64,000 bases of DNA from Bacteriovoracia bacterium (GCA_050246755.1 JBFWVL010000001.1:288001-352000), one strand, 5' to 3'; shown: positions 1 through 64,000, counted from the first letter of the stretch. The notes: generated by a model not told the origin, from the sequence alone. Program-made: numbers and translations.

Positions 1-693
1 CTGCTCGGCAGCGGTTCCGCATTCGGCGTGAAATTTTCCTACGCCGAGCAACCCAAACCCGCCGGAATCGCGCAGGCCTTCGTAATCGGGGCGGATTTCA
101 TCGGCCAAGATTCAGTCTGCCTCATCCTCGGCGATAATATCTTCCACGGCATGGAGCTCACCCAGCTCCTCGAGGAAAGCGCCGGCCTAAAGAAAGGCGG
201 TGAGGTATACGCCTACCGCGTGCAGGATCCGGAACGTTACGGCGTGGTGGAATTCGGCAAGAATGGCCAGGCCGTGAGCATCGAAGAAAAACCCAAAACC
301 CCGAAATCCCACTGGGCGGTTACGGGCCTCTATTTCTACGACAACGGGGTGGTATCGATCGCCAAGAACCTCCAACCCTCGGCGCGAGGCGAGCTCGAAA
401 TCACCGATATCAATAAAATCTACCTGGAAAAAAACCAGCTGAAGGTAAGGCCCTTCGGCCGCGGCGTGGCCTGGCTCGATACCGGCACCTTTGATTCACT
501 CATCTCCTCTTCGCTCTTCGTGCAAACCATCGAGCAGAGAACCGGCTTGATGGTGGGCTGCCCGGAAGAGATCGCTTTCCATAAAGGCTTCATCGATCGC
601 GCGGGCCTCCAAGCCGCGGCCGACAAACATTCCAAGAGCGAGTACGGAAAGTATCTGCTGAATCTTCTCCAGGACACCGAGGCCCAGCCATGA
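1..693 (+). CDS. rfbA: Glucose-1-phosphate thymidylyltransferase (5' truncated by window edge)
   Basis: Frame is open from base 1 (LLGSGSAFGVKFSY); motifs QPKPAGIAQA, LILGDNIF, YGVVEF, EEKP, RGELEITD, AWLDTGT. Confidence 0.97.
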   Translation: MLGSGSAFGVKFSYAEQPKPAGIAQAFVIGADFIGQDSVCLILGDNIFHGMELTQLLEESAGLKKGGEVYAYRVQDPERYGVVEFGKNGQAVSIEEKPKTPKSHWAVTGLYFYDNGVVSIAKNLQPSARGELEITDINKIYLEKNQLKVRPFGRGVAWLDTGTFDSLISSSLFVQTIEQRTGLMVGCPEEIAFHKGFIDRAGLQAAADKHSKSEYGKYLLNLLQDTEAQP

Positions 694-1232
694 ACGCAAA
701 AACTACTCCCATCGAGGGTTTGCTGCTCGTAGAGCCCCGCGTTTTCCGCGATGACCGCGGTTTTTTCTCCGAGCGTTTCCGCGAAGATAAGCTCGCCGAG
801 ATCGGCATCCACGAAAAATTCGTGCAGGACAATCATTCCCGCTCGGCGCCGCGCGTGCTGCGTGGGCTGCACTTCCAAACGAACCCCAAGCAGGGAAAAC
901 TCGTGAGCGTGGTGCGCGGAAGAATCTGGGATGTGGCCGTGGATTTACGCAAAGGCTCTTCCACCTACGGAAAATATTTCGGCGTGGAACTGAACGATAC
1001 CCTCTGCAATTCCCTCTGGGTGCCCTATGGCTTCGCCCATGGCTTCTGCGTGCTGGGCGATGAACCGGCCGACGTATTCTATAAAGTAACCGGCGTGTAT
1101 AACGCGCTCGCCGAGGGCGGCTTGCGCTGGGACGATCCCCAGGTGGCCGTTCAGTGGCCGATAGAAAATCCGCTGATCTCTCCCCGCGATTCCGCCCTGC
1201 CCGGCTTTCGCCAAACCGCTCCGCTCACCTAA
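690..1232 (+). CDS. rfbC: dTDP-4-dehydrorhamnose 3,5-epimerase
   Basis: DDRGFF, FVQDNHSRS, LRGLHFQ, DVAVDLR, GFAHGF; ATGA overlap with rfbA. Confidence 0.97.
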   Translation: MNAKTTPIEGLLLVEPRVFRDDRGFFSERFREDKLAEIGIHEKFVQDNHSRSAPRVLRGLHFQTNPKQGKLVSVVRGRIWDVAVDLRKGSSTYGKYFGVELNDTLCNSLWVPYGFAHGFCVLGDEPADVFYKVTGVYNALAEGGLRWDDPQVAVQWPIENPLISPRDSALPGFRQTAPLT

Positions 1233-1234
1233 GC

Positions 1235-1900
1235 ATGCCGCAAATCGGAACTTACCCAGGCAGCCACGAATACTATTCGGTGATTCGGAAAGAGATCATG
1301 GATCTTCTGCCCCAGCACGCCGGCCGCATGCTGGATGTGGGCTGCGCCTATGGAGCCACCGGCGCCTTCCTCAAGCAGAAAGGCATCGTGGATCAAGTGT
1401 ACGGAGTGGAGTTTGAGCCCAGCGCGGCGGCCGAGGCGCGGAAACACCTCGATAAAGTGTGGCAACACGACCTCAACGCCAACCGCACCCTGCCTGAAGA
1501 TCTCGCGCGCGAGAAATTCGACCTCATTCTCTGCTCGCACGTGCTGGAGCATTTGATTGATCCTTGGTCTCTACTGCGCCAGCTGAACGCGATCACCGTG
1601 CCCGGCGGCCGGATCGTGGCGGCGGTGCCCAATATCCGGCATTTTCGCGCCCTGTTCCCGCTTTTTTTTCGCGGTGATTTTACCTATACCGATGCGGGCA
1701 CGATGGACGAAGGGCATTTGCGCTTCTTCACCAAAAAAACCTTCTGCACGCTCCTCGAGAGCTCGGGATATAAAATCGTGCGCGTGGCCGATCAGGGTCG
1801 GGATCCGGGCACCAAGGCGAAGCTGCTCGATCAGCTCACGCTCGGACTATTCAGCGAGTTCCTCGACTACCAATACATGATCTGGGCGGAAAAAGTTTAG
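1235..1900 (+). CDS. Class I SAM-dependent methyltransferase (glycan-cluster type)
   Basis: LDVGCAYG, FDLILCSHVLEHL, VPN, HLRFFT; ATG at 1235 just after the rfbC stop. Confidence 0.88.
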   Translation: MPQIGTYPGSHEYYSVIRKEIMDLLPQHAGRMLDVGCAYGATGAFLKQKGIVDQVYGVEFEPSAAAEARKHLDKVWQHDLNANRTLPEDLAREKFDLILCSHVLEHLIDPWSLLRQLNAITVPGGRIVAAVPNIRHFRALFPLFFRGDFTYTDAGTMDEGHLRFFTKKTFCTLLESSGYKIVRVADQGRDPGTKAKLLDQLTLGLFSEFLDYQYMIWAEKV

Positions 1901-2925
1901 CGCCCCAGCTTGAGCCCGCAGGCCGAGCAAAGAAAACGAAATAGACCATTCAGAATCACCCGACCCGATTCGTCGCTGCCGCGGTAGGAACCCGAAAGCA
2001 ACGGCAAGATATCACGGTCGTGGCGCTTACGATTCTTCTGGATCGCTTGGCGGCAGTTCCAGATATGTCCAGGATCCACCACCAGCCAAGCCCAGGCGTG
2101 GAGCTTCGCGCCCCGCTGCTTCCCGAACGCGAGCTTAAAAAGATTATCGAGAAATAGCGCCGGCAGGGCGCAGAGCAAATTCGGGATGGAAAGATAGCAA
2201 AGGTAGTTGATCCAGCGGTTTCTCTCGGTGAAATAGGCCGTTTTATAAGCGATGCGCCGGGTGGACCCCCCATCGAAGGAAACCCCCCGGGATTTCTCCG
2301 CGAGCAAAACCCGGTGTCCTTCCAACCAGGCGCGCCAGCCGAGCGCCACGTCTTCCTGGTACACGAAATAGTCTTCGTCGTAGGGCACGGGAAAAACGCG
2401 TTTGTCGAAAAGAAAGGCACTGCCATCGGGGTGAAAGAGATTTCTGTTCCTGCGCCAGCCCGGAACGCGCACGATCCGCGCCCAAAAATTTAGATTACAC
2501 CCGAGCGGATCAGAAAAACCGGGGCGTTCAATCAGCGACCCAACGATCACAGAGGAGCGTTCGGTGGCCTCGGCCTCGAAGACCGATAGAAGCTCCACGA
2601 GCCAGCGCGCTTCGGGAATATTGTCGTTGTTCATTACGGCCACGAGGGGATACTGGGCGGCGGCCGCTCCCGCGTTCACCGCGCCGGCGTAACCCAGCTG
2701 CCGTTCAAATTTTAGGTAGCGGAGATTGGGAAAATACTCCCGGTGCCGGTTCGCCACCGCTTCAGTATCGGCGTTTACCACGCCGTTATCGACCACCAGG
2801 ATTTCGTATTCCACGCCCTGCTGCTTGGTGAGCGCTTCGAGCACACGGTCCACGAAGGCGGCCGCGTTCCAGGTGGGGATTACCACGCTTACCGGCTGCT
2901 GGCCCTTGCTCATGTCTTTACCCAT
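1897..2925 (-). CDS. Glycosyltransferase family 2 (rhamnosyltransferase-like)
   Basis: VSVVIPTWN, ILVVDNG, LGYAGAVNAG, NND, YFVYQEDVALGWR. Confidence 0.9.
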   Translation of the reverse strand: MGKDMSKGQQPVSVVIPTWNAAAFVDRVLEALTKQQGVEYEILVVDNGVVNADTEAVANRHREYFPNLRYLKFERQLGYAGAVNAGAAAAQYPLVAVMNNDNIPEARWLVELLSVFEAEATERSSVIVGSLIERPGFSDPLGCNLNFWARIVRVPGWRRNRNLFHPDGSAFLFDKRVFPVPYDEDYFVYQEDVALGWRAWLEGHRVLLAEKSRGVSFDGGSTRRIAYKTAYFTERNRWINYLCYLSIPNLLCALPALFLDNLFKLAFGKQRGAKLHAWAWLVVDPGHIWNCRQAIQKNRKRHDRDILPLLSGSYRGSDESGRVILNGLFRFLCSACGLKLGR

Positions 2926-2943
2926 ATACGCTTGCCATGATAC

Positions 2944-4245
2944 ATGAAATGTATGGGGAAATCCGCTTTATATCTGTGGTGCGCCGGCCTCGCCATCGTC
3001 ACGTTCGACCTCATCCTCACCTTCGAATTCGGCGGATTCACGATCAAGAGTTATTACTTTTTATTTTTGGCGGCGGCTTCGCTTTTCGCGCTCGAAGAAA
3101 TCCGCGGCGGACGCGTCTGGGATCGCGCACGAGAGCTTTTTCGCCGGCCCTGGGTCTTTGCCTTTCTTCTGTTCGCCTATGAGCTCGGAATGAGCCCATT
3201 TTCCTATGTTCCGAAAAAATCATTCGCCTACTCCGTTTGGCTGCTCTTCGATTTGGTGGTGGTGGCTCTTCCCGGCTATTTTCTCCTGAGCCGCGAAATT
3301 TTTACTTCGCGCAGGGTGGTGACCTTCGCCCTGATGGCCGCCGCCTATTTTCTCGTGGGCATACTGATCGTGGACCTCATCGCCTTTCAATACGGATTTC
3401 TTGGTGGATTCATCGGGTATAACCAAGAGCCGAGCTTGGGTTGGGGAATGTCCCGCGCGCACGCTTTCTCTTTTGAGCCCTCTTATCTTTCGATGTATTT
3501 CAATTTTTCCATGCTGTTTTTGGTGGGAGAGGTCATTTCCCCTAAGCCAAATATTCCTCGGATACCACTCTTCGGTTCCGTGATTCTCCTGCTCGTCGGA
3601 ATTTTTTTATTGGCTTCCCGTACCGGCTGGCTGCTCGTGGGAACCGGTTTAGCGGTACTGCTCTTTCATTCCCGCCATCTGCTCAGACGTAAAGACTTGA
3701 AAAAAGCGGCCCTTGGGATAGCGGCCTTCGTCGTCCTTTTTCTTTTACTCCTTCCCAGTAAACACTATTCCCTCATGGGTAAACATTTAATCTCCACGAT
3801 TTTATCGGGAACTGATGGCTCCGGGAATACGCGCCTCAAAGCGATGAATGAGGCCGCACAAATAAGCCTCGAGACGAAAGGACTCGGCGTGGGCGTGGGG
3901 GCATCCTTTTTTTATTACCTCGCGAAGAATCCGGCGCTGATAACGCCTCACCTGCACGTAACTATGGGAGGCGAAAGCATCATGAGTACCTGGGGACAAA
4001 TCGTGGCGGAATCCGGGCTGCCAGGGACCTTGCTCTACTTCGCTTTCGGCCTCAGTATTATTTTGGCGCTGGTACGAGCCGCCCGCTCCAGCGGCGATGC
4101 CACCGTTACGGCTTCGGCCGTGTCGGCCGTGCTCTTCTTCGGGCTCGCCGCCCATTTGGTGGGAAATTTGGCGCGCACCGACGTTTGGGTCTGGTTCGCG
4201 CTGTGGATGAGCCTTACCGTTAAAACCGAAAGCGCTCATGTCTAG
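2944..4245 (+). CDS. O-antigen polymerase/ligase family membrane protein (Wzy/WaaL-like)
   Basis: Many TM helices; RAHAFSFEPSY, SRTG, SGNTR, GLGVGVG, AESGLPG. Confidence 0.82.
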   Translation: MKCMGKSALYLWCAGLAIVTFDLILTFEFGGFTIKSYYFLFLAAASLFALEEIRGGRVWDRARELFRRPWVFAFLLFAYELGMSPFSYVPKKSFAYSVWLLFDLVVVALPGYFLLSREIFTSRRVVTFALMAAAYFLVGILIVDLIAFQYGFLGGFIGYNQEPSLGWGMSRAHAFSFEPSYLSMYFNFSMLFLVGEVISPKPNIPRIPLFGSVILLLVGIFLLASRTGWLLVGTGLAVLLFHSRHLLRRKDLKKAALGIAAFVVLFLLLLPSKHYSLMGKHLISTILSGTDGSGNTRLKAMNEAAQISLETKGLGVGVGASFFYYLAKNPALITPHLHVTMGGESIMSTWGQIVAESGLPGTLLYFAFGLSIILALVRAARSSGDATVTASAVSAVLFFGLAAHLVGNLARTDVWVWFALWMSLTVKTESAHV

Positions 4246-5593
4246 GGTGATCGGCAAAGCCATCTGGAATTCCGCGCTGCTCACGGCGAGTGCGCTGCTC
4301 ACTTCGGCCATGAACTTTCTCACCATCTTCGTGTTCACCCGCTATTTCTCGCAAGAAGATTTCGGCGCCTACGTGAGCTCCCAGGCGAAGGTGGCGCTTT
4401 GGTTATTGCTCGTGGACCTCGGCCTCTACAACGGCGTGATCAGCAGCCTCACCCTCGCCCGTAACGAGCATGGAGAAAATTCTGGCGTCGTTTCCGCCAT
4501 CCTGCGCCGGAGCTTCTCGATTCGCATACTCGGCGCTTTCCTTGGGTTCGTGGTGGTATTGGTATTAGCCAAATCGCACGCAACGGCGAACGGAACCTTC
4601 GATGCCACGCTATTCTGGCGCGATATCGCTTTTTCTCCCGTGCTTTTCGGCTACGCCTGCCAGCAGAATATTACGCCTTACCTCGCCTATCGCGGCCAGC
4701 AGGGACTCAGCGTGGTTACCCAGCTCGCCACGGTGGCGATCACCGCTATTCTCGGGATAATACTCGCGATGCGTGGAGCTTCGGTAACGGCCGTATTGTT
4801 CACGCTGAGCCTCAGCGGCCTAATCGCTTCCGCCTGGCTCTACGGCGCGGTATTTCTCGGTAAACCGCGCGGCACGAAGCCGGAACATATCTCTCCCTGG
4901 AAAATGCTCTTCCTCAACTCTTGGCCCTACGCGCTGATCTTCGCCACCACCACGATCTGGCAACGCCTAGACCAGATTCGCGCGGCAGATCTCTTCGGCC
5001 TGACTTTGGGCGGGGAATACGGGCTCGCCGCGAGACTCGTGGGAATTCCTATTCTGATGGTTTCGGCGGTGTCCATGGCACTCTTTCCCGATTTTCAACG
5101 CACCGGCGTGGACGCTCCGGAAAAATTACGACTCTATATTTCGGTGATGCTCAAGCTTCTGTGGCGTTACGGGCTTTTTCTGGCACTTTTCATCCTGGGC
5201 GGAGTTTCGCTCGTGATGGTCGCGCTCTTCCCTAAGTACGACGCCGCCCTTCATCTCCTGCCCTGGTTCGTGCCGGGAATTTGGGCGTATGGCCTATTCA
5301 ATTTTGCCAATAACGGCTTGCTCGGCACGCGCGGGTTTACCGGGGCGGTGCTCTCCCACCTCGGCGGTCTCGCCGTTTATCTCTTGAGCCTCTACTTTTT
5401 TCCTTTTTGGATCGGGCTCGAGGGCGTGGTGCTGGCCTATGATTTTTTCTGCTTCTCGCTTTTCTTCTTTTCTTACCTCGCGTTGAAAAAAGACGTGCGC
5501 TGGAAAGGAATTTCTCTATTCGGCAGATTCAACGCGGAGGAAAAACTCGTGGTGACCCAAATCCGCGAAAAAATCCTGGGGCGTTTCCGATGA
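4238..5593 (+). CDS. Oligosaccharide flippase (Wzx/MOP family)
   Basis: About 12 TM helices; RYFSQEDFG, VDLGL, RLDQ, GEYGLAARL, ALFP. Confidence 0.85.
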   Translation: MSRVIGKAIWNSALLTASALLTSAMNFLTIFVFTRYFSQEDFGAYVSSQAKVALWLLLVDLGLYNGVISSLTLARNEHGENSGVVSAILRRSFSIRILGAFLGFVVVLVLAKSHATANGTFDATLFWRDIAFSPVLFGYACQQNITPYLAYRGQQGLSVVTQLATVAITAILGIILAMRGASVTAVLFTLSLSGLIASAWLYGAVFLGKPRGTKPEHISPWKMLFLNSWPYALIFATTTIWQRLDQIRAADLFGLTLGGEYGLAARLVGIPILMVSAVSMALFPDFQRTGVDAPEKLRLYISVMLKLLWRYGLFLALFILGGVSLVMVALFPKYDAALHLLPWFVPGIWAYGLFNFANNGLLGTRGFTGAVLSHLGGLAVYLLSLYFFPFWIGLEGVVLAYDFFCFSLFFFSYLALKKDVRWKGISLFGRFNAEEKLVVTQIREKILGRFR

Positions 5594-6543
5594 AGTTTTC
5601 CGTAGCCCTCACCACCTTCCGGAGCGAGGCCTTTCTCGGCGTGCAGCTGGATTCCTTGCTTGGGCAAACCAGAAAGCCCGATGAGCTCGTGGTTTGCGAC
5701 GATGGTTCCACGGATTCGACCATGGCTATTCTGGAAAAATTCCGCGCCAGCGCCCCTTTTCCCGTGCGGATTTTCCGAAATGAAAAAAATTTAGGCTACG
5801 CCCAGAACTTTGCCAAAGCGATCTCGCTCGCCGAAGGGGACTGGATCTTTCTCGCCGACCACGACGATCGCTGGCACGCCGAAAAGCTCGCCCGCTTTGC
5901 CGAAGAGATCCAGCGCCAACCCGGGCTGGCCGCCGTTTTCAGCGATAGCGCATTGGTAGACAGCGCATTGCGCCCCATGGGTTGTAGTCTCTTTTCCGCC
6001 AATCGCTTTCACGATTTCGAGCGGGAATATATTCATCGGGGAGAAGCCTGGCGTACGTTTTTGCGGCACAACGTGGCCGCGGGTCACGCCTTGGCGATAA
6101 GGGCCGATCAGCGTAAGGCTTTTCTGCCTATCCCTCCCGGCTGGGTGCACGACGCTTGGATAGCCACGGTGCTGGCTGCCGCAGGAAAAATGGCGTTCCT
6201 GGAGGATCGCCTGGTGGACTACCGCCAGCACGGCCACCAACATATCGGCGTGATCGCCGGCGGAATATGGCAGCGGCTTCAGGCTCGCTGGAATAGAATC
6301 GGCAGCCGCGCGGCGCTCGCCCAGGAAGCGAAAAACTGGAAAGCGCTCGCCGAAAATCCTTATTGGCAGGAGAAACCCAGCGCGATGCTGGAATTAAGGA
6401 AAAAAATTTCCTGGCTCGAAGGCCGCTCGCGCTTACCGCGCTTTTTTCTCTTCCGCGCGCCTTTCTTGTTTCTTAAGGCGCCGCTCTATTTTCGTTTCGA
6501 CAACGGATGGCAAACCATCCTGAAAGATTTTTTTATTCGCTAG
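5590..6543 (+). CDS. Glycosyltransferase family 2
   Basis: VVCDDGSTD, NLGYAQNF, FLADHDDRW, HDAW, YRQH. Confidence 0.93.
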   Translation: MKFSVALTTFRSEAFLGVQLDSLLGQTRKPDELVVCDDGSTDSTMAILEKFRASAPFPVRIFRNEKNLGYAQNFAKAISLAEGDWIFLADHDDRWHAEKLARFAEEIQRQPGLAAVFSDSALVDSALRPMGCSLFSANRFHDFEREYIHRGEAWRTFLRHNVAAGHALAIRADQRKAFLPIPPGWVHDAWIATVLAAAGKMAFLEDRLVDYRQHGHQHIGVIAGGIWQRLQARWNRIGSRAALAQEAKNWKALAENPYWQEKPSAMLELRKKISWLEGRSRLPRFFLFRAPFLFLKAPLYFRFDNGWQTILKDFFIR

Positions 6544-7621
6544 CGAGCAAACGCTCGTATTCGTCCGTCAGCTCGGCGGCCAGCCTCACGATATCGTAGC
6601 GCTCCACCGCTAGCTCCCGAGCCCCGCTGGCGCATTTGCGCCAGGTTTCCGCGTCTTCGAGATCGTGAATGCGCTCGACCCAATCGGGATTCTCCGCGGC
6701 AAGGTAGCCGTTCTCGCCATCGGTAACCATCTCGGCGATTCCGCCCACCGGCGAAGCCACCACGGGCACGCCCGAAAGGCCGGCCTCCACGATCACGGTG
6801 GGTAAAGGATCCTGGCGACTGGGTACGAGCAATACGTCCACTCCCTGCAGGATCTCCTTCACGTCGTTGCGCCGGCCGAGAAACTCAACTTTCTTCCCAA
6901 AGCCCTCAAAGGCCTTCCGGATAGTTTTACCAAAAACCGGATCTGAAACCGCATCGCCCACCAGCAATAGGCGGCAATTCATCCGCTGGTTGCAAGCCCG
7001 TAATATCTCGGGCAAGCGATCCACGCCCTTTCTTTCCGAAAGCTCCCCCACGAATCCCAATGTTAGTTCCCCGCCTTTGCGCTCGGGCCGGGCCTGCCAC
7101 TCATCCACCTTGAATCCGTTATTGAGCACTTTTACTTTCACTGGGCTCACTCCCGATTGCACCAGTGCCAATCGCGTAGCGGCCGAAGGGGCCAGGATCA
7201 GCCGCGCGCCTTTCGCCAGCAAGTTTGCCCACTGATCATTCCAGAATCCCGCCGGCAAGATATCGTGGTGGTGCCATACGACCGGCAATTTCCGGCGCAG
7301 ACTCCAGGCGTAGACCATCGCTTTCAAGCTGGTAGCGTGAAGCACTTCGATTTGCTCTCGCCGGATGATTTTCCCCAGCTTGCTCTCGGTGCTCTTCCAG
7401 GAAACCGCGAGGCTCGGCAGCAGAGAAAAATTGCGGCTGAACTGAATGCTCGGGATCTCGTGGCAGGCGGCAAAGGCGGCCGCGCGCTCCGCATAAGCGC
7501 CGGGCGGAGAGGCGAAATGAACTTCCACGCCCTGCCGGCTAAGCTCCTCCATGAAGGAAAGCGTGCAAATCTCCCCGCCGTAGATGAAGTCTGCCTGATG
7601 GGAAAGAAAAAGTACCTTCAT
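6533..7621 (-). CDS. Glycosyltransferase family 4
   Basis: GGE near N-terminus, FVGELSERKG, PSRQDPLPTVIVEA, VGGIAEMV. Confidence 0.93.
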   Translation of the reverse strand: MKVLFLSHQADFIYGGEICTLSFMEELSRQGVEVHFASPPGAYAERAAAFAACHEIPSIQFSRNFSLLPSLAVSWKSTESKLGKIIRREQIEVLHATSLKAMVYAWSLRRKLPVVWHHHDILPAGFWNDQWANLLAKGARLILAPSAATRLALVQSGVSPVKVKVLNNGFKVDEWQARPERKGGELTLGFVGELSERKGVDRLPEILRACNQRMNCRLLLVGDAVSDPVFGKTIRKAFEGFGKKVEFLGRRNDVKEILQGVDVLLVPSRQDPLPTVIVEAGLSGVPVVASPVGGIAEMVTDGENGYLAAENPDWVERIHDLEDAETWRKCASGARELAVERYDIVRLAAELTDEYERLLASE

Positions 7622-8844
7622 GGGTTTACCTGTTTTTTCTTGGCGGCCGAAGCGAAGAAAGTCCAGATCGCGTACCAGACCCAGACGTAGGCGCCGTAGG
7701 GATTTTCCACGTAGTGGCTAACGAAGAACAAAAAAACCGCCACCGAAATCAGGCTTACGTTAGAAACGATCACCCGCGGCGCACGGCGCACGCGATAAAG
7801 ACTGAGCCCCAACGATAAAAAGAAGGCGCCATATAGAACTAGCCCTACTACTCCCGCCTCGGCCAGCACGCGCGGCCAAACTCCGCGGATGCTCGTGAGC
7901 CCCAAACCCTCTCCGAGAAATTTGGAACGCACTAAGATCTCCACCGCCGGCGCCACCGAAGTTTTCATCCGCGATTCCATCAGCTGTTGCGCATACCGCA
8001 GGCCAAGCAGCCAAAGCCCGTTCGACTTCAGAAAGGCCATGATCGCGACCATCAGCGCGGCGGCCAACGCGGCCAACGGCGCGGCGAGAAAGAGCACGCG
8101 GCGCCAAGGCATTTGCTTGTACACGAAGAGCGCCACCACGCTCGCCAGCGCGAAGGCCAGCGATGCCTGATAGAAGTGCCGGGCGATCAACAGCGTGGAA
8201 GCCGCGCCGAGCATCATCGTCAGGCCCGTAAGCCAAGGAGGAAGCAGGCGCCGGCCTCGCTTAAGAAAATCCCAGATCAGGAAGGGAAAGCCGATGGTAA
8301 AAAATAAGAAGAGATTGGCCTGTTCATCGATAAGCAGGCCGAAGGGAAGTTGAGGGAAAAATAAGTGCGCGAGGGTGCTTAGGAGCAGCAGACCCACGGT
8401 TACGCTATAAAAGAAAAAAGCCAGACGCAGGCGGGCGGGCAGTAAAATCACGCCCTGGGTACCGCGCTCGCAGAAAATAAACTGCGCGGCCACTCCTACG
8501 GTGAAAAGTGAAAGCCAGCCATTCGTGGCGTAAAGCAGCGAAGCCATGGGATCGGCGGTGAAGGGCGAAAATACGCTGATCCAGAGAAAATAAAGCAGCA
8601 GGAATTTCCAGGGGCTGTAGATGATACTGTCGTGCAAGCGGTAGAGAAAAATCCGGCTGCCGAATTCGCGCTTTTCCGCCCAGAAGGCGGCGGCCGTGGC
8701 CGCGGCGAAAAATAAGTAGCTCAGCGAAACGCGTTTGCCGTCGACCTGCACGGCTAAAAAATCGAGCGCGATCACGACGAGCCCGAAGCACCAGCTCCAG
8801 CAGGCCACGTCGCGCAGAAATTTCGTGAATCGCAACGAGTTCAC
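7618..8844 (-). CDS. Divergent O-antigen ligase/polymerase-like membrane protein (paralog of 2944..4245)
   Basis: Polytopic; shares WCxGL, SPF, GxGLG and AEAGxxG motifs with 2944..4245; GTG start at 8844 in a GTGA overlap with the upstream flippase. Confidence 0.65.
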   Translation of the reverse strand: MNSLRFTKFLRDVACWSWCFGLVVIALDFLAVQVDGKRVSLSYLFFAAATAAAFWAEKREFGSRIFLYRLHDSIIYSPWKFLLLYFLWISVFSPFTADPMASLLYATNGWLSLFTVGVAAQFIFCERGTQGVILLPARLRLAFFFYSVTVGLLLLSTLAHLFFPQLPFGLLIDEQANLFLFFTIGFPFLIWDFLKRGRRLLPPWLTGLTMMLGAASTLLIARHFYQASLAFALASVVALFVYKQMPWRRVLFLAAPLAALAAALMVAIMAFLKSNGLWLLGLRYAQQLMESRMKTSVAPAVEILVRSKFLGEGLGLTSIRGVWPRVLAEAGVVGLVLYGAFFLSLGLSLYRVRRAPRVIVSNVSLISVAVFLFFVSHYVENPYGAYVWVWYAIWTFFASAAKKKQVNP

Positions 8845-10253
8845 GTGCGCCTCCAAGGGAGAAAGGCGGTTACCGAGCGAAACCCGGCGTGGCGCCAAAG
8901 CGTCGTTTCTTCTTCGGTAAAGGGAGAGAACGGTGTGAATCCCCGGTAGAAGAGCCCCGCCCGATATGCGGCGAGCAAGCAGAAGAGGCACATAGATAAA
9001 CAAAATACATTAAATGACCACACCACGCCCTGAAGCCCAAACCAGCGCGGAAGTAGCAGCACCGTGGGTACGTAGACGGCGAGCGAGCACAGATGAGCCG
9101 CCACCACCCGGGCATATTCGCGCATGCCGAAAAGCGCGTTCACCAGCGAAGTTTGGAGCCAGAAGGCCCAGACGCCCGGCACAAAATAAGGCAGCAGCTG
9201 GAGGGCGGGCCTAAACTTAGGCACCACCGGCGAAAGCGCGAAGGTGAGCGTGAAAAGAAGGAGCGCCACGAGAATCACTCCATAACGGTAAATACCTTTG
9301 CTGACGGCGCCGAGGATCAAACGAAGGCGTTGCGGGCTATCACGGCCGATACGCTGGAGATCCGGAAAAAGCGCGAAGGAAATTGCCGACGCAAACACAA
9401 TCGGGACGGCGGTGAGGCGCACCGCGAGCGCATACTGGCCCCCCTGTTCATAGCCGAGCACGGAGGAAACCACGATCTGATCAAGGCGCTGCCAGATCAC
9501 GATCGTCCCGAACGTGATGCAATAAGGCCAGGCGTCGGCGGCAAGCGCGATCCAGGCTTCGTCGCCCCACGGGCCGCGGCGCAAAGTGCGATCGAGCCGG
9601 CGCGTGGTGCCGAGCCGGTGCCGGCGCGCGGATTCAAAAAGAAAAAATCCGTAGATCACGGAGCCCGAAAGAAAACCGCCCACGGACTGCGAAAGCAAAA
9701 CCCAGCCCAGCTCCGCTCCCCGCGAAGCCAGCCAAAGTGGCAGCACCACGGTGATCAAAACTCCGCCGATTTGCGCCAACACGGCGAGGGTTTGCTGGCG
9801 CAGAAAGCTCGCGTAGGCGATTGCCGTCTGCAAAAAAGCGGCGGCAAAAAGAAAGGGGCAAAAGGCTACGCGCTGCCAGAGCTCTTGCTCGCTCCAGTGA
9901 TTATTCAGCATCCCGATCGAAAGAATCACCACGCAGCCGATGCAGGCGCCCGTTAGCCGCAGCGTCAGTACACGGAAAAGCAAATCGCGCGCACGGAAAC
10001 GTTGGCGCACCTGCTCTGACTTGGTTCCCTCCGCGCGCGTCAGCGCACTGATTAAGCTCTGCGATAAGCCCAAATCCACGAGCCAACCCCACACGAGAAC
10101 TTGTGCCTGGATGGTCATCAGAGAACCGAAATTTTCCGGTCCGTAGATGCGCGCGTACCCCAGCATCAAAACGAGATTTAACCCGGTAAGAGTAAGGGCG
10201 CCGAAGGATTGGAAAAAAGAATTTTTGATCACTCTTTTCACCGATTTTGACAT
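8841..10253 (-). CDS. Oligosaccharide flippase (Wzx), second paralog
   Basis: ARIYGPENFG, VDLGL, WQRLDQI, GQYALAVRL, ALFPDLQR. Confidence 0.85.
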   Translation of the reverse strand: MSKSVKRVIKNSFFQSFGALTLTGLNLVLMLGYARIYGPENFGSLMTIQAQVLVWGWLVDLGLSQSLISALTRAEGTKSEQVRQRFRARDLLFRVLTLRLTGACIGCVVILSIGMLNNHWSEQELWQRVAFCPFLFAAAFLQTAIAYASFLRQQTLAVLAQIGGVLITVVLPLWLASRGAELGWVLLSQSVGGFLSGSVIYGFFLFESARRHRLGTTRRLDRTLRRGPWGDEAWIALAADAWPYCITFGTIVIWQRLDQIVVSSVLGYEQGGQYALAVRLTAVPIVFASAISFALFPDLQRIGRDSPQRLRLILGAVSKGIYRYGVILVALLLFTLTFALSPVVPKFRPALQLLPYFVPGVWAFWLQTSLVNALFGMREYARVVAAHLCSLAVYVPTVLLLPRWFGLQGVVWSFNVFCLSMCLFCLLAAYRAGLFYRGFTPFSPFTEEETTLWRHAGFRSVTAFLPWRRT

Positions 10254-10307
10254 AAAATTACCCTAACACGATTGACCATTCCCCAGACCGAAGAAAAAGG
10301 AGTTTCT

Positions 10308-11156
10308 ATGTCTAAGAAGTTTTCTCAGCTGCGATGGATTGCAGCATTGGCCCTCGCGATCACCCCCGGAATCGCCTCCGCGGATACCTTCAACCTGAAC
10401 AACCTCACCGCGGGCGATTTCGATAAAATCGTGAAAGAGTTTTCCTCGAACTTTTCTTACTCCTCCCTCACTCCCGCCTCTAGCCTCGGCGGCTTGGGCG
10501 GCTTTGAAGTGGGCGTGATCGGCGGGAAAACTAAATCTCCTGAGCTCCTGAATCTCGTGAAAACGGCCAGCACCAGCGCTAGCTTTAAAGGAGATCTCTA
10601 CCACGGAGGAATCCTCGGCCGCGTGGGACTGCCATTCAATCTAACCGCCGAGCTTCTTCTGTTCCCCAAGAAAAAATTCAAAGATGCTTCGTTCCAGGAA
10701 GCCGGCGGAGCCGTGATGTGGACCCCTACCGACGAATTGCTCAGCTACCTTCCGGTGAATCTTTCGGCTAAAGCTCACTTGCTGAAGACCAAAGTTTCCT
10801 ACAGCCAGAGCGTGACCATTACCGCTCCGACTCCCGGCACGGGCACCGCGAAAGTAAATTTCGACGATACCCTCTACGGGCTTCAGGCCCTCGTTTCCAA
10901 GAAGTTCTTGGTATTCGAGCCATACGCGGGAATTGGTTATATCAAGTCCAAGGGGGAGCTCTCCGTGGATGCGAACGGAACCACCACTCTCTTCTCGGGA
11001 AACTTCGCCTCGAACAACCGCGCCGAGAGCACTCCCACCACCATCCAACTCCTAGCCGGCCTAGATGTTCGCTTAGCGTTTCTTTCGCTAGGTGCCGAAT
11101 ATCAAAAGGCTTTTGGAACTAGCAGCGTATCGGGACGCCTCTCGTTCCGCTTCTAA
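10308..11156 (+). CDS. Outer-membrane beta-barrel protein (DUF6588-like)
   Basis: Signal peptide, TPASSLG..GFEVG, GRVGLPF, alternating beta strands, C-terminal Phe; SD AAGGAG. Confidence 0.65.
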   Translation: MSKKFSQLRWIAALALAITPGIASADTFNLNNLTAGDFDKIVKEFSSNFSYSSLTPASSLGGLGGFEVGVIGGKTKSPELLNLVKTASTSASFKGDLYHGGILGRVGLPFNLTAELLLFPKKKFKDASFQEAGGAVMWTPTDELLSYLPVNLSAKAHLLKTKVSYSQSVTITAPTPGTGTAKVNFDDTLYGLQALVSKKFLVFEPYAGIGYIKSKGELSVDANGTTTLFSGNFASNNRAESTPTTIQLLAGLDVRLAFLSLGAEYQKAFGTSSVSGRLSFRF

Positions 11157-11207
11157 GCTTCCTTTTTTAACGCATATAGTCTATATCAGCGCTCGGGGAG
11201 ATTTCTC

Positions 11208-12284
11208 ATGAAATACCGAGCGCTTTTTTTATTCCTTGTTGCGGCACTAGTTTCCAGCCAGGCCCACGCGGCGAGCGGCGAGTTCTGCGTGCAAACCTTC
11301 AACGTGTACGCCACCGCCTACGCCGGCGGAAAAGCAGCCCGCCTCTCCAAGATCGCCGATTCCCTCACCAACGAACCCTGCGATTCCATTCAATTCCAAG
11401 AGCTCTGGCAAGCCGGGGATTACCGCCGCTTTTCCACAGATTTCTCCCGCGCGCAAATGAGCCTCGTGCAAGCTGATTCGCTTCGCACCGACAAGGCGAT
11501 GATCGGCCTGGTCTCGGCATTTCGCGGCACTACTGCCCGCTCCTATTCGGAAATCTATCTCATCAATAACGAAGATGGAGTGCTCGACTGGTTCCGCGGC
11601 CTCACGGGCGTGCAAAAAGGCCTGAGCGCGATTGAAGCTAAGCTCACGCAAGGACCTACCCTCCTTTTCTTAAATACGCACACGCATCCCACTAACGAAG
11701 CCATCCGCGCGGCCCAGATGATCCAGCTCATCACCCATAACTTAATCCAGTCCCCAAACGCCGCTAATCTTCCCGTGGTCTTCACCGCCGACCTCAACGC
11801 CACTCCAGACAGCCTGGAAATCAGCCTTCTCAAGAACGTGCTGTTGCTCCGCGATGCCTACCTCGACACTCACGAAAACTACGGAGATCTCTGCACCTAC
11901 TGCGAATCCAACCCGCTTTCCTGGGGCGGCGGCGACCGCGTGATCGACTTCACCCTCTTCCGCTCTTCACCCACCGTGACTCTGCGTGCGCTGAAATCCG
12001 AAATTAATTTGAAGGGCAGCGCCGAAGCGCCGCTCAGCGACCACTACGGAGTGCGCAGCCAATTGGCATTCAGCGAGCATGACTCCATTTTGCTGCCGGC
12101 CGATTCGGCGCTCGTGCTCGATCGTAAAGCGGCCGCGATTAAAGCGCTCGTGGCGGCCCGTGAGGTGCTCGTGAAGGCGCAGAAACCAGTCTTCGAGACT
12201 GCGATCACTCAGGTAGATTCTTTGCTCGAAAAATTCCGCACGCGCTTGCCGGAAAGCGCGGAAATGATTTTCCGCACCCCTTAG
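11208..12284 (+). CDS. Secreted endonuclease/exonuclease/phosphatase family hydrolase (sphingomyelinase-like)
   Basis: Signal peptide; TFNV, QELW, NTH, ADLN, IDF, SDHYGV. Confidence 0.85.
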   Translation: MKYRALFLFLVAALVSSQAHAASGEFCVQTFNVYATAYAGGKAARLSKIADSLTNEPCDSIQFQELWQAGDYRRFSTDFSRAQMSLVQADSLRTDKAMIGLVSAFRGTTARSYSEIYLINNEDGVLDWFRGLTGVQKGLSAIEAKLTQGPTLLFLNTHTHPTNEAIRAAQMIQLITHNLIQSPNAANLPVVFTADLNATPDSLEISLLKNVLLLRDAYLDTHENYGDLCTYCESNPLSWGGGDRVIDFTLFRSSPTVTLRALKSEINLKGSAEAPLSDHYGVRSQLAFSEHDSILLPADSALVLDRKAAAIKALVAAREVLVKAQKPVFETAITQVDSLLEKFRTRLPESAEMIFRTP

Positions 12285-14458
12285 GGCAGATTCACGATGC
12301 GCCGTTTATCGCCTACCACCCAGAGAAGGTCTCCGGCCTCGAGCACCAAAGAAGAATCCGGATTAAGAATGCGCTTTCCTCCGCGCTCGATTCCCACGAT
12401 CAGCCCCTGAATCTTTTCCCGCAGCCCACAATCGCGGATGGTCTTATTGGTGAAGGGTGAAGTGGCCGGCAGAATCATTTTCTCCAGCCCGTAAGGGCCC
12501 ACCTTTTCGGACTCATCGGGGCTCGTCTCCACTACCGCCCGGAGATTGGCCAGCTGCTCATCGGTGCCGATCACGAAAATGCGGTCGTGAGGCAGTAAGA
12601 TATCGTTACGCCCCGGGGCCAGGATCGAACGATTGCCCCGTTGGATCATGCCGAGGGTCACGCCAAAAGTTTCGCGCATTTTAACGTGTTCGAGGGTTTT
12701 CGCTACGAGCTCGGAATTGGGCGCCACCACGAATTCGGCGAGCACTGCGTCCCAGGGCGCCAACACGGGCCGTTCGGGTTCATCGCTTTGCCGCAAGTTC
12801 GCCATGAAGCGGTCTTCCACGGCACCATAGAGCCCCTTGGCGAACCTTCGCCATAGTAAAAGCGCCACGAAGGACACGACCGTAATACCCGCCACCTGCG
12901 CCGGGCGATGAACGAAGCGGCTCACGCTGAACACGATCAACCCGAGGCCGATCAGCACGCGCAGCACATAAAGCCCACCGCCAATGCCCTTGAGCCTCTC
13001 CGAATCGCTCGCTCGCGCTGGCCGCCCCAAGATAACCGCCCAGAGGAAGGGGGCCGACACTAAGAGGACGATGAAGGCCACCAAAACCGGAACCCAGGCG
13101 CGCGCGTCGGCCGCGGCCTCCCGCGAGAATAACTCCGATGCGCCGAGCGCGATCGCCAGCACCACCACGGAATTAAGGAATAATTTTATGCCGTAATTTT
13201 TCCAGAGCAGGCCGAAGAGGCTTTCGCTATCGCGGGCCATCGAGCTTTGGTAGCGTAATAATCCCAATTTAAATCTCTCCGGAAGCCAGGCGGTGATACG
13301 CTCGGCGGCGGGCCCGGAAAACTTAATCAAGTAAGGCGTGGTAAATGTAGTAAGCGCCGAAACGGAAACGGCGATGGGATAAAGAAAATCCCCCGTTACT
13401 TTTAGGGAAAGCCCAAGAGTGGCGATGATGAACGAAAACTCCCCGATTTGCGCCAAGCTCATGCCCGCCTGCACCGAGGTTTTCAGCGGCTCTCCCGAGA
13501 GCAGCGCCCCGGCGGCCGTGCTGAATAGCTTGCCGACAATCGTAACGAAGGAAAGCAAAAGAATGGTGCCGAAATACTCGGACAGGACCGCGGGATCGAT
13601 CAGCATCCCCACCGAAACGAAAAAAACCGCGCCGAATAAATCCCGCACGGGGGAAAGCAGGTGCTCGATTCTCTTCACCTCGGAAGTCTCCGCCAGGATC
13701 GAACCCATTACGAAAGCACCGAGCGCGGGAGAGAAACCCGCCTCGGTAGCGAGCAGTACCATGGAAAGACAAAGGCCGAGCGAAACGATGAGCGTGGTTT
13801 CATCGGAGAGATGACGCCGGATTTTGGTGATGAAGATCGGCACGGCGTAGATTCCCACCACGAACCAAACGGCGAGGAAAAACCCTAACCTCAACCCAGA
13901 AAGCGCGAGGGCCGTTCCGGAAAGAGATTTCGTGACCGCGATGGTGGAGAGCAACACGAGCAAGAGGATGGCCACGAGATCTTCCACGATGAGCACGCCG
14001 AACACGAGCGAAACGAAACGCCGCCCCCGCAACCCCAGCTCGCTAAACGCCCGCACGATGATGGTGGTGGAAGATACGGAAAGGATTCCCCCGAGAAAGA
14101 GGCTGTCCATTTCGGAAAAACCCAAGGCCCGCCCGGTAGCGAAGCCGAGCGCGAGCATGAATACCACCTCGAACACGGCGGTAATCGAGGCGCTGCGGCC
14201 CACTTGCGCGAGCTTCTTGAAGCTGAATTCCAATCCGAGGCCGAAGAGCAGAAAGATCACGCCGATTTCCGCCCATACCTTCACGCTCTCCGTATCGCTC
14301 ACGGTGGGCAGGAACGGAACGTGAGGGCTCACCAAAAAACCGGCAATGAGGTAGCCAAGCACGACTGGCTGCCGCAGGAATTTGCATACCAACGTGACCA
14401 ACCCAGCTACGGCCAGGATGAAGCAAAGGTCCTTGATAATCTCCGGGAGATGAATCAC
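12281..14458 (-). CDS. CPA2 cation:proton antiporter with two C-terminal TrkA-C domains
   Basis: AEIGVIFLLFGLGLE, SSTTII, LIVED, QIGEFSFII; two RCK_C repeats. Confidence 0.93.
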   Translation of the reverse strand: MIHLPEIIKDLCFILAVAGLVTLVCKFLRQPVVLGYLIAGFLVSPHVPFLPTVSDTESVKVWAEIGVIFLLFGLGLEFSFKKLAQVGRSASITAVFEVVFMLALGFATGRALGFSEMDSLFLGGILSVSSTTIIVRAFSELGLRGRRFVSLVFGVLIVEDLVAILLLVLLSTIAVTKSLSGTALALSGLRLGFFLAVWFVVGIYAVPIFITKIRRHLSDETTLIVSLGLCLSMVLLATEAGFSPALGAFVMGSILAETSEVKRIEHLLSPVRDLFGAVFFVSVGMLIDPAVLSEYFGTILLLSFVTIVGKLFSTAAGALLSGEPLKTSVQAGMSLAQIGEFSFIIATLGLSLKVTGDFLYPIAVSVSALTTFTTPYLIKFSGPAAERITAWLPERFKLGLLRYQSSMARDSESLFGLLWKNYGIKLFLNSVVVLAIALGASELFSREAAADARAWVPVLVAFIVLLVSAPFLWAVILGRPARASDSERLKGIGGGLYVLRVLIGLGLIVFSVSRFVHRPAQVAGITVVSFVALLLWRRFAKGLYGAVEDRFMANLRQSDEPERPVLAPWDAVLAEFVVAPNSELVAKTLEHVKMRETFGVTLGMIQRGNRSILAPGRNDILLPHDRIFVIGTDEQLANLRAVVETSPDESEKVGPYGLEKMILPATSPFTNKTIRDCGLREKIQGLIVGIERGGKRILNPDSSLVLEAGDLLWVVGDKRRIVNLP

Positions 14459-15396
14459 GTTTTACTCATCTTTTTCCTTGCGTCGGCGAAGGCTTCCCGC
14501 AGCGAATAGATTTTCACTCCGTGGGAGCGCGCCACTTCGGGAGTGAGCCCCGCCGTGAGTGGACGCCGCGCCACTTGCCCCAGCTCTTTTGTCTTCAGAA
14601 ACTGGAATCCTACCAGGCTCTTTTCCCGGTCGAAGCCGAACTCTTCGATCACGCGCTCCACTAGCTCACGCCGCGAAACCGAATCCGAACCCACGATATT
14701 GATCACGCCACTCACGTCTTTTTCCCGCAGGAGCAGGCAGCCCTCGCCTAGCGAACTCGCGTAGGTGGGGGTGGAAATTTGGTCTTCGGGAATCTTGAAA
14801 ACATTCGTTTTCCCTTCGCGAATTCCCTCGAGGTGCCGGATATACTGCATGAGGAAATTCATCCCGGCGGGGTCCCAGCAGAATACCATGGTGGTGCGCA
14901 CCACGAGGGCTTTCGGCAGCGCTTGCAGCACCTTCCGCTCGGCTTCGAGCTTGCACTGGCCGTACCAGGAGGTGGGAAATGGCTGATCCAGCTCGGAGAA
15001 AGGCCCGACCTCGCCTCCCTCGTACTCGGCGCCGCCGAAAACATACTCGGTGGAGAAAAAGGTAAGACCATAACCTCGCTTCGCGCATTCCTCCGCCACG
15101 ATGGCGGGGCCGTCACGGTTGATGCGCGCGCAGAGATCACGTTCGGCCTCGCAGCGGTCCACGTGGGTCATCGCGCCCGGAAGAAACACTTCTACCTTCC
15201 CGTCGGGAAATTTCTTTTCCAGCTCCGCAAAAAAATTCCGTATGCTCGCGGCGTCGGCGAGATCAAGCGGGACGGAGCCGGGCTTACCACTCGAGCTCGA
15301 TAGTACCGGAGAAATACCCCGTGCTTTTAGTGCTTCCAAAATGCAGCGGGCCACTTGCCCGCTCGCGCCGATCACGGCCGTATTTTTCAATTTCAT
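14455..15396 (-). CDS. RmlD-like extended SDR (dTDP-4-dehydrorhamnose reductase family)
   Basis: GASGQV, THVDRCE, STEYVF, YGQCK, DQISTPT; ATGA overlap with the upstream gene. Confidence 0.85.
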   Translation of the reverse strand: MKLKNTAVIGASGQVARCILEALKARGISPVLSSSSGKPGSVPLDLADAASIRNFFAELEKKFPDGKVEVFLPGAMTHVDRCEAERDLCARINRDGPAIVAEECAKRGYGLTFFSTEYVFGGAEYEGGEVGPFSELDQPFPTSWYGQCKLEAERKVLQALPKALVVRTTMVFCWDPAGMNFLMQYIRHLEGIREGKTNVFKIPEDQISTPTYASSLGEGCLLLREKDVSGVINIVGSDSVSRRELVERVIEEFGFDREKSLVGFQFLKTKELGQVARRPLTAGLTPEVARSHGVKIYSLREAFADARKKMSKT

Positions 15397-16022
15397 TTTT
15401 TGTTTACCAGCGAAACCGCCGTCCATAGATTAAACATATTCACCTTTTGCACGCGCTTAACTTTGAGTCCCACGGAATCCAGGAGGGGCTTCATTTCCAA
15501 ATTGGATTTGAATCCCAAAAATCCCTGCGCGAGGGGGTTGAACGCGGTCTCGAAAGCGGCGAGCACGGGATTCTCGCTCTTAAAATGGTTCATGAGCACG
15601 AGCGTTCCGTGCGGCTTGCACACGCGCTTCATCTCGAGCAAAGCTTCTCGCGGAAACGAGGTCGCGCTAATGAATAAATTACCGAGCACGGAGTCAAAAG
15701 AATTATCGGGAAACTCCAGATTGGTCGCGTCCATTTCTTTCACTGTGGCGTTCCGGAGCTTTTTCTTCGCGATCAGTTCTTTGGCCTCTTTTAGCATGGA
15801 AGAAGAAAGATCTACCCCCACCACCTTGCAGTGATGCGGATAAATGGGAAGGGTCAGGCCCGTGCCTACTCCTACCTCCAGCACCTTTGCTCCAGGCTTG
15901 ATCTCCAGAAAATCCACGGCCGCCTCGCGGCCTTCCTGAAAAAGCAGTTTTCCGAAAATATAATTATAGAAAGGCCCGAATTTCTCGTAAGCCCGCTCCA
16001 CAATTCTTTGCTGTTTGGCCAT
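15393..16022 (-). CDS. Phosphatidylethanolamine N-methyltransferase-like SAM methyltransferase (Rhodobacter PmtA type)
   Basis: Y..FG, LEVGVGTGL, MDATNLEFPDNSFD, EMKRVCKP, NHF. Confidence 0.75.
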   Translation of the reverse strand: MAKQQRIVERAYEKFGPFYNYIFGKLLFQEGREAAVDFLEIKPGAKVLEVGVGTGLTLPIYPHHCKVVGVDLSSSMLKEAKELIAKKKLRNATVKEMDATNLEFPDNSFDSVLGNLFISATSFPREALLEMKRVCKPHGTLVLMNHFKSENPVLAAFETAFNPLAQGFLGFKSNLEMKPLLDSVGLKVKRVQKVNMFNLWTAVSLVNKK

Positions 16023-16112
16023 AAAACCGCCCTTTAGTAGTCGGGAAACTTTATTGCCCACATCCACGGTGATCAAGTGGAAAGATCTCGCCTTTTGGGG
16101 CAGACTCTTTCC

Positions 16113-17849
16113 ATGCTTTTGGCACTCTTTTTTCTTCTAACACAGAGCGCAGTTGCCGCAGAATGCCAGCCACTCTCCGCCACTGCCGACGCGCGCCTCT
16201 ACCAATGCGAAAGCCTGCACGTTCTCTACCTGAAGGGTAATCCTCTCACGCGGGCCGCCGCACTTGGCACGTTGGTGAAATCGGGCGCTCTTTCTCCCGA
16301 CGTACTAAATTATTTTTCCGGAAAAGTAACCGATACGCTGCGCCACCAGAGTGGTTTTCTCGCGGCCGTGGCGGAGCCTTTTTATAATCAAATTGTGCGC
16401 CTCCTTCACCGGGAAACGCCTCCCGGAATTTCCGAGGAAATCGACAGCATGGCTCAGGGAATGGGCATCGAGCCCATCGACCTGAAGCGCGCGATCAGCT
16501 TGCCCGACGTGGCCGCCCTTACCAACGTGGTGGGCAGTATTCCTCTCTTCCGTCCTTTACCCGCCGCGGGCTGCACCAGCGTGGCCTGGAAAAGCGCCGA
16601 GGGTGGCCTCTTCTACGGGCGCAATTTGGATTTCGCGAGCACCGGCGTTTGGGATCGCCACCCCATGCTCACGGTGATTCTCCCCGAAAGCGATGCCGAG
16701 CAAAAGCATATCGTGTTTGGGGCCGATGGCCTGATTTACGGGGGAATCACGGGCGTGAACGAATCCGGCATTGGATTCGCCGTTCACCAGAATTATACGA
16801 GTGCCGGCGGCCTGCGGGGCGTGCCCATGGTTTTCATCGGGGAGCTCGTGCTGCGGCAAGCGAAAAGCATCGAGCAAGCACTAAACATCCTGAAGGCGAA
16901 CCGCCCCCCCGTGCTTTGGACCTTCGTGCTCACCAACTTCGCTACCGGCGAAGCCGTTGCCGTAGAATCCTCTCCCACCCGCTTCGCCGTGCGCGGCATG
17001 GAAGCCAATTCGCTGGTGCAGACCAACCACGTGATGGACGCAGAGGCGAAGACCGACGAGTTTATTTCGCTGGGCATTAAAATGAATTCTATTTATCGAA
17101 TGAAGCGCGCTTTCGAGCTGCTCGAGGCCAAACCTCGGAACGAAAGCCCCGCCGTCACGATCGCCGGCATCCTCGCCTACCAGGAAAATCCCGAGGGAAG
17201 GATCACCGCCTACCACGATGTGCTCAAGGCCCATACCATCCAAACCATTCTCCTCGAATCGGTTCCGGGCCAGGCGCGCCGCGCCTACGTGAGCATCGAC
17301 CCCGCGCCCACCGCCGGCGGCCGGATGGCGGCGTTCACCCTCGAAAATTTATGGAACGAGCAGATCCCTCCGGCGTTCGAGCTCGTGGATTTCGTAAAAA
17401 CCCCGCCCGAAAAACGTGCCCGCCAGCGGCAGATCTCGGACGCCTTCGCCCTTTATTTCGATAAGCTCGCGCTCAGCGAAGCATCGGCCCTGCTCACCGG
17501 CCACGATACCCTCGACTCGGCCTACTTCACCGCCGTCACGCTCACGCAGCGCGGCCTCTGGCAGGAAAGCCTTCTCACTGCCGAACAGGCCTTGCAGAAT
17601 CCCCGCTTCCTCGGAGAGCCCGCCTATATCCGCCAGAACCTCGCCTGGATTCGCGCCGCCGCGCTCTTGGAGCTAGGCCGAAAAAAGGAAGCGGTGGCCG
17701 CCGCCGAATCCATCCTGGCCGAGAAACCGGAAAACGTGCGGCTCCGCGATTTTTCTGATCAACTCAGCCGAGGGCAAACTCCGCCAAAATACATGCGTCG
17801 TTTTTCCTTCGACTTTTTCTCGGGAGACCTACATGGAAGGGCAAATTAG
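16113..17849 (+). CDS. Secreted peptidase C45/Ntn hydrolase with TPR-like C-terminus
   Basis: Autocleavage motif GCTS, YGRNLDF, TGVNESG, TNH; helical C-terminal repeats; start uncertain (16077 or 16113). Confidence 0.8.
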   Translation: MLLALFFLLTQSAVAAECQPLSATADARLYQCESLHVLYLKGNPLTRAAALGTLVKSGALSPDVLNYFSGKVTDTLRHQSGFLAAVAEPFYNQIVRLLHRETPPGISEEIDSMAQGMGIEPIDLKRAISLPDVAALTNVVGSIPLFRPLPAAGCTSVAWKSAEGGLFYGRNLDFASTGVWDRHPMLTVILPESDAEQKHIVFGADGLIYGGITGVNESGIGFAVHQNYTSAGGLRGVPMVFIGELVLRQAKSIEQALNILKANRPPVLWTFVLTNFATGEAVAVESSPTRFAVRGMEANSLVQTNHVMDAEAKTDEFISLGIKMNSIYRMKRAFELLEAKPRNESPAVTIAGILAYQENPEGRITAYHDVLKAHTIQTILLESVPGQARRAYVSIDPAPTAGGRMAAFTLENLWNEQIPPAFELVDFVKTPPEKRARQRQISDAFALYFDKLALSEASALLTGHDTLDSAYFTAVTLTQRGLWQESLLTAEQALQNPRFLGEPAYIRQNLAWIRAAALLELGRKKEAVAAAESILAEKPENVRLRDFSDQLSRGQTPPKYMRRFSFDFFSGDLHGRAN

Positions 17850-18204
17850 TTCTGGCAGTGGAAAAGTCTCCACCGCAAATTTCCAGCTCAAGCACCTCAG
17901 CACTACCGAGAAAAGGCGTCTTGCCTTTAAAGCTCTCGGCTTCTTCTGGATTCTTTCTCTCGCCTCGGCGCCCCTTCCGCCCATCCACTGGGTGACGGTC
18001 CCCTTTTTCTTTTTCTTCGGCATTTACCAATTTTTCAAAAAAATGCGGGAGCCTACCCACCTCGAAGCCTTTACCGCCAAGTGCCCCGAATGCCTCCAGG
18101 AAGTTGCGATTAAGTCGCAAGTAGCCGAAAACCCTCTGTCTTTTGCCTGCCCCCATTGCCGCTACGGTTTACGCCTGGAATGGGACGAGCCAAAGGCCAT
18201 TTAA
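17833..18204 (+). CDS. Small membrane protein with C-terminal zinc ribbon
   Basis: Two hydrophobic segments, then CPEC-x14-CPHC. Confidence 0.65.
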   Translation: MEGQISSGSGKVSTANFQLKHLSTTEKRRLAFKALGFFWILSLASAPLPPIHWVTVPFFFFFGIYQFFKKMREPTHLEAFTAKCPECLQEVAIKSQVAENPLSFACPHCRYGLRLEWDEPKAI

Positions 18205-18254
18205 ATTTTCGGCACGTAGATTACCGCACCCCGCCGTGATAGGGTGCGCGCACA

Positions 18255-18992
18255 ATGCCGCCAATACTCGCCGCCTTAGCCCACTTTCTCGTCGTATTCG
18301 CCGTAGGCCTTTTCCCTCTCACCTGGAAGCTCCAAGGTGATATCTACGACCTCTTCCTCTCGTTCGGTGCCGGCGTGCTTCTCTCGGCCGCTTTCCTGCA
18401 CATGCTTCCCGAAGCCACCCTCGAGATCGGCCCCTCCGTGGGCGTATTCATGCTTGCCGGCTACGTGCTCATGACCGTGCTCGAGCGCTTCACCATGGCC
18501 CACCCCTGCATGGAGGACGACCACTGCCACAATCCCGATCACCGCCTCGGCCTCGTGGCTTTCTTTGGCCTCTCGGTTCACAGCGTGATCTCCGGAATGG
18601 CCCTCGGCGTGGGCTTGATGGGCGCCGCCGATATCTCTGTTTCGATCGCCCTCTTGGCCGCCATCCTCGTGCACAAAGTTCCCGAAACCCTCGCCCTCAT
18701 GGCGCTGCTCGCGGCCTCGGGTTGGAGTCGGAAAAAAATGGCCTTCACCCTCGTCTGCTTTTCCGCGATGGGCCCCTCCGGCATCCTGACCGGCGCCTTC
18801 CTGAATTTTCAGTCGCCTCGTTTCATGGGCGCCGCCCTCGCCATTTCCGCGGGAACCTTTCTTTATATTGCCTCCGGCGATCTCCTCCCCCATTTACACA
18901 CGAAGATGAAGCAAAAGTGGGTGAACTTCGTGGCCTTCCTCGTGGGCCTGCTCGCGCTTTCCTTCGAGGCCTGGCATCACCTGATGGGCTAA
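18255..18992 (+). CDS. ZIP family metal transporter
   Basis: GAGVLL..AFLHMLPEA, His-rich loop, HSVISG, HKVPE, AGTFLYI. Confidence 0.93.
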   Translation: MPPILAALAHFLVVFAVGLFPLTWKLQGDIYDLFLSFGAGVLLSAAFLHMLPEATLEIGPSVGVFMLAGYVLMTVLERFTMAHPCMEDDHCHNPDHRLGLVAFFGLSVHSVISGMALGVGLMGAADISVSIALLAAILVHKVPETLALMALLAASGWSRKKMAFTLVCFSAMGPSGILTGAFLNFQSPRFMGAALAISAGTFLYIASGDLLPHLHTKMKQKWVNFVAFLVGLLALSFEAWHHLMG

Positions 18993-19598
18993 GGCGAAAG
19001 CCCGGACCCATTTCGCGCCCGCCTTCCTCAATACGTAGCCCGAAAGATCCAGCGTGGTTCCGCTCGTAAGCACGTCGTCCAGCACCAAAATTTTTTTGCC
19101 CCGGATTTTCTCCGGCTTTCCCGCGATCGAAACAAAGCAGTGCGTGTCCACGCGACGGGAAAAATTTCGGCCGTGCTGGGCGCGGCCTTTTTCTTTCGCT
19201 AAGAAACCGGGTAAAAATTCAGCTCCCAGCAACTGCGCAGTTCCTTCACCGACCAATGCCAAACCAGAAGGCCCGTCCTGCGCCCTCTGCGGGGCCGTGA
19301 TTACCATCTCGATGCCCTCCTTTCGCCAGTCCTTCAACTGCGGAGCTCTCTCCAGAAAGCTCAATAAAAACCTACTGGCGTAGTGCGGAGCGGCCTTCCT
19401 CAATCCATGAAAAAGCGGCGGCACGGAGTCACTAAAATTCAGAAGGTACTCCTCTTCTGCCGTTAAAGCCCTCCGCACGCCTTTTCGGCAGGCGAAACAG
19501 AAATTTTGCCCCTCGCGCAATGTCTTACCGCAGCCCAAGCAAAGCGGGGAAAAAAGCAGTTTCTGGACGATAGGAAAGACGTTATAGTTCGTGGACAT
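18894..19598 (-). CDS. ComF-like phosphoribosyltransferase-fold protein
   Basis: CLGC/CFAC zinc ribbon and ILVLDDVLTSGTT PRT motif; start uncertain. Confidence 0.78.
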   Translation of the reverse strand: MSTNYNVFPIVQKLLFSPLCLGCGKTLREGQNFCFACRKGVRRALTAEEEYLLNFSDSVPPLFHGLRKAAPHYASRFLLSFLERAPQLKDWRKEGIEMVITAPQRAQDGPSGLALVGEGTAQLLGAEFLPGFLAKEKGRAQHGRNFSRRVDTHCFVSIAGKPEKIRGKKILVLDDVLTSGTTLDLSGYVLRKAGAKWVRAFALAHQVMPGLEGKREQAHEEGHEVHPLLLHLRV

Positions 19599-19869
19599 GC
19601 CGAAGACTTCTTTGCCAAATGAAAGCCAGTTTCCCGTTCTGGAAACCAGCGAAACTCCTCAGGAGACGGTAAGCCAAGTCTCGTTTCTGGCCAGGCTAGC
19701 GCCGAAATTCGTACGCGAAGTGCGGGATGTTTTTAAGCGCGAGGGCATGCGTGGGGCCGTAAAACGCTATGGCTGGAAACTCTTCGCGGCCTTCTTCGTG
19801 TACTATCTCATTCGCGATTCGATCATCTATCTCTTGATCCCCTACTTGATCGCGCAAAGGATGATGTAG
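19597..19869 (+). CDS. Small hypothetical membrane protein
   Basis: KRYGWKLFAAFFVYYLIRD followed by a hydrophobic C-terminus; start uncertain. Confidence 0.6.
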   Translation: MPKTSLPNESQFPVLETSETPQETVSQVSFLARLAPKFVREVRDVFKREGMRGAVKRYGWKLFAAFFVYYLIRDSIIYLLIPYLIAQRMM

Positions 19870-19915
19870 GGAAATCGGTTGGCGGTGGGCCGTTTGCGGT
19901 TGGCTGTTAGGGTGC

Positions 19916-20758
19916 ATGAAAGAATACGTTCTCATTACCGGGGCCTCCTCCGGCATCGGCAAAGATGCTACCGAGTTTCTTTTGTCTCAGGGATTTTCCG
20001 TCGCCCCCTGCGTACGCAAAGAATCCGATCTAGCGAAATGGAAAGCCACTAAGGCGCAGCCTATTTTCCTCGATGTAACCGACCCCGAGTCGATTCAGCG
20101 CGGGGTGAAAGAATTTTCCCGCATCGCCGCCGGCGCCGATAAAGTTCACCTGATCAATAACGCCGGCATCGCCGTGGGCGGCCCGGTGGAAGCGATCCCC
20201 GCCGAGAAATGGCGCGCGCAGTTCGACGTGAATGTTTTCGGGCTGATCTCCGTCACCCAGGCGCTTCTACCCTTGGTGCGTGCGACCCAAGGCAGGATTA
20301 TTAATATCTCCAGCATCAGTGGTTTATTCGCGAGCCCCTACATGGGCGCCTATGCTTCTTCGAAATTTGCGGTGGAGGCGATCTCGGATGCTTTGCGGAG
20401 AGAGCTTCTCCGTTCGGGCGTGGAAGTGATTTTGATCGAGCCCGGGCCGATTGCCACGCCGATCTGGGAAAAAAGCCTGGGCCGCCGCAAAGACGAATAC
20501 GCGCAGTACTCGGGCGCAATGCGCACTTTGTACGGCGAAGACCTCGAGCGCTTTGCCGGAATGGTAGAGCTCACGGCGAAGGACGCGCTGCCGGTGGCGT
20601 TCGTTTCGCGGACGATTTTGCGGGCGCTGCGTTCAGCAAAGCCTAAAGCACGATATTTGGTAGTGAAAAAATCCGTGCCCTGGCAATTGCGCTTGATGAA
20701 GCTACTGCCGAGCCGGATGGCCGATCGCATGATCATGAAGGGTTTTGGGCGGAAGTAG
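19916..20758 (+). CDS. Classical SDR oxidoreductase
   Basis: TGASSGIG, INNAG, YASSK, IEPG. Confidence 0.93.
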   Translation: MKEYVLITGASSGIGKDATEFLLSQGFSVAPCVRKESDLAKWKATKAQPIFLDVTDPESIQRGVKEFSRIAAGADKVHLINNAGIAVGGPVEAIPAEKWRAQFDVNVFGLISVTQALLPLVRATQGRIINISSISGLFASPYMGAYASSKFAVEAISDALRRELLRSGVEVILIEPGPIATPIWEKSLGRRKDEYAQYSGAMRTLYGEDLERFAGMVELTAKDALPVAFVSRTILRALRSAKPKARYLVVKKSVPWQLRLMKLLPSRMADRMIMKGFGRK

Positions 20759-20802
20759 ATCCGGCCGCCGGCTAATTGGTAAGCGCGCAGAACTCACAAG
20801 CA

Positions 20803-21798
20803 CTAGGTAGCCAGAACCTTCGCCATCTCGATCAAATCTTTCCGCAATTTCGCGGAGCGCTTCACGGTTTGCGCGAACGGCACGAGCACTTCGCTGTCGC
20901 CCTCTACGCCTACCATCACGTCGGTATACCCGGCGAGCAAGGCCTCCACCGCGCGAAAACCCATGATGCTGCCGAGACGGCGGTCCCGGCCCGTGGGCGA
21001 GCCGCCGCGCTGGATATGGCCGAGGATGCAAACTTTGGACTCGATGCCATATTTTTTCTCAAGCTCTTCCGCTAAGCGCATCGAAGCGCCGCTTTTTTGC
21101 CCTTCGGCCATCACCACGATCGAGCTCATCTTCCCGCGCTCGAGGCCCTGCTGGATCCGGCGCGCCACTTCCTTGGTGGTAGTTTTTTCTTCGGGCAAGA
21201 GAATCGCTTCGGCCCCGGCGCCGATGCCCACGTCGAGGGCGATATAGCCGGAGTTACGGCCCATTACTTCCACGAGAAAGGTACGCTCATGGGCGGAGGC
21301 GGTATCGCGGATCTTATCGATCGCCTCGAGGGCGTTGTTCACGGCGGTATCGAAGCCGAGGGTGGCCTCGGTGCCGGCGATATCGTTGTCGATGGTGCCG
21401 GGAATTCCCACCACGGGAAATTGGTCTTCGGCCCAGAGGGCGTGGGCGCCGCGGAAAGATCCGTCGCCACCGATCACCACGAGGCCTTCGATGCCATGGG
21501 CCCGCATCATTTCCACGCACTTTTTGCGCACGGGGCGTTTGTGAAATTCAGGGCAGCGATCGGTCTTGAGCGCGGTGCCGCCGCGGAGAATGATATTCGC
21601 CACGCTCTTTTTATCCATGGTTTCCCAGTTGCCGGCGATGAGGCCCGCGTAGCCTTTCATCACCCCGTAAACGGTGATGCCGGAAGCGATTCCGGTCCTC
21701 ACCACCGCGCGAAGGGCGGCATTCATTCCGGGAGCGTCGCCACCGCTGCAGAGAACGGCGATGGCGCGGATATCTTTTTTATGGCGTGGCAGCTTCAT
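20803..21798 (-). CDS. pfkA: ATP-dependent 6-phosphofructokinase
   Basis: SGGDAPGMNAA, GGDGS, PGTIDND, EVMGR, LGHIQRGG. Confidence 0.97.
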   Translation of the reverse strand: MKLPRHKKDIRAIAVLCSGGDAPGMNAALRAVVRTGIASGITVYGVMKGYAGLIAGNWETMDKKSVANIILRGGTALKTDRCPEFHKRPVRKKCVEMMRAHGIEGLVVIGGDGSFRGAHALWAEDQFPVVGIPGTIDNDIAGTEATLGFDTAVNNALEAIDKIRDTASAHERTFLVEVMGRNSGYIALDVGIGAGAEAILLPEEKTTTKEVARRIQQGLERGKMSSIVVMAEGQKSGASMRLAEELEKKYGIESKVCILGHIQRGGSPTGRDRRLGSIMGFRAVEALLAGYTDVMVGVEGDSEVLVPFAQTVKRSAKLRKDLIEMAKVLAT

Positions 21799-22265
21799 TA
21801 CTCATGATGATACTTCCCCCCGGCCAGGATGTGAAGGGTGCGGTAGATCTGTTCGGCAAGGATGAGCCGCACCAGATCGTGGGGAAAGGTCATTTGGGAG
21901 AGGGAAAACTGGGGAAAGCGCCCGCGAAAGGCATCGGTGAAGCCATAGGCGCCGCCGATGAGCAGCACGAATTGCTGCACCCCTTGATCGCGCAGGGCCC
22001 CAAATTGCTCAGCCCAGGCGCGGGAACTGAACTGTTTGCCGCGCTCATCGAGCAGGAAGATCCGTGCCTTGCCTTCTTCGAGCAGCTTGCGTTTTTTTAA
22101 GGCCGCCAGAAAAAGTTCGGCTTCTTTGTCTTTATCACTCGCGGCATCTTTGAGCTCCACGAGCTCGATCTCTGCCATATGACCAATATTTTTGAAGTAG
22201 TGCACGAGCCCCTGCTCCACGAAGGGAAACTTCGCTTTGCCCACGGCAAAGATCACGAATTTCAT
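21798..22265 (-). CDS. rlmH: 23S rRNA (pseudouridine1915-N3)-methyltransferase
   Basis: LDERGK, IGGAYG, SQMTFPH, EQIYR, YH. Confidence 0.95.
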   Translation of the reverse strand: MKFVIFAVGKAKFPFVEQGLVHYFKNIGHMAEIELVELKDAASDKDKEAELFLAALKKRKLLEEGKARIFLLDERGKQFSSRAWAEQFGALRDQGVQQFVLLIGGAYGFTDAFRGRFPQFSLSQMTFPHDLVRLILAEQIYRTLHILAGGKYHHE

Positions 22266-23357
22266 TTACTGGCCCAAGAGGACTTCGGCCAAGGCCGGCA
22301 GGGTAGCACCGGCGGGCATGGCCCAGTCGGAGCCGAGGCGGAGATTGGCAAGCGGAGGATTCCACTCGCCTTTCTTGCGGCCGAGTGGCGCCACGGTAGA
22401 GTCGAGCACGAGCACGCGCTCGAACTGGATCGTCTGCTCGAAATTCGGGAAGGCCTTATCGATGAGGCGGCGGCCGGCGCGGATTTTTTTCATGGTCTCG
22501 TGGTTATCCCCCCACTCTTCTTCGCTAAGCGGAAGGATCCAGGAAGAAAGCGAAGCGCCGGCAGGCGCAAGGCTTGGATCACGGTTCGAGACGATGGCAC
22601 CCACGATGAAGCGGCGGTCGTCTTTTTTCTCAGCGGTAAACGGCACGAGCAAGGTTTCAGTAAAATCTCCAAGCTTGCCCTTGTGGGCGAACTCGAGCAC
22701 CACGCCCGGCTGGGGGTGGGTCTTCACGAACTTCTTCATCCAGGAAACGCGTTCGGGGCCGGGAGGCGGAGCGGAGCCAGTGAGGGAATCAAGGAGGCTC
22801 TTATAGTCGCCACACCAGAAAATTTCTTTGGGCTGGAGCTCTAGGCCATTGCCGAGAGTAACACTGGCCACCAAGGCGCCTTCTACCCGAAGGGCGGTAA
22901 CGGGAGCTTCGGGGGAAAAGCTGAAATTCGGGAAACCCGCGCAAAAATTCATCAAGGTTTCGGTGATGCCGTAGAGGCCACGGTCGGGGAATTCCGTATT
23001 GGGCTCACTGAGGTGAGCTTCCCAGCTCGGCAGGTCTTCGGCCTTAGACCAGCCCTTAGGACCGTGCACGAGAGCGCCTGCTTCAGCGATCGGCAAGGTG
23101 GTGGCTGGAAGCCCCAGGCGGTCGGCAGTAGCGCGCCACCAGGCGGAATCGCCGAAGGCGAAGCCTGATCCCAATAGGTAGCCATCGCGAAGCTCGGGGG
23201 AAAAGCGGCCGCCTGCGTGGGGGGCCCTTTCGGTAAGGTGAACGGATTTTCCGGCCTTGAGTTCGAGGGCCGCGGCGAGCAAGCCGGCCACGCCGGCACC
23301 CACCACAAGAACGTCAACGGAACCTGTGGGAGCCTTAGAGATCTTAGGAGCGGTCAT
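22266..23357 (-). CDS. FAD-dependent oxidoreductase (compact phytoene dehydrogenase-like fold)
   Basis: VVGAGVAGL, ER...GGR, PSLAPAG, NLRLGSD. Confidence 0.75.
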   Translation of the reverse strand: MTAPKISKAPTGSVDVLVVGAGVAGLLAAALELKAGKSVHLTERAPHAGGRFSPELRDGYLLGSGFAFGDSAWWRATADRLGLPATTLPIAEAGALVHGPKGWSKAEDLPSWEAHLSEPNTEFPDRGLYGITETLMNFCAGFPNFSFSPEAPVTALRVEGALVASVTLGNGLELQPKEIFWCGDYKSLLDSLTGSAPPPGPERVSWMKKFVKTHPQPGVVLEFAHKGKLGDFTETLLVPFTAEKKDDRRFIVGAIVSNRDPSLAPAGASLSSWILPLSEEEWGDNHETMKKIRAGRRLIDKAFPNFEQTIQFERVLVLDSTVAPLGRKKGEWNPPLANLRLGSDWAMPAGATLPALAEVLLGQ

Positions 23358-24777
23358 TCCTAACGTATAACTTAATCCGGCTGCCGGGACGTAGGTTTTT
23401 TGAACGACGCAGGGAGTTCCAGCGACGAATTTCGTCTATGCGCACGGCATAACGACGGGAGATTCCGTAGAGGGTATCCCCTCGCACTACCACGTGGGTT
23501 ACGGAGGAAGAATTCTTCGGCTCGGCCACCGATGGCCTTACTCGCTCGCCGCTCGTAGCGCTAGCTAATCCGCGGCCGCCGCGAGACACGCGGGGCCGGC
23601 TGGAAGCTACGGCACGGCCGCGATCCGGAATCACAAGCTCGGTGCCTGGCTTGAGTGCGCGCACACTGCGGATATCGTTCATCGAAAGAATGGCTTCCGT
23701 GGGAACTCCGGTTTTGGAGGCGATGCGAGAAAGCGTATCGCCGCGGCGAACTACGTGGCGCTGAAAATTCGCGAAGCGCCCGATCTCTCCGCTCTCCACG
23801 GCCGCAGCTACAAGCTGGGCACCTGGCCCCTTAGGAACACGCACGGTATAGGAACCGCGCTGGGGCGGAGTGCAGCAACGGCTGAGCTCGGGATTTAACG
23901 CAGCGATCTCTTCGCGGTCCACTCCGGCCACTTTGGCAATCGTGCGTAAGTTCTCGGCGCGCGGGATGCGAACCTCTTCGAATTGCATGAGCACGTCGTC
24001 GGCCGGGTACGTTTTGAAGCCGAACTGCTCGGCGTTTTTGCCGATGATTGCGGCGGCCATCATTTTCGGCACGTAATCCTTAGTTTCCCGGCGAAGGGCG
24101 CGGCGGTTGCGGGCGATGGTCCAGAAATCACGAGTGCCGAGGCGAGAAATTCCATTACGGATTTTTTGCTCGCCCGAATTGTAGGCAGCACAGGCCAAGG
24201 CCCAGTCGCCGAACTCGGCATGGAGGCGGCTAAGGTAGGCCACGGCGGCGTCGGTGCTCTTGAGCGGATCACGGCGTTCGTCCATCCACCAATCCTGTTT
24301 CAGACCGAAAATTCGGCCAGTGGAACGAATAAATTGCCAAGGGCCAACGGCACCGGCATGCGAGGCAGCCTGCGTGGAAAATCCGCTTTCGATCATGGCG
24401 AGGTAAATCAAATCCTGGGGAAGACCAGCCGCCTTGAGCTTGGGCAAGATCACGGGCTCCATGCGAGCCTTGCGTTCCATATAAACCGCGAAGTGCTTAC
24501 GGCCGGGGCCGGTAAAGTAGCCTACCCAGTTCTTTACTTCTTCGTTGTAGACCACGGGCAGATCAAAATTGGTATTTTTGAGCTGGATACCCTCTAGATT
24601 GGGAACCAAAACCCCGTCCGTAAGGGGGGGTTCATTCGACGGAGTGCGGCCCGATGCGTTTAACAGGCCTCCTTCACTCCTGGCGTCGAGTAGGCCTTTG
24701 GAGCCTAGGCGAAAGTGTCCACAAGAAGTGAGAAGCAGGGCGCAAAACACCAGGCCGACGCGGCGATCCAATTTCAT
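23344..24777 (-). CDS. mltD: MltD-like membrane-bound lytic transglycosylase with LysM domains (lipoprotein)
   Basis: Lipobox LLTSC, MIESGF, GPWQF, AAYNSGE, ETKDYVPK, LysM repeats (RGDTL); ATG at 24777 with SD. Confidence 0.92.
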   Translation of the reverse strand: MKLDRRVGLVFCALLLTSCGHFRLGSKGLLDARSEGGLLNASGRTPSNEPPLTDGVLVPNLEGIQLKNTNFDLPVVYNEEVKNWVGYFTGPGRKHFAVYMERKARMEPVILPKLKAAGLPQDLIYLAMIESGFSTQAASHAGAVGPWQFIRSTGRIFGLKQDWWMDERRDPLKSTDAAVAYLSRLHAEFGDWALACAAYNSGEQKIRNGISRLGTRDFWTIARNRRALRRETKDYVPKMMAAAIIGKNAEQFGFKTYPADDVLMQFEEVRIPRAENLRTIAKVAGVDREEIAALNPELSRCCTPPQRGSYTVRVPKGPGAQLVAAAVESGEIGRFANFQRHVVRRGDTLSRIASKTGVPTEAILSMNDIRSVRALKPGTELVIPDRGRAVASSRPRVSRGGRGLASATSGERVRPSVAEPKNSSSVTHVVVRGDTLYGISRRYAVRIDEIRRWNSLRRSKNLRPGSRIKLYVRNDRS

Positions 24778-24783
24778 GAGGTC

Positions 24784-24836
24784 CCTTTCCAAATAGCGGT
24801 TCTGTAATCTTATCGGTCGCTTTGGAAAGGAGTCAA
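24784..24836 (-). promoter_or_regulatory. Inverted repeat covering the mltD RBS, enclosing a sigma28-like -10 box
   Basis: CCTTTCCAAA (24784-24793) and TTTGGAAAGG (24821-24830); ACCGATAA on the minus strand at 24810-24817. Confidence 0.45.
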
Positions 24837-26011
24837 GGCTGGGATTTGGAGTGAGCGTCGTCCACGATCGGATTAATCTGGAAGCCAAACGTATTCTGAA
24901 GAATCGTAGTAGTTTCCTGTAGTTGCTGGATGAGCGCCTCCGTGTAGCGCACTTGCCGCACAGTTCCAGCTTCATCCACCACAAATTGTTCACCCATGAG
25001 GTCCCCACTCGTACCCTCTAGCGTGAGATGGAAGGTTTTACGGTCGGCACCCAGGTCTACGGGATGCACGCGAATATTCTTAACGGCCCGCATGCGGTCG
25101 GAAAAATGAAAGTCCGATACGGCATCGAGGTCTTCCCAGCGCCGGGCGAACTCCCCCTTCTCACGGCGGTGAACTAGCTGCGCGAAACGGCCGGCCTCCA
25201 GCCATTCCTTCACCTCCTGAACCCCGAGATTTTCCTTATATGGGCTATTGGGCAGCAGGCCCTCATTACGTGCCAGAGACGCCAAGCCGCGATCGGTGGC
25301 CTGGGTCATACGCTGTTTCACTTGCTCGCTAACGGCGGCAAAGATCGAATTGGATTCGCCGGCCGCCTGCCATTCCCGCCTTTCCCCCAAGATCGGCGAT
25401 TTTATGCCCACAGCGGTGAAGAGCCCGGGGCGATCGTCTCCCGCTTTCGCAATTTGCCAGTAGCGGGAATATAAGCCGATTTCCGGCTCGAGCCCCTGCG
25501 CGCGCAAACGCAAAATGCGATCTGCTTCTTCCAATAAGTAAACGCGAGTGGGAGGGGGAAGAACGAAATTGGCGCTTAGGCGATAGCTCTCGTCGATGGT
25601 GAGGCGATCCGAGTTGTCGATTCCCGTTGCAAGAATCAGAAAACGATTGGGATAGGATTCGAGCACCGAAATCTCGTAGCTCTGCTGGATCTCTTCCCGG
25701 GTGCCGGAGACGTAGCGGGCCGGGAGGAGGAGCCGCGAAAGATCGCGGGTGAAACGCCCGTGGGTATCGCCGTAATATTTTTGGTAGCGCACGGTTTTAT
25801 CGAGGACTTCCACGAGCAGCTGGCGGCGCATCTCGCGCTGCTTTAAATCTTCGGAAACCTGGAGGAGAGATTTTTCGGCGAAGCGCGGGAGGGTCCAGAG
25901 CAGGGAAAGCACGAGCGCCGCTACCGAAAGCAGATGAAAAATTCCCGATAGGGACTTCCATCGCCGGATCTTATCGCGCGCGGAAAAAAGCGTTGGTTCC
26001 TCGTTACCCAT
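24833..26011 (-). CDS. Membrane-anchored hypothetical protein with repeated type IV pilin-head-like segments
   Basis: N-terminal TM; YQKYYGDTHGRF...FLILATG...LTID and AQLVHRREKGEF...FHLTLEG...FVVDEAG. Confidence 0.65.
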   Translation of the reverse strand: MGNEEPTLFSARDKIRRWKSLSGIFHLLSVAALVLSLLWTLPRFAEKSLLQVSEDLKQREMRRQLLVEVLDKTVRYQKYYGDTHGRFTRDLSRLLLPARYVSGTREEIQQSYEISVLESYPNRFLILATGIDNSDRLTIDESYRLSANFVLPPPTRVYLLEEADRILRLRAQGLEPEIGLYSRYWQIAKAGDDRPGLFTAVGIKSPILGERREWQAAGESNSIFAAVSEQVKQRMTQATDRGLASLARNEGLLPNSPYKENLGVQEVKEWLEAGRFAQLVHRREKGEFARRWEDLDAVSDFHFSDRMRAVKNIRVHPVDLGADRKTFHLTLEGTSGDLMGEQFVVDEAGTVRQVRYTEALIQQLQETTTILQNTFGFQINPIVDDAHSKSQP

Positions 26012-26028
26012 AGTAGTAACTAAACCAA

Positions 26029-26044
26029 TGCAAACGCTGTACCG
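26029..26044 (-). promoter_or_regulatory. Putative sigma54 (-24/-12) promoter
   Basis: CGGTACAGCGTTTGCA (GG-N10-GC) 17 nt upstream of ATG 26011; AT-rich IHF-like site and ACGATTTT repeats further upstream. Confidence 0.55.
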
Positions 26045-26221
26045 TGTATCTACTTACTGTGAGGATTTTTTAGCTTTTATATCTATTTGATTTTATTTAC
26101 AAAAATTAATTAAAAACATCGACTCTTAAGAGAAACTACGATTTTGGCACGAAAAAATCTGACGATTTTTTAGTCGCTGCCCAAATCTTAAGCACAGAAA
26201 ATCGATCATTTCGCCGGCGAA

Positions 26222-27394
26222 CTAAAGCCGGGAAAACGCGTCTTGGCAGCCAATCGAAGTCCGCTCCCTGACCCAGGGAGAAATTTGCAGAAGGTCTTCG
26301 TACTCCTTCGGCAGGGCAATATTCTTTTTGCCCTTTCCGCGCTCACGGAAAAATTTCGGTAACGGCTCGGACCTCACGTCATCCGGCAATAAATTTTCAT
26401 AGTCCTTAAACTTTAGGCCCGACTCTTCCACGTACACCAAGTAACGCGCCTTGAGCTCATCCAAAAAAAACTCGTCGCGGGCCCCCTTGAGATAAACAAT
26501 GCGCCCCTTCTGCGTGCGCAAAAAATTAATTCTCGCCTTCACGAGCCGCCCCAGCTGCAATAAATTTTCCGCGGAATCCTGGGCCCAAATCGAGCGAAGC
26601 TCGAAACGTGCGGCTTCAGGATTCTCGAAACCTTTCAGCCCCATCGCCTGATTGTGGTAGTTAAGCCATCCAGGCTCAAGCGTATGTGTATACACTTTTT
26701 TATTAATTTCCTTCGCGATGTCCTCTACCGTTTTGAGCTTTCCGGAATAGAAATCTTCAACCACCTGCTGTAGAGCATCCCGCTGCTCCGGCCTCAAGAG
26801 CGCGAGCGGGGGGCCATTGGAAGTATCATGCCCTAGGCTTCCGAGTGCCAGATCGTAGTGATTCGCGTAGTCCACGAAGTAGCGCAAAAAAAGCTCGGCA
26901 TCATCGCCGAAAGCAGATTTGAGGCCCACATTGAAATGCGCGCTATCCAATTTATCGGCGCCGATTCCTACGGCCTTCCCCACCGCAAAGATATCTTTAT
27001 CGATGCGTTCCCGCACCGCCTCTAGATCCGCAAGGGTGGACGGTTTGAAGAGAATTTCTACGCAACCGGGATCAAAGCTCACTTGGAACCACCAGCCGTC
27101 GGGATAGGTGACGCGAAACTCCTGAATCTGCTTTCCGGCTACTTCCTTGATGGCACACTTTGAAAGCACGCACCGCTTGCGCAGCTCTTCCACGAATTTC
27201 AGCTGAGATTTCTTTTCGGGGATTTCGCTGGTATTTCCTTTGCCCGAAAAGCCCGAGCTCTGCATGGCCTCGTTAGTTAGCTCAATCTCGCCACCAATCG
27301 TGGGATCGAACTTTTCTGCGGCGAAAGAGAAAATAGACGCCGGCAAGGCCAGCGCCGAAAAAAATAAAACCGCCTTTAGCCTAAATCCCCTCAC
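26222..27394 (-). CDS. Secreted hypothetical protein with amidoligase/glutamate-cysteine ligase-like motifs
   Basis: Signal peptide; GGEIEL, DPGCVEI..KP, SAHFNVG, RFELR; start approximate (longer starts fall in a terminator). Confidence 0.6.
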   Translation of the reverse strand: MRGFRLKAVLFFSALALPASIFSFAAEKFDPTIGGEIELTNEAMQSSGFSGKGNTSEIPEKKSQLKFVEELRKRCVLSKCAIKEVAGKQIQEFRVTYPDGWWFQVSFDPGCVEILFKPSTLADLEAVRERIDKDIFAVGKAVGIGADKLDSAHFNVGLKSAFGDDAELFLRYFVDYANHYDLALGSLGHDTSNGPPLALLRPEQRDALQQVVEDFYSGKLKTVEDIAKEINKKVYTHTLEPGWLNYHNQAMGLKGFENPEAARFELRSIWAQDSAENLLQLGRLVKARINFLRTQKGRIVYLKGARDEFFLDELKARYLVYVEESGLKFKDYENLLPDDVRSEPLPKFFRERGKGKKNIALPKEYEDLLQISPWVRERTSIGCQDAFSRL

Positions 27395-27423
27395 CCCAAA
27401 ATTGTAAACCGCCGCGCGGTCCC

Positions 27424-27460
27424 CACAAAAGAAAAAGCCCGGCATTTTCATGCCAGGCCC
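27424..27460 (-). terminator. Intrinsic terminator after the Lys-rich protein gene
   Basis: GCCTGGCAT-GAAA-ATGCCGGGC followed by TTTTTCTTTT on the minus strand. Confidence 0.8.
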
Positions 27461-27481
27461 TCATTCCTGAATACCGGAGAT

Positions 27482-27925
27482 TTACTTTCTCTTCGCGGTC
27501 TTCTTCGTGGTCGTTTTTTTCTTGGTTCCGCCCGAAGCCTTGCGGGGAGCCGCTTTCTTCGTGGTGGCTTTGCGGATCGCGGTGCGGAGGGTTTCGGCGT
27601 TGATCTTGCCTTCGCGGGCCTTCTTCACCAATTCGTTACCGAGCTTCTCGAGCTCTTTGCGCTGCGCTTGCACGTACGTGCGAACGGCTTTTACTTCGCG
27701 GGGCAGATCGGCGGCAATTTTTTCCACTTGCTTGCGGCGCTGCTGAACGAAGGCGAGAACTTTTTTGGTATCTTTGGAAGACTTCACGCGCTGGCTGAAT
27801 TTCTTCGCTTGGCCATCGGCAAAACGTTTCACTTCATTGTAGAGAGCACCCGATTCAATCTTGTTCTTCAGATTAGCTTCAAGTTTTCCCAATTTTTTTA
27901 CTACGGACTTCACATCTAATTTCAT
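27482..27925 (-). CDS. Highly basic coiled-coil protein with histone-H1-like tail (phasin/PhaF-like architecture)
   Basis: Lys-rich amphipathic helices, tail KKAAPRKASGGTKKKTTTKKTAKRK; SD AAGGAG before ATG 27925. Confidence 0.7.
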   Translation of the reverse strand: MKLDVKSVVKKLGKLEANLKNKIESGALYNEVKRFADGQAKKFSQRVKSSKDTKKVLAFVQQRRKQVEKIAADLPREVKAVRTYVQAQRKELEKLGNELVKKAREGKINAETLRTAIRKATTKKAAPRKASGGTKKKTTTKKTAKRK

Positions 27926-28112
27926 TACCTGCTCCTTCATTAAGATCACGCCTCCACAGGGTCAATTAACACGCCACATTATACGCCTCAAGAAAAAACC
28001 GAGCGTTTTTCGCGGACTAACTTTTTTTCTCCACACCGACCAGCGTAAGTTAGCTATATCTAACGCATTTACCCTACTTTACAATCCCCAGCACCCTTGC
28101 CAGTATTTACCC

Positions 28113-28982
28113 ATGAGAAATATTCAGCTGTTCCCTAAGCTGGGCCGCGTGCGCATTTACCAGTTACGCTGCGCCCTCCTCCTCTCTTTTGTGCCAGTGG
28201 TTTGCACCGCCGCACTCATGGGACTGCTCTCTTTCTTCGCGCAGATGAACCTGTATTTTTTGGAAAATGGCGGACTCATCGTGAGCGAGGTGATTCGCAA
28301 TGCCTACCAAGTACAAGTGCAAATGGCGCTCGCCGACGTCGCCTGGTACCTCGTGGCCCTCTTCGGACTCACCTTCCTCATTTCTTTTTTGCTGATGGGC
28401 TGGGCCGTTTCCCCCTTCGTAAACGCGGAAAAATTATTGCGCCAAAAACTAAAGAACAAAGAGCTGGACGCAAAGAAAAACGACTGGCTTTCCGAGAGCC
28501 CCGACTTCCACAGGGTAATCTGGGGGCTCGCGCACCAACTGAAGGAAAAGAATTTTGCTTTCGATAAAATCAAAAAACCGCGCTACCGCTTCAACTACCG
28601 TTTCTACCTAAAATTCGTTTTGAGTTTTTACCTCGTAAGCCTCGCCACCAGCCATATCGTGGGGATCGCGCTCAATACCGTTTACGTGAAGGTGGTCAGC
28701 CTCGCGATCAGCCTCACCCGCATGAATCAAAAAGGGCACTACTATATTTCGCAGGACGACCTCATGCACCTTGGGGCGAATTGGATGTTCGGGCTTTCCT
28801 GCGTGATCTACGCGATCATCGGCTATTATATCACCCGCTATATGTCGAATATGCTCTTCGTGTTCAACCGCGCGGTAGCGGAACGCCACTTTCCGCTCAA
28901 GCTCCGCGATTCCGATATTTATCACGATCTCGCCGAGGCTATCAGTGAAGTGGCCGAAGAAGGCGGACTTTCGCGCCGCTAA
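28113..28982 (+). CDS. Membrane protein with duplicated TM-TM-HAMP-like units
   Basis: Four TM segments in two similar halves; C-terminal LKLRDSDIYHDLAEAIS is HAMP-like. Confidence 0.6.
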   Translation: MRNIQLFPKLGRVRIYQLRCALLLSFVPVVCTAALMGLLSFFAQMNLYFLENGGLIVSEVIRNAYQVQVQMALADVAWYLVALFGLTFLISFLLMGWAVSPFVNAEKLLRQKLKNKELDAKKNDWLSESPDFHRVIWGLAHQLKEKNFAFDKIKKPRYRFNYRFYLKFVLSFYLVSLATSHIVGIALNTVYVKVVSLAISLTRMNQKGHYYISQDDLMHLGANWMFGLSCVIYAIIGYYITRYMSNMLFVFNRAVAERHFPLKLRDSDIYHDLAEAISEVAEEGGLSRR

Positions 28983-30658
28983 AAATGACAGGACAAAGGG
29001 TACGGACGCCCGGGTCCAAAGGCCCGGCCGGATACGCGCAGGATCACCGGGGCCTGTCGGCGCTTGTGCTCGTTGAGACGCACGGACTTTTTAATCCGTT
29101 CGAGCAAGGCTAGATCGGCTTTAGGAAAGTTTTTTCGTAATTCGGGCAGCGCCTCGGCCGGATCCAACTCCTCTTCCACTAGAATCTTCAGCGCTGCATC
29201 CAGGAGATCATAGGGAGGCAGGCTGTCCTGATCCGTTTGGTTCGGGCGCAGCTCGGCGGAAGGCGCTTTGGTAAAAGTATTCTCCGGAATCCACTGGCGG
29301 CCTTCGTTGAGGTAGCGAGCCAGCTCATATACTTCGGTCTTATAGAGATCGCCGATCGGCGCGATCGCTCCGCACATATCGCCGTAGAGCGTGGAGTACC
29401 CCATCGCGAATTCGCTCTTATTGCCGGTGGCAAGGGCGAGTGCCTGAAATTTATTGGCGAAGGCCATTACCGCCACGCCGCGGAGCCGCGACTGGAGGTT
29501 TTCTTCGGTGGTATCGTCGGCCATGCCCGAAAAAAAAGGCCTGAGCGCCATCGACATCGTGGAATGCGGCATCTTGATGGGAAAATGGTGGAGCTTGATA
29601 CCAGCCGCATGCGCCAGCGCCTCCGCGTCTTCGATACTGTGCACGGAAGAAAACTTACTCGGCATCGCGAGCGCGATCACGTTCGCCGCTCCCACGGCCT
29701 CGCAGGCCAGAGCCGCCACGAGGGCGGAATCGATGCCGCCGGAAAGGCCGAGCACCACGCGCTGAAAACCGTTCTTGCTTAAATAATCGCGGATCCCTAG
29801 CACCAGCATATTGCGCAGAGTTTCGAGCTCAAGATTGGCAGGCCGGGTGCCGGAGGGTTTCTTCCCATCGTCCCGCAGCCAGAGCAATTCGGCGTCGGCG
29901 CTTTGTTTTTCGGCGAGGAGCGCGCCGTCCGGTCCGAACTGAAAGGCATCGCCGTCGAAAATAATTTCGTCCTGCGCACCGAACAGATTCACGTAGGCGA
30001 TGGGCAAAGAGAATTCTTTGGCCTCTTTAGCGATGGTCTCGCGCCGGCGGTTTTTCTTCGTGCGCTCGTAGGGCGAGGCGGAGATATTGACGAGAAAATC
30101 GCAGCCCTGTTCTTTTAGGTAGCGAGTGGGATTACCACGGTAGAGATTACGCCCGCGGATGGTCATTTCATCCCAGGAATCCTCGCAGATCAAAAGCCCC
30201 AGCTTTTTTCCGCCGAACTCGATGGGCGCGCGGAAAGACTCCGGTAGATTTTCGGCCGAATCGAAATAGCGGTTCTCGGTGAATACGTCGTAGTAAGGCA
30301 GCAGGGTTTTTGCGCGCACTTCCCGGGTTTCACCCTGAAGAAAAACCGCGCAGTTGGCAAGGCCTTTGGGATTGGAGCCGGTGGCATCCACGCCGAGTGA
30401 GGTGCCCACGATCACCGCGAGCTTGGGATATTCTTTTTTCAGCCAAGAATGGAATTCGGAAAGCTGTTTCTCGCATTTAGCGGCCCAGGAAGGACGCACG
30501 AGGAGATCGCGGGGAAAATATCCCACGAGCGAGAGCTCAGGAAAAACTACGAGATCAGCGCCTTCGGTAGCGGCGGCTTTTATGCGGGCGCGGTGGATTT
30601 CGAGGTTATGCTCGAAATCCCCCACTTTCCCGTTGATCGGTTGGAGGGCCAGCTTCAT
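28979..30658 (-). CDS. nadE: Glutamine-dependent NAD+ synthetase
   Basis: Nitrilase domain (FPEL, KTLLPYYDVF, ICED) plus SGGIDS, ENLQSR, TGNKSE, PSAEL. Confidence 0.97.
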   Translation of the reverse strand: MKLALQPINGKVGDFEHNLEIHRARIKAAATEGADLVVFPELSLVGYFPRDLLVRPSWAAKCEKQLSEFHSWLKKEYPKLAVIVGTSLGVDATGSNPKGLANCAVFLQGETREVRAKTLLPYYDVFTENRYFDSAENLPESFRAPIEFGGKKLGLLICEDSWDEMTIRGRNLYRGNPTRYLKEQGCDFLVNISASPYERTKKNRRRETIAKEAKEFSLPIAYVNLFGAQDEIIFDGDAFQFGPDGALLAEKQSADAELLWLRDDGKKPSGTRPANLELETLRNMLVLGIRDYLSKNGFQRVVLGLSGGIDSALVAALACEAVGAANVIALAMPSKFSSVHSIEDAEALAHAAGIKLHHFPIKMPHSTMSMALRPFFSGMADDTTEENLQSRLRGVAVMAFANKFQALALATGNKSEFAMGYSTLYGDMCGAIAPIGDLYKTEVYELARYLNEGRQWIPENTFTKAPSAELRPNQTDQDSLPPYDLLDAALKILVEEELDPAEALPELRKNFPKADLALLERIKKSVRLNEHKRRQAPVILRVSGRAFGPGRPYPLSCHF

Positions 30659-30673
30659 AGCGGCTCCTGGCGA

Positions 30674-31102
30674 TTACTCGCGGTGGCAAACTTCGTTTTT
30701 GTCGAAGAAGTAAGCGAGCTCGCGCTGAGCGGATGCGGCCGAATCGCTGCCGTGAACGGCGTTGGCTTCGATCGAATCGGCGAAGTCTTTGCGGAGCGTG
30801 CCGGGAGCGGCCTTGCCCGGATCGGTAGCGCCCATGATCTCGCGGTTGCGGAGAACGGCGTTCTCGCCTTTAAGGGCCATCAACAGAATCGGGCCGCTCG
30901 TCATGAAACGAATGAGGCTTTCGAAAAAGGGACGGTCTTTGTGTTCAATATAAAAGCCTTCGGCTTTTTCGCGGGGAAGCTTCGTCATCTTCGCGGCCAC
31001 AACTTCGAGACCAGAGTCTTCGAAACGGGTGATGATTTTGCCGATCACGTTCTTCTTAACGGCATTGGGCTTCACGATAGAAAAAGTTGTCTCAACGGGC
31101 AT
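30674..31102 (-). CDS. ndk: Nucleoside diphosphate kinase
   Basis: IVKPNA, PGTLR, NAVHGSD. Confidence 0.98.
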
Positions 31103-31244
31103 GAAATTCTCCTTATGATTCAGAAACCTGGGAACTAAACGTTAGGCCTGAGGTGGGCTTAGTTATGGCAAAAGCTCCTGGGAATGACAAGCCCTTTGGC
31201 TATCTTGAAGAAACCCTAAATTGTCGCAGAGCAAGAAGAGCCGC

Positions 31245-31751
31245 TTATATTTTTTTGCTCAAATACAAAACTAAATCATCCCCGGCCTGCACCATCTCCC
31301 CATACTGAGCGGGCCTATTTCCCGAATACAGCCCGCGCCCATCGGGCATATAGCCCAAACGATGGTACAAACGCTGCGCACTTCCGTAGTCGGCGAGTAA
31401 ACCTACTCCGAGACCAATTTCTTCGTGCCCGCGCGCACGCGCCAACGCCTCGCACTCTTGCATTAAACTTTTTCCAAGCCCGCGTTGGCGAAATGCCGGC
31501 ATCACGTGGAGGTCCACGATCTCCGGGATATTTAAATGTTGGAAGCTCGGGTAACGGGAATCCCACACCACGGTCACGTAACCGGCGAAAGTTCCATTCT
31601 CGCGACCCACAAAAACGGAACGGTAGCCCGCGGACTGCTCGCGCAAATAAGTTTCGTACTGCAGGCGCGGCTTATCCCAGCCTAATGCGCGAAAAGAATC
31701 GGCGATCTCGCTGAGATCCGCTTCGCGTAGAGAATGGAAAGTTATGGCCAT
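31245..31751 (-). CDS. GNAT family N-acetyltransferase
   Basis: VMPAFRQRGLG, AQRLYHRLGY. Confidence 0.9.
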   Translation of the reverse strand: MAITFHSLREADLSEIADSFRALGWDKPRLQYETYLREQSAGYRSVFVGRENGTFAGYVTVVWDSRYPSFQHLNIPEIVDLHVMPAFRQRGLGKSLMQECEALARARGHEEIGLGVGLLADYGSAQRLYHRLGYMPDGRGLYSGNRPAQYGEMVQAGDDLVLYLSKKI

Positions 31752-31757
31752 GATTTC

Positions 31758-31862
31758 CTAGCGTTGGTGGAGCGTGGTGCGCACTTGGCGCCAGTAGAGG
31801 CGGCGCCCCCACTGCGCCCAGTAAAGGTGAATGGCGATGAAGATCCAGAGGTATTCGAACAT
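31758..31862 (-). CDS. Possible 34-aa Trp-rich hydrophobic peptide (below ORF-track cutoff)
   Basis: MFEYLWIFIAIHLYWAQWGRRLYWRQVRTTLHQR*, ending 6 nt before the GNAT start. Confidence 0.35.
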   Translation of the reverse strand: MFEYLWIFIAIHLYWAQWGRRLYWRQVRTTLHQR

Positions 31863-31863
31863 G

Positions 31864-31903
31864 AAAAAGCCACCCTTCTACCGCAAAGTAGAATCAGGTG
31901 GCT
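31864..31903 (-). terminator. Intrinsic terminator ending the mdh-sucCD transcript
   Basis: AGCCACC-TGA-TTCTAC-loop-GTAGAA-G-GGTGGCT followed by a T tract. Confidence 0.7.
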
Positions 31904-31928
31904 GCTTTCCACAAGCAAAATTTCAACG

Positions 31929-32252
31929 CTACTTAAACGCGTAGCCGCAGGCGTAGATCGAGGTGAGGCACGTGCACTCTTGGCCGGCCGGAGGCGTCGA
32001 CCCAGCCGGACTGCCTTCGCTCTTCGCAATGCAGGTCACGTCGGCCTCGCCTTTTTTCTTGCCCATGAGGCAATCGCTCGCGGCTTTGCAGGATCCGCCA
32101 GTCTGGGTGCCACGCACCACCTTGGCCGGGGATGCGGCCATACGCTCAGTGGTTTTCTTTTTCACCGCCGCCGACATATCCGAAAACGCTTCGCCCTCGG
32201 CGAACGCATTTAGAGAGATCAGCGAGAACAGACAAAGGAGAACTAATTTCAT
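31929..32252 (-). CDS. Small secreted Cys-rich protein
   Basis: Signal peptide (NAFA) and six Cys in the mature part. Confidence 0.7.
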   Translation of the reverse strand: MKLVLLCLFSLISLNAFAEGEAFSDMSAAVKKKTTERMAASPAKVVRGTQTGGSCKAASDCLMGKKKGEADVTCIAKSEGSPAGSTPPAGQECTCLTSIYACGYAFK

Positions 32253-32260
32253 CTTCAACC

Positions 32261-33136
32261 TCACTTTCCAATTCGTTTTGCGATCGTGGCGCCGAGATCT
32301 CCAGGGCTGCGGCAGATCATCACGCCCGCGGCCTCGAGCGCCTCGAACTTGGCTTTGGCCGTACCCTTACCGCCCGAGATAATCGCTCCGGCGTGGCCCA
32401 TGCGGCGCCCGGGGGGAGCCGCCGAACCGGCGATGAAGGCCGCCACCGGCTTCTTCATATTCGCCTTGATCCAAGCGGCGGCATTCTCTTCGGCCGAGCC
32501 GCCGATTTCGCCGATCATGATCACGGCTTCGGTTTTCGGATCCTTATTGAAGAGATCGAGCACGTCGATAAAGTTGGTGCCATTCACAGGATCTCCACCA
32601 ATGCCCACGGCCGTGCTCTGGCCGATGCCGAGCTGGGTGAGCTGGTGCACGGCTTCGTACGTGAGGGTACCGGAGCGGGAAAGCACGCCCACGGAGCCAG
32701 GCTTATGGATATGGCCGGGCATGATCCCGATTTTGCATTCGCCGGGAGTGATCACGCCGGGGCAATTTGGGCCGATGAGGCGGGTGCGCTTGCCCTTCAT
32801 GAACTGCTTCACTTTGAGCATATCGTTCACGGGAATTCCTTCGGTGATCGCCACGATCAAATCGAGGTCGGCATCCACGCCCTCCGCGATGGCATCGGCC
32901 GCGAAAGCCGGCGGCACGAAGAGCATCGAAACGGTGGCACCGGTCTGTTTTTTGGCTTCGGCCACCGAATCAAAGATCGGCACCTTATCCATGAACTTGG
33001 TGCCGCCTTTTCCGGGAGTAACGCCGGCCACGATTTTAGAGCCGTAGGCCAGGCACTGCTCGGCGTGGAAGGATCCGTGCTTGCCGGTGATTCCCTGCAC
33101 GAGGATCTTGGTATCTTTGTTAACGAAGATAGACAT
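32261..33136 (-). CDS. sucD: Succinyl-CoA synthetase alpha subunit
   Basis: [27 protein letters not shown]. Confidence 0.98.
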
Positions 33137-34308
33137 TAGAGTTTCCCTTTCGCGGCCAGCACGGCTTTCTTAGCGGCGTCGTTGAGATCGTCGGCGGCGG
33201 TGATCTTGAGGCCTGAGCCCGCGAGCAGCTCCTTGCCCTTCTCCACGTTCGTGCCCTGAAGGCGCACCACCAGCGGCACGGTTAGTTTCATGTTTCTCGC
33301 GGCGGCGATGATGCCTTCCGCGATGATGTCGCACTTCATGATGCCGCCGAAAATATTCACGAGAATCGCCTTCACCTTTGGATCGGAGAGGATAATCTTG
33401 AAGGCCGCTTCCACTTTTTCCTTATCCGCGCCGCCGCCCACGTCGAGGAAATTCGCGGGCGAGCCGCCGGCGAGCTGGATGATGTCGAGGGTGGCCATCG
33501 CGAGGCCGGCGCCGTTCACCATGCAGCCGATATCGCCGTCGAGGGAGATATAGGCCAATTCATATTCGGAAGCGGCGATCTCGCCGGCCGTTTCCTCGTC
33601 GAGGTCGCGCATGGCCACCACTTCGGGGTGGCGGAAGAGCGCGTTGTCTTCGAAGTTCAGCTTGCCATCGAGGGGCATGATCTTCTGCTCTTTCGTGACG
33701 ATGAGGGGATTGATCTCCACCATCGAGCAATCGTATTTAAAATAAAACTTATAGAGTTTCTCGCCGATATCGGCCACTTGCTTGCGTAGCGCGGGATCTT
33801 TCAAGCCGAAGGCATCGCCGAGCTTGCGCCCGTGGAAGGGCATGAATCCCAGCGTAGGGTCTACGCTGATGGTATGAATTTTCTCGGGATGAGAGGCTGA
33901 AACCTCCTCGATATCCATACCGCCTTCAGTGGAAGCGATGAAGGCCACGGTGGAAGTATCCCGGTCCATGATGATCGATAGGTAAAACTCCTTCTCGATA
34001 TTGGAGCCTTCTTCCACGAGAACTTTTTTTACTTTTTTGCCTTCGGGGCCCGTCTGGTGGGTCACGAGCTGCATGCCGAGAATTTTCTGCGCATTGGTTT
34101 TTACCTCATCGAGGGATTTACAAACTTTTACTCCCCCGCCCTTCCCGCGCCCGCCCGCGTGGATCTGGGCCTTCACCACCGTTACGGCGGTGCCCAGCTC
34201 TTTGGCGGCGGCTACGGCTTCGTCTACCGTGAAGGCCACTTTCCCTTTGGGGGTAGGAATGCCTTCTTTGCGAAATAATTCTTTGGCCTGGTACTCATGA
34301 ACGTTCAT
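33136..34308 (-). CDS. sucC: Succinyl-CoA synthetase beta subunit
   Basis: [38 protein letters not shown]. Confidence 0.98.
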
Positions 34309-34361
34309 TGAAAACCCTCTCTCTTAACTGCCAACGGAAAACAGCCCACCGCCAACTGCCG

Positions 34362-35297
34362 CTACTTATTCTTCGCCAGTACGTCCACGAGCTCCTGCAC
34401 AGATTTCGCGGATTTTTGGAAGCCGGCCTTTTCTTCCTCGGTCATCTCGAGGGGCATGATCTGCTCAATCCCGTTGCTGCCGATTTTCGCGAGCACGCCC
34501 ACGAAGAGGCCTTTCACGCCGAACTCGCCTTCGAGGTAGCAGGCGCAGGGAAGAACGCGTTTCTTGTCTTTGATGATCGCTTCGGCCATTTGCACGGCGG
34601 AAGAAGAAGGAGCGTAGAACGCGGAACCGGTCTTGAGGAGGCCCACGATCTCGGCGCCGCCCGAGGCCGTGCGCTTCACGAGAGCATCGATCTTATCTTT
34701 CGGAAGAAGCTGAGGGAGCGGAATACCACCCACGGTTACGTAACGGGGCATAGGCACCATAGTGTCGCCGTGGCCGCCGTATACGAAGGCATTCACGTCT
34801 TCCACGGAAACATTCAGTTCCCGCGCGATGAACGTGCGGAAGCGGGCGCCGTCGAGCACGCCGGCCATGCCGATCACGCGGCTCTTGGGGAAGCCCGAAG
34901 CTTCCATGGCCACGTGGCACATGGCATCGAGCGGGTTCGATACGATGATGAGCACGGCTTTGGGGGAAAATTTCGCGGCATTCGCGGCGCACTCTTTCAC
35001 GATCTTGGCGTTCGTGAGGAGCAAATCATCGCGGCTCATGCCGGGTTTGCGGGGAAGGCCGGCGGTGATGATCACCACGTCGGAATCAGCGGAAGCGGCG
35101 TAGTCGGATCCACCGGTCACGTTGGCATCGAAGCCTTCTACGGGGCCGGACTGCGCGAGGTCGAGGGCTTTACCCGCGGCCATCTCGCCATTGATGTCGA
35201 TCAGGCAAACATCGGCCAATTCTTTCGAAGCGATCCAGTGGGCCGCCGTGCTGCCAACGAACCCACCACCAACCACCGTAATTTTCGCGCGTTTCAT
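34362..35297 (-). CDS. mdh: Malate dehydrogenase (LDH-like)
   Basis: [32 protein letters not shown]. Confidence 0.97.
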
Positions 35298-35480
35298 CGA
35301 TATCTCCTGCAAATGACTGAATTTTTTGGTTGATTCATCATACTGCTAGAGGAAATGTTCGCAATTGAATTCTCCTATGGCGGAATGCGCATCCGCTACC
35401 GTGGTGCGCAAAAGACGGAACTATCGCGCCATGACGGTTCCCTCTCCTGCACCGCCCCACAACTATGCTAAAATAAAAGC

Positions 35481-36323
35481 ATGAAAATCGGTCCCTACAC
35501 CCTCCATACCCTCGAACTCGGTTCCTTCGGCCTCGATGGCGGCGCCATGTTCGGCATCGTGCCCAAAGTTCTCTGGCAAAAAGAAAATCCCGCCGACGAG
35601 CAGAACCGCATCGATATGCGCACCCGCTGCCTCCTGATCCGGGGAGCGGGGAAAAATATCCTGGTGGACTGCGGCCTCGGCGACAAAGACGACGCGAAAT
35701 TCAAGGAGCGCTACAAAGTGGCTCCTTACGCCCTCGACCGGGAGCTGGCGCGCCTGGGGCTCCGGGCCGAAGACATCACCGACGTGATCGCCACCCACTT
35801 CCATTTCGATCACATGGGCGGGCTCACGAAATTTGATTCGGCGGGGCAATTGACTTCCCGCTTTCCGAACGCCCGCGTTTGGGCGCAAAAGCGCAACTGG
35901 GCTCACGCCTGGAAACCGAACGAAAAAGACAAAGCCTCCTATCTTTTAGACAACTACTCCATCTACCAGGGCGATTCCCGCTTGCGTCTCGTGGACGGCC
36001 CGGAAGAGATCCTGCCCGGCATCCGCATGGTGATCTCCGAGGGCCACACCGTCGGCATGCAGCATCCGCTGATCTCCGACGGCACGAGCTCGCTGATCTA
36101 CTGCGCCGACATCATCCCGATGAGCGCCCATGTGCGCACCGCCTGGGTGATGGGCTACGACTGCTTTCCCCTCACCACGATCGAAGAGAAGAAAAAAATC
36201 CTCGCCGAATGCGTGGCAAAGGAAACCGTGGTGTTCTTCGAGCACTGCCCGTATATGGACGGCGCCCGCATCCAATGGAACGGCAAGGATTTCGCGGTGA
36301 AGGAAAAGGTCATGCTCGGGTAG
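35481..36323 (+). CDS. MBL-fold hydrolase (YtnP-like)
   Basis: LDGGAMFG, THFHFDHMGG, GHT, ADI, H. Confidence 0.92.
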   Translation: MKIGPYTLHTLELGSFGLDGGAMFGIVPKVLWQKENPADEQNRIDMRTRCLLIRGAGKNILVDCGLGDKDDAKFKERYKVAPYALDRELARLGLRAEDITDVIATHFHFDHMGGLTKFDSAGQLTSRFPNARVWAQKRNWAHAWKPNEKDKASYLLDNYSIYQGDSRLRLVDGPEEILPGIRMVISEGHTVGMQHPLISDGTSSLIYCADIIPMSAHVRTAWVMGYDCFPLTTIEEKKKILAECVAKETVVFFEHCPYMDGARIQWNGKDFAVKEKVMLG

Positions 36324-36329
36324 CCGCGC

Positions 36330-36839
36330 CTACTTTTTTTTGGTTCCGCCCTTGTTGCATGCGGGAGCGAGAGAGGCGTAGGGGGTTTCGCAGGGTTTTT
36401 TCACGGTGATATCCTGGCACACCAAATTGAGCTCGGCGCCATTGGCTCTGTCCCTCAGCTGAACCTCCAAGTCCGCGGGACCGGCTTCGAGAATGGAAAT
36501 CGTTCGGCTGGAATAAGCCGAGCTTTTATTGGCGGTATTGGTAATTTCCCCGTGCAGCCTCATTTGGGTACCGTCGCATTCCTCGCCGCATACGATTCCC
36601 AGCTCGGCTCTCGCGCGAAAAGCTCCCGCCTCAAACTCAACCCATTCCTCGCCCTTCAGGCCATCTCGATCCCCGTTCATATTGTTGAGGGAAGAGATTT
36701 CTACGGACGCAGAGCTTTTGGCATCCGGCTCCACGCCGGCCACATACAGGCGGCACTTGGCCTGGAATACCGTTCGGTGCGCCATGGCCGGCCCGCTGGA
36801 AAAAAGAGAAAAAAGCACTAAGAGAGTGATTCGCTTCAT
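36330..36839 (-). CDS. Secreted hypothetical protein
   Basis: Signal peptide (PAMA), SD GAGG, several Cys; divergent from LysR. Confidence 0.65.
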   Translation of the reverse strand: MKRITLLVLFSLFSSGPAMAHRTVFQAKCRLYVAGVEPDAKSSASVEISSLNNMNGDRDGLKGEEWVEFEAGAFRARAELGIVCGEECDGTQMRLHGEITNTANKSSAYSSRTISILEAGPADLEVQLRDRANGAELNLVCQDITVKKPCETPYASLAPACNKGGTKKK

Positions 36840-36925
36840 GATGTTTACCTCGCTTGATTTCCTCCATAATAGGCCAAAAACAACGCATTGCATAAGGAAT
36901 GGTTTTCATAGTATCATGCCTATAA

Positions 36926-37789
36926 GTGCTACTATTGAATCAAAACCTCCAAGCCTTCCTCGCCGTAGCCGAGCTTTCCTCGATCACGGCGGCGGCTAAG
37001 CGCCTGGGTTTGGGGCAAACCGGAGCCACGAAGCGCATCCGCCTATTGGAAACCGAGCTGGGAGTCTCGCTCTTCACCCGCTCCCGCAAAGGCATGAAGC
37101 TCACGGGCGAGGGCGGAGCCTTACTGCGCCACTGCCAAGATTCGCGGGCCCGCGAAGGACGGCTGTTGGCGGAGCTGAAGAAGGGCGGCGAGGAGCAGGA
37201 AGCCGATCTCACGCTCGTGGGCCCGGCCAGCCTGATCGCCGGCCGCTTCGCCCGCCAAAGCGGGCCAATCTTTAAGAAATGGCCCAAGCTGAATCTGCGC
37301 TTCGTGATCGACACCAATGCAAATCGTTTATCCCACCTCAAGCGCGGCACCGCCGATCTCGCTATCCTCCTGGCCCACGAAGTAACGAGCGAGCTCGATT
37401 CGAAACGCCTCCAGCCCCTCGAGTACCTCATGGTGGCCACCCCAAAATGGAAGAGCCGCCCTTTCCGGGAGATCCTCGAGCGCGAAAGGCTATTCGCTTA
37501 CCACCCCGGAGATTCCACGGGCCTCGATTACCTGAAGAGCTTCGATTGCCTGGCGCACCTGAAGCGGCCACGACTCTACGTAAACGAAAACCAAGCCCTG
37601 CAAAACTTCCTTACGCTGGGGGTGGGCTTCGGGCTTTTACCGCGAGAGCTGGCCGCCGATCTGATCCATGAAGAAAAATTGGTGGCCTTAAACCAGGGAC
37701 GCGCCTTCAAGATAGAGGTGGCGCTGGCTTGGTATCCCCGTGCGGAGCCTCCCGCCTATTTCCAGGCGTTGGTGAGCGCGATGCAATAG
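36926..37789 (+). CDS. LysR family transcriptional regulator
   Basis: HTH LQAFLAVAE.SSITAAAKRL, LFTR, LTGEG; substrate-binding domain. Confidence 0.93.
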   Translation: MLLLNQNLQAFLAVAELSSITAAAKRLGLGQTGATKRIRLLETELGVSLFTRSRKGMKLTGEGGALLRHCQDSRAREGRLLAELKKGGEEQEADLTLVGPASLIAGRFARQSGPIFKKWPKLNLRFVIDTNANRLSHLKRGTADLAILLAHEVTSELDSKRLQPLEYLMVATPKWKSRPFREILERERLFAYHPGDSTGLDYLKSFDCLAHLKRPRLYVNENQALQNFLTLGVGFGLLPRELAADLIHEEKLVALNQGRAFKIEVALAWYPRAEPPAYFQALVSAMQ

Positions 37790-37800
37790 TCCACCACTAG

Positions 37801-37946
37801 CTGGCCTACTACCGTGTGCCTGGAATGAAAATCCCCTTGGGATTTCGGGCACATGAAAGATTTCAACGCCTGCGCCTCACGCAATCCCTAAAAGGTGAGT
37901 CTGATGCATGAGGTTAGCGTGACTCAGGCACACGGTAGTAGGCCAG
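37801..37946. repeat. 146-bp element with 22-bp perfect terminal inverted repeats (MITE/REPIN-like or structured RNA)
   Basis: CTGGCCTACTACCGTGTGCCTG (37801-37822) and its exact reverse complement (37925-37946); two internal hairpins. Confidence 0.8.
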
Positions 37947-38078
37947 ATTACAGCGCCCACCTCGCGACATAGACCCATGGTGTCATAACCGTCTTTCCAT
38001 TAGCCTTTCATCAAGACAGCAATCTTCATTTGCAGTTCCCTGGGCGAACCCATAGATTCCGCGCTCAAGGGGGATCTC

Positions 38079-38909
38079 ATGAAAATCTTTTTCGCTCTTC
38101 TGGCCTTCGCTCTCAGCACCAATGCCTTCGCCGTGGACAGCACCATGCCGGCCTCCACCTCGCAGACCGAGGAATCGCGCTTCTGGCCCAAAGATCTCTA
38201 CTCAGATTTATTCTCGAACTACCACGGCTCAAGCCTCAAGAAATTCGACACCAGCCGCTCCCTGGATAATAAAGGAAGGCTTGGGAAGCCCGCCACCACC
38301 AACTTCGACAGCGAGCTGGCCCTCGGCTACCACGTGGGCGAAGCCGTGCGCGTAGGCGCCGTGGTTCCCTTCCTCGCCTTTCCGGCTCCCGGCGCCACTG
38401 GCGACGCTTTCTCCCTGGGCGACGTGGGCGTGAAAGTTTCCCACTCCGACACGATCAACTGGCGCGGCGTTCACGTCTCCACCAACCTCATCCTGCAGGC
38501 GCCCTCCAGCGACTATTCCCGCAACCGCGGGCAAAAGCTCGGCATCAAAACCACGCCTTCCCTACGCTACGAATTCGCGAATTCCGATTTCTCTCTCGGC
38601 GCCTTCAACGAGCTGAAATCCTACGTGGGCGTGAACAGCGGCAAGGCTTTCAAGGTGTGGACGCTTCCTTATGTGAAGTACCGCCTGAATAAGCGTGTGG
38701 CGTTCCATCTAGCCTACGAAGTGGAAGTGGATCATATGGCGCACTCTTCGGCGCGCCTCTCGCACTACCAGCACGACCTTCAGCCCGCCGTGATCTGGAA
38801 CGTGACCAAGCACTTCATGGTGCAGCCCTATATGCAATTTTTCAGCTTGAACTCGATCAGCACGGCGCATACCGGATTCGGTACCCTGATCAGCGCCGCG
38901 ATTCTTTAG
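38079..38909 (+). CDS. Exported protein, probable outer-membrane beta-barrel
   Basis: Signal peptide (NAFA); alternating aromatic beta strands. Confidence 0.7.
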   Translation: MKIFFALLAFALSTNAFAVDSTMPASTSQTEESRFWPKDLYSDLFSNYHGSSLKKFDTSRSLDNKGRLGKPATTNFDSELALGYHVGEAVRVGAVVPFLAFPAPGATGDAFSLGDVGVKVSHSDTINWRGVHVSTNLILQAPSSDYSRNRGQKLGIKTTPSLRYEFANSDFSLGAFNELKSYVGVNSGKAFKVWTLPYVKYRLNKRVAFHLAYEVEVDHMAHSSARLSHYQHDLQPAVIWNVTKHFMVQPYMQFFSLNSISTAHTGFGTLISAAIL

Positions 38910-38910
38910 G

Positions 38911-39384
38911 CTAACGGACGATTTCCATCCGCGCGGTTTCCTGCCCAGGGCATTTAGGCCCGTCGGGGTATTCGGTTTTGTAGATCACGGCGGTGCGCTC
39001 TTCTTTAATAAAATCCTCTGGCGCTTCCACGCAATCTTTCAGGTCTTTCACGCCCAAAGAAATCTCCTCGATCCGGCTCTTGTCCATACGCTTCACCTTA
39101 ATCAGCACGCGATTTCCGGGAAGCCGTTCGAGGCGCACGATGGATGGAGCGTCGCGCATGGTTTTGCATTCCGAATATTTTTCTTTGCCTTCTACCGTAA
39201 CGCCTAAGCGAGCAGGGGTAGAATTCTTAAGATAAATCAGCACTTCTTCTTCGGGCAGCTTGAGCGAAGCCGGGCAATTCAATCCCTTATCGTCGGCCGG
39301 TTTTTTACTAGGATTGCCAAGAGTTTTGGGACCGCACGCACTAAGCAAGAGAGCGCCGGCGCCAAGAAGAAAAATATTTTTCAT
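38911..39384 (-). CDS. Hypothetical lipoprotein
   Basis: Lipobox LLSAC. Confidence 0.7.
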   Translation of the reverse strand: MKNIFLLGAGALLLSACGPKTLGNPSKKPADDKGLNCPASLKLPEEEVLIYLKNSTPARLGVTVEGKEKYSECKTMRDAPSIVRLERLPGNRVLIKVKRMDKSRIEEISLGVKDLKDCVEAPEDFIKEERTAVIYKTEYPDGPKCPGQETARMEIVR

Positions 39385-39612
39385 GCTTCATTCGAACATT
39401 TCGTTTTTGGAAAGTAAATGCGGCCGCGAAATACCTCTGCCCCAAAACGGAAAATCAGCCTGATTTCACGGGCCTAGCGGCGCTGAAACCATCTGAAATT
39501 ACTATACTTTATTGCTTTCTTCATTGTTGCAACGCTCAGCGGACCTGTTGCAATCTTCCGCAATTTTTGACGTCGCTTTTGCCAAGGCCGTGAAATTCCT
39601 GCGTTCTTCTTC

Positions 39613-39628
39613 TGGCATCGCGCTTGCT
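39613..39628 (+). promoter_or_regulatory. Sigma54 (-24/-12) promoter
   Basis: TGGCATCGCGCTTGCT closely fits TGGCAC-N5-TTGCW; two TGTTGCAA boxes about 70-90 bp upstream. Confidence 0.7.
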
Positions 39629-39669
39629 CTTACTTACTGCAGAGAAACCGAAAACCTAAGGAGTCCAAC

Positions 39670-39966
39670 ATGAAAAATCAAATCTTTGCCGTACTAGTCC
39701 TCTCCCTTTCCGCCGCTTCGGCTTTTGCCGCCGGTGAAACCGCCCAAACCGCGGCGCCCGCTTCGCAAAACGAGAAAGTGGAGCTCAAAAAAACCGTGCA
39801 TGCTGATAAAGCTGCCGTAGTGGCCGACCGGAAAAAAATCAGGGACGACGTGAAGCAATACGGAAAAGGCTCCGAGCAAGTGAAGGCCGACCGCAAACAA
39901 ATCCGTGCCGACCGCATTAAGCTGAAAGAAGACCGCGCGAAGAAAAAAGCCGCGAAAAACGGTTAA
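39670..39966 (+). CDS. Small secreted Lys/Asp-rich helical repeat protein
   Basis: Signal peptide; repeats ADRKKIR/ADRKQIR/ADRIKLK; SD AAGGAG. Confidence 0.78.
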   Translation: MKNQIFAVLVLSLSAASAFAAGETAQTAAPASQNEKVELKKTVHADKAAVVADRKKIRDDVKQYGKGSEQVKADRKQIRADRIKLKEDRAKKKAAKNG

Positions 39967-39980
39967 TTCTTACCCTACCA

Positions 39981-40009
39981 AAGGCCCGCACTCGCGGGCC
40001 TTTTCTTTT
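39981..40009 (+). terminator. Intrinsic terminator
   Basis: AAGGCCCGC-ACTC-GCGGGCCTT followed by TTCTTTT. Confidence 0.88.
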
Positions 40010-40028
40010 GTGCTAAGCTCCGAGCAAG

Positions 40029-40415
40029 ATGAAACAGCTAACGGCCCTACTTTTTTGTCTGCTTTTCTCCGGCTGCGTGGGCGGCTCCTTCGGCAATCAC
40101 CAGGATATCGAAGAGTACCCTCTGCGCGGAGCCACGGAAGCCGAGGGAAAACGCCTCAAGCGTTGCCTGCAGCGCGCGTATCGAGTGCAACAAGAGCATA
40201 AGAAAAAAACCGGAAAATTTTATCGCCATAGCTCGGAAATGCCCATAGACGACGCGTGCCAAGGATTCATCTTGGCGCAAAAGCGCACCGAAGAAGGCTA
40301 CGAAATCATGGCGCAATTTCACGAGCAAGAATCCACGGTGCGGTGGACCATCAATGATCAGGGCGTGATCGAAGAACACCTCGATCCCAATGCCGACGCC
40401 GATATCGATTTCTAG
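40029..40415 (+). CDS. Lipoprotein with pilin-head-like segment
   Basis: Lipobox LFSGC; AYRVQQEHKKKTGKF...YEIMAQF...WTINDQG. Confidence 0.68.
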   Translation: MKQLTALLFCLLFSGCVGGSFGNHQDIEEYPLRGATEAEGKRLKRCLQRAYRVQQEHKKKTGKFYRHSSEMPIDDACQGFILAQKRTEEGYEIMAQFHEQESTVRWTINDQGVIEEHLDPNADADIDF

Positions 40416-40472
40416 GGATTGCCTTTTCCGAAAAACTCTTCTACCGATTATAGGAATAACCTTGGAGGGTTT

Positions 40473-41216
40473 ATGAAAAATCTATTTCTAGCGTTCGCTT
40501 TGGCCCTAAGTTCCATCGGCACTGCCCGGGCCGAGGCAAATTTGCCCAGCTCGGTTACCAAGATCTACGAATACTCCTGCCAGAAAAGATTCCTCGAAGG
40601 GGAAGGCGTGGGACCACAAATGCTCAGCTGCGTTCCCTACCAGCACCTCGGTTTTTATCTGGTGAACCAAACGTTTTATCTTTATCAAAACTCCAGCGGC
40701 AGCAACTTTGGGAGCCAGGGACGCGTAGCTCTCTATAATGGAGACATCTGCGGCATCGGCCAGCTCGACAGCTATACTTGCGAAGCGAATCCCCACCTAG
40801 CGTTCGGCGTGTCCGAATTCAATGAAGGCCCTTTCGTGGCGAAGATACATTTGACGGCTTCGCCCCAAGGCATCTCCGGCCCCGTTGGTTTCGTGGCGCT
40901 TCCGGATCGCGTGACCGGCGAGTGCGCCGAAGGCCTGGAAAAATCTTTCGTCTACGGCGCCAAATTCGGACTGATCCAAACTCGCTTCCCCACCAACCTG
41001 CCCCGCGCTGATTTTTTGGATAACTATACGATCCGCTCGGCAGCCCAGGAAAATACGGAAATGCATGACCTCACCCGCATTCCCGCGCTCACTCCTTGTG
41101 CCTCCACCGGCTTTTGCCGCTGGCCCGACGGACGGCCCTATACCGCCGCTTCTACGAGTTACGTGCCCGAAAGCGGCGCCTTCTGCGTGATTCCCGTGGA
41201 TCGCCTCGCCAAATAG
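40473..41216 (+). CDS. Secreted Cys-rich hypothetical protein
   Basis: Signal peptide (ARA), SD GGAGG, eight Cys. Confidence 0.72.
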   Translation: MKNLFLAFALALSSIGTARAEANLPSSVTKIYEYSCQKRFLEGEGVGPQMLSCVPYQHLGFYLVNQTFYLYQNSSGSNFGSQGRVALYNGDICGIGQLDSYTCEANPHLAFGVSEFNEGPFVAKIHLTASPQGISGPVGFVALPDRVTGECAEGLEKSFVYGAKFGLIQTRFPTNLPRADFLDNYTIRSAAQENTEMHDLTRIPALTPCASTGFCRWPDGRPYTAASTSYVPESGAFCVIPVDRLAK

Positions 41217-41308
41217 GGAAAATCAGGCTGGCTTCGTTCTTCGGGGCCGGCCTAACGCTTTGCTTCCCTCTTCTTTACTAGCTCCATCTACTTTGGTAAT
41301 TACTCTGT

Positions 41309-41854
41309 ATGCAAAAATATTTCGCCTTAGCTTTCACGGCTCTATTGTCCATCAGCCTGCTCGCCTGCGGCCCTTCGAAAAAGAAGGATCCCCTAGCGGA
41401 AGATGAGCTTAGTTCCACGGGCAATAGGCAGAGAAACGGCAGGGGCGGAGGGGGTGCCGCTCCCCAGGAGCCGGAAACTTTCGAACAGTACTGCCAGCGC
41501 CTGGAAGGGCGGCTCGCCAACAATGTTTGCCAAATCAAAAAATTCGAATTCTCCGTGAGCGCGCCTAAACAAGAGGAGATGAAGGGCCCTTTTCAGAAGT
41601 TCATCGTCCAGGCCCACCGGGGAATGGTAATTAAAACTATCGGCGACCCTTCGGAAATCGCCTCTCTCTATTTCGCCGGCGGCAACAGCATGACCCACTT
41701 CATGTCCATCGGCGCCCATTTCCAATCGAAACTTCTGCCCCTCGACGTATCGCTCTTCGTGGTGGCGGATATTTGGTACGAAAAGCCCGCGCGCATCCTC
41801 GGCTACGAATGCGTCGATTCCTCGCACAATGTAACGGGCTGCCCGCAGATTTAA
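41309..41854 (+). CDS. Hypothetical lipoprotein
   Basis: Lipobox LLAC, Gly-rich linker, four further Cys. Confidence 0.7.
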   Translation: MQKYFALAFTALLSISLLACGPSKKKDPLAEDELSSTGNRQRNGRGGGGAAPQEPETFEQYCQRLEGRLANNVCQIKKFEFSVSAPKQEEMKGPFQKFIVQAHRGMVIKTIGDPSEIASLYFAGGNSMTHFMSIGAHFQSKLLPLDVSLFVVADIWYEKPARILGYECVDSSHNVTGCPQI

Positions 41855-43543
41855 TTATTTATTGGCGGTGAGGAGATTCTTCACGAGCCCGCTCGAAAAG
41901 AGCTTCTCTTCCGGCAGCTCCGTGGTGCCGTAGATCCTCGTGTATAGATAATCATTCCTCAGGATGGAAACTACGTAGTCGCGGGTTTCCATATAGGGAA
42001 TCAGATCATTCCAGAGCAGAGGATTGGTGTCGCGATTGGGATTTCGCTTGAGCCACTCCACCACTTTCAACGGGCCGGCATTGTAGGCGGCAAGCACGAG
42101 CTCGGCCTGCCCGTCGAATTGGCCCCCTAGCTGCAGCAAGTACTTCACGCCCATCTTCATATTCTCTTTTTCGTTCAGCAATTTGCGGTGTCCCTGGCTG
42201 GCCAAGCGGCGCGCGGTCTGGGGAATGATCTGCATTAAGCCTTTTGCCTTGGCACGGGAAATGGCCTGGGAATCGAAACCGCTCTCCTGACGGATAAGCC
42301 CGAGCACGAGGAAGGCGTCGATCTTCCCCCGGCTCGCCTCCTGCACCATAGTGTAGTACGGGCGAGGATAAAGCAGGCGCAGGCCTTCTTCATTGAGGGC
42401 GGTGGGATTTTTCCGGAAATAGGAAAAGAGCATCGAGATATTGCTGCGGTACATTCCCGAAGCGATTTTCAGCGTGGAAAGGTAGTGGAGCACGTCCACA
42501 TCGAGATTATCATTGGCGCGCACGATCCAGCTCGCCCACTTCGCCACGGCCGTGGGTTTTTTATGCACGTAGAGCGCCTCGAGCCAGCGGATCATGCGGC
42601 TGAGCTCTTTATCCTCGGCCACGTCGCGCTTAAGGGCACCTACTTTGCGCTCGGTGATCATCTTCAGCGGATCCTGCTTTAGCTTCACGGCCGCATCGAT
42701 GCTGTAGAAGGACAGCGGATACTCGGTCATCAAGTCGGACCATTCTTTATTGTCGCCAGCCTTCACGCCCTCTTCGTTGTTGAGGGCCCCAAGCCAATAA
42801 AGAACGCGGTAGCGCTCGGTGGAGTTTTTGGATTTGAGGGCAGTCTTGAGAAACTCGCGGGCCTTCACCTTGTCGCCGTCGTAATACGCGTAGAGGCCTT
42901 GGCGCAGGAAGAGGCGCTCGTACACCACGTCGTCTTCGCTGAGGCACTGGCGGGCATGCTCGAAAAGCTCCCGCGAAAGGGCACGGGCCTTAGGAAAAGG
43001 AAAGTATTCTTCCGCCTTGATCGCGAGGGCGGCCGATAGATTGCGTGGGCAGTCCGCCGTCTTGAGGCTCTTCTCCGCGAGGCTGAAAAGCCGGTACTCG
43101 TTCTCCACCTTGAGGCTGCCCACCAATACGGGAAACGCGAAATGCTGGGCCTGGGGAATATTGGCGTCGGTGATGCGGAAGCGCTTCACTTTCGGCTTGC
43201 GGTGCATGCGCTCACGTTTCGCATCGGAGGCTTGGTCGTGAAAATCGGTTACTAAGCGGCAACTCTCTTCGTCGCGGGCGCAAAGGCGCCGGAAAGCTTG
43301 GCCACGCGAGCCTTGGGAAAGTGAGGTGGCAAAATCTTCCACGGCCTGCTTGAATTCGGCAGGTTTATAGCCAAGATCCGCGGCCAAAGCCTCAGCGGGC
43401 GGAATATTTAAATCGGAAGGGGCAGGTAGTTCGGCGGAGTGCGCAACCAGTCCATGACCGAAAGCGCCCGCAAACGCGAGTGTTACAAAACCCAAAAAAC
43501 TTGGTACGATGATTCGCTGCAAAGCGACAGCCTCCTGCTGCAA
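41855..43543 (-). CDS. Soluble lytic transglycosylase (Slt70-like)
   Basis: Helical N-terminal region, RQESGF, GLMQI, AAYNAG, ETRDYV. Confidence 0.92.
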   Translation of the reverse strand: MQQEAVALQRIIVPSFLGFVTLAFAGAFGHGLVAHSAELPAPSDLNIPPAEALAADLGYKPAEFKQAVEDFATSLSQGSRGQAFRRLCARDEESCRLVTDFHDQASDAKRERMHRKPKVKRFRITDANIPQAQHFAFPVLVGSLKVENEYRLFSLAEKSLKTADCPRNLSAALAIKAEEYFPFPKARALSRELFEHARQCLSEDDVVYERLFLRQGLYAYYDGDKVKAREFLKTALKSKNSTERYRVLYWLGALNNEEGVKAGDNKEWSDLMTEYPLSFYSIDAAVKLKQDPLKMITERKVGALKRDVAEDKELSRMIRWLEALYVHKKPTAVAKWASWIVRANDNLDVDVLHYLSTLKIASGMYRSNISMLFSYFRKNPTALNEEGLRLLYPRPYYTMVQEASRGKIDAFLVLGLIRQESGFDSQAISRAKAKGLMQIIPQTARRLASQGHRKLLNEKENMKMGVKYLLQLGGQFDGQAELVLAAYNAGPLKVVEWLKRNPNRDTNPLLWNDLIPYMETRDYVVSILRNDYLYTRIYGTTELPEEKLFSSGLVKNLLTANK

Positions 43544-43601
43544 ATAGCCAAGCCCCCTTCAACCAAGGGGACTTAATAAAGTTTACGGTTTTGGAACAGA
43601 A

Positions 43602-44708
43602 ATGACAACGCAAAGAGCGGTGATTACATTGGGAAACGGCCAACTGGGCCTAATGCTTGGCAAAGCTGCCAAAAAACTTGGCATTCCTTTCTCTGCCCTC
43701 TCTTTAACCGACGCGTGGACCTGGTTAAACGATACCGTGCCCGGCGGGGACCTCGTCACCTTTGAACAGGAATTCGTAGACGAAACCCTGCTCGCGGCCG
43801 TGCAGGCTAAGGGCGTGGCGTCCTTTCCTTCCTGGAAAAACTTCCTGCTCCTGAAAAGCAAACGCGCACAAAAAAAGTTCCTCAGCGAGAGCAAGATCCC
43901 CACCGCTCCCTTCCTCCTCCTGGACGTCTGGACTCCCGAAGCCGACAAAATGGCCGCTAAAGGAGCCGTGCTGAAGGCGGGCCAAGGCGGATACGACGGA
44001 AAAGGCGTATGGGTACTCGATGCGCAAGGACGCACGAAGAGCGGAGAGCATGCCCGTGACCTACTGGCTAAGATTCGCGAGCCCTACCTCGAGGAACGTA
44101 TCGCATTCACCTGCGAGGCCGCTGCCGTGGTGTGCCGATCGACCACCGGCGAGATCGAGCTTTACCCCACGGTGCGCTCGATCCAGCAGGACGGAATCTG
44201 CTATCAGGTGGAATATACCCGGGAATTCGCCGCTTCTGCGGTAGGGCTCAAAGCCGGGGCAGTGGCCCGCAAAATCGCCGAAGAGCTCAATTACGTGGGC
44301 GTGCTCGCGGTGGAATGCTTCGTGAGAGGGGAAGAAGTTTTGGTGAACGAGATCGCGCCTCGGGTGCATAATTCCGGGCACTTCACCATCGACGTGTGCG
44401 CAGGATCGCAATTTGAAAACCACCTGCGCGCGGGGCTTGGCCTCAAACTCGAAGCCACGAAACCCACGCATCCGGCGGCGCTAATGGTGAACTTGCTCTG
44501 GCCGGCTGCCGAAAAAGAGTTCGCCCCACTTTTCACCCGCCTCACCTGCGGGCCAGACTGGCCGGAAAATGCCAAGCTGCATTGGTACGGAAAATTAGAG
44601 GCCCGCCCTAACCGTAAAATGGGCCATTTCACGGTATACGGAAACACGCTTAGCGAATGCCAAATTACGGCGGAGCAACTACTTGCTTCTCGCTGGTCCA
44701 AAGGGTAA
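43602..44708 (+). CDS. purK: N5-carboxyaminoimidazole ribonucleotide synthase
   Basis: GNGQLG, GYDGKG, NEIAPRVHNSGH, YGK, RKMGH. Confidence 0.95.
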   Translation: MTTQRAVITLGNGQLGLMLGKAAKKLGIPFSALSLTDAWTWLNDTVPGGDLVTFEQEFVDETLLAAVQAKGVASFPSWKNFLLLKSKRAQKKFLSESKIPTAPFLLLDVWTPEADKMAAKGAVLKAGQGGYDGKGVWVLDAQGRTKSGEHARDLLAKIREPYLEERIAFTCEAAAVVCRSTTGEIELYPTVRSIQQDGICYQVEYTREFAASAVGLKAGAVARKIAEELNYVGVLAVECFVRGEEVLVNEIAPRVHNSGHFTIDVCAGSQFENHLRAGLGLKLEATKPTHPAALMVNLLWPAAEKEFAPLFTRLTCGPDWPENAKLHWYGKLEARPNRKMGHFTVYGNTLSECQITAEQLLASRWSKG

Positions 44709-44717
44709 GCAGTAGAA

Positions 44718-45203
44718 ATGAAACAGAATTTTCGCGTGGGCATCGCGATGGGCAGCGATTCCGACTGGCCAATTTTGAAGGCAGCCGCCGACCTACTAGA
44801 GGAATTCGGAGTAGGCTTCGAAAAGCGCGTGGTTTCCGCCCACCGCACCCCCGAAGATATGGCTGATTTCGGGCGCGAAGCCGCTTCTCGCGGGCTGAAA
44901 GTTTTGATCGCTGGCGCCGGTGGAGCGGCCCATCTTCCGGGAATGCTCGCCGCCTATACCTTGCTCCCCGTGATCGGCGTACCCGTTCCCAGCAAACACC
45001 TGCAGGGCCTCGATAGCTTACTCTCCATCGTGCAAATGCCCCCGGGTGTTCCCGTGGCCACGATGGCCATCGGCGGCGCGATGAACGCGGGGCTCCTCGC
45101 GGTGCAAATTCTCGCCCTGGAAGACGCGAGCCTCCGCAAAAAACTCGAAAGCTTTCGCACCAAACAAAGCAAAGCCAGCCGCGTGAAGAATAAAAATATA
45201 TGA
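44718..45203 (+). CDS. purE: N5-CAIR mutase
   Basis: MGSDSD, SAHRTP, AAHLPGM, SIVQMP. Confidence 0.98.
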
Positions 45204-46066
45204 AGAGCTTCTTTCTTACCCTACTGCTGCTCGCGGGCGCTTCCGCCTTCGCCGAAGAACAATCCCTCTCCGATCTCTGCTTCGAGAGCATGAAGGCCCT
45301 TCCCGGCAAATCTAAGCTCGATGCGCTCAAAACCGCGTGCGCCTCCGTGGCCGTGCTTCCCGCTTGCCAGAGCGAAAAAGGCGTTAAAATATTTCATTAC
45401 GATCGCGCGGCTAAAGCGGGCGAAAAATCCCCAAAAAAAATCCTCGTGTTCTCGCTCATCCACGGCGACGAATTTCCCTCCGGTTCGGTGGCCCGCTCCT
45501 GGATGGAGCGCATGACCACCGTGGAGCCCCGGAATATCTGGCGCGTGGTTCCGATCCTGAACCCCGACGGCGTGAAAAATAAAACCCGTTATAACGCCAA
45601 CGGCGTGGACGTAAATCGGAATTTCCCCACCAAGGACTGGGACCCCGATGCGCTAAAATATTGGGAAAAGAATACGCATAAAGACAAACGCCGCTATCCC
45701 GGCCCTAAGCCCGCGAGCGAAAAAGAAACTCTCTGCGCGATCGCCCACATCGATGATTTCAATCCCGACCTGATCCTCTCGATCCACACTCCCTACGGAG
45801 TGCTTGATTTCGACGGGCCGAAAATTCCTCCTCCTTCTTTTCCCACCATCCCCTGGAGAAATTTGGGCAACTACCCGGGCAGCCTCGGCCGCTATATGTG
45901 GGTAGATCGCTCTAAGCCCATTCTCACGGTGGAACTGCACGGCAAAGGCGTGGTGGAAAAGTTAGATCGCTTCGACCGCCTACAGGACATTGGCGGCGAC
46001 ATCGCCATCAAAGCGGAAAAAACTCTCAAGGATAAAGAGCCGCCTAAACCGAAGAGCCAAAAATGA
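45200..46066 (+). CDS. Secreted M14 zinc carboxypeptidase (murein peptide amidase MpaA-like)
   Basis: [29 protein letters not shown]. Confidence 0.88.
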
Positions 46067-47106
46067 GCCGAGAGCCCGATCCGATTCCGGCCCCCTCCGC
46101 CGGGGCCGAGCTCGCCAAAAAAATTTCGCTCACTCTCGAGACCAAACGCCTCATCGGGGAGATCGAGAAAGAAGTGGAGGGCCTGAACTGGCAGGTGACC
46201 GATCGCTTCGGCGCCGCTCCCACCCTCGCGGCGCCCGCGCACCATTTGCTCTCGGCCGGCGGCAAACGCGTACGCCCTCTCCTCATCGCCCTCCTCACCC
46301 GCGCCCTCGACCAGGCCTTTGAACGCGTTGCCTCCTGCGCGGTGGCCGCCGAGCTCGTGCATACCGCCACCCTTCTCCACGACGATATCCTCGATGGCGC
46401 CACCACCCGTCGCAACCGCATCACGGCCCACCTGAAATACGGCGCGCATACCGCGATCCTTTCCGGCGATGCCCTGCTCGCGAAAGCCATCTCCGATATG
46501 GCCGAGCTCGGCGATCCTGAGATTCTCAAGCGCCTCGCCCAAACTGTGCGCGAGCTCGTGGAGGGCGAATGCCTCCAGGCCGACCTCATGGGAAAGGTGC
46601 ATGGCGACGTGGATGCCGTGCTCGAAATCGCGCGCCGGAAAACCGCCTCGCTCTTCGCCTGGAGCGGATGGGTAACTGGGCACCGCGCCGGCCGTTTCGC
46701 CGATGATCTTTTCCGTTTCGGAACCCACCTTGGGCTCGCTTTCCAGCTCCTCGACGATATCCTCGACTGGGAATCCAACCAGGCCGGCAAACCGCGTTAT
46801 GGTGACTTGCACGAGAGGAAACTCAACGCGCTCGGCGCCATGCTCGTGAAAAAATCCAAACGCGCGGGCAGCCTGATCGAAGGTTCGTTCTCGCAGGCCG
46901 ATGCGCAAGGTTATATTCCGAATCCCGAAGCCCTCGGGACCGCCTTGCAGGCCTGTGAAGAGTATCCGGAGGTGCTCAAGTGGGCCCGCAAAGAAGCGGC
47001 CGACCATAGCGCCTTCGCGCTCGCCCACCTCGATAAGCTTCCCGAGTCCGTATGGCGCAGCCTCACACGCCAGCTCACCGCTTCTTTGCTGGAGCGCATG
47101 AAATGA
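46063..47106 (+). CDS. Polyprenyl diphosphate synthase
   Basis: GGKRVRP, LHDDILD, RR, KTASLF, FQLLDDILD. Confidence 0.93.
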   Translation: MSREPDPIPAPSAGAELAKKISLTLETKRLIGEIEKEVEGLNWQVTDRFGAAPTLAAPAHHLLSAGGKRVRPLLIALLTRALDQAFERVASCAVAAELVHTATLLHDDILDGATTRRNRITAHLKYGAHTAILSGDALLAKAISDMAELGDPEILKRLAQTVRELVEGECLQADLMGKVHGDVDAVLEIARRKTASLFAWSGWVTGHRAGRFADDLFRFGTHLGLAFQLLDDILDWESNQAGKPRYGDLHERKLNALGAMLVKKSKRAGSLIEGSFSQADAQGYIPNPEALGTALQACEEYPEVLKWARKEAADHSAFALAHLDKLPESVWRSLTRQLTASLLERMK

Positions 47107-48224
47107 GCGAGAGCCGCGTTCTTCCCGCCCGCGACAGCTTCGTGCGCCAGGTATTGCGGGATTTTCGCGTGGTGGAAAATGGGCGCCAGTGGATCGCGCG
47201 CCTCCGCGGCGAAGGCCGTTTCCCCTCGTCCGTTTTCCCCGAGCTCGCCAAGGACCGCCAAGTTTTAGTGGAGCTTATTCCGCTGGCGGAATGGGAAAGG
47301 CCGAATTTTTTCGCGCGCTGGACCCAGGCGCTCCGCCTCCCCTACCTACTCTTCAGCGTTCTTCCGCTCCTGCTCGTGCTGGCCGAGGCCGTTACGATTC
47401 AGCGAACTCCCTCCCTCCTTAATGCGGCCCTGCTTTCGGCCTCGCTGATCCTCATCCACCTCGGCTGCAACCTCTGGGGCGAGTATGAAGATCATCTCCG
47501 CGGCGTAGATTCTCCCGAACACCTCAGCGGCAGCGGCGTGATCCAAAAGCTCTGGATCCCGGCGATTCATTTGCGCAATGGCGGTGCCGCGCTGTTTCTG
47601 AGCGGCTGCCTGCTTGGAGTTTTTCTATTCCTGAACCTTCCCTGGTCTATCGTGGGCAGCCACCTAATCTGGATCGGGCTACTGGGCGCGCTGGGGGCCG
47701 CGAGCTATAGCGGCTGGCCATTCCACTATAAATATTTCGGTCTCGGGGAGCCGATCGTATTTTTTCTCAGCGGGCCGATCGTAACTTTAGGCGCCGCCCT
47801 GATCTGCACCTATGATACCAGCCGGATTCTTTGGTACGCTCTCACTTCGCTGCCCCTTTCTTTTCTAGCCGTGCTGCGCCTCCACGGCGGAAATATCCAG
47901 CGCGTGCCGGTAGACACTAGCGCCGGCGTGTTCACGATCGCCCGTTTTCTGGGATTCCGCTGGTCGAAATGGGCCTACGGCTTCCTCCTCCTCGCGCCCT
48001 TCGCCACGGTGGTATTGCTCGCCTTCTTCTGGCAGGCCCCGCGGGAATCTCTCCTGGTATTCGCCTCCTTTCCTCTCTCTGTGCTGGCCCTGCGGATTCT
48101 TCCCAAGGTAAAAGGCCCGCTCGATCCCGGCTTCCATGAGCTGCGCAACCTCGCCGTTCAGCTCCATTTTTCTTTTGGTCTCTTTTATAGCCTTGGTTTT
48201 TTGTTCCCCTTTTTTCTCGAATGA
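47103..48224 (+). CDS. menA: MenA-like UbiA prenyltransferase with N-terminal extension
   Basis: LRLP, NLWGEYEDHLRGVD, YKYFGLGE, D.SAG..T. Confidence 0.75.
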   Translation: MSESRVLPARDSFVRQVLRDFRVVENGRQWIARLRGEGRFPSSVFPELAKDRQVLVELIPLAEWERPNFFARWTQALRLPYLLFSVLPLLLVLAEAVTIQRTPSLLNAALLSASLILIHLGCNLWGEYEDHLRGVDSPEHLSGSGVIQKLWIPAIHLRNGGAALFLSGCLLGVFLFLNLPWSIVGSHLIWIGLLGALGAASYSGWPFHYKYFGLGEPIVFFLSGPIVTLGAALICTYDTSRILWYALTSLPLSFLAVLRLHGGNIQRVPVDTSAGVFTIARFLGFRWSKWAYGFLLLAPFATVVLLAFFWQAPRESLLVFASFPLSVLALRILPKVKGPLDPGFHELRNLAVQLHFSFGLFYSLGFLFPFFLE

Positions 48225-48235
48225 AAGGATTCTCC

Positions 48236-49357
48236 ATGAAACTGCTCGCGCTCCTGATCATTTGCCTCACCCTACCGGCCTGCCAAAAAGGCAGCACCAA
48301 GCAAGCCACACCCGACGACGCCGCCAACGCCTCGGCTCCAGCTTCCGCTGTGCCCACTCCCGCGAACCTCCTCTATCCCGGCGAAGAGAAACATCTGAAA
48401 AACGTGAAGCAGCTCACCTTCGGTGGGCAAAATGCGGAAGCCTACTTCTCGGCCGACGGCAAATGGCTCATTTTCCAGAGTGAGCGCGACGGCTACCCTT
48501 GCGATCAAATGTACGTGATGCGCACCGACGGCTCCCAGCTCCGTCGCGTCTCGAACGGCCAAGGCCGCGTGACCTGCGGCTATATCATCGGCGACGACCC
48601 CATCTCTCCCAACCCCGACCAGGTGATCTTCTCCTCCACCCACGATCACGGCGCCGAATGCCCCGCCAAACCCGACTACTCCAAAGGCTACGTGTGGCCG
48701 ATCTACGAAAGCTTCGAAATGTATACGGAGAAATTCGGTGGCGGAAAGCTCAACCGCCTCACCAATAATAAATTCTACGATGCCGAAGCCACCGTTTCCC
48801 CGGACCAAAAAGAAGTGGTGTTCACCAGCACCCGCGACGGCGACCTCGATCTCTACGTGATGAACGTGGACGGCTCGAAAGTACGCCGCGTGACCAAGGA
48901 ACTCGGTTACGACGGCGGCGCCTTCTTCTCGCACGACGGCGAAAAATTAATCTACCGCGCCTACCATCCCCAAACGGCCGCGGAGAAAAAATCCTACAAG
49001 GAAGACCTGAAAAATAATCTCTACCGCCCCACCTGGCTCGAGCTCTTCATCATCGGCAAAGACGGCAAGAATAAGCGCCAGATCACCAACCTCAAGGGCG
49101 GCACTTTCGCGCCCTTTTTGTTCCCCAACGACAAGCGCGTGATCTTCGCCTCGAACTACAAAAATCCCCGCGGACGCCAGTTCAATATCTACGCGATCGA
49201 TCTCGACGGGAAAAATCTCGAGCAGATCACCGATAGCGGCACCTTCGACTCCTTCCCCATGTTCTCGCCCGACGGCAAGAAGCTCGTGTGGGCTTCGAAC
49301 CGGAACGGCAAAGAGAAGCACGAGACGAATATCTTCATCGCGGACTGGATCGAATAG
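48236..49357 (+). CDS. TolB-like PD40 beta-propeller lipoprotein
   Basis: Lipobox LPAC; repeats FSADGK, VSPDQK, FSHDGE, FSPDGK. Confidence 0.9.
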   Translation: MKLLALLIICLTLPACQKGSTKQATPDDAANASAPASAVPTPANLLYPGEEKHLKNVKQLTFGGQNAEAYFSADGKWLIFQSERDGYPCDQMYVMRTDGSQLRRVSNGQGRVTCGYIIGDDPISPNPDQVIFSSTHDHGAECPAKPDYSKGYVWPIYESFEMYTEKFGGGKLNRLTNNKFYDAEATVSPDQKEVVFTSTRDGDLDLYVMNVDGSKVRRVTKELGYDGGAFFSHDGEKLIYRAYHPQTAAEKKSYKEDLKNNLYRPTWLELFIIGKDGKNKRQITNLKGGTFAPFLFPNDKRVIFASNYKNPRGRQFNIYAIDLDGKNLEQITDSGTFDSFPMFSPDGKKLVWASNRNGKEKHETNIFIADWIE

Positions 49358-49395
49358 AAATTTGCGGCGCCGCAAATTTCGTTCGGAATCCGGAC
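49357..49395. repeat. REP-like palindromic element, copy A
   Basis: Perfect 24-bp palindrome GAAATTTGCGGCGCCGCAAATTTC followed by small hairpin GTTCGGAATCCGGAC; related copy at 61792. Confidence 0.7.
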
Positions 49396-49401
49396 ATTCC
49401 C

Positions 49402-49445
49402 AAAATAAAAAAGCCGCTCCCGAAAAGGGGCGGCTTTTTTATTTT
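49402..49445. terminator. Bidirectional intrinsic terminator
   Basis: AAAATAAAAAAGCCGCTCC-loop-GGGGCGGCTTTTTTATTTT between convergent genes. Confidence 0.9.
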
Positions 49446-49462
49446 CACGGATTTAGGATCTT

Positions 49463-50614
49463 TTACATCTGACGAACGGGCTTCCATCCTGGACCGGAGG
49501 GCAAGCCGGGAGCGGCAGGTACCGGAGCGGAGGGAGAATTCGCAGAGGAGCCGGGACGACCACCGCCACCGCGGCGGTCGGGTTGTCCGTCGCCGTCACG
49601 GTCGCGTCCGCCACCGAAGTGGCCGCCGGGCGTGGACGCAGGGGCAGGAGCTACCACTACCGGGGCGGGAGAAGGAGCTACGTAAGGAGCGGGCGCAGCA
49701 GGAGCGGGACGGTTCCAGTTTCCGCGTCCACCGCCGATATTATTTCTGTCGTGACGGCCATCGCCATTGCGGTCGCGGCCGAAGCTAGGCACAGGAGACT
49801 GGTACGAAGGAGCGGAGGGAAAGTTTCGATCGTCGCGATTGAAACGGTTGTGATCGCGTCCGCCACTGCGGCGATCGTCTCTGCCTGGGCAGCTGGGAGT
49901 AGCATCGTAGGGAGAGCAGTCGTCGCTGTAGCTCGGAGAAGGAGTATAAGAAGGAGCGGGTTCTTCTTCCGTGTTACCGGAGGAACTGCCACTGAAAAAG
50001 TTATTGAGGAAACCGCGGAGGCCGGAGTTTTGCTGTTCATGGAGCTCGTCTAAGGCTTTCTGTAACTCAGCCTGATTTTCGATATCCGCGAGATCGAGGA
50101 TTATGACGGAATCGGAGAGTTTTTTGTCTTTGGCGGAGCTTACTTTCAGAGAAAGAGATTCCTTCTTCGCTTCCACGCCGGGAAGCCAGTCCAAACCGCT
50201 GAACATCTCATCGGTGAGGTGAAGAACAACGCCGGTTTTGGTCACTTCGAGGCCGCTGCCTTTGCAGCTGGCCGCGCGAGCGGGATCGCAATCGCGGTCG
50301 GTATTGGTCAAGCGCCATACGAAATCCTGGGGACTGGCTTTTTGCGCCACGAGCTTGCCGTTTTCCTTTACGAAGAGATCAGCGGCGAAAGAGATCTTCT
50401 TACCGGGGTAGCGCTTGATTTCTTTTTTGTGATTGGGATTGGCCACGCCGTCAATCGCGGAGATGCGAAGAATGGGAGTGGCGGGAGCGACAGACTTAGC
50501 GGCTTCCACTGGCTTGGCGGCCGCGGGTTTCGCCGGGGTAACGGGAGTAGCCGCGAAGGCGCTCACGCCCTGGAGTAAACAAACGGTATAGATGATTGGC
50601 TTGGAAAATTTCAC
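49463..50614 (-). CDS. Secreted protein with Pro/Gly/Arg/Asp-rich repetitive C-terminal half
   Basis: GTG start with SD GGAGG, signal peptide, globular region, then PAP repeats and GRDRxGDG repeats. Confidence 0.75.
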   Translation of the reverse strand: MKFSKPIIYTVCLLQGVSAFAATPVTPAKPAAAKPVEAAKSVAPATPILRISAIDGVANPNHKKEIKRYPGKKISFAADLFVKENGKLVAQKASPQDFVWRLTNTDRDCDPARAASCKGSGLEVTKTGVVLHLTDEMFSGLDWLPGVEAKKESLSLKVSSAKDKKLSDSVIILDLADIENQAELQKALDELHEQQNSGLRGFLNNFFSGSSSGNTEEEPAPSYTPSPSYSDDCSPYDATPSCPGRDDRRSGGRDHNRFNRDDRNFPSAPSYQSPVPSFGRDRNGDGRHDRNNIGGGRGNWNRPAPAAPAPYVAPSPAPVVVAPAPASTPGGHFGGGRDRDGDGQPDRRGGGGRPGSSANSPSAPVPAAPGLPSGPGWKPVRQM

Positions 50615-50734
50615 GGAGAACCTCCGCTGCTAAGCAGCTTGAACGTGGAGTCGCAGTCACTAATTGTTGAGCATATTAGTATGTTATTGAGGTGAGATCA
50701 AGAGGAAGCGCGAGCTACTTGTAACTATTTAAAA

Positions 50735-51577
50735 TCAAAAGATAATATTATCAATAAGACGCGTATTACCCAGGAAACCCGCCACGAAAAAGGCCGCAGG
50801 GCGGTCCAATTCACTGAGTTCCCGGAGATTCTCAAGATCGCGGATCTCGGCGTACTGGATTTGAAACTCGGGCACCCGGGCGAGGGTTTCCTTGGCCGCG
50901 TGCACGAGCTTGTCGGGATGCTTCTCCCCTTTTTGCTTCCAGCTCTTCACGGTTTGCAAAGCACGGAAAATCCCGATCGCCTTTTTGCGCTCTTCCGGAG
51001 AAAGATAACGGTTTCGCGAACTCATGGCTAAGCCGTCCGCTTCCCGTACCGTGGGACCAATTTCGATCGTCACAGGTAAATCAAGATCGCTCACCATCTT
51101 CTGGATCACGAGGCACTGCTGCAGGTCTTTTTGTCCGAAATAGGCAACGGTAGGCTCTACGATTTTCAGCAAGCGATAGACCACGGTGGCTACGCCGCGG
51201 AAATGCCCGGGACGAAACTTGCCGCAGAGCACGTCGGTGAGGCCCTGTACTTCGATGAAAGTGCTCCAGCCTTCGGGGTAAATCACTTCCGACGTGGGCG
51301 CAAACACGAAGCCCACGCCCGATTTTTTTGCGAGCTCGAGGTCGGATTCGAAGGTGCGGGGATACTTCGCCAAATCTTCATTCGGGCCGAACTGGGTGGG
51401 ATTCACGAAGATCGAAAGCACGGTATGGGAATTCTCCTGCACGGATTTTTTCAGCAGCGAAGCGTGTCCCTCGTGGAGCGCGCCCATGGTGGGCACGAAA
51501 CCGATTTTCTCCCCGGTGGCCCGTAAGGAAGATAGCGCGGACTTCACTTCTTCGAGGGTGCGGAGAACCTGGGTCAA
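50735..51577 (-). CDS. panC: Pantoate--beta-alanine ligase
   Basis: PTMGALHEGH, FVNPTQF, RPGHF, FGQKD, AMSSRN, RLIDN. Confidence 0.98.
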   Translation of the reverse strand: MTQVLRTLEEVKSALSSLRATGEKIGFVPTMGALHEGHASLLKKSVQENSHTVLSIFVNPTQFGPNEDLAKYPRTFESDLELAKKSGVGFVFAPTSEVIYPEGWSTFIEVQGLTDVLCGKFRPGHFRGVATVVYRLLKIVEPTVAYFGQKDLQQCLVIQKMVSDLDLPVTIEIGPTVREADGLAMSSRNRYLSPEERKKAIGIFRALQTVKSWKQKGEKHPDKLVHAAKETLARVPEFQIQYAEIRDLENLRELSELDRPAAFFVAGFLGNTRLIDNIIF

Positions 51578-52800
51578 AGGTTAACTCCCGAAACCTGGAA
51601 AGCTGTGCGTACAAGGAAATCGGCGATCTCGGATTTTTTTGCCTTGGCGATGCGGTTAGGAGTTTTTCCGCCCTGGAATAAGAAAATCTCGTTATCTTCC
51701 GCATCGAAACCGATGTCTTTGCGGGAAATATTATTGAGGGCGAGGTAATCGAGCTTCTTCTTGAGGATTTTTTCGCGCGCCTTGGCGAATTCAGGCTCGC
51801 CCTCCCCCGCTTCGGCGGCAAACCCAAAGAATACCTGGCCGGCCCGTTTCTCTTTGCCGAGCTCCGCGAGCACGTCCACGGAAGGCTGCATCTCGAGCTT
51901 GAGGTTTCCTTCCCGGCGCAGTTTTCCGTCCACCACTTCGGGCATCTCGAAATCAGCCACGGCCGCCGTGGCGAAAACCGCGTGGGCCTTAGCCATCACC
52001 TTACGGCAAGCCGCGAGCATCTCGGCGCCCGTTTCCACTTCCACCACTTTTCCGCGCGCGAGGCGGGCAAAGCGCTCTTCCACCGGGCCGGTTACCAGCA
52101 CCACGGTTGCGCCCAGCTTCTCGGCGGCTTCGGCGATCGCGTGGCCCATGCGCCCGCTGGAGCGGTTGGTAATAAAGCGCACGCGGTCGATATAGGCGCG
52201 GGTAGGGCCGCTCGTGACCAAAATCGTTTTGCCAAGCAGAGGCTGGGAGGCGCCCAGCAGCTTTTCCGCGGCCGTGAAAATTTCCTGGGGCTCACTCATC
52301 TTCCCGGTGCCCACTTCCCCGCAAGCGAGATCTCCGGCGGCAGGCCCAATAAACTTCACTCCACGTTTTTTCAGCGTGGCTAAATTTTCCTGGGTGGCGG
52401 GTGCATCCCACATTCTCGTATTCATCGCGGGCGCGAGTAGAACCGGCCCCTGGAAAGCGAGCGCTTCGGTGAGGAGGGCGTCGTCCGCAATTCCCTGGGC
52501 GTGCTTCGCCATGAAGTTCGCGGTGGCGGGTGCCACCACCAGGAGTTCGCCCCACTGCGCAAGATCGATATGGGAAGTAGCGCTGAGGTCGCTCACGCCT
52601 TGCTGGAGCGAACGCAAAACGGGCTCACCCGAAAGGGAATGAAACGTAAGCGCCGAAACGAAGCTCTCGGCCGAAGCCGTCATCACCACGCGCACTTCGT
52701 GGCCGGCTTTTTTGAATAAGCGCACGAGCTCGCAGGCTTTGTAGGCCGCGATTCCCCCCGTTACGCCAACGATGATTTTAGATTTTCCGGGCAAGGGCAT
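51574..52800 (-). CDS. coaBC: Phosphopantothenoylcysteine decarboxylase/synthetase
   Basis: GGIAAYK, APATAN, APAMN, LACG, TSGPT, NRSSGRMG, AAVADF, GFAAE. Confidence 0.97.
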   Translation of the reverse strand: MPLPGKSKIIVGVTGGIAAYKACELVRLFKKAGHEVRVVMTASAESFVSALTFHSLSGEPVLRSLQQGVSDLSATSHIDLAQWGELLVVAPATANFMAKHAQGIADDALLTEALAFQGPVLLAPAMNTRMWDAPATQENLATLKKRGVKFIGPAAGDLACGEVGTGKMSEPQEIFTAAEKLLGASQPLLGKTILVTSGPTRAYIDRVRFITNRSSGRMGHAIAEAAEKLGATVVLVTGPVEERFARLARGKVVEVETGAEMLAACRKVMAKAHAVFATAAVADFEMPEVVDGKLRREGNLKLEMQPSVDVLAELGKEKRAGQVFFGFAAEAGEGEPEFAKAREKILKKKLDYLALNNISRKDIGFDAEDNEIFLFQGGKTPNRIAKAKKSEIADFLVRTAFQVSGVNL

Positions 52801-53515
52801 AAAGGCCTTCCAAGGTTAATCGGGGCCGCTGCTGCGTGATCAGGCGCGACCTACCAGTTAAAAATTTCGCGTTGCCCCCGGTGGCAATCACCGCCGCCAG
52901 AGAAGGCAACCTACGCTCTTCCACCATCCGCATCACCATGCCGTCTGCCTGGGCGGCAAACCCGTGGAGTACCCCGCTGCGGATGGCAGTTTCTGTGTTG
53001 TAGCCTACCACGGGAGAAAACTTATCGAGCTCAATCTTGTTTAGCTGAGCGGCATTATTAAGTAAGGCCTCATAGGAAATGGCCATTCCGGGGGCAATGG
53101 CGCCGCCCGGAAAGGAACGCTTCTCAACGCCCTCCAGCAAATCGAATTTCGTGGCCGTGCCGGCATCGATCACGAGCACCGCACCGGGAATATCGGATAC
53201 GGCCTCGAGGTTGGCGAGGCGATCGATGCCCACTTTCTCGGGGCTTTCCACCTCGATGGAAAAACTCCAGGGCGAAGCGTGGGAGGCGAAGTGGACGCTG
53301 GAAGCGCGCGCGGAGAAAAAAGCCTCCCAGGCCGCATTATGCGCGGGAACCACCGAGCCGATCACGGCCTTGGAAATTTTCTCTTCAAAGATGCCGGCGG
53401 CAGCGCCGGAGAAATCGTCGGCCGTGGAGAGCGTGCGCTCCGCCTTCAGCATTCCCTCATCGCCGTAGAGGGCGAGCTTGGTGCGGGTATTGCCGATGTC
53501 CACGATGGCGATCAC
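52778..53515 (-). CDS. coaX: Type III pantothenate kinase
   Basis: DIGNT, GIDR, IDAGTAT, GGAIAPG, ATGG. Confidence 0.95.
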   Translation of the reverse strand: MIAIVDIGNTRTKLALYGDEGMLKAERTLSTADDFSGAAAGIFEEKISKAVIGSVVPAHNAAWEAFFSARASSVHFASHASPWSFSIEVESPEKVGIDRLANLEAVSDIPGAVLVIDAGTATKFDLLEGVEKRSFPGGAIAPGMAISYEALLNNAAQLNKIELDKFSPVVGYNTETAIRSGVLHGFAAQADGMVMRMVEERRLPSLAAVIATGGNAKFLTGRSRLITQQRPRLTLEGLYALARKI

Positions 53516-54327
53516 TGCGAGAGCTCCGCTCCAGGGGAAGAAACCGTTTTGGTCTCGCGCACGAAATCCTCGGCGGCTTCCTTCACCAGGGCCTTCAGAT
53601 CGAGGCGGGGCTTGGCGAACTTGGGGGCTTTACCCGGGCTGAATCCCAACACATCGTTGATCACGAGCACTTCTCCGTCGCAAACTTTACCGGAGCCGAT
53701 GCCGATCGTGAGGCAGGAAACGGATTCGGTGATCACCCGCGCGAGCTGCTCGGTGATGCACTCGAGCACGATCGCAAAACATCCGGCGGCCTCGAGGGCT
53801 TTGGCTTCGCGCACGAGGCGCTCGGCGTCGGATTCGGTTTTGCCGTGAGTATAGTAGCCGCCCATCTGGTGCACAGATTGGGGCGTGAGGCCGATATGCC
53901 CCATCACCGGAATGCCCGCGTTCACGAGGCGGCGGATGGTTTCGCAAACTTCGGGGTAAGCGCCCTCGAGCTTCACGCCCTGGGCGCCGGCTTCGGCCAG
54001 GCAGCGCCCGGCGTTGCGGAGGGCTTCGTCGCCGTTCACTTGGTAGGTCATGAAGGGCAGATCTGCGATCACGAAGGCTTTCTTCGAGCCGCGCACCACG
54101 GCGCCGGTATGGGCGAGCATCATGTCCATCGTTACGGGCAAGGTGCTCTCATAGCCGTAGACTACGTTGCCGAAGGAATCTCCCACGAGCAGGATCTCCA
54201 CGCCGGCCTCATCGAGGCACTGGGCGGTGACTACGTCGTAGGCCGTGAGCATGGCCACGCGCTCTTTATTTTTTTTCGCGCCGAGGGTGCGCAGGGTATG
54301 GCGGCGGATTTCGGTTTGTACGCTCAT
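53512..54327 (-). CDS. panB: 3-methyl-2-oxobutanoate hydroxymethyltransferase
   Basis: MLTAYD, LVGDS, VKLEG, GHIGLTPQ, IGIG. Confidence 0.98.
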   Translation of the reverse strand: MSVQTEIRRHTLRTLGAKKNKERVAMLTAYDVVTAQCLDEAGVEILLVGDSFGNVVYGYESTLPVTMDMMLAHTGAVVRGSKKAFVIADLPFMTYQVNGDEALRNAGRCLAEAGAQGVKLEGAYPEVCETIRRLVNAGIPVMGHIGLTPQSVHQMGGYYTHGKTESDAERLVREAKALEAAGCFAIVLECITEQLARVITESVSCLTIGIGSGKVCDGEVLVINDVLGFSPGKAPKFAKPRLDLKALVKEAAEDFVRETKTVSSPGAELSQ

Positions 54328-55211
54328 GGCTGCACCTCGGAGAGAGATTGCACGAGATCGCGCTTGGCGATATGCGCGCCCAGGCGCTCGGCGAAACCGC
54401 CGTTCTCGATCTCACGCCATAGCGCTTCGGTGCGCACTTCGAGCTCGGCGGTGGGAAGGATCACTTCAGCGGCCTGCTGGCCTCCGTAGTAGGCGGCGGA
54501 GGAAACTTTCTTCAGCATTCCTTCCACGCCGTGCTCCACCATCATATCGGTGATTAGCTTCAGCTCGTTCAGGCATTCGTAGGTGGCCAACTCTTTATTG
54601 ATGCCTTTGCCCACCAGGAAATCGATGGTTTGCGTCACGAGCTTGGGCACCGCTCCGCAAAGGATCACTTGTTCGCTCAGTAAATCCGTTTTCGCTTCTT
54701 CCCCGAAGGTGGAGCGAATGAGCCCGATGCGGGAGAGGCCGAGCCCGTCGGCCACGTCTTTGGCGATTTCCCAGGCCTTGCCCGAGCCGTCTTGCTCCAC
54801 TCCAAGCACGCCCATCACCCCGGAACCAGCCACATACGTTTCCCGTAATTTTTGACCAATCCCCTTGGGAGCCACGAGCACGAGATCGTCGGAAGCGCTC
54901 ACCGGCAGCTTGCCAAAAGTAACGGCGAATCCATGAGCAAAGAGAAATTGTCTTCCACTCCCCCCCTCTAAATAACGGCGAAAAAAGCTGGGAATGGCTT
55001 CATCGGGGGTTAGGAGCGCAATTGGCCCCGAAATAGAACGTAGGTCTTCAGCGGAAACTACGTTGAATCCGTCTAACTTTGCTTGAGCGATTCCCTTACC
55101 TTCCAGCCTGCCGGAAACCACTACGTTCCACCCAGAATCCCGCAGGTTAGCCGCCCAGGCTCTGCCTTGATTTCCGTATCCCACTAGAGTAATTTGACGC
55201 TTGTTGGCCAT
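54324..55211 (-). CDS. Divergent ketol-acid reductoisomerase (IlvC)-like protein; probable ketopantoate reductase
   Basis: GYGNQG, NLRDSG, PDE, FAHGF, APKG, TDLLSEQ, ECLNELKLI; first gene of the pan/coa operon. Confidence 0.82.
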   Translation of the reverse strand: MANKRQITLVGYGNQGRAWAANLRDSGWNVVVSGRLEGKGIAQAKLDGFNVVSAEDLRSISGPIALLTPDEAIPSFFRRYLEGGSGRQFLFAHGFAVTFGKLPVSASDDLVLVAPKGIGQKLRETYVAGSGVMGVLGVEQDGSGKAWEIAKDVADGLGLSRIGLIRSTFGEEAKTDLLSEQVILCGAVPKLVTQTIDFLVGKGINKELATYECLNELKLITDMMVEHGVEGMLKKVSSAAYYGGQQAAEVILPTAELEVRTEALWREIENGGFAERLGAHIAKRDLVQSLSEVQP

Positions 55212-55253
55212 AAATAGAGCTCCGCGTAAGGACTGCTTGTACCAGGGAAAGTT

Positions 55254-55661
55254 ATGCTCCTCAACTTACTCAAAGCCAAGATCCATCGTGCCCAAATAAC
55301 CGAGGCTAACCTCGCTTATGAGGGTAGCATCACCATCGATAAAACGATCATGGAAGCGGCCGGCATTTATGCCCATGAGCAGGTGCATATCGTGGACGTG
55401 GACAACGGATCCCGCTTCGTGACTTACGTGATCGAAGGCACCCCTGGCTCGGGCGTAATGTGCGTAAACGGTGCCGCGGCCCGTTTGGTGAGCCCTGGCG
55501 ACAAAATCATCATCATTTCCTACGCCCAATTCACCAAAGAAGAGGCCCGCGAGCATCGCCCCCGGGTAGTTCTCATGGGCGAGAAAAACTCGGTAAAAGA
55601 CGCCTACGACCTCCGCCCCGGCGTTCCCATCGATCCAGGACAGCCCCTGTCCCGTGTCTAA
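55254..55661 (+). CDS. panD: Aspartate 1-decarboxylase
   Basis: KIHRA, YEGSITID, NGSRFVTY, NGAAAR. Confidence 0.97.
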   Translation: MLLNLLKAKIHRAQITEANLAYEGSITIDKTIMEAAGIYAHEQVHIVDVDNGSRFVTYVIEGTPGSGVMCVNGAAARLVSPGDKIIIISYAQFTKEEAREHRPRVVLMGEKNSVKDAYDLRPGVPIDPGQPLSRV

Positions 55662-57195
55662 ACCAATCCTTCCCTGGAATACGCTCCAGCTCGACGGGGA
55701 GCTTTCCCTCTTGGAGCAGGACCGCATATCCCATTCCGAAGACGCCTCCGTGCACCGCCTCGTGCCTGCCGCGGTAGCCTACCCCCGTACGAAACGAGAT
55801 CTCGAGCGTATCCTCGCCTTCTGCCGCCTCCATTCTCTCCCCCTCCACGGCTGGGGTGCCGGAACCAGCCGTGGAGGCCAGCCCCTGGGAAACGGCCTCA
55901 CGGTGGATTTCCGCAAATATTTCCACCATATCCTCGGCTTCGACGAAGCCTCGCAGGAGCTCACGGTGGAAAGCGGCGCCCTCTATTCCGAAGTGCAAAA
56001 ATACCTGCGCGCCCGCGGCCGGTCTTTCCCGCCCGATCCCTCCTACCACCAGTGCACGATCGGCGGCATGGTGGCCAATAATGCCGCCGGCATTCACTCC
56101 GTAAAATACGGCGGCACCGCCTCCTATATCGCGGCGATGGAATTTCTCACCAGCGACGGCGCCTGGCACCAAAGCGACCAGCCCGATGCGCTCACGGAAA
56201 AAGTGCAGGTTTTTCTCAAGAAAAATTCTTTTTCGGATTATCCGGCCGTGGAAAAAAATTCCGCGGGCTATGCCCTGAACCGCGGCCTCTCGGCGCAAGG
56301 CTACCTTGATCTAGCCCAGCTTCTCACCGGCAGCGAGGGGACGCTTGGCCTCTTTACGGAAATCCGCCTGCGCACGGTACCGCTCCCGACCGCCTCCTCC
56401 TTGGGCATCCTCTATTTTGAAAGCCTGGAATCCGCGTGCCGGGCCGCTATGGATCTACGAAGTTATGAAATTTCGGCCTGTGAGCTCGTGGATAAAGTGC
56501 TTTTGGACCTGCACGCGGCCGCCACTTCGGAACCAAAGCACGCGAAGAAAATTTCCGGAAATACCTTCCTCGATCTGTTCTACGAGAAAAAAGCGGAAGC
56601 GATTCTGGTGGTGGAAATAGAGGGAGGCTCTACTTCCGCAGCGGAAAAAACACTGCGTCAAGCGCTGGGTTCCGTGACTTCCCTCGATTCCCGCATCGCC
56701 CAGTCCCCCAAAGAATCCGCCCTGATCTGGGACCTGCGCCGCCATACCTCCCCCATTTTGAACCGCCTCGAAAATGGAAAGATCACCATCAAGCCTCTTT
56801 GGGCGGTAGAAGACGTTTCCTTGCCCAAGGAAAACTTCCTCCCTTACCTCACCGCGCAAAAGGCCCTCTTCACCAAACATGGCCTAACCTGCTCCTTCTT
56901 CGGCCACGCCGCGAGCTGCAATCTGCATATCGATCCCATTGGGATCGATCCGCGTTTGGCACTCCAAAACGAAGAACTGGCGGCGCTATTTGATTTGGTG
57001 GCAGAGGAAAGCTACGAGCTCGTGGTGCGCTTCGGGGGCAGCATCAGCGGTGAGCACGGCGATGGTATTGCCCGCACCCCTTTCCTCAAACTCCAGTATC
57101 CAAGCAGCCACCGCTTATTCGGCCCCTTCAAGGCGCTCTTCGATCCATCTGGTATACTGAATCCAGGCAAGATCGTGGAGGTTCCGCATGCATGA
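55654..57195 (+). CDS. FAD-linked oxidase (GlcD/D-lactate dehydrogenase family), no Fe-S domain
   Basis: GAGTS, CTIGGM, GSEGTLG, ED, GHA, SGEHGDG, LNPGK. Confidence 0.88.
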   Translation: MSKPILPWNTLQLDGELSLLEQDRISHSEDASVHRLVPAAVAYPRTKRDLERILAFCRLHSLPLHGWGAGTSRGGQPLGNGLTVDFRKYFHHILGFDEASQELTVESGALYSEVQKYLRARGRSFPPDPSYHQCTIGGMVANNAAGIHSVKYGGTASYIAAMEFLTSDGAWHQSDQPDALTEKVQVFLKKNSFSDYPAVEKNSAGYALNRGLSAQGYLDLAQLLTGSEGTLGLFTEIRLRTVPLPTASSLGILYFESLESACRAAMDLRSYEISACELVDKVLLDLHAAATSEPKHAKKISGNTFLDLFYEKKAEAILVVEIEGGSTSAAEKTLRQALGSVTSLDSRIAQSPKESALIWDLRRHTSPILNRLENGKITIKPLWAVEDVSLPKENFLPYLTAQKALFTKHGLTCSFFGHAASCNLHIDPIGIDPRLALQNEELAALFDLVAEESYELVVRFGGSISGEHGDGIARTPFLKLQYPSSHRLFGPFKALFDPSGILNPGKIVEVPHA

Positions 57196-58261
57196 GTATT
57201 TTCCCTACGTGGCACTCGCCGTGATCGTGGGCACTCTCTGGGCATTCCGCCGTGGAAACGGCGTGCAGGCCGAGCTCCATCACCTGCGCGAAGAAGTGAG
57301 CCGCGCCCTCGCCGAGAATTCCCGGCAGAACCTCGAGCAGGTGGCCCTGCTCGCCACTCAGCTCAACGATCGAATGAAGGAAGCCAACGCTACCTTGCAG
57401 CATACCCAGAGCAACGTGGGCCATCGCCTCGATACCACCGCCCAGGTAGTGGGCCAGCTCCACCAGAAGCTCGGGCAACTCGAGGAGTCTTCCAAACAGA
57501 TTTTTCAGCTCGGCCAGGGCCTCCAGGACCTCAAAGATATTTTAAAAAACCCCAAGCTCCGCGGGAATATGGGCGAGTTCTTCCTCGAAGATTTGCTGCG
57601 TCAGATCCTCCCGCCCGACCACTATAAAATCCAGCATGCCTTCCGCAGCGGGGAGATCGTGGATGCCACCATTCGCCTGGGAGAAGCTTTTCTCTCCGTG
57701 GATTCCAAATTTCCCCTCGAAAGCTTCGTGCGCCTGGTGCAACTCCCCGACGGCGACGAAAATAAAAAACGCGAGCGCAAGGCCTTCGTGACCGCCATCA
57801 AGCGCCACGCCGACGCGATCGCCAAAAAATACATCCTGCCCGACGAGGGCACCTTCGATTTTGCCTTGATGTATATCCCGGCCGAAAATGTTTATTACGA
57901 AACCATCATCCGCGAGGAGCTGCTCGACGACGAAGGCTCGCTCTATTCTTATTTGCTCGGAAAAAAAGTGGTGCCGGTATCGCCCAATTCTCTCTACGCT
58001 TATTTACAAGTGATCGTGCTTGGGCTGCGCGGCCTGAAAGTGCAGGAACATGCCCAGCAAATGATGCTTGATCTGCAGCGCATCGAGGGAGACCTCGGAC
58101 GTTTCCGCGAAGATTACTCGGTGCTCGGCAAACATCTCAAAAATGCTGGGGGCACCTACGACGAAGGCGCCAAACGCCTGGACCGTTTTCAGGGAAAACT
58201 CGGCATGCTCACCGAAGTGGGCGGAGTTCCCAAAAAGGAGGAAATTCATGGATCTCTATAG
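57188..58261 (+). CDS. rmuC: DNA recombination protein RmuC
   Basis: N-terminal TM and coiled coil; KLRGNMGE, VDSKFP, DFALMYIPAE, VSP. Confidence 0.93.
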   Translation: MHEYFPYVALAVIVGTLWAFRRGNGVQAELHHLREEVSRALAENSRQNLEQVALLATQLNDRMKEANATLQHTQSNVGHRLDTTAQVVGQLHQKLGQLEESSKQIFQLGQGLQDLKDILKNPKLRGNMGEFFLEDLLRQILPPDHYKIQHAFRSGEIVDATIRLGEAFLSVDSKFPLESFVRLVQLPDGDENKKRERKAFVTAIKRHADAIAKKYILPDEGTFDFALMYIPAENVYYETIIREELLDDEGSLYSYLLGKKVVPVSPNSLYAYLQVIVLGLRGLKVQEHAQQMMLDLQRIEGDLGRFREDYSVLGKHLKNAGGTYDEGAKRLDRFQGKLGMLTEVGGVPKKEEIHGSL

Positions 58262-58649
58262 CCGCAACTGGTTCCGCGCCCTCTCCTGGCTCTTGGTGCT
58301 CGCCTATATGGGTCTCATCTTCTGGCTGAGCTCGCTCACGGTTCTTCCCGTGGCCATGCGTTTTCCCTACGAGGATAAATTCATCCACGCCGCCGCCTAC
58401 GCGGTAATGGGTTTTCTCGCGGCCAACGCGTTCAGCGAGGGCCCGCATAAAAAGCGTTTCTGGCTGGCCTTCATGGTGGCGTCTCTGTACGGAATCAGCG
58501 ATGAGATCCACCAGGCCTTCGTTCCCGGCCGCGACGCTTCCGTGTGGGACTGGTGCGCCGATACCACCGGCGCCTGGATGGGGGCCTACCTCTATTTAAA
58601 GAGCGAACCGGTATGGCGCAAAAGCAAGCGAAACCCGCTACCGCGTTAG
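58248..58649 (+). CDS. VanZ family membrane protein
   Basis: DKFIHAAAY, SDEIHQAFVPGR, DWCAD..G. Confidence 0.9.
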   Translation: MDLYSRNWFRALSWLLVLAYMGLIFWLSSLTVLPVAMRFPYEDKFIHAAAYAVMGFLAANAFSEGPHKKRFWLAFMVASLYGISDEIHQAFVPGRDASVWDWCADTTGAWMGAYLYLKSEPVWRKSKRNPLPR

Positions 58650-58681
58650 GCGCGCTAATCCTGCCAATATCTCAAATTCAT

Positions 58682-58708
58682 TAAGCTTCTTTAGCTTTTC
58701 ACCGAAGA
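58682..58708 (+). promoter_or_regulatory. Putative sigma28 (FliA-type) promoter
   Basis: TAAG-N15-ACCGAAGA upstream of the SD and ATG 58728. Confidence 0.45.
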
Positions 58709-58727
58709 GAAAGCTGGAGGATTTTCC

Positions 58728-59069
58728 ATGCGTGCTCTCATCCTATTTTTGTTTTTGGTGATCGCCCTGCCGCTTCACGCGGAAGCCAAAACCGAAAAGA
58801 AAATCAATCTCAAGCCTCAGCACGGTAAATCGGAAGATCCCGGATCCGCCACTCACCTGATCTACGAAAGCCCGAAGAATTCCGAAAAAGCCTCCGAAGT
58901 GGACGGAAAAGGAAAAATCGTGGCCGGCCAAAACTGCACGGACCAGCTCGGGATGATTTATAAAAAAGGCGATAACGGCTACGAAGGCTGCCTCCGCACC
59001 ATGGACGCCGCGAGACCAGAATCCAGCGATCAGCGCCGCAAGAGCGTGGGCATCACCATCGGAAGATAA
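58728..59069 (+). CDS. Small secreted hypothetical protein
   Basis: Signal peptide, SD GGAGG, one Cys pair; stop is 1 nt from the next start. Confidence 0.7.
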   Translation: MRALILFLFLVIALPLHAEAKTEKKINLKPQHGKSEDPGSATHLIYESPKNSEKASEVDGKGKIVAGQNCTDQLGMIYKKGDNGYEGCLRTMDAARPESSDQRRKSVGITIGR

Positions 59070-59070
59070 A

Positions 59071-61035
59071 ATGAAACTCAAACCTCTCACCACCGCCGCG
59101 ATCTCTTCCTTCTTGCTTTCGGCCTCTGCCGGCACGACCTCCGCCGCCCCCGAAGCCGCAAAAAAAGCGGAATTCAATATCTGCTATTTTTCGCTGAATA
59201 AATCCGACGAGTACGATCTCACCAAGAGCTTCATGAACAAGCTCAACGCCAACTCGGCGGTGAAGATCAACGTGATCGAGTTCCAGCCCGATAAAGACAC
59301 CATCGCCAATAAAAAAGAAGCAATCCCCAATACCGCCTTCCGCAAGATGGTGGAGAGCGGAACGAAGTGCGAAGGCCTCGTGATCTCGGGCCACCATACC
59401 GGATCCTACGGAGGCAAGCGGGCCTACGATAAGCAGCGCCTCGAGATGGACGTGATGGAAGCTCTTTCCTGCGATCCCAAACACGCCGATTTTTTTCGCA
59501 ATATCAACGCCGTTTGGCTCGAAGGCTGCCGCACCTTAGGCGTGGGCACGATCGTGGCCGGGCAAGAAGGCGATGAGCGGTTCAATCCCGACCACCACAC
59601 GAACCGCGTGGGCGGAGTGCTCGACGACGATCAGCTCGGGCAAAACTACGCCCAGCTCAACAACGAATTCACCAATACCCTCGACCAGGATAATCCCCTC
59701 TCTTCGCGTTACCTTCGCCTCTTTCCCTCGGCCAAGCTTTTCGGCTGGACCCAGACCGCTCCCGGCGAAAAAGCCAATAGCCAGTACTCAATGCTTTTCC
59801 ACATCGCGCACATGTCGCGGATCCTAGACGCGCAAAACGATTTTCCTAAGGAATCCCCTTTGTCTCCCACGATCACCGCCGATTCCGCCGCCCGCTATAT
59901 GGATGGGGTGCTCCTCGCGCTCGCGCGCTTCGGCAAGGAAGAACAGAAATGCGAAGAGCTCTCCACCACCGCCTGGATCGCCCACGGCACTAAGGGAAAG
60001 CTCAACGACCGCTACGCCTTCGATAATCCAGACCTAACCGCCTTCACCCCTCTCAGCTCCTCGGGCAATGAGGCCGTGCAAACCATGAAGGGCCTCGACT
60101 GCCAGCTCAAAGCCGCCGGCCGCAGCGCGGACATGGGCAAGCTGAACGCCGTGCTCGACGTGCTCAATGCGCGCCCCGAGCTCTTGCCCTACGCGTTCAA
60201 TTCCCTCGTGGACCTGCGCAATCAGGCCCTCAAGCAAGCCGCCGTGGACAAAAGCGAGGACGGCCGCAAGAAGAAGAGCCAATTCGCCCAGGCCATTCTC
60301 GACCGAATGAAAACCCACCCCACGGTGAAAACTTTCCTCGAGACCAAAATCGCTTCCAAGCAGCTGGGCGTGATGCGCAAGATCGACTACTACAAATTCT
60401 ATAACAGCATGACCGGCAAAACCGTGCCGGCCGTGCAGACCGAAATCGAAGCCCGTATTCTCGACGAGCTCAAAAAGCCCCTGCCCCGCACTTCCCAGAC
60501 CTCGCGCATGCTCGCGCGCAGCTACCGTAGGATGATGCTGGAATCGGGTTTAAAAAATAAATTGCTCAGCCCCGGGATCGCCGAATCGATTCTCGCCCTG
60601 AATCCCGAATACGACGTGCTCGAAGCTATGGCAAAATTGATCAACTTCATCCCATCCGACGATAAAGTGGCTCTCTTGGCCCGCCTGGCTTCTTTTCCCC
60701 AGGCCAATAAGATCGTGGCGGGAGAAGTGCTGACGGCCATTCATAATATTCTCGGCGACACTTCTCGCTACCAGAGTTATTACAATTCGCTTTGGGTGCC
60801 GCTGAAGAACGTCGACGACTACTGGCACGGGGAAATTCACGAAGATAATGGCACCGTAACCCCCGCCACTCCCCTCACCGCCATCCCGCCCGCGGGATCT
60901 ATCGGGGGACCTCCCGGAGTATTGGGCGCCGCGCCGGTACCCGTGCCCCGTAAACCGGGCCAGCCGGCTCCTCCTCCCGCGCCGGTGGAAACTAATCCCG
61001 TGGAAGACTTCTTCCGCAATATCTTCGGCCGTTAA
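59071..61035 (+). CDS. Large secreted protein with caspase/CHAT-like His-Cys motifs and Pro-rich tail
   Basis: Signal peptide; LVISGHH and VWLEGCRTL; helical middle; Pro-rich C-terminus. Confidence 0.7.
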   Translation: MKLKPLTTAAISSFLLSASAGTTSAAPEAAKKAEFNICYFSLNKSDEYDLTKSFMNKLNANSAVKINVIEFQPDKDTIANKKEAIPNTAFRKMVESGTKCEGLVISGHHTGSYGGKRAYDKQRLEMDVMEALSCDPKHADFFRNINAVWLEGCRTLGVGTIVAGQEGDERFNPDHHTNRVGGVLDDDQLGQNYAQLNNEFTNTLDQDNPLSSRYLRLFPSAKLFGWTQTAPGEKANSQYSMLFHIAHMSRILDAQNDFPKESPLSPTITADSAARYMDGVLLALARFGKEEQKCEELSTTAWIAHGTKGKLNDRYAFDNPDLTAFTPLSSSGNEAVQTMKGLDCQLKAAGRSADMGKLNAVLDVLNARPELLPYAFNSLVDLRNQALKQAAVDKSEDGRKKKSQFAQAILDRMKTHPTVKTFLETKIASKQLGVMRKIDYYKFYNSMTGKTVPAVQTEIEARILDELKKPLPRTSQTSRMLARSYRRMMLESGLKNKLLSPGIAESILALNPEYDVLEAMAKLINFIPSDDKVALLARLASFPQANKIVAGEVLTAIHNILGDTSRYQSYYNSLWVPLKNVDDYWHGEIHEDNGTVTPATPLTAIPPAGSIGGPPGVLGAAPVPVPRKPGQPAPPPAPVETNPVEDFFRNIFGR

Positions 61036-61097
61036 CGCGGCCGTTTAACCTAGGCGCGTATTGATTTCATTTAGGCAGGCGCAGTATTGTCTCGGCC

Positions 61098-61793
61098 ATG
61101 ATTACCATTCGTAAATCCAATGAACGCGGCCACGCCAACCACGGCTGGCTGGACTCCCACCACACCTTTTCCTTCGCGGATTACTACGATCCCCAGCATA
61201 TGGGCTATAGCGTGCTCCGCGTGATCAACGAGGATCATATCGCCGCCGGGCAAGGCTTCGGCACCCACGGCCACCGCGATATGGAAATCATCACCTACGT
61301 GATCGAAGGCTCGCTCAAGCACAAGGACAGCATGGGTAATTCTGAAGTGATCCGCCCCGGAGAAGTGCAGCGCATGAGCGCGGGCACCGGCGTGCAGCAT
61401 TCCGAGCATAGCGACCCCAGCGTGAGCACCCACCTGCTCCAAATCTGGATCCTGCCCGAGAAACTCGGCGTGGCACCGAGCTACGAGCAAAAGCAATTCG
61501 CCAACGATTTTTCCTGCAGCGATATGATTCTCGTGGCTTCCCGTTCGGGCCGCGCCAATTCAGTTACGCTAAACCAAGACGTGGACCTATACGTGGCCAA
61601 GGCCCAGGCCGAAGGCGAGAAACATTTGAAAACCTTCCCCCACCGCCACTTGTGGATTCAAGTGGTGAGCGGAGAGGTGCGCGCGGAAGGCGCCACTCTG
61701 GGAAAAGGCGACGGCGCGGCGATCACGGGCGTGGAGATGCTCGTGATCCAGTGGACGAAGGGTTCCGAGTTTCTCGTGTTTGATATGCCGTAA
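61098..61793 (+). CDS. Pirin family protein (YhhW-like)
   Basis: HGWLDS.HTFSF, HGHRDMEI, MSAGTG..HSE, LQIW. Confidence 0.95.
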   Translation: MITIRKSNERGHANHGWLDSHHTFSFADYYDPQHMGYSVLRVINEDHIAAGQGFGTHGHRDMEIITYVIEGSLKHKDSMGNSEVIRPGEVQRMSAGTGVQHSEHSDPSVSTHLLQIWILPEKLGVAPSYEQKQFANDFSCSDMILVASRSGRANSVTLNQDVDLYVAKAQAEGEKHLKTFPHRHLWIQVVSGEVRAEGATLGKGDGAAITGVEMLVIQWTKGSEFLVFDMP

Positions 61794-61829
61794 ATTTGCG
61801 GCGCCGCAAAACTTGTTCGTTTTCCGAAC
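61792..61829. repeat. REP-like palindromic element, copy B
   Basis: AAATTTGCGGCGCCGCAAA identical to copy A, then hairpin GTTCG-TTTTC-CGAAC. Confidence 0.7.
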
Positions 61830-61831
61830 GC

Positions 61832-61851
61832 TACCTCCGACGTCGGAGGTA
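61832..61851. repeat. Perfect 20-bp palindrome (possible terminator stem or protein-binding site)
   Basis: TACCTCCGACGTCGGAGGTA between the convergent pirin and TadA genes. Confidence 0.6.
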
Positions 61852-61855
61852 AAAA

Positions 61856-63226
61856 CTACCCGGCTTTTTTCGCGGCCGCGGCTTTCGCGCGCTGCTGGGC
61901 CAGTAAATGCTGGTGGTACTGCGCGAGCGTCATCCCCGCTTTTACCGCCGCCGCCTGCAAAGCTTGCATCTGCGCCGGGGTTAAATGCGCGAGCCCAGGC
62001 GGAACGGCGGCCGGTGCCGGCTTCGCGGCATGCCCCTGATTCTGGGCCGCACTCAAGGCCAACGCATGGCCCGCGGCTTCCGGTGATCCCTTCAGGGGAA
62101 TTTCTCCACGGAAAGGATTGTAACGCCCGCCGGGGAGGGCAAATTTTTCGATGGGGAAATTGAATCCGTTCACGGCGATTTCGTCGAAGAAGGTAGGAAT
62201 ATTTCCGCAGGGCTGCATCCCGCCGAGGATCTTATGGTCTTCGGCGATCCCGGTCTGCTCGAAACGGAAAATATCCTGGGTCGTATATTTTCCATGCTCG
62301 TCTACGCCAAGAACTTCGGAGATATGGGAAAGCTTACGGGAACCATCGTGGTAGCGCTTCGCCTGGATCACGATGTGCACGGCGCCGGCAATCTGCCGGC
62401 GAAGGGCGGCCAACGGAATCGTGGTATCGCCCATCATCGCGAGGGTTTCCAAGCGAACGAGGCAATCCATCGGGCTGTTACTGTGGGTGGTGCCCATCGA
62501 GCCGCCGTGGCCGGTATTCATTACGGTGATCAAATCGAGAGCCTCGGGCCCGCGCACTTCCCCCACGATGATGCGGTCGGGGCGGAGCCGCATCGCGGAG
62601 CGCACGAGATCGCGGATCGTGAGCGCTCCTTTTCCTTCGTGGTTGGCGGCCTTGGTTTCGAAACATACCACGTGCTCGGCGGTGATCTGCAATTCGGAGG
62701 CGTCTTCCACGATCATCAGGCGCTCGTCTTTGGGCATGAGGCCGCCGAGCAAGTTGAGGATGGTGGTCTTACCAGAGCCGGTACCGCCCGAGACGATGAT
62801 ATTCTTGGCCAGCGAAATGCAAAGCTTGAGGAAGTCGGCGCCGTCGGCGCTCATGGTGCCGAAGGAAATAAATTTGTCGAAAGTGATCTCGGCGGCTTTG
62901 GAGAACTTACGAATGGCCACCGTGGTGCCGGCACGGGCGGCGGGCGGCAATACCGCGTGAATACGCGAGCCATCGGGCAAGCGCGCGTCGAGGGTTGGAT
63001 TTTCTGCGTCGATCTTCCGTTTCACGAACTGCGCGATATTGCGGACCGCGGCCTGCAGGGAAGTTTCGTCATGGAACTTGGCGCCTTCCATGAGCTCGAG
63101 CTTACCTTTACGCTCCACCCAGATTTCGGATGGGCCATTGATCAGCACCTCGCTCACCGTAGGGTCGGCGAGGAAGTCTTTAATCGGAGCGAGGAAGGTC
63201 GCTATACTCTGGTCGAAAACACTCAA
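61856..63226 (-). CDS. CpaF/TadA family secretion ATPase with C-terminal extension
   Basis: DARLPDGSR, Walker A GGTGSGKT, VEDASEL, LRPDRIIVGEVRG, NTGH, HSNS. Confidence 0.92.
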   Translation of the reverse strand: MSVFDQSIATFLAPIKDFLADPTVSEVLINGPSEIWVERKGKLELMEGAKFHDETSLQAAVRNIAQFVKRKIDAENPTLDARLPDGSRIHAVLPPAARAGTTVAIRKFSKAAEITFDKFISFGTMSADGADFLKLCISLAKNIIVSGGTGSGKTTILNLLGGLMPKDERLMIVEDASELQITAEHVVCFETKAANHEGKGALTIRDLVRSAMRLRPDRIIVGEVRGPEALDLITVMNTGHGGSMGTTHSNSPMDCLVRLETLAMMGDTTIPLAALRRQIAGAVHIVIQAKRYHDGSRKLSHISEVLGVDEHGKYTTQDIFRFEQTGIAEDHKILGGMQPCGNIPTFFDEIAVNGFNFPIEKFALPGGRYNPFRGEIPLKGSPEAAGHALALSAAQNQGHAAKPAPAAVPPGLAHLTPAQMQALQAAAVKAGMTLAQYHQHLLAQQRAKAAAAKKAG

Positions 63227-63256
63227 CGGTCACCTCTTTGGTCGCCTGGCGCTACG

Positions 63257-63685
63257 CTAATCGCGGACAATTACTTGCCCTTCGATTTCCTGCACGGGGC
63301 AGTAAAAACGGTATTGCCCCGGCTTGGTGGGCAGAAAGCTCATCTGCTCCACGGCCTGGTTGGAAATTCCTTTGCGGAGATTGAAATCGTCCATCATGAA
63401 GCAGAGCTTGCGCGCGGAAGCGCTGGTCACGAAAAGTTTCACGGGAATATTTCGGCGCACGAAAATTTTCGCGGGCAGGTAGCCGGTGTCGGTGGCGATG
63501 ATGCCCACTTCTTGCACGCCGTGCTTATACACTTCCTCGGGCTTCACGCTTTCTTCGCGTACGGGCTGCACTTCTTGGGTGGAACCGAGGGCTTCGCGCT
63601 TTTGCGGAACGCCGGAATAATTGCTCTTCGTGGGCGCCGCGCCGGTAAGCGAAACAAATGCGAGTACGGCCAATAAAATTCTCAT
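63257..63685 (-). CDS. Secreted cupredoxin-fold protein
   Basis: Signal peptide; GYLPAKI, PTKPGQYRFYCP..GQVIV. Confidence 0.78.
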   Translation of the reverse strand: MRILLAVLAFVSLTGAAPTKSNYSGVPQKREALGSTQEVQPVREESVKPEEVYKHGVQEVGIIATDTGYLPAKIFVRRNIPVKLFVTSASARKLCFMMDDFNLRKGISNQAVEQMSFLPTKPGQYRFYCPVQEIEGQVIVRD

Positions 63686-63703
63686 GCGTCCCTCCTAAGC
63701 TAC

Positions 63704-63731
63704 TTATCGGGTTTTTCCTTAATCCTCTCGA
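63704..63731 (-). promoter_or_regulatory. Putative sigma28 (FliA-type) promoter for the cupredoxin-tadA unit
   Basis: TCGAG-N15-CCCGATAA upstream of SD AGGAGG. Confidence 0.5.
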
Positions 63732-63779
63732 GGGGTTTGACCGTTTTTCCCCTAGGGCGCAACTATTTGATATTATTGG

Positions 63780-64000
63780 CTAACGGCGCTCATAGCCGCT
63801 GGAGGGAGCCCCGCCATTGCCGATCTGCGACTGGCAGTCCGCCCCGGCCATCACGGCTTCCGTTTGGATCCACTGCCCTTCACTCTCGAATTGCGCGGGC
63901 TCCTTGCGGTTGCACTGAAAAATGAAGATGTCGTCGGCGGGGCAGCCATTCATCGCGGGCACCTTTACCTGGCCGCGGCCGGCCGAAATGAAATCCACCG
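63780..64000 (-). CDS. 3' end of an unknown protein (truncated by window edge)
   Basis: Open frame to the window edge with three Cys; no recognisable family. Confidence 0.4.
   Translation of the reverse strand, partial: VDFISAGRGQVKVPAMNGCPADDIFIFQCNRKEPAQFESEGQWIQTEAVMAGADCQSQIGNGGAPSSGYERR

Follow-up and report, generated by a model that had tools for sequence, protein, structure and literature searches.

An IlvC-derived protein heading a pantothenate operon in a Bacteriovoracia bacterium, and its probable role as a dedicated ketopantoate reductase

The window analysed here, a stretch of 64,000 nucleotides from the genome of a Bacteriovoracia bacterium, contains on its minus strand (54324-55211) an open reading frame with an ATG start for a protein of 295 aa, P0001, which belongs by sequence with the ketol-acid reductoisomerases (KARI, IlvC) and is very probably a dedicated ketopantoate reductase (EC 1.1.1.169) derived from IlvC. 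The observations behind this assignment are the fold, the catalytic residues, the position of the gene in its operon, the failure to find an ilv pathway or another reductase in the genome, and the complementary occurrence of PanG in related genomes; from these we infer the substrate, the cofactor and the fate of the acetolactate isomerase half-reaction. The genomic marks of a ketopantoate reductase gene, namely association with pan genes and the lack of a second known reductase in the genome, are both found. An earlier reading, made from the sequence alone (hereafter the sequence-only reading), had proposed a dedicated, IlvC-derived replacement of PanE that was possibly isomerase-dead; the replacement has come through all the genomic tests, and the rider on the isomerase has not stood up.

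The gene heads a pantothenate operon, with panD on the opposite strand, and the features of the locus are the following:

54324..55211, minus strand: KARI (IlvC)-derived reductase, proposed ketopantoate reductase, gene 1 of the operon (KARI_N and KARI_C Pfam matches)
53512..54327, minus strand: panB, ketopantoate hydroxymethyltransferase (Pantoate_transf, 341.5 bits)
52778..53515, minus strand: coaX, type III pantothenate kinase (Pan_kinase, 151.9 bits)
51574..52800, minus strand: coaBC, phosphopantothenoylcysteine synthetase/decarboxylase (DFP, 183 bits, and Flavoprotein, 109.9 bits)
50735..51577, minus strand: panC, pantoate-beta-alanine ligase, closing the operon (Pantoate_ligase, 348.8 bits)
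55254..55661, plus strand: panD, aspartate 1-decarboxylase, divergent (Asp_decarbox, 171.6 bits)
55212..55253, no strand: divergent spacer of 42 bp between the KARI-like gene and panD (read from the sequence)

All of the Pfam scores for the operon genes and panD are well over their cut-offs. Coordinates and Pfam matches thus confirm the arrangement first described, in which a KARI homolog of 295 aa overlaps panB and leads panB-coaX-coaBC-panC, and panD points the other way beyond a spacer of 42 bp. To call this a complete pantothenate-CoA operon was, however, an overstatement, because coaD and coaE are present elsewhere on the same contig (C1). The stop of the KARI-like gene and the start of panB overlap by 4 bp, through which the two genes are predicted to be translationally coupled, and the remaining genes overlap in a similar fashion (panB/coaX by 4 bp, coaX/coaBC by 23 bp and coaBC/panC by 4 bp). 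Within the spacer (55212-55253), a GGAG-type motif lies 8-11 nt upstream of the KARI-like ATG, and GGGAAAG precedes the ATG of panD. A consensus promoter scan found no promoter in these 42 bp, and over 50300-55800 the scan returned one promoter-like site (2.0 expected) and eight terminator-like sites (7.2 expected), none of them informative.

The association with panB is not peculiar to this genome. In a sample of 41 genomes from the class (G000, the window genome, included), a homolog of P0001 was found in 17, and all 17 copies directly adjoin panB; in most cases coaX follows downstream and panD is divergent. Ten of these homologs are 54-100% identical to P0001 and come from the same genus, family and order, and the other seven, from other families, are at about 30-38%. 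Linkage to pan genes, which the sequence-only reading had made one of its tests, is therefore conserved in every homolog carrier down to about 30% identity. As a control, KARI loci of other phyla were retrieved with the same query, and a pan gene was present within 4 kb in none of six. One relative, G026 (locus L027), has a single open frame of 706 aa that joins KARI_N, KARI_C and Pantoate_transf; this KARI-PanB fusion is a single case, possibly the product of an assembly or sequencing error. Among the orthologs at 64-74% identity, synonymous sites would be saturated.

In the same class sample panB occurs in 31 of the 41 genomes, PanE over its cut-off in four and IlvD in none. The neighbourhood of panB was compared in all 14 of the panB-carrying genomes without a KARI-like homolog. 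Eight of them, including one from the same family as the window genome (G006), have a DUF2520 (PanG-type) gene in the slot of the KARI-like gene, i.e. directly upstream of panB and on the same strand; the encoded proteins, of 235-291 aa, score 52-65 bits (cut-off 25). Two papers describe DUF2520 proteins as homologous to PanG (FTT1388), a ketopantoate reductase from Francisella (PMC4572677, PMC4684696). Three of the DUF2520 proteins from the slot upstream of panB received no name from NCBIfam. A further five genomes have an HD-domain gene in the slot (one identified by Pfam scan, four by similar N-termini); three of these have a PanE over the cut-off elsewhere in the genome, G019 has a full-length PanE match elsewhere at 88 bits, under the cut-off, and in G024 no PanE match was found. 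The last genome, G014, has neither a DUF2520 nor an HD-domain gene in the slot.

At the level of the phylum, 151 evenly drawn Bdellovibrionota genomes (G000 again included) were screened with thresholds of E <= 1e-10 for KARI_N and E <= 1e-20 for PanE. These genomes, like those of the class sample, are interrelated and mostly MAGs, and the counts therefore describe a pattern rather than independent trials. Whereas panB is present in 132 of the 151, IlvD is found in only two. KARI_N matches occur in 81 genomes (79 without two partial matches of 44 bits), PanG in 43 (in 42 of these within 1.5 kb of panB) and PanE in 10. KARI and PanG were found together in none of the 151 genomes, so that the mutual exclusion of the two holds across the phylum, and PanG sits in the same slot in sister lineages. 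Exclusion between KARI and PanE is not strict, since a PanE-type match accompanies KARI in five of the 79 genomes. KARI and IlvD co-occur in one genome (G093; 75% complete, 300 contigs). At these thresholds none of KARI, PanG and PanE turns up in eight of the 132 panB-carrying genomes, among them the genome with the fusion, whose KARI_N match is weak; either some reductases escape detection, therefore, or not all ketopantoate reductases are known.

The KARI gene lies within 1.5 kb of panB in 32 of the 79 genomes, distributed as six in the window's own class, six in family f13 and 20 of 20 in family f20. The other 47 are not beside panB (orphan KARIs). No pan gene lies within about 3.5 kb of any of eleven orphan loci from 10 genomes; at the eight of these loci whose neighbours were scanned, UvrB, rhodanese, YceD, TrkH and serA/serC-like genes were found, and no ilv or leu gene.

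It is in this distribution that the strongest competing explanation finds its footing, according to which P0001 reduces some other 2-keto or hydroxy acid (e.g. 2-ketoisovalerate to 2-hydroxyisovalerate) and ketopantoate is left to an unrecognised enzyme. A different substrate deserves consideration because KARIs are promiscuous, as far as the accessible parts of two studies describe them (PMC4353338, PMC5940873), and because the few panB-carrying genomes devoid of all known reductases (8/132) suggest that further ketopantoate reductases may exist; the 47 orphan KARI genes point in the same direction. Nevertheless, the operon position is the same in every pan-linked case (17/17 relatives and 32 in the phylum), the gene overlaps panB and is fused to it in one relative, and it never co-occurs with PanG, the occupant of the same slot. 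On balance this explanation appears improbable, and a role in ketopantoate reduction is preferred.

That P0001 might instead be an ordinary bifunctional IlvC of Val/Leu/Ile biosynthesis, whose proximity to panB reflects only the supply of ketoisovalerate, is suggested by its name, by one model score and by its catalytic residues. Every source that gives a name to the family uses ketol-acid reductoisomerase, and the named relatives are Bdellovibrionales/Bdellovibrionota MAGs. According to Pfam and Foldseek, both the N-terminal KARI Rossmann domain and the C-terminal knotted domain are present: KARI_N (PF07991) matches residues 4-163 over the full profile (137.9 bits), and KARI_C (PF01450) matches residues 169-279 with profile positions 1-110 of 144 only (88.1 bits). 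The ilvC equivalog model TIGR00465 is narrowly passed (234.8 vs. a cut-off of 226.15), and the catalytic residues are all intact (see below). However, P0001 falls short of the cut-offs of the class I model NF004017 (260.4 vs. 336) and of NF009940 (183.9 vs. 406). No match to PanE/ApbA was obtained with Pfam or with the NCBIfam models (including TIGR00745), nor to DUF2520 (PF10728, PanG-type) with Pfam. All of the motifs quoted in the sequence-only reading were recovered in the translation (GYGNQG, APKGIGQ, EEAKTDLLSEQ, YECLNE and VSSAAYYG), and they differ as described from the solved KARI of S. aureus, which has APKGPGH, EETETDLFGEQ and SNTAEFG at the sites that align with APKGIGQ, EEAKTDLLSEQ and VSSAAYYG.

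The remaining gene content of the genome argues more directly against such a role. The assembly amounts to 3.55 Mb in 10 contigs and is 95.7% complete, and absence from it is to be read as 'not found'. At this completeness no second KARI is present, the only other KARI_N match being an adenosylhomocysteinase (632.6 bits vs. a cut-off of 497.6). There were no candidates for IlvD, which was matched in 14 of 14 control genomes. Acetolactate synthase was likewise not found (the sole ALS-like protein is MenD, 390.7 vs. 244.2), nor was LeuB, the only member of the Iso_dh family in the genome being NADP-isocitrate dehydrogenase. PanE was not found either (best score 21.8 bits vs. a cut-off of 141; the ApbA matches are short Rossmann cross-matches), and PanG (DUF2520) is missing from the genome. 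The lack of panE and of ilvB/ilvD, which had been noticed in the window only, therefore extends to the whole genome, and a genome-wide check for panE, panG, a second ilvC, ilvD and acetolactate synthase returned none of them. Without a detectable IlvD, ALS or LeuB there is no pathway for an acetolactate isomeroreductase to act in. In addition, IlvD is found in none of the 41 class genomes and in two of the 151 of the phylum, P0001 falls outside the core KARI clade, and a metabolic model of B. bacteriovorus, in the part of its description that is accessible, predicts auxotrophy for Val, Leu and Ile (PMC7529429). The missing ilv pathway nearly excludes the canonical role, which we regard as extremely unlikely.

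A branched-chain aminotransferase (IlvE_II, 383.8 vs. 250) is present, and the genome encodes every step by which CoA would be made from valine and aspartate, except for that of the ketopantoate reductase. With P0001 as a ketopantoate reductase, valine from prey or medium would be transaminated by IlvE to 2-ketoisovalerate, which PanB would hydroxymethylate to ketopantoate. The KARI-like enzyme would then reduce the 2-keto group of ketopantoate to give D-pantoate, using its two-Mg2+ site and NAD(P)H; chemically this would equal the second KARI half-reaction, with a substrate that exceeds the intermediate of KARI by one CH2. PanC would join pantoate to the beta-alanine made by PanD, and CoaX, CoaBC, CoaD and CoaE would finish the synthesis of CoA.

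Sequence clustering and phylogeny set the family apart from canonical KARIs. At least 47% identity to P0001 is shared by about 113 clusters (formed at 90% identity), mostly of 283-321 aa with a few shorter fragments, and the next matches, at 41-46%, are canonical KARIs of about 330 aa. Two trees were built, both by quick searches, unrooted and without bootstraps, and the support values are to be read with this in mind. In the first (99 rows), P0001, its close orthologs and metagenomic proteins form one clade (95), and the distant pan-linked proteins form a separate one (100). The second (90 rows, mixture model) adds pan-linked proteins from f20 and f13 as well as orphan KARIs from f16, f17, f21 and f26. 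Here a single branch divides all 29 rows of known pan linkage from all 17 rows known to be non-pan-linked (SH-aLRT 99.7), so that the KARI phylogeny with neighbourhoods called for by the sequence-only reading separates the two sets. The orphan Bdellovibrionota KARIs are placed inside the core canonical KARI clade (99), and P0001 and the other pan-linked proteins outside it. Relations among the pan-linked groups are not settled by these trees, which therefore demonstrate neither one origin nor several.

The active site, by comparison, is conserved. H93, K116, E172, D176, E180, E212, E216, S237, A240 and G243 occupy positions that hardly vary among 51 core KARIs, and each of the ten is retained by all 26 clade A rows and by 6-7 of the seven rows of the distant clade; in further pan-linked rows the catalytic set is kept in 10-11 of 11. 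The catalytic His and Lys of P0001, the substrate Ser and the four acidic residues that bind Mg2+ all align with those of solved KARIs. In the two-Mg2+ site of Sac-KARI, the counterparts of D176, E180, E212 and E216 are the Mg ligands D191, E195, E227 and E231 (PMC5940873). An AlphaFold2 model of P0001, based on a 40-sequence alignment, has a pLDDT of 95.9 and a pTM of 0.89, and Foldseek superposes it over its whole length (291-297 columns) on class I KARIs with TM scores of 0.88-0.91. Because the catalytic residues are kept and the modelled fold is that of a class I KARI, P0001 looks fully competent for metal-dependent 2-keto reduction.

Beside these residues, close to the active site, the pan-linked proteins have derived states in common, which can be summarised for three positions as follows:

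Position 118: core KARIs, P in 32/51; clade A, I in 23/26; further pan-linked proteins, I in 10/11 and V in 1/11; orphan KARIs, I in 0/11
Position 179: core KARIs, G in 31/51 and S in 12/51; clade A, S in 25/26; further pan-linked proteins, S or T in 11/11; orphan KARIs, S in 2/11
Position 239: core KARIs, T in 41/51; clade A, T in 8/26 and A in 15/26; further pan-linked proteins, T in 1/11; orphan KARIs, T in 10/11

F178 and Y210 are often substituted in pan-linked proteins. With regard to cofactor preference, R35 is kept throughout clade A (26/26), but Gly predominates there at positions 38 and 40, where core KARIs usually carry Ser. Both termini are shorter than in core KARIs, with a median of 7 residues vs. 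23 in the N-terminal head before G11, and of 28 vs. 42 in the C-terminal tail after F273.

The suggestion that the enzyme is possibly isomerase-dead draws no support from these residues, since the catalytic set is intact in all 26 members of the clade. Nothing in the active site distinguishes P0001 from a working isomeroreductase, and its sequence is therefore compatible with residual KARI activity or with another 2-keto-acid substrate. As no acetolactate synthase was found in the genome, the isomerase question lacks physiological bearing here and is of enzymological interest only. A more far-reaching proposal can be offered tentatively, and we consider it rather doubtful: the KARI-like proteins of pan operons (in the window's class, f20 and f13) may constitute a specialised, reductase-only lineage which has lost the isomerase half-reaction and takes part in a three-way swapping of reductases in the phylum. 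Under this proposal, the change of P118 to I and of G179 to S or T, the loss of T239 and the trimmed termini would retune the pocket for ketopantoate and would abolish alkyl migration, and the unrelated KARI-type, PanG and PanE enzymes would have been swapped in place repeatedly within one phylum of amino-acid-auxotrophic predators.

The shortened termini, the KARI_C match to 110 of 144 profile positions and a TAG within the KARI-like copy of G021 might also be taken as signs that P0001 is a functionless, decaying relic of a lost ilv pathway, but conservation makes this highly implausible, given that the frame of P0001 is intact, that all 26 clade members share the catalytic residues, which persist in other lineages at about 30% identity, that the model is confident (pLDDT 95.9), that there are about 113 cluster representatives of 283-321 aa, and that the gene appears translationally coupled to panB.

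Reduction of ketopantoate by IlvC is already established for bifunctional enzymes, in which it is either a side activity or the sole such activity. In the accessible portions of the respective papers it is reported for C. glutamicum and T. maritima (PMC7883664), Salmonella (PMC4353338), Buchnera (PMC4306246) and B. subtilis (PMC11487621). P0001 shares with class I IlvCs the domains, the Mg2+ and catalytic residues and the proposed conversion of ketopantoate to pantoate, and its modelled fold resembles that of the C. glutamicum KARI 6jx2 (TM 0.89-0.90). Unlike them, it is about 30 residues shorter, falls outside the core clade and has I118, S179 and a residue other than Thr at 239. The IlvCs of C. 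glutamicum, T. maritima, Buchnera and B. subtilis are bifunctional, belong to an intact ilv pathway and are encoded outside pan operons, whereas P0001 heads a pan operon in a genome where no ilv pathway was found, and is fused to panB in one relative. Compared with these known cases, what differs is a KARI retained across a phylum in which the ilv pathway is almost never found, and a diverged and shortened branch which, judging by the genomes compared, is embedded in the pan operon, once fused and swapped in place with PanG.

Two other known ketopantoate reductases can be compared with P0001. PanE/ApbA (TIGR00745, PF02558/PF08546) catalyses the reaction that is proposed for P0001, but P0001 is not a member by sequence and keeps a two-Mg2+ site, whereas PanE is metal-independent. 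PanE/ApbA and KARI are both described, in the accessible part of one account, as Rossmann reductases of the 6-phosphogluconate-dehydrogenase-like superfamily (PMC4353338). PanG (DUF2520, of the Francisella FTT1388 type) is encoded in the same slot, immediately before panB, in sister lineages of the Bdellovibrionota, and its C-terminal domain family is unrelated to P0001. The B. subtilis protein also called 'PanG' (YkpB) was considered as an analogue and set aside, as the accessible text places it in the ketopantoate reductase family together with PanE (YlbQ) and not with DUF2520 (PMC11487621). No description of a KARI in a pan operon was found in the literature, subscription journals and supplementary files aside, and a comparative-genomics paper on the phylum makes no mention of pantothenate, coenzyme A, branched-chain, ilvC or valine.

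The label of ketol-acid reductoisomerase may mislead metabolic reconstruction, which could credit these predators with a partial branched-chain pathway and at the same time leave a gap in pantothenate synthesis; a metabolic model of B. bacteriovorus lists pantothenate as an auxotrophy, according to the accessible part of its description (PMC7529429). From an evolutionary point of view, the proposed enzyme would be a case where a promiscuous side activity becomes the only retained function once the parent pathway has been lost, a shift accompanied by a move into an operon, by fusion and by in-place displacement by PanG. For enzymology, it would offer a KARI scaffold that is compact (295 aa), may favour a substrate which undergoes no isomerisation and could help to dissect the requirements of the isomerase step. 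The base composition at the KARI-like locus is similar to that of the remainder of the window.

Copies of KARI are not confined to the pantothenate operon, and a canonical-type KARI lying away from panB is present in 47 of the 79 KARI-bearing genomes in the phylum sample of Bdellovibrionota, although IlvD was not found. Such canonical-type enzymes may also act as ketopantoate reductases, and if this is true of the copies away from panB, the retention of IlvC for vitamin B5 would be a phylum-wide trait.

Several KARI-like genes depart from the usual frame, either in length or by interruption:

L027:1078-3198 (+), genome G026: KARI_N, KARI_C and PanB in one frame of 706 aa
L057:3265-4386 (+): pan-linked KARI-like gene, family f13
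L058:4244-5353 (-): pan-linked KARI-like gene, family f13
G120:C108:12198-12674: KARI_N match within an open frame of 651 aa, roughly double the usual length
G021 C16:6496-7395 (loci L028/L029): panB-linked KARI-like gene with a TAG within the match, leaving an ORF of just 212 aa

The G026 frame, in which Pantoate_transf occupies residues 442-687, is an apparent KARI-PanB gene fusion as judged from its sequence. In the sister genome G028, KARI and PanB are two separate genes. The single frame could be genuine, or it could reflect a stop codon misread in sequencing. The 651-aa frame in G120, a genome in which PanE is also present, may represent a further fusion, or else a run-through frame. As predicted frames, the f13 proteins are 369-373 aa long, with approximately 80 additional residues N-terminal to the Rossmann glycine motif. 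In G021, where neither PanE nor PanG was found, the interrupted gene is possibly a pseudogene, in which case this genome would seem to be losing its pantothenate pathway; alternatively, the TAG could stem from misassembly.

Two genomes, G053 and G061, carry a second KARI paralog that is very divergent:

L063:3100-4095 (-), genome G053: second KARI paralog

In both, the catalytic Lys position is R and the E212 position is M, and the neighbours at L063 encode a 2-hydroxyacid dehydrogenase, an SDR, a cytidylyltransferase and an acyl-CoA dehydrogenase. This paralog probably serves a different function.

The slot upstream of panB can also hold other genes, and in five relatives it is taken by a conserved protein of 438-472 aa that is not a reductase:

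L032, L035, L037, L039, L040 (genomes G015, G019, G024, G032, G034): HD-domain protein directly upstream of panB

One of these genomes, G024, lacks all three known ketopantoate reductases at the thresholds used.

Two further genes flank the pan operon in the window:

49463-50614 (-): 383-aa ORF on the same strand as panC, 120 bp downstream of it
55654-57195 (+): FAD-linked oxidase, 513 aa (FAD_binding_4 and FAD-oxidase_C)

The former matches no Pfam family at E <= 0.001. The oxidase gene shares 8 bp with the end of panD and may be co-transcribed with it, since the same order, panD followed by the oxidase, recurs in G004 and G007.
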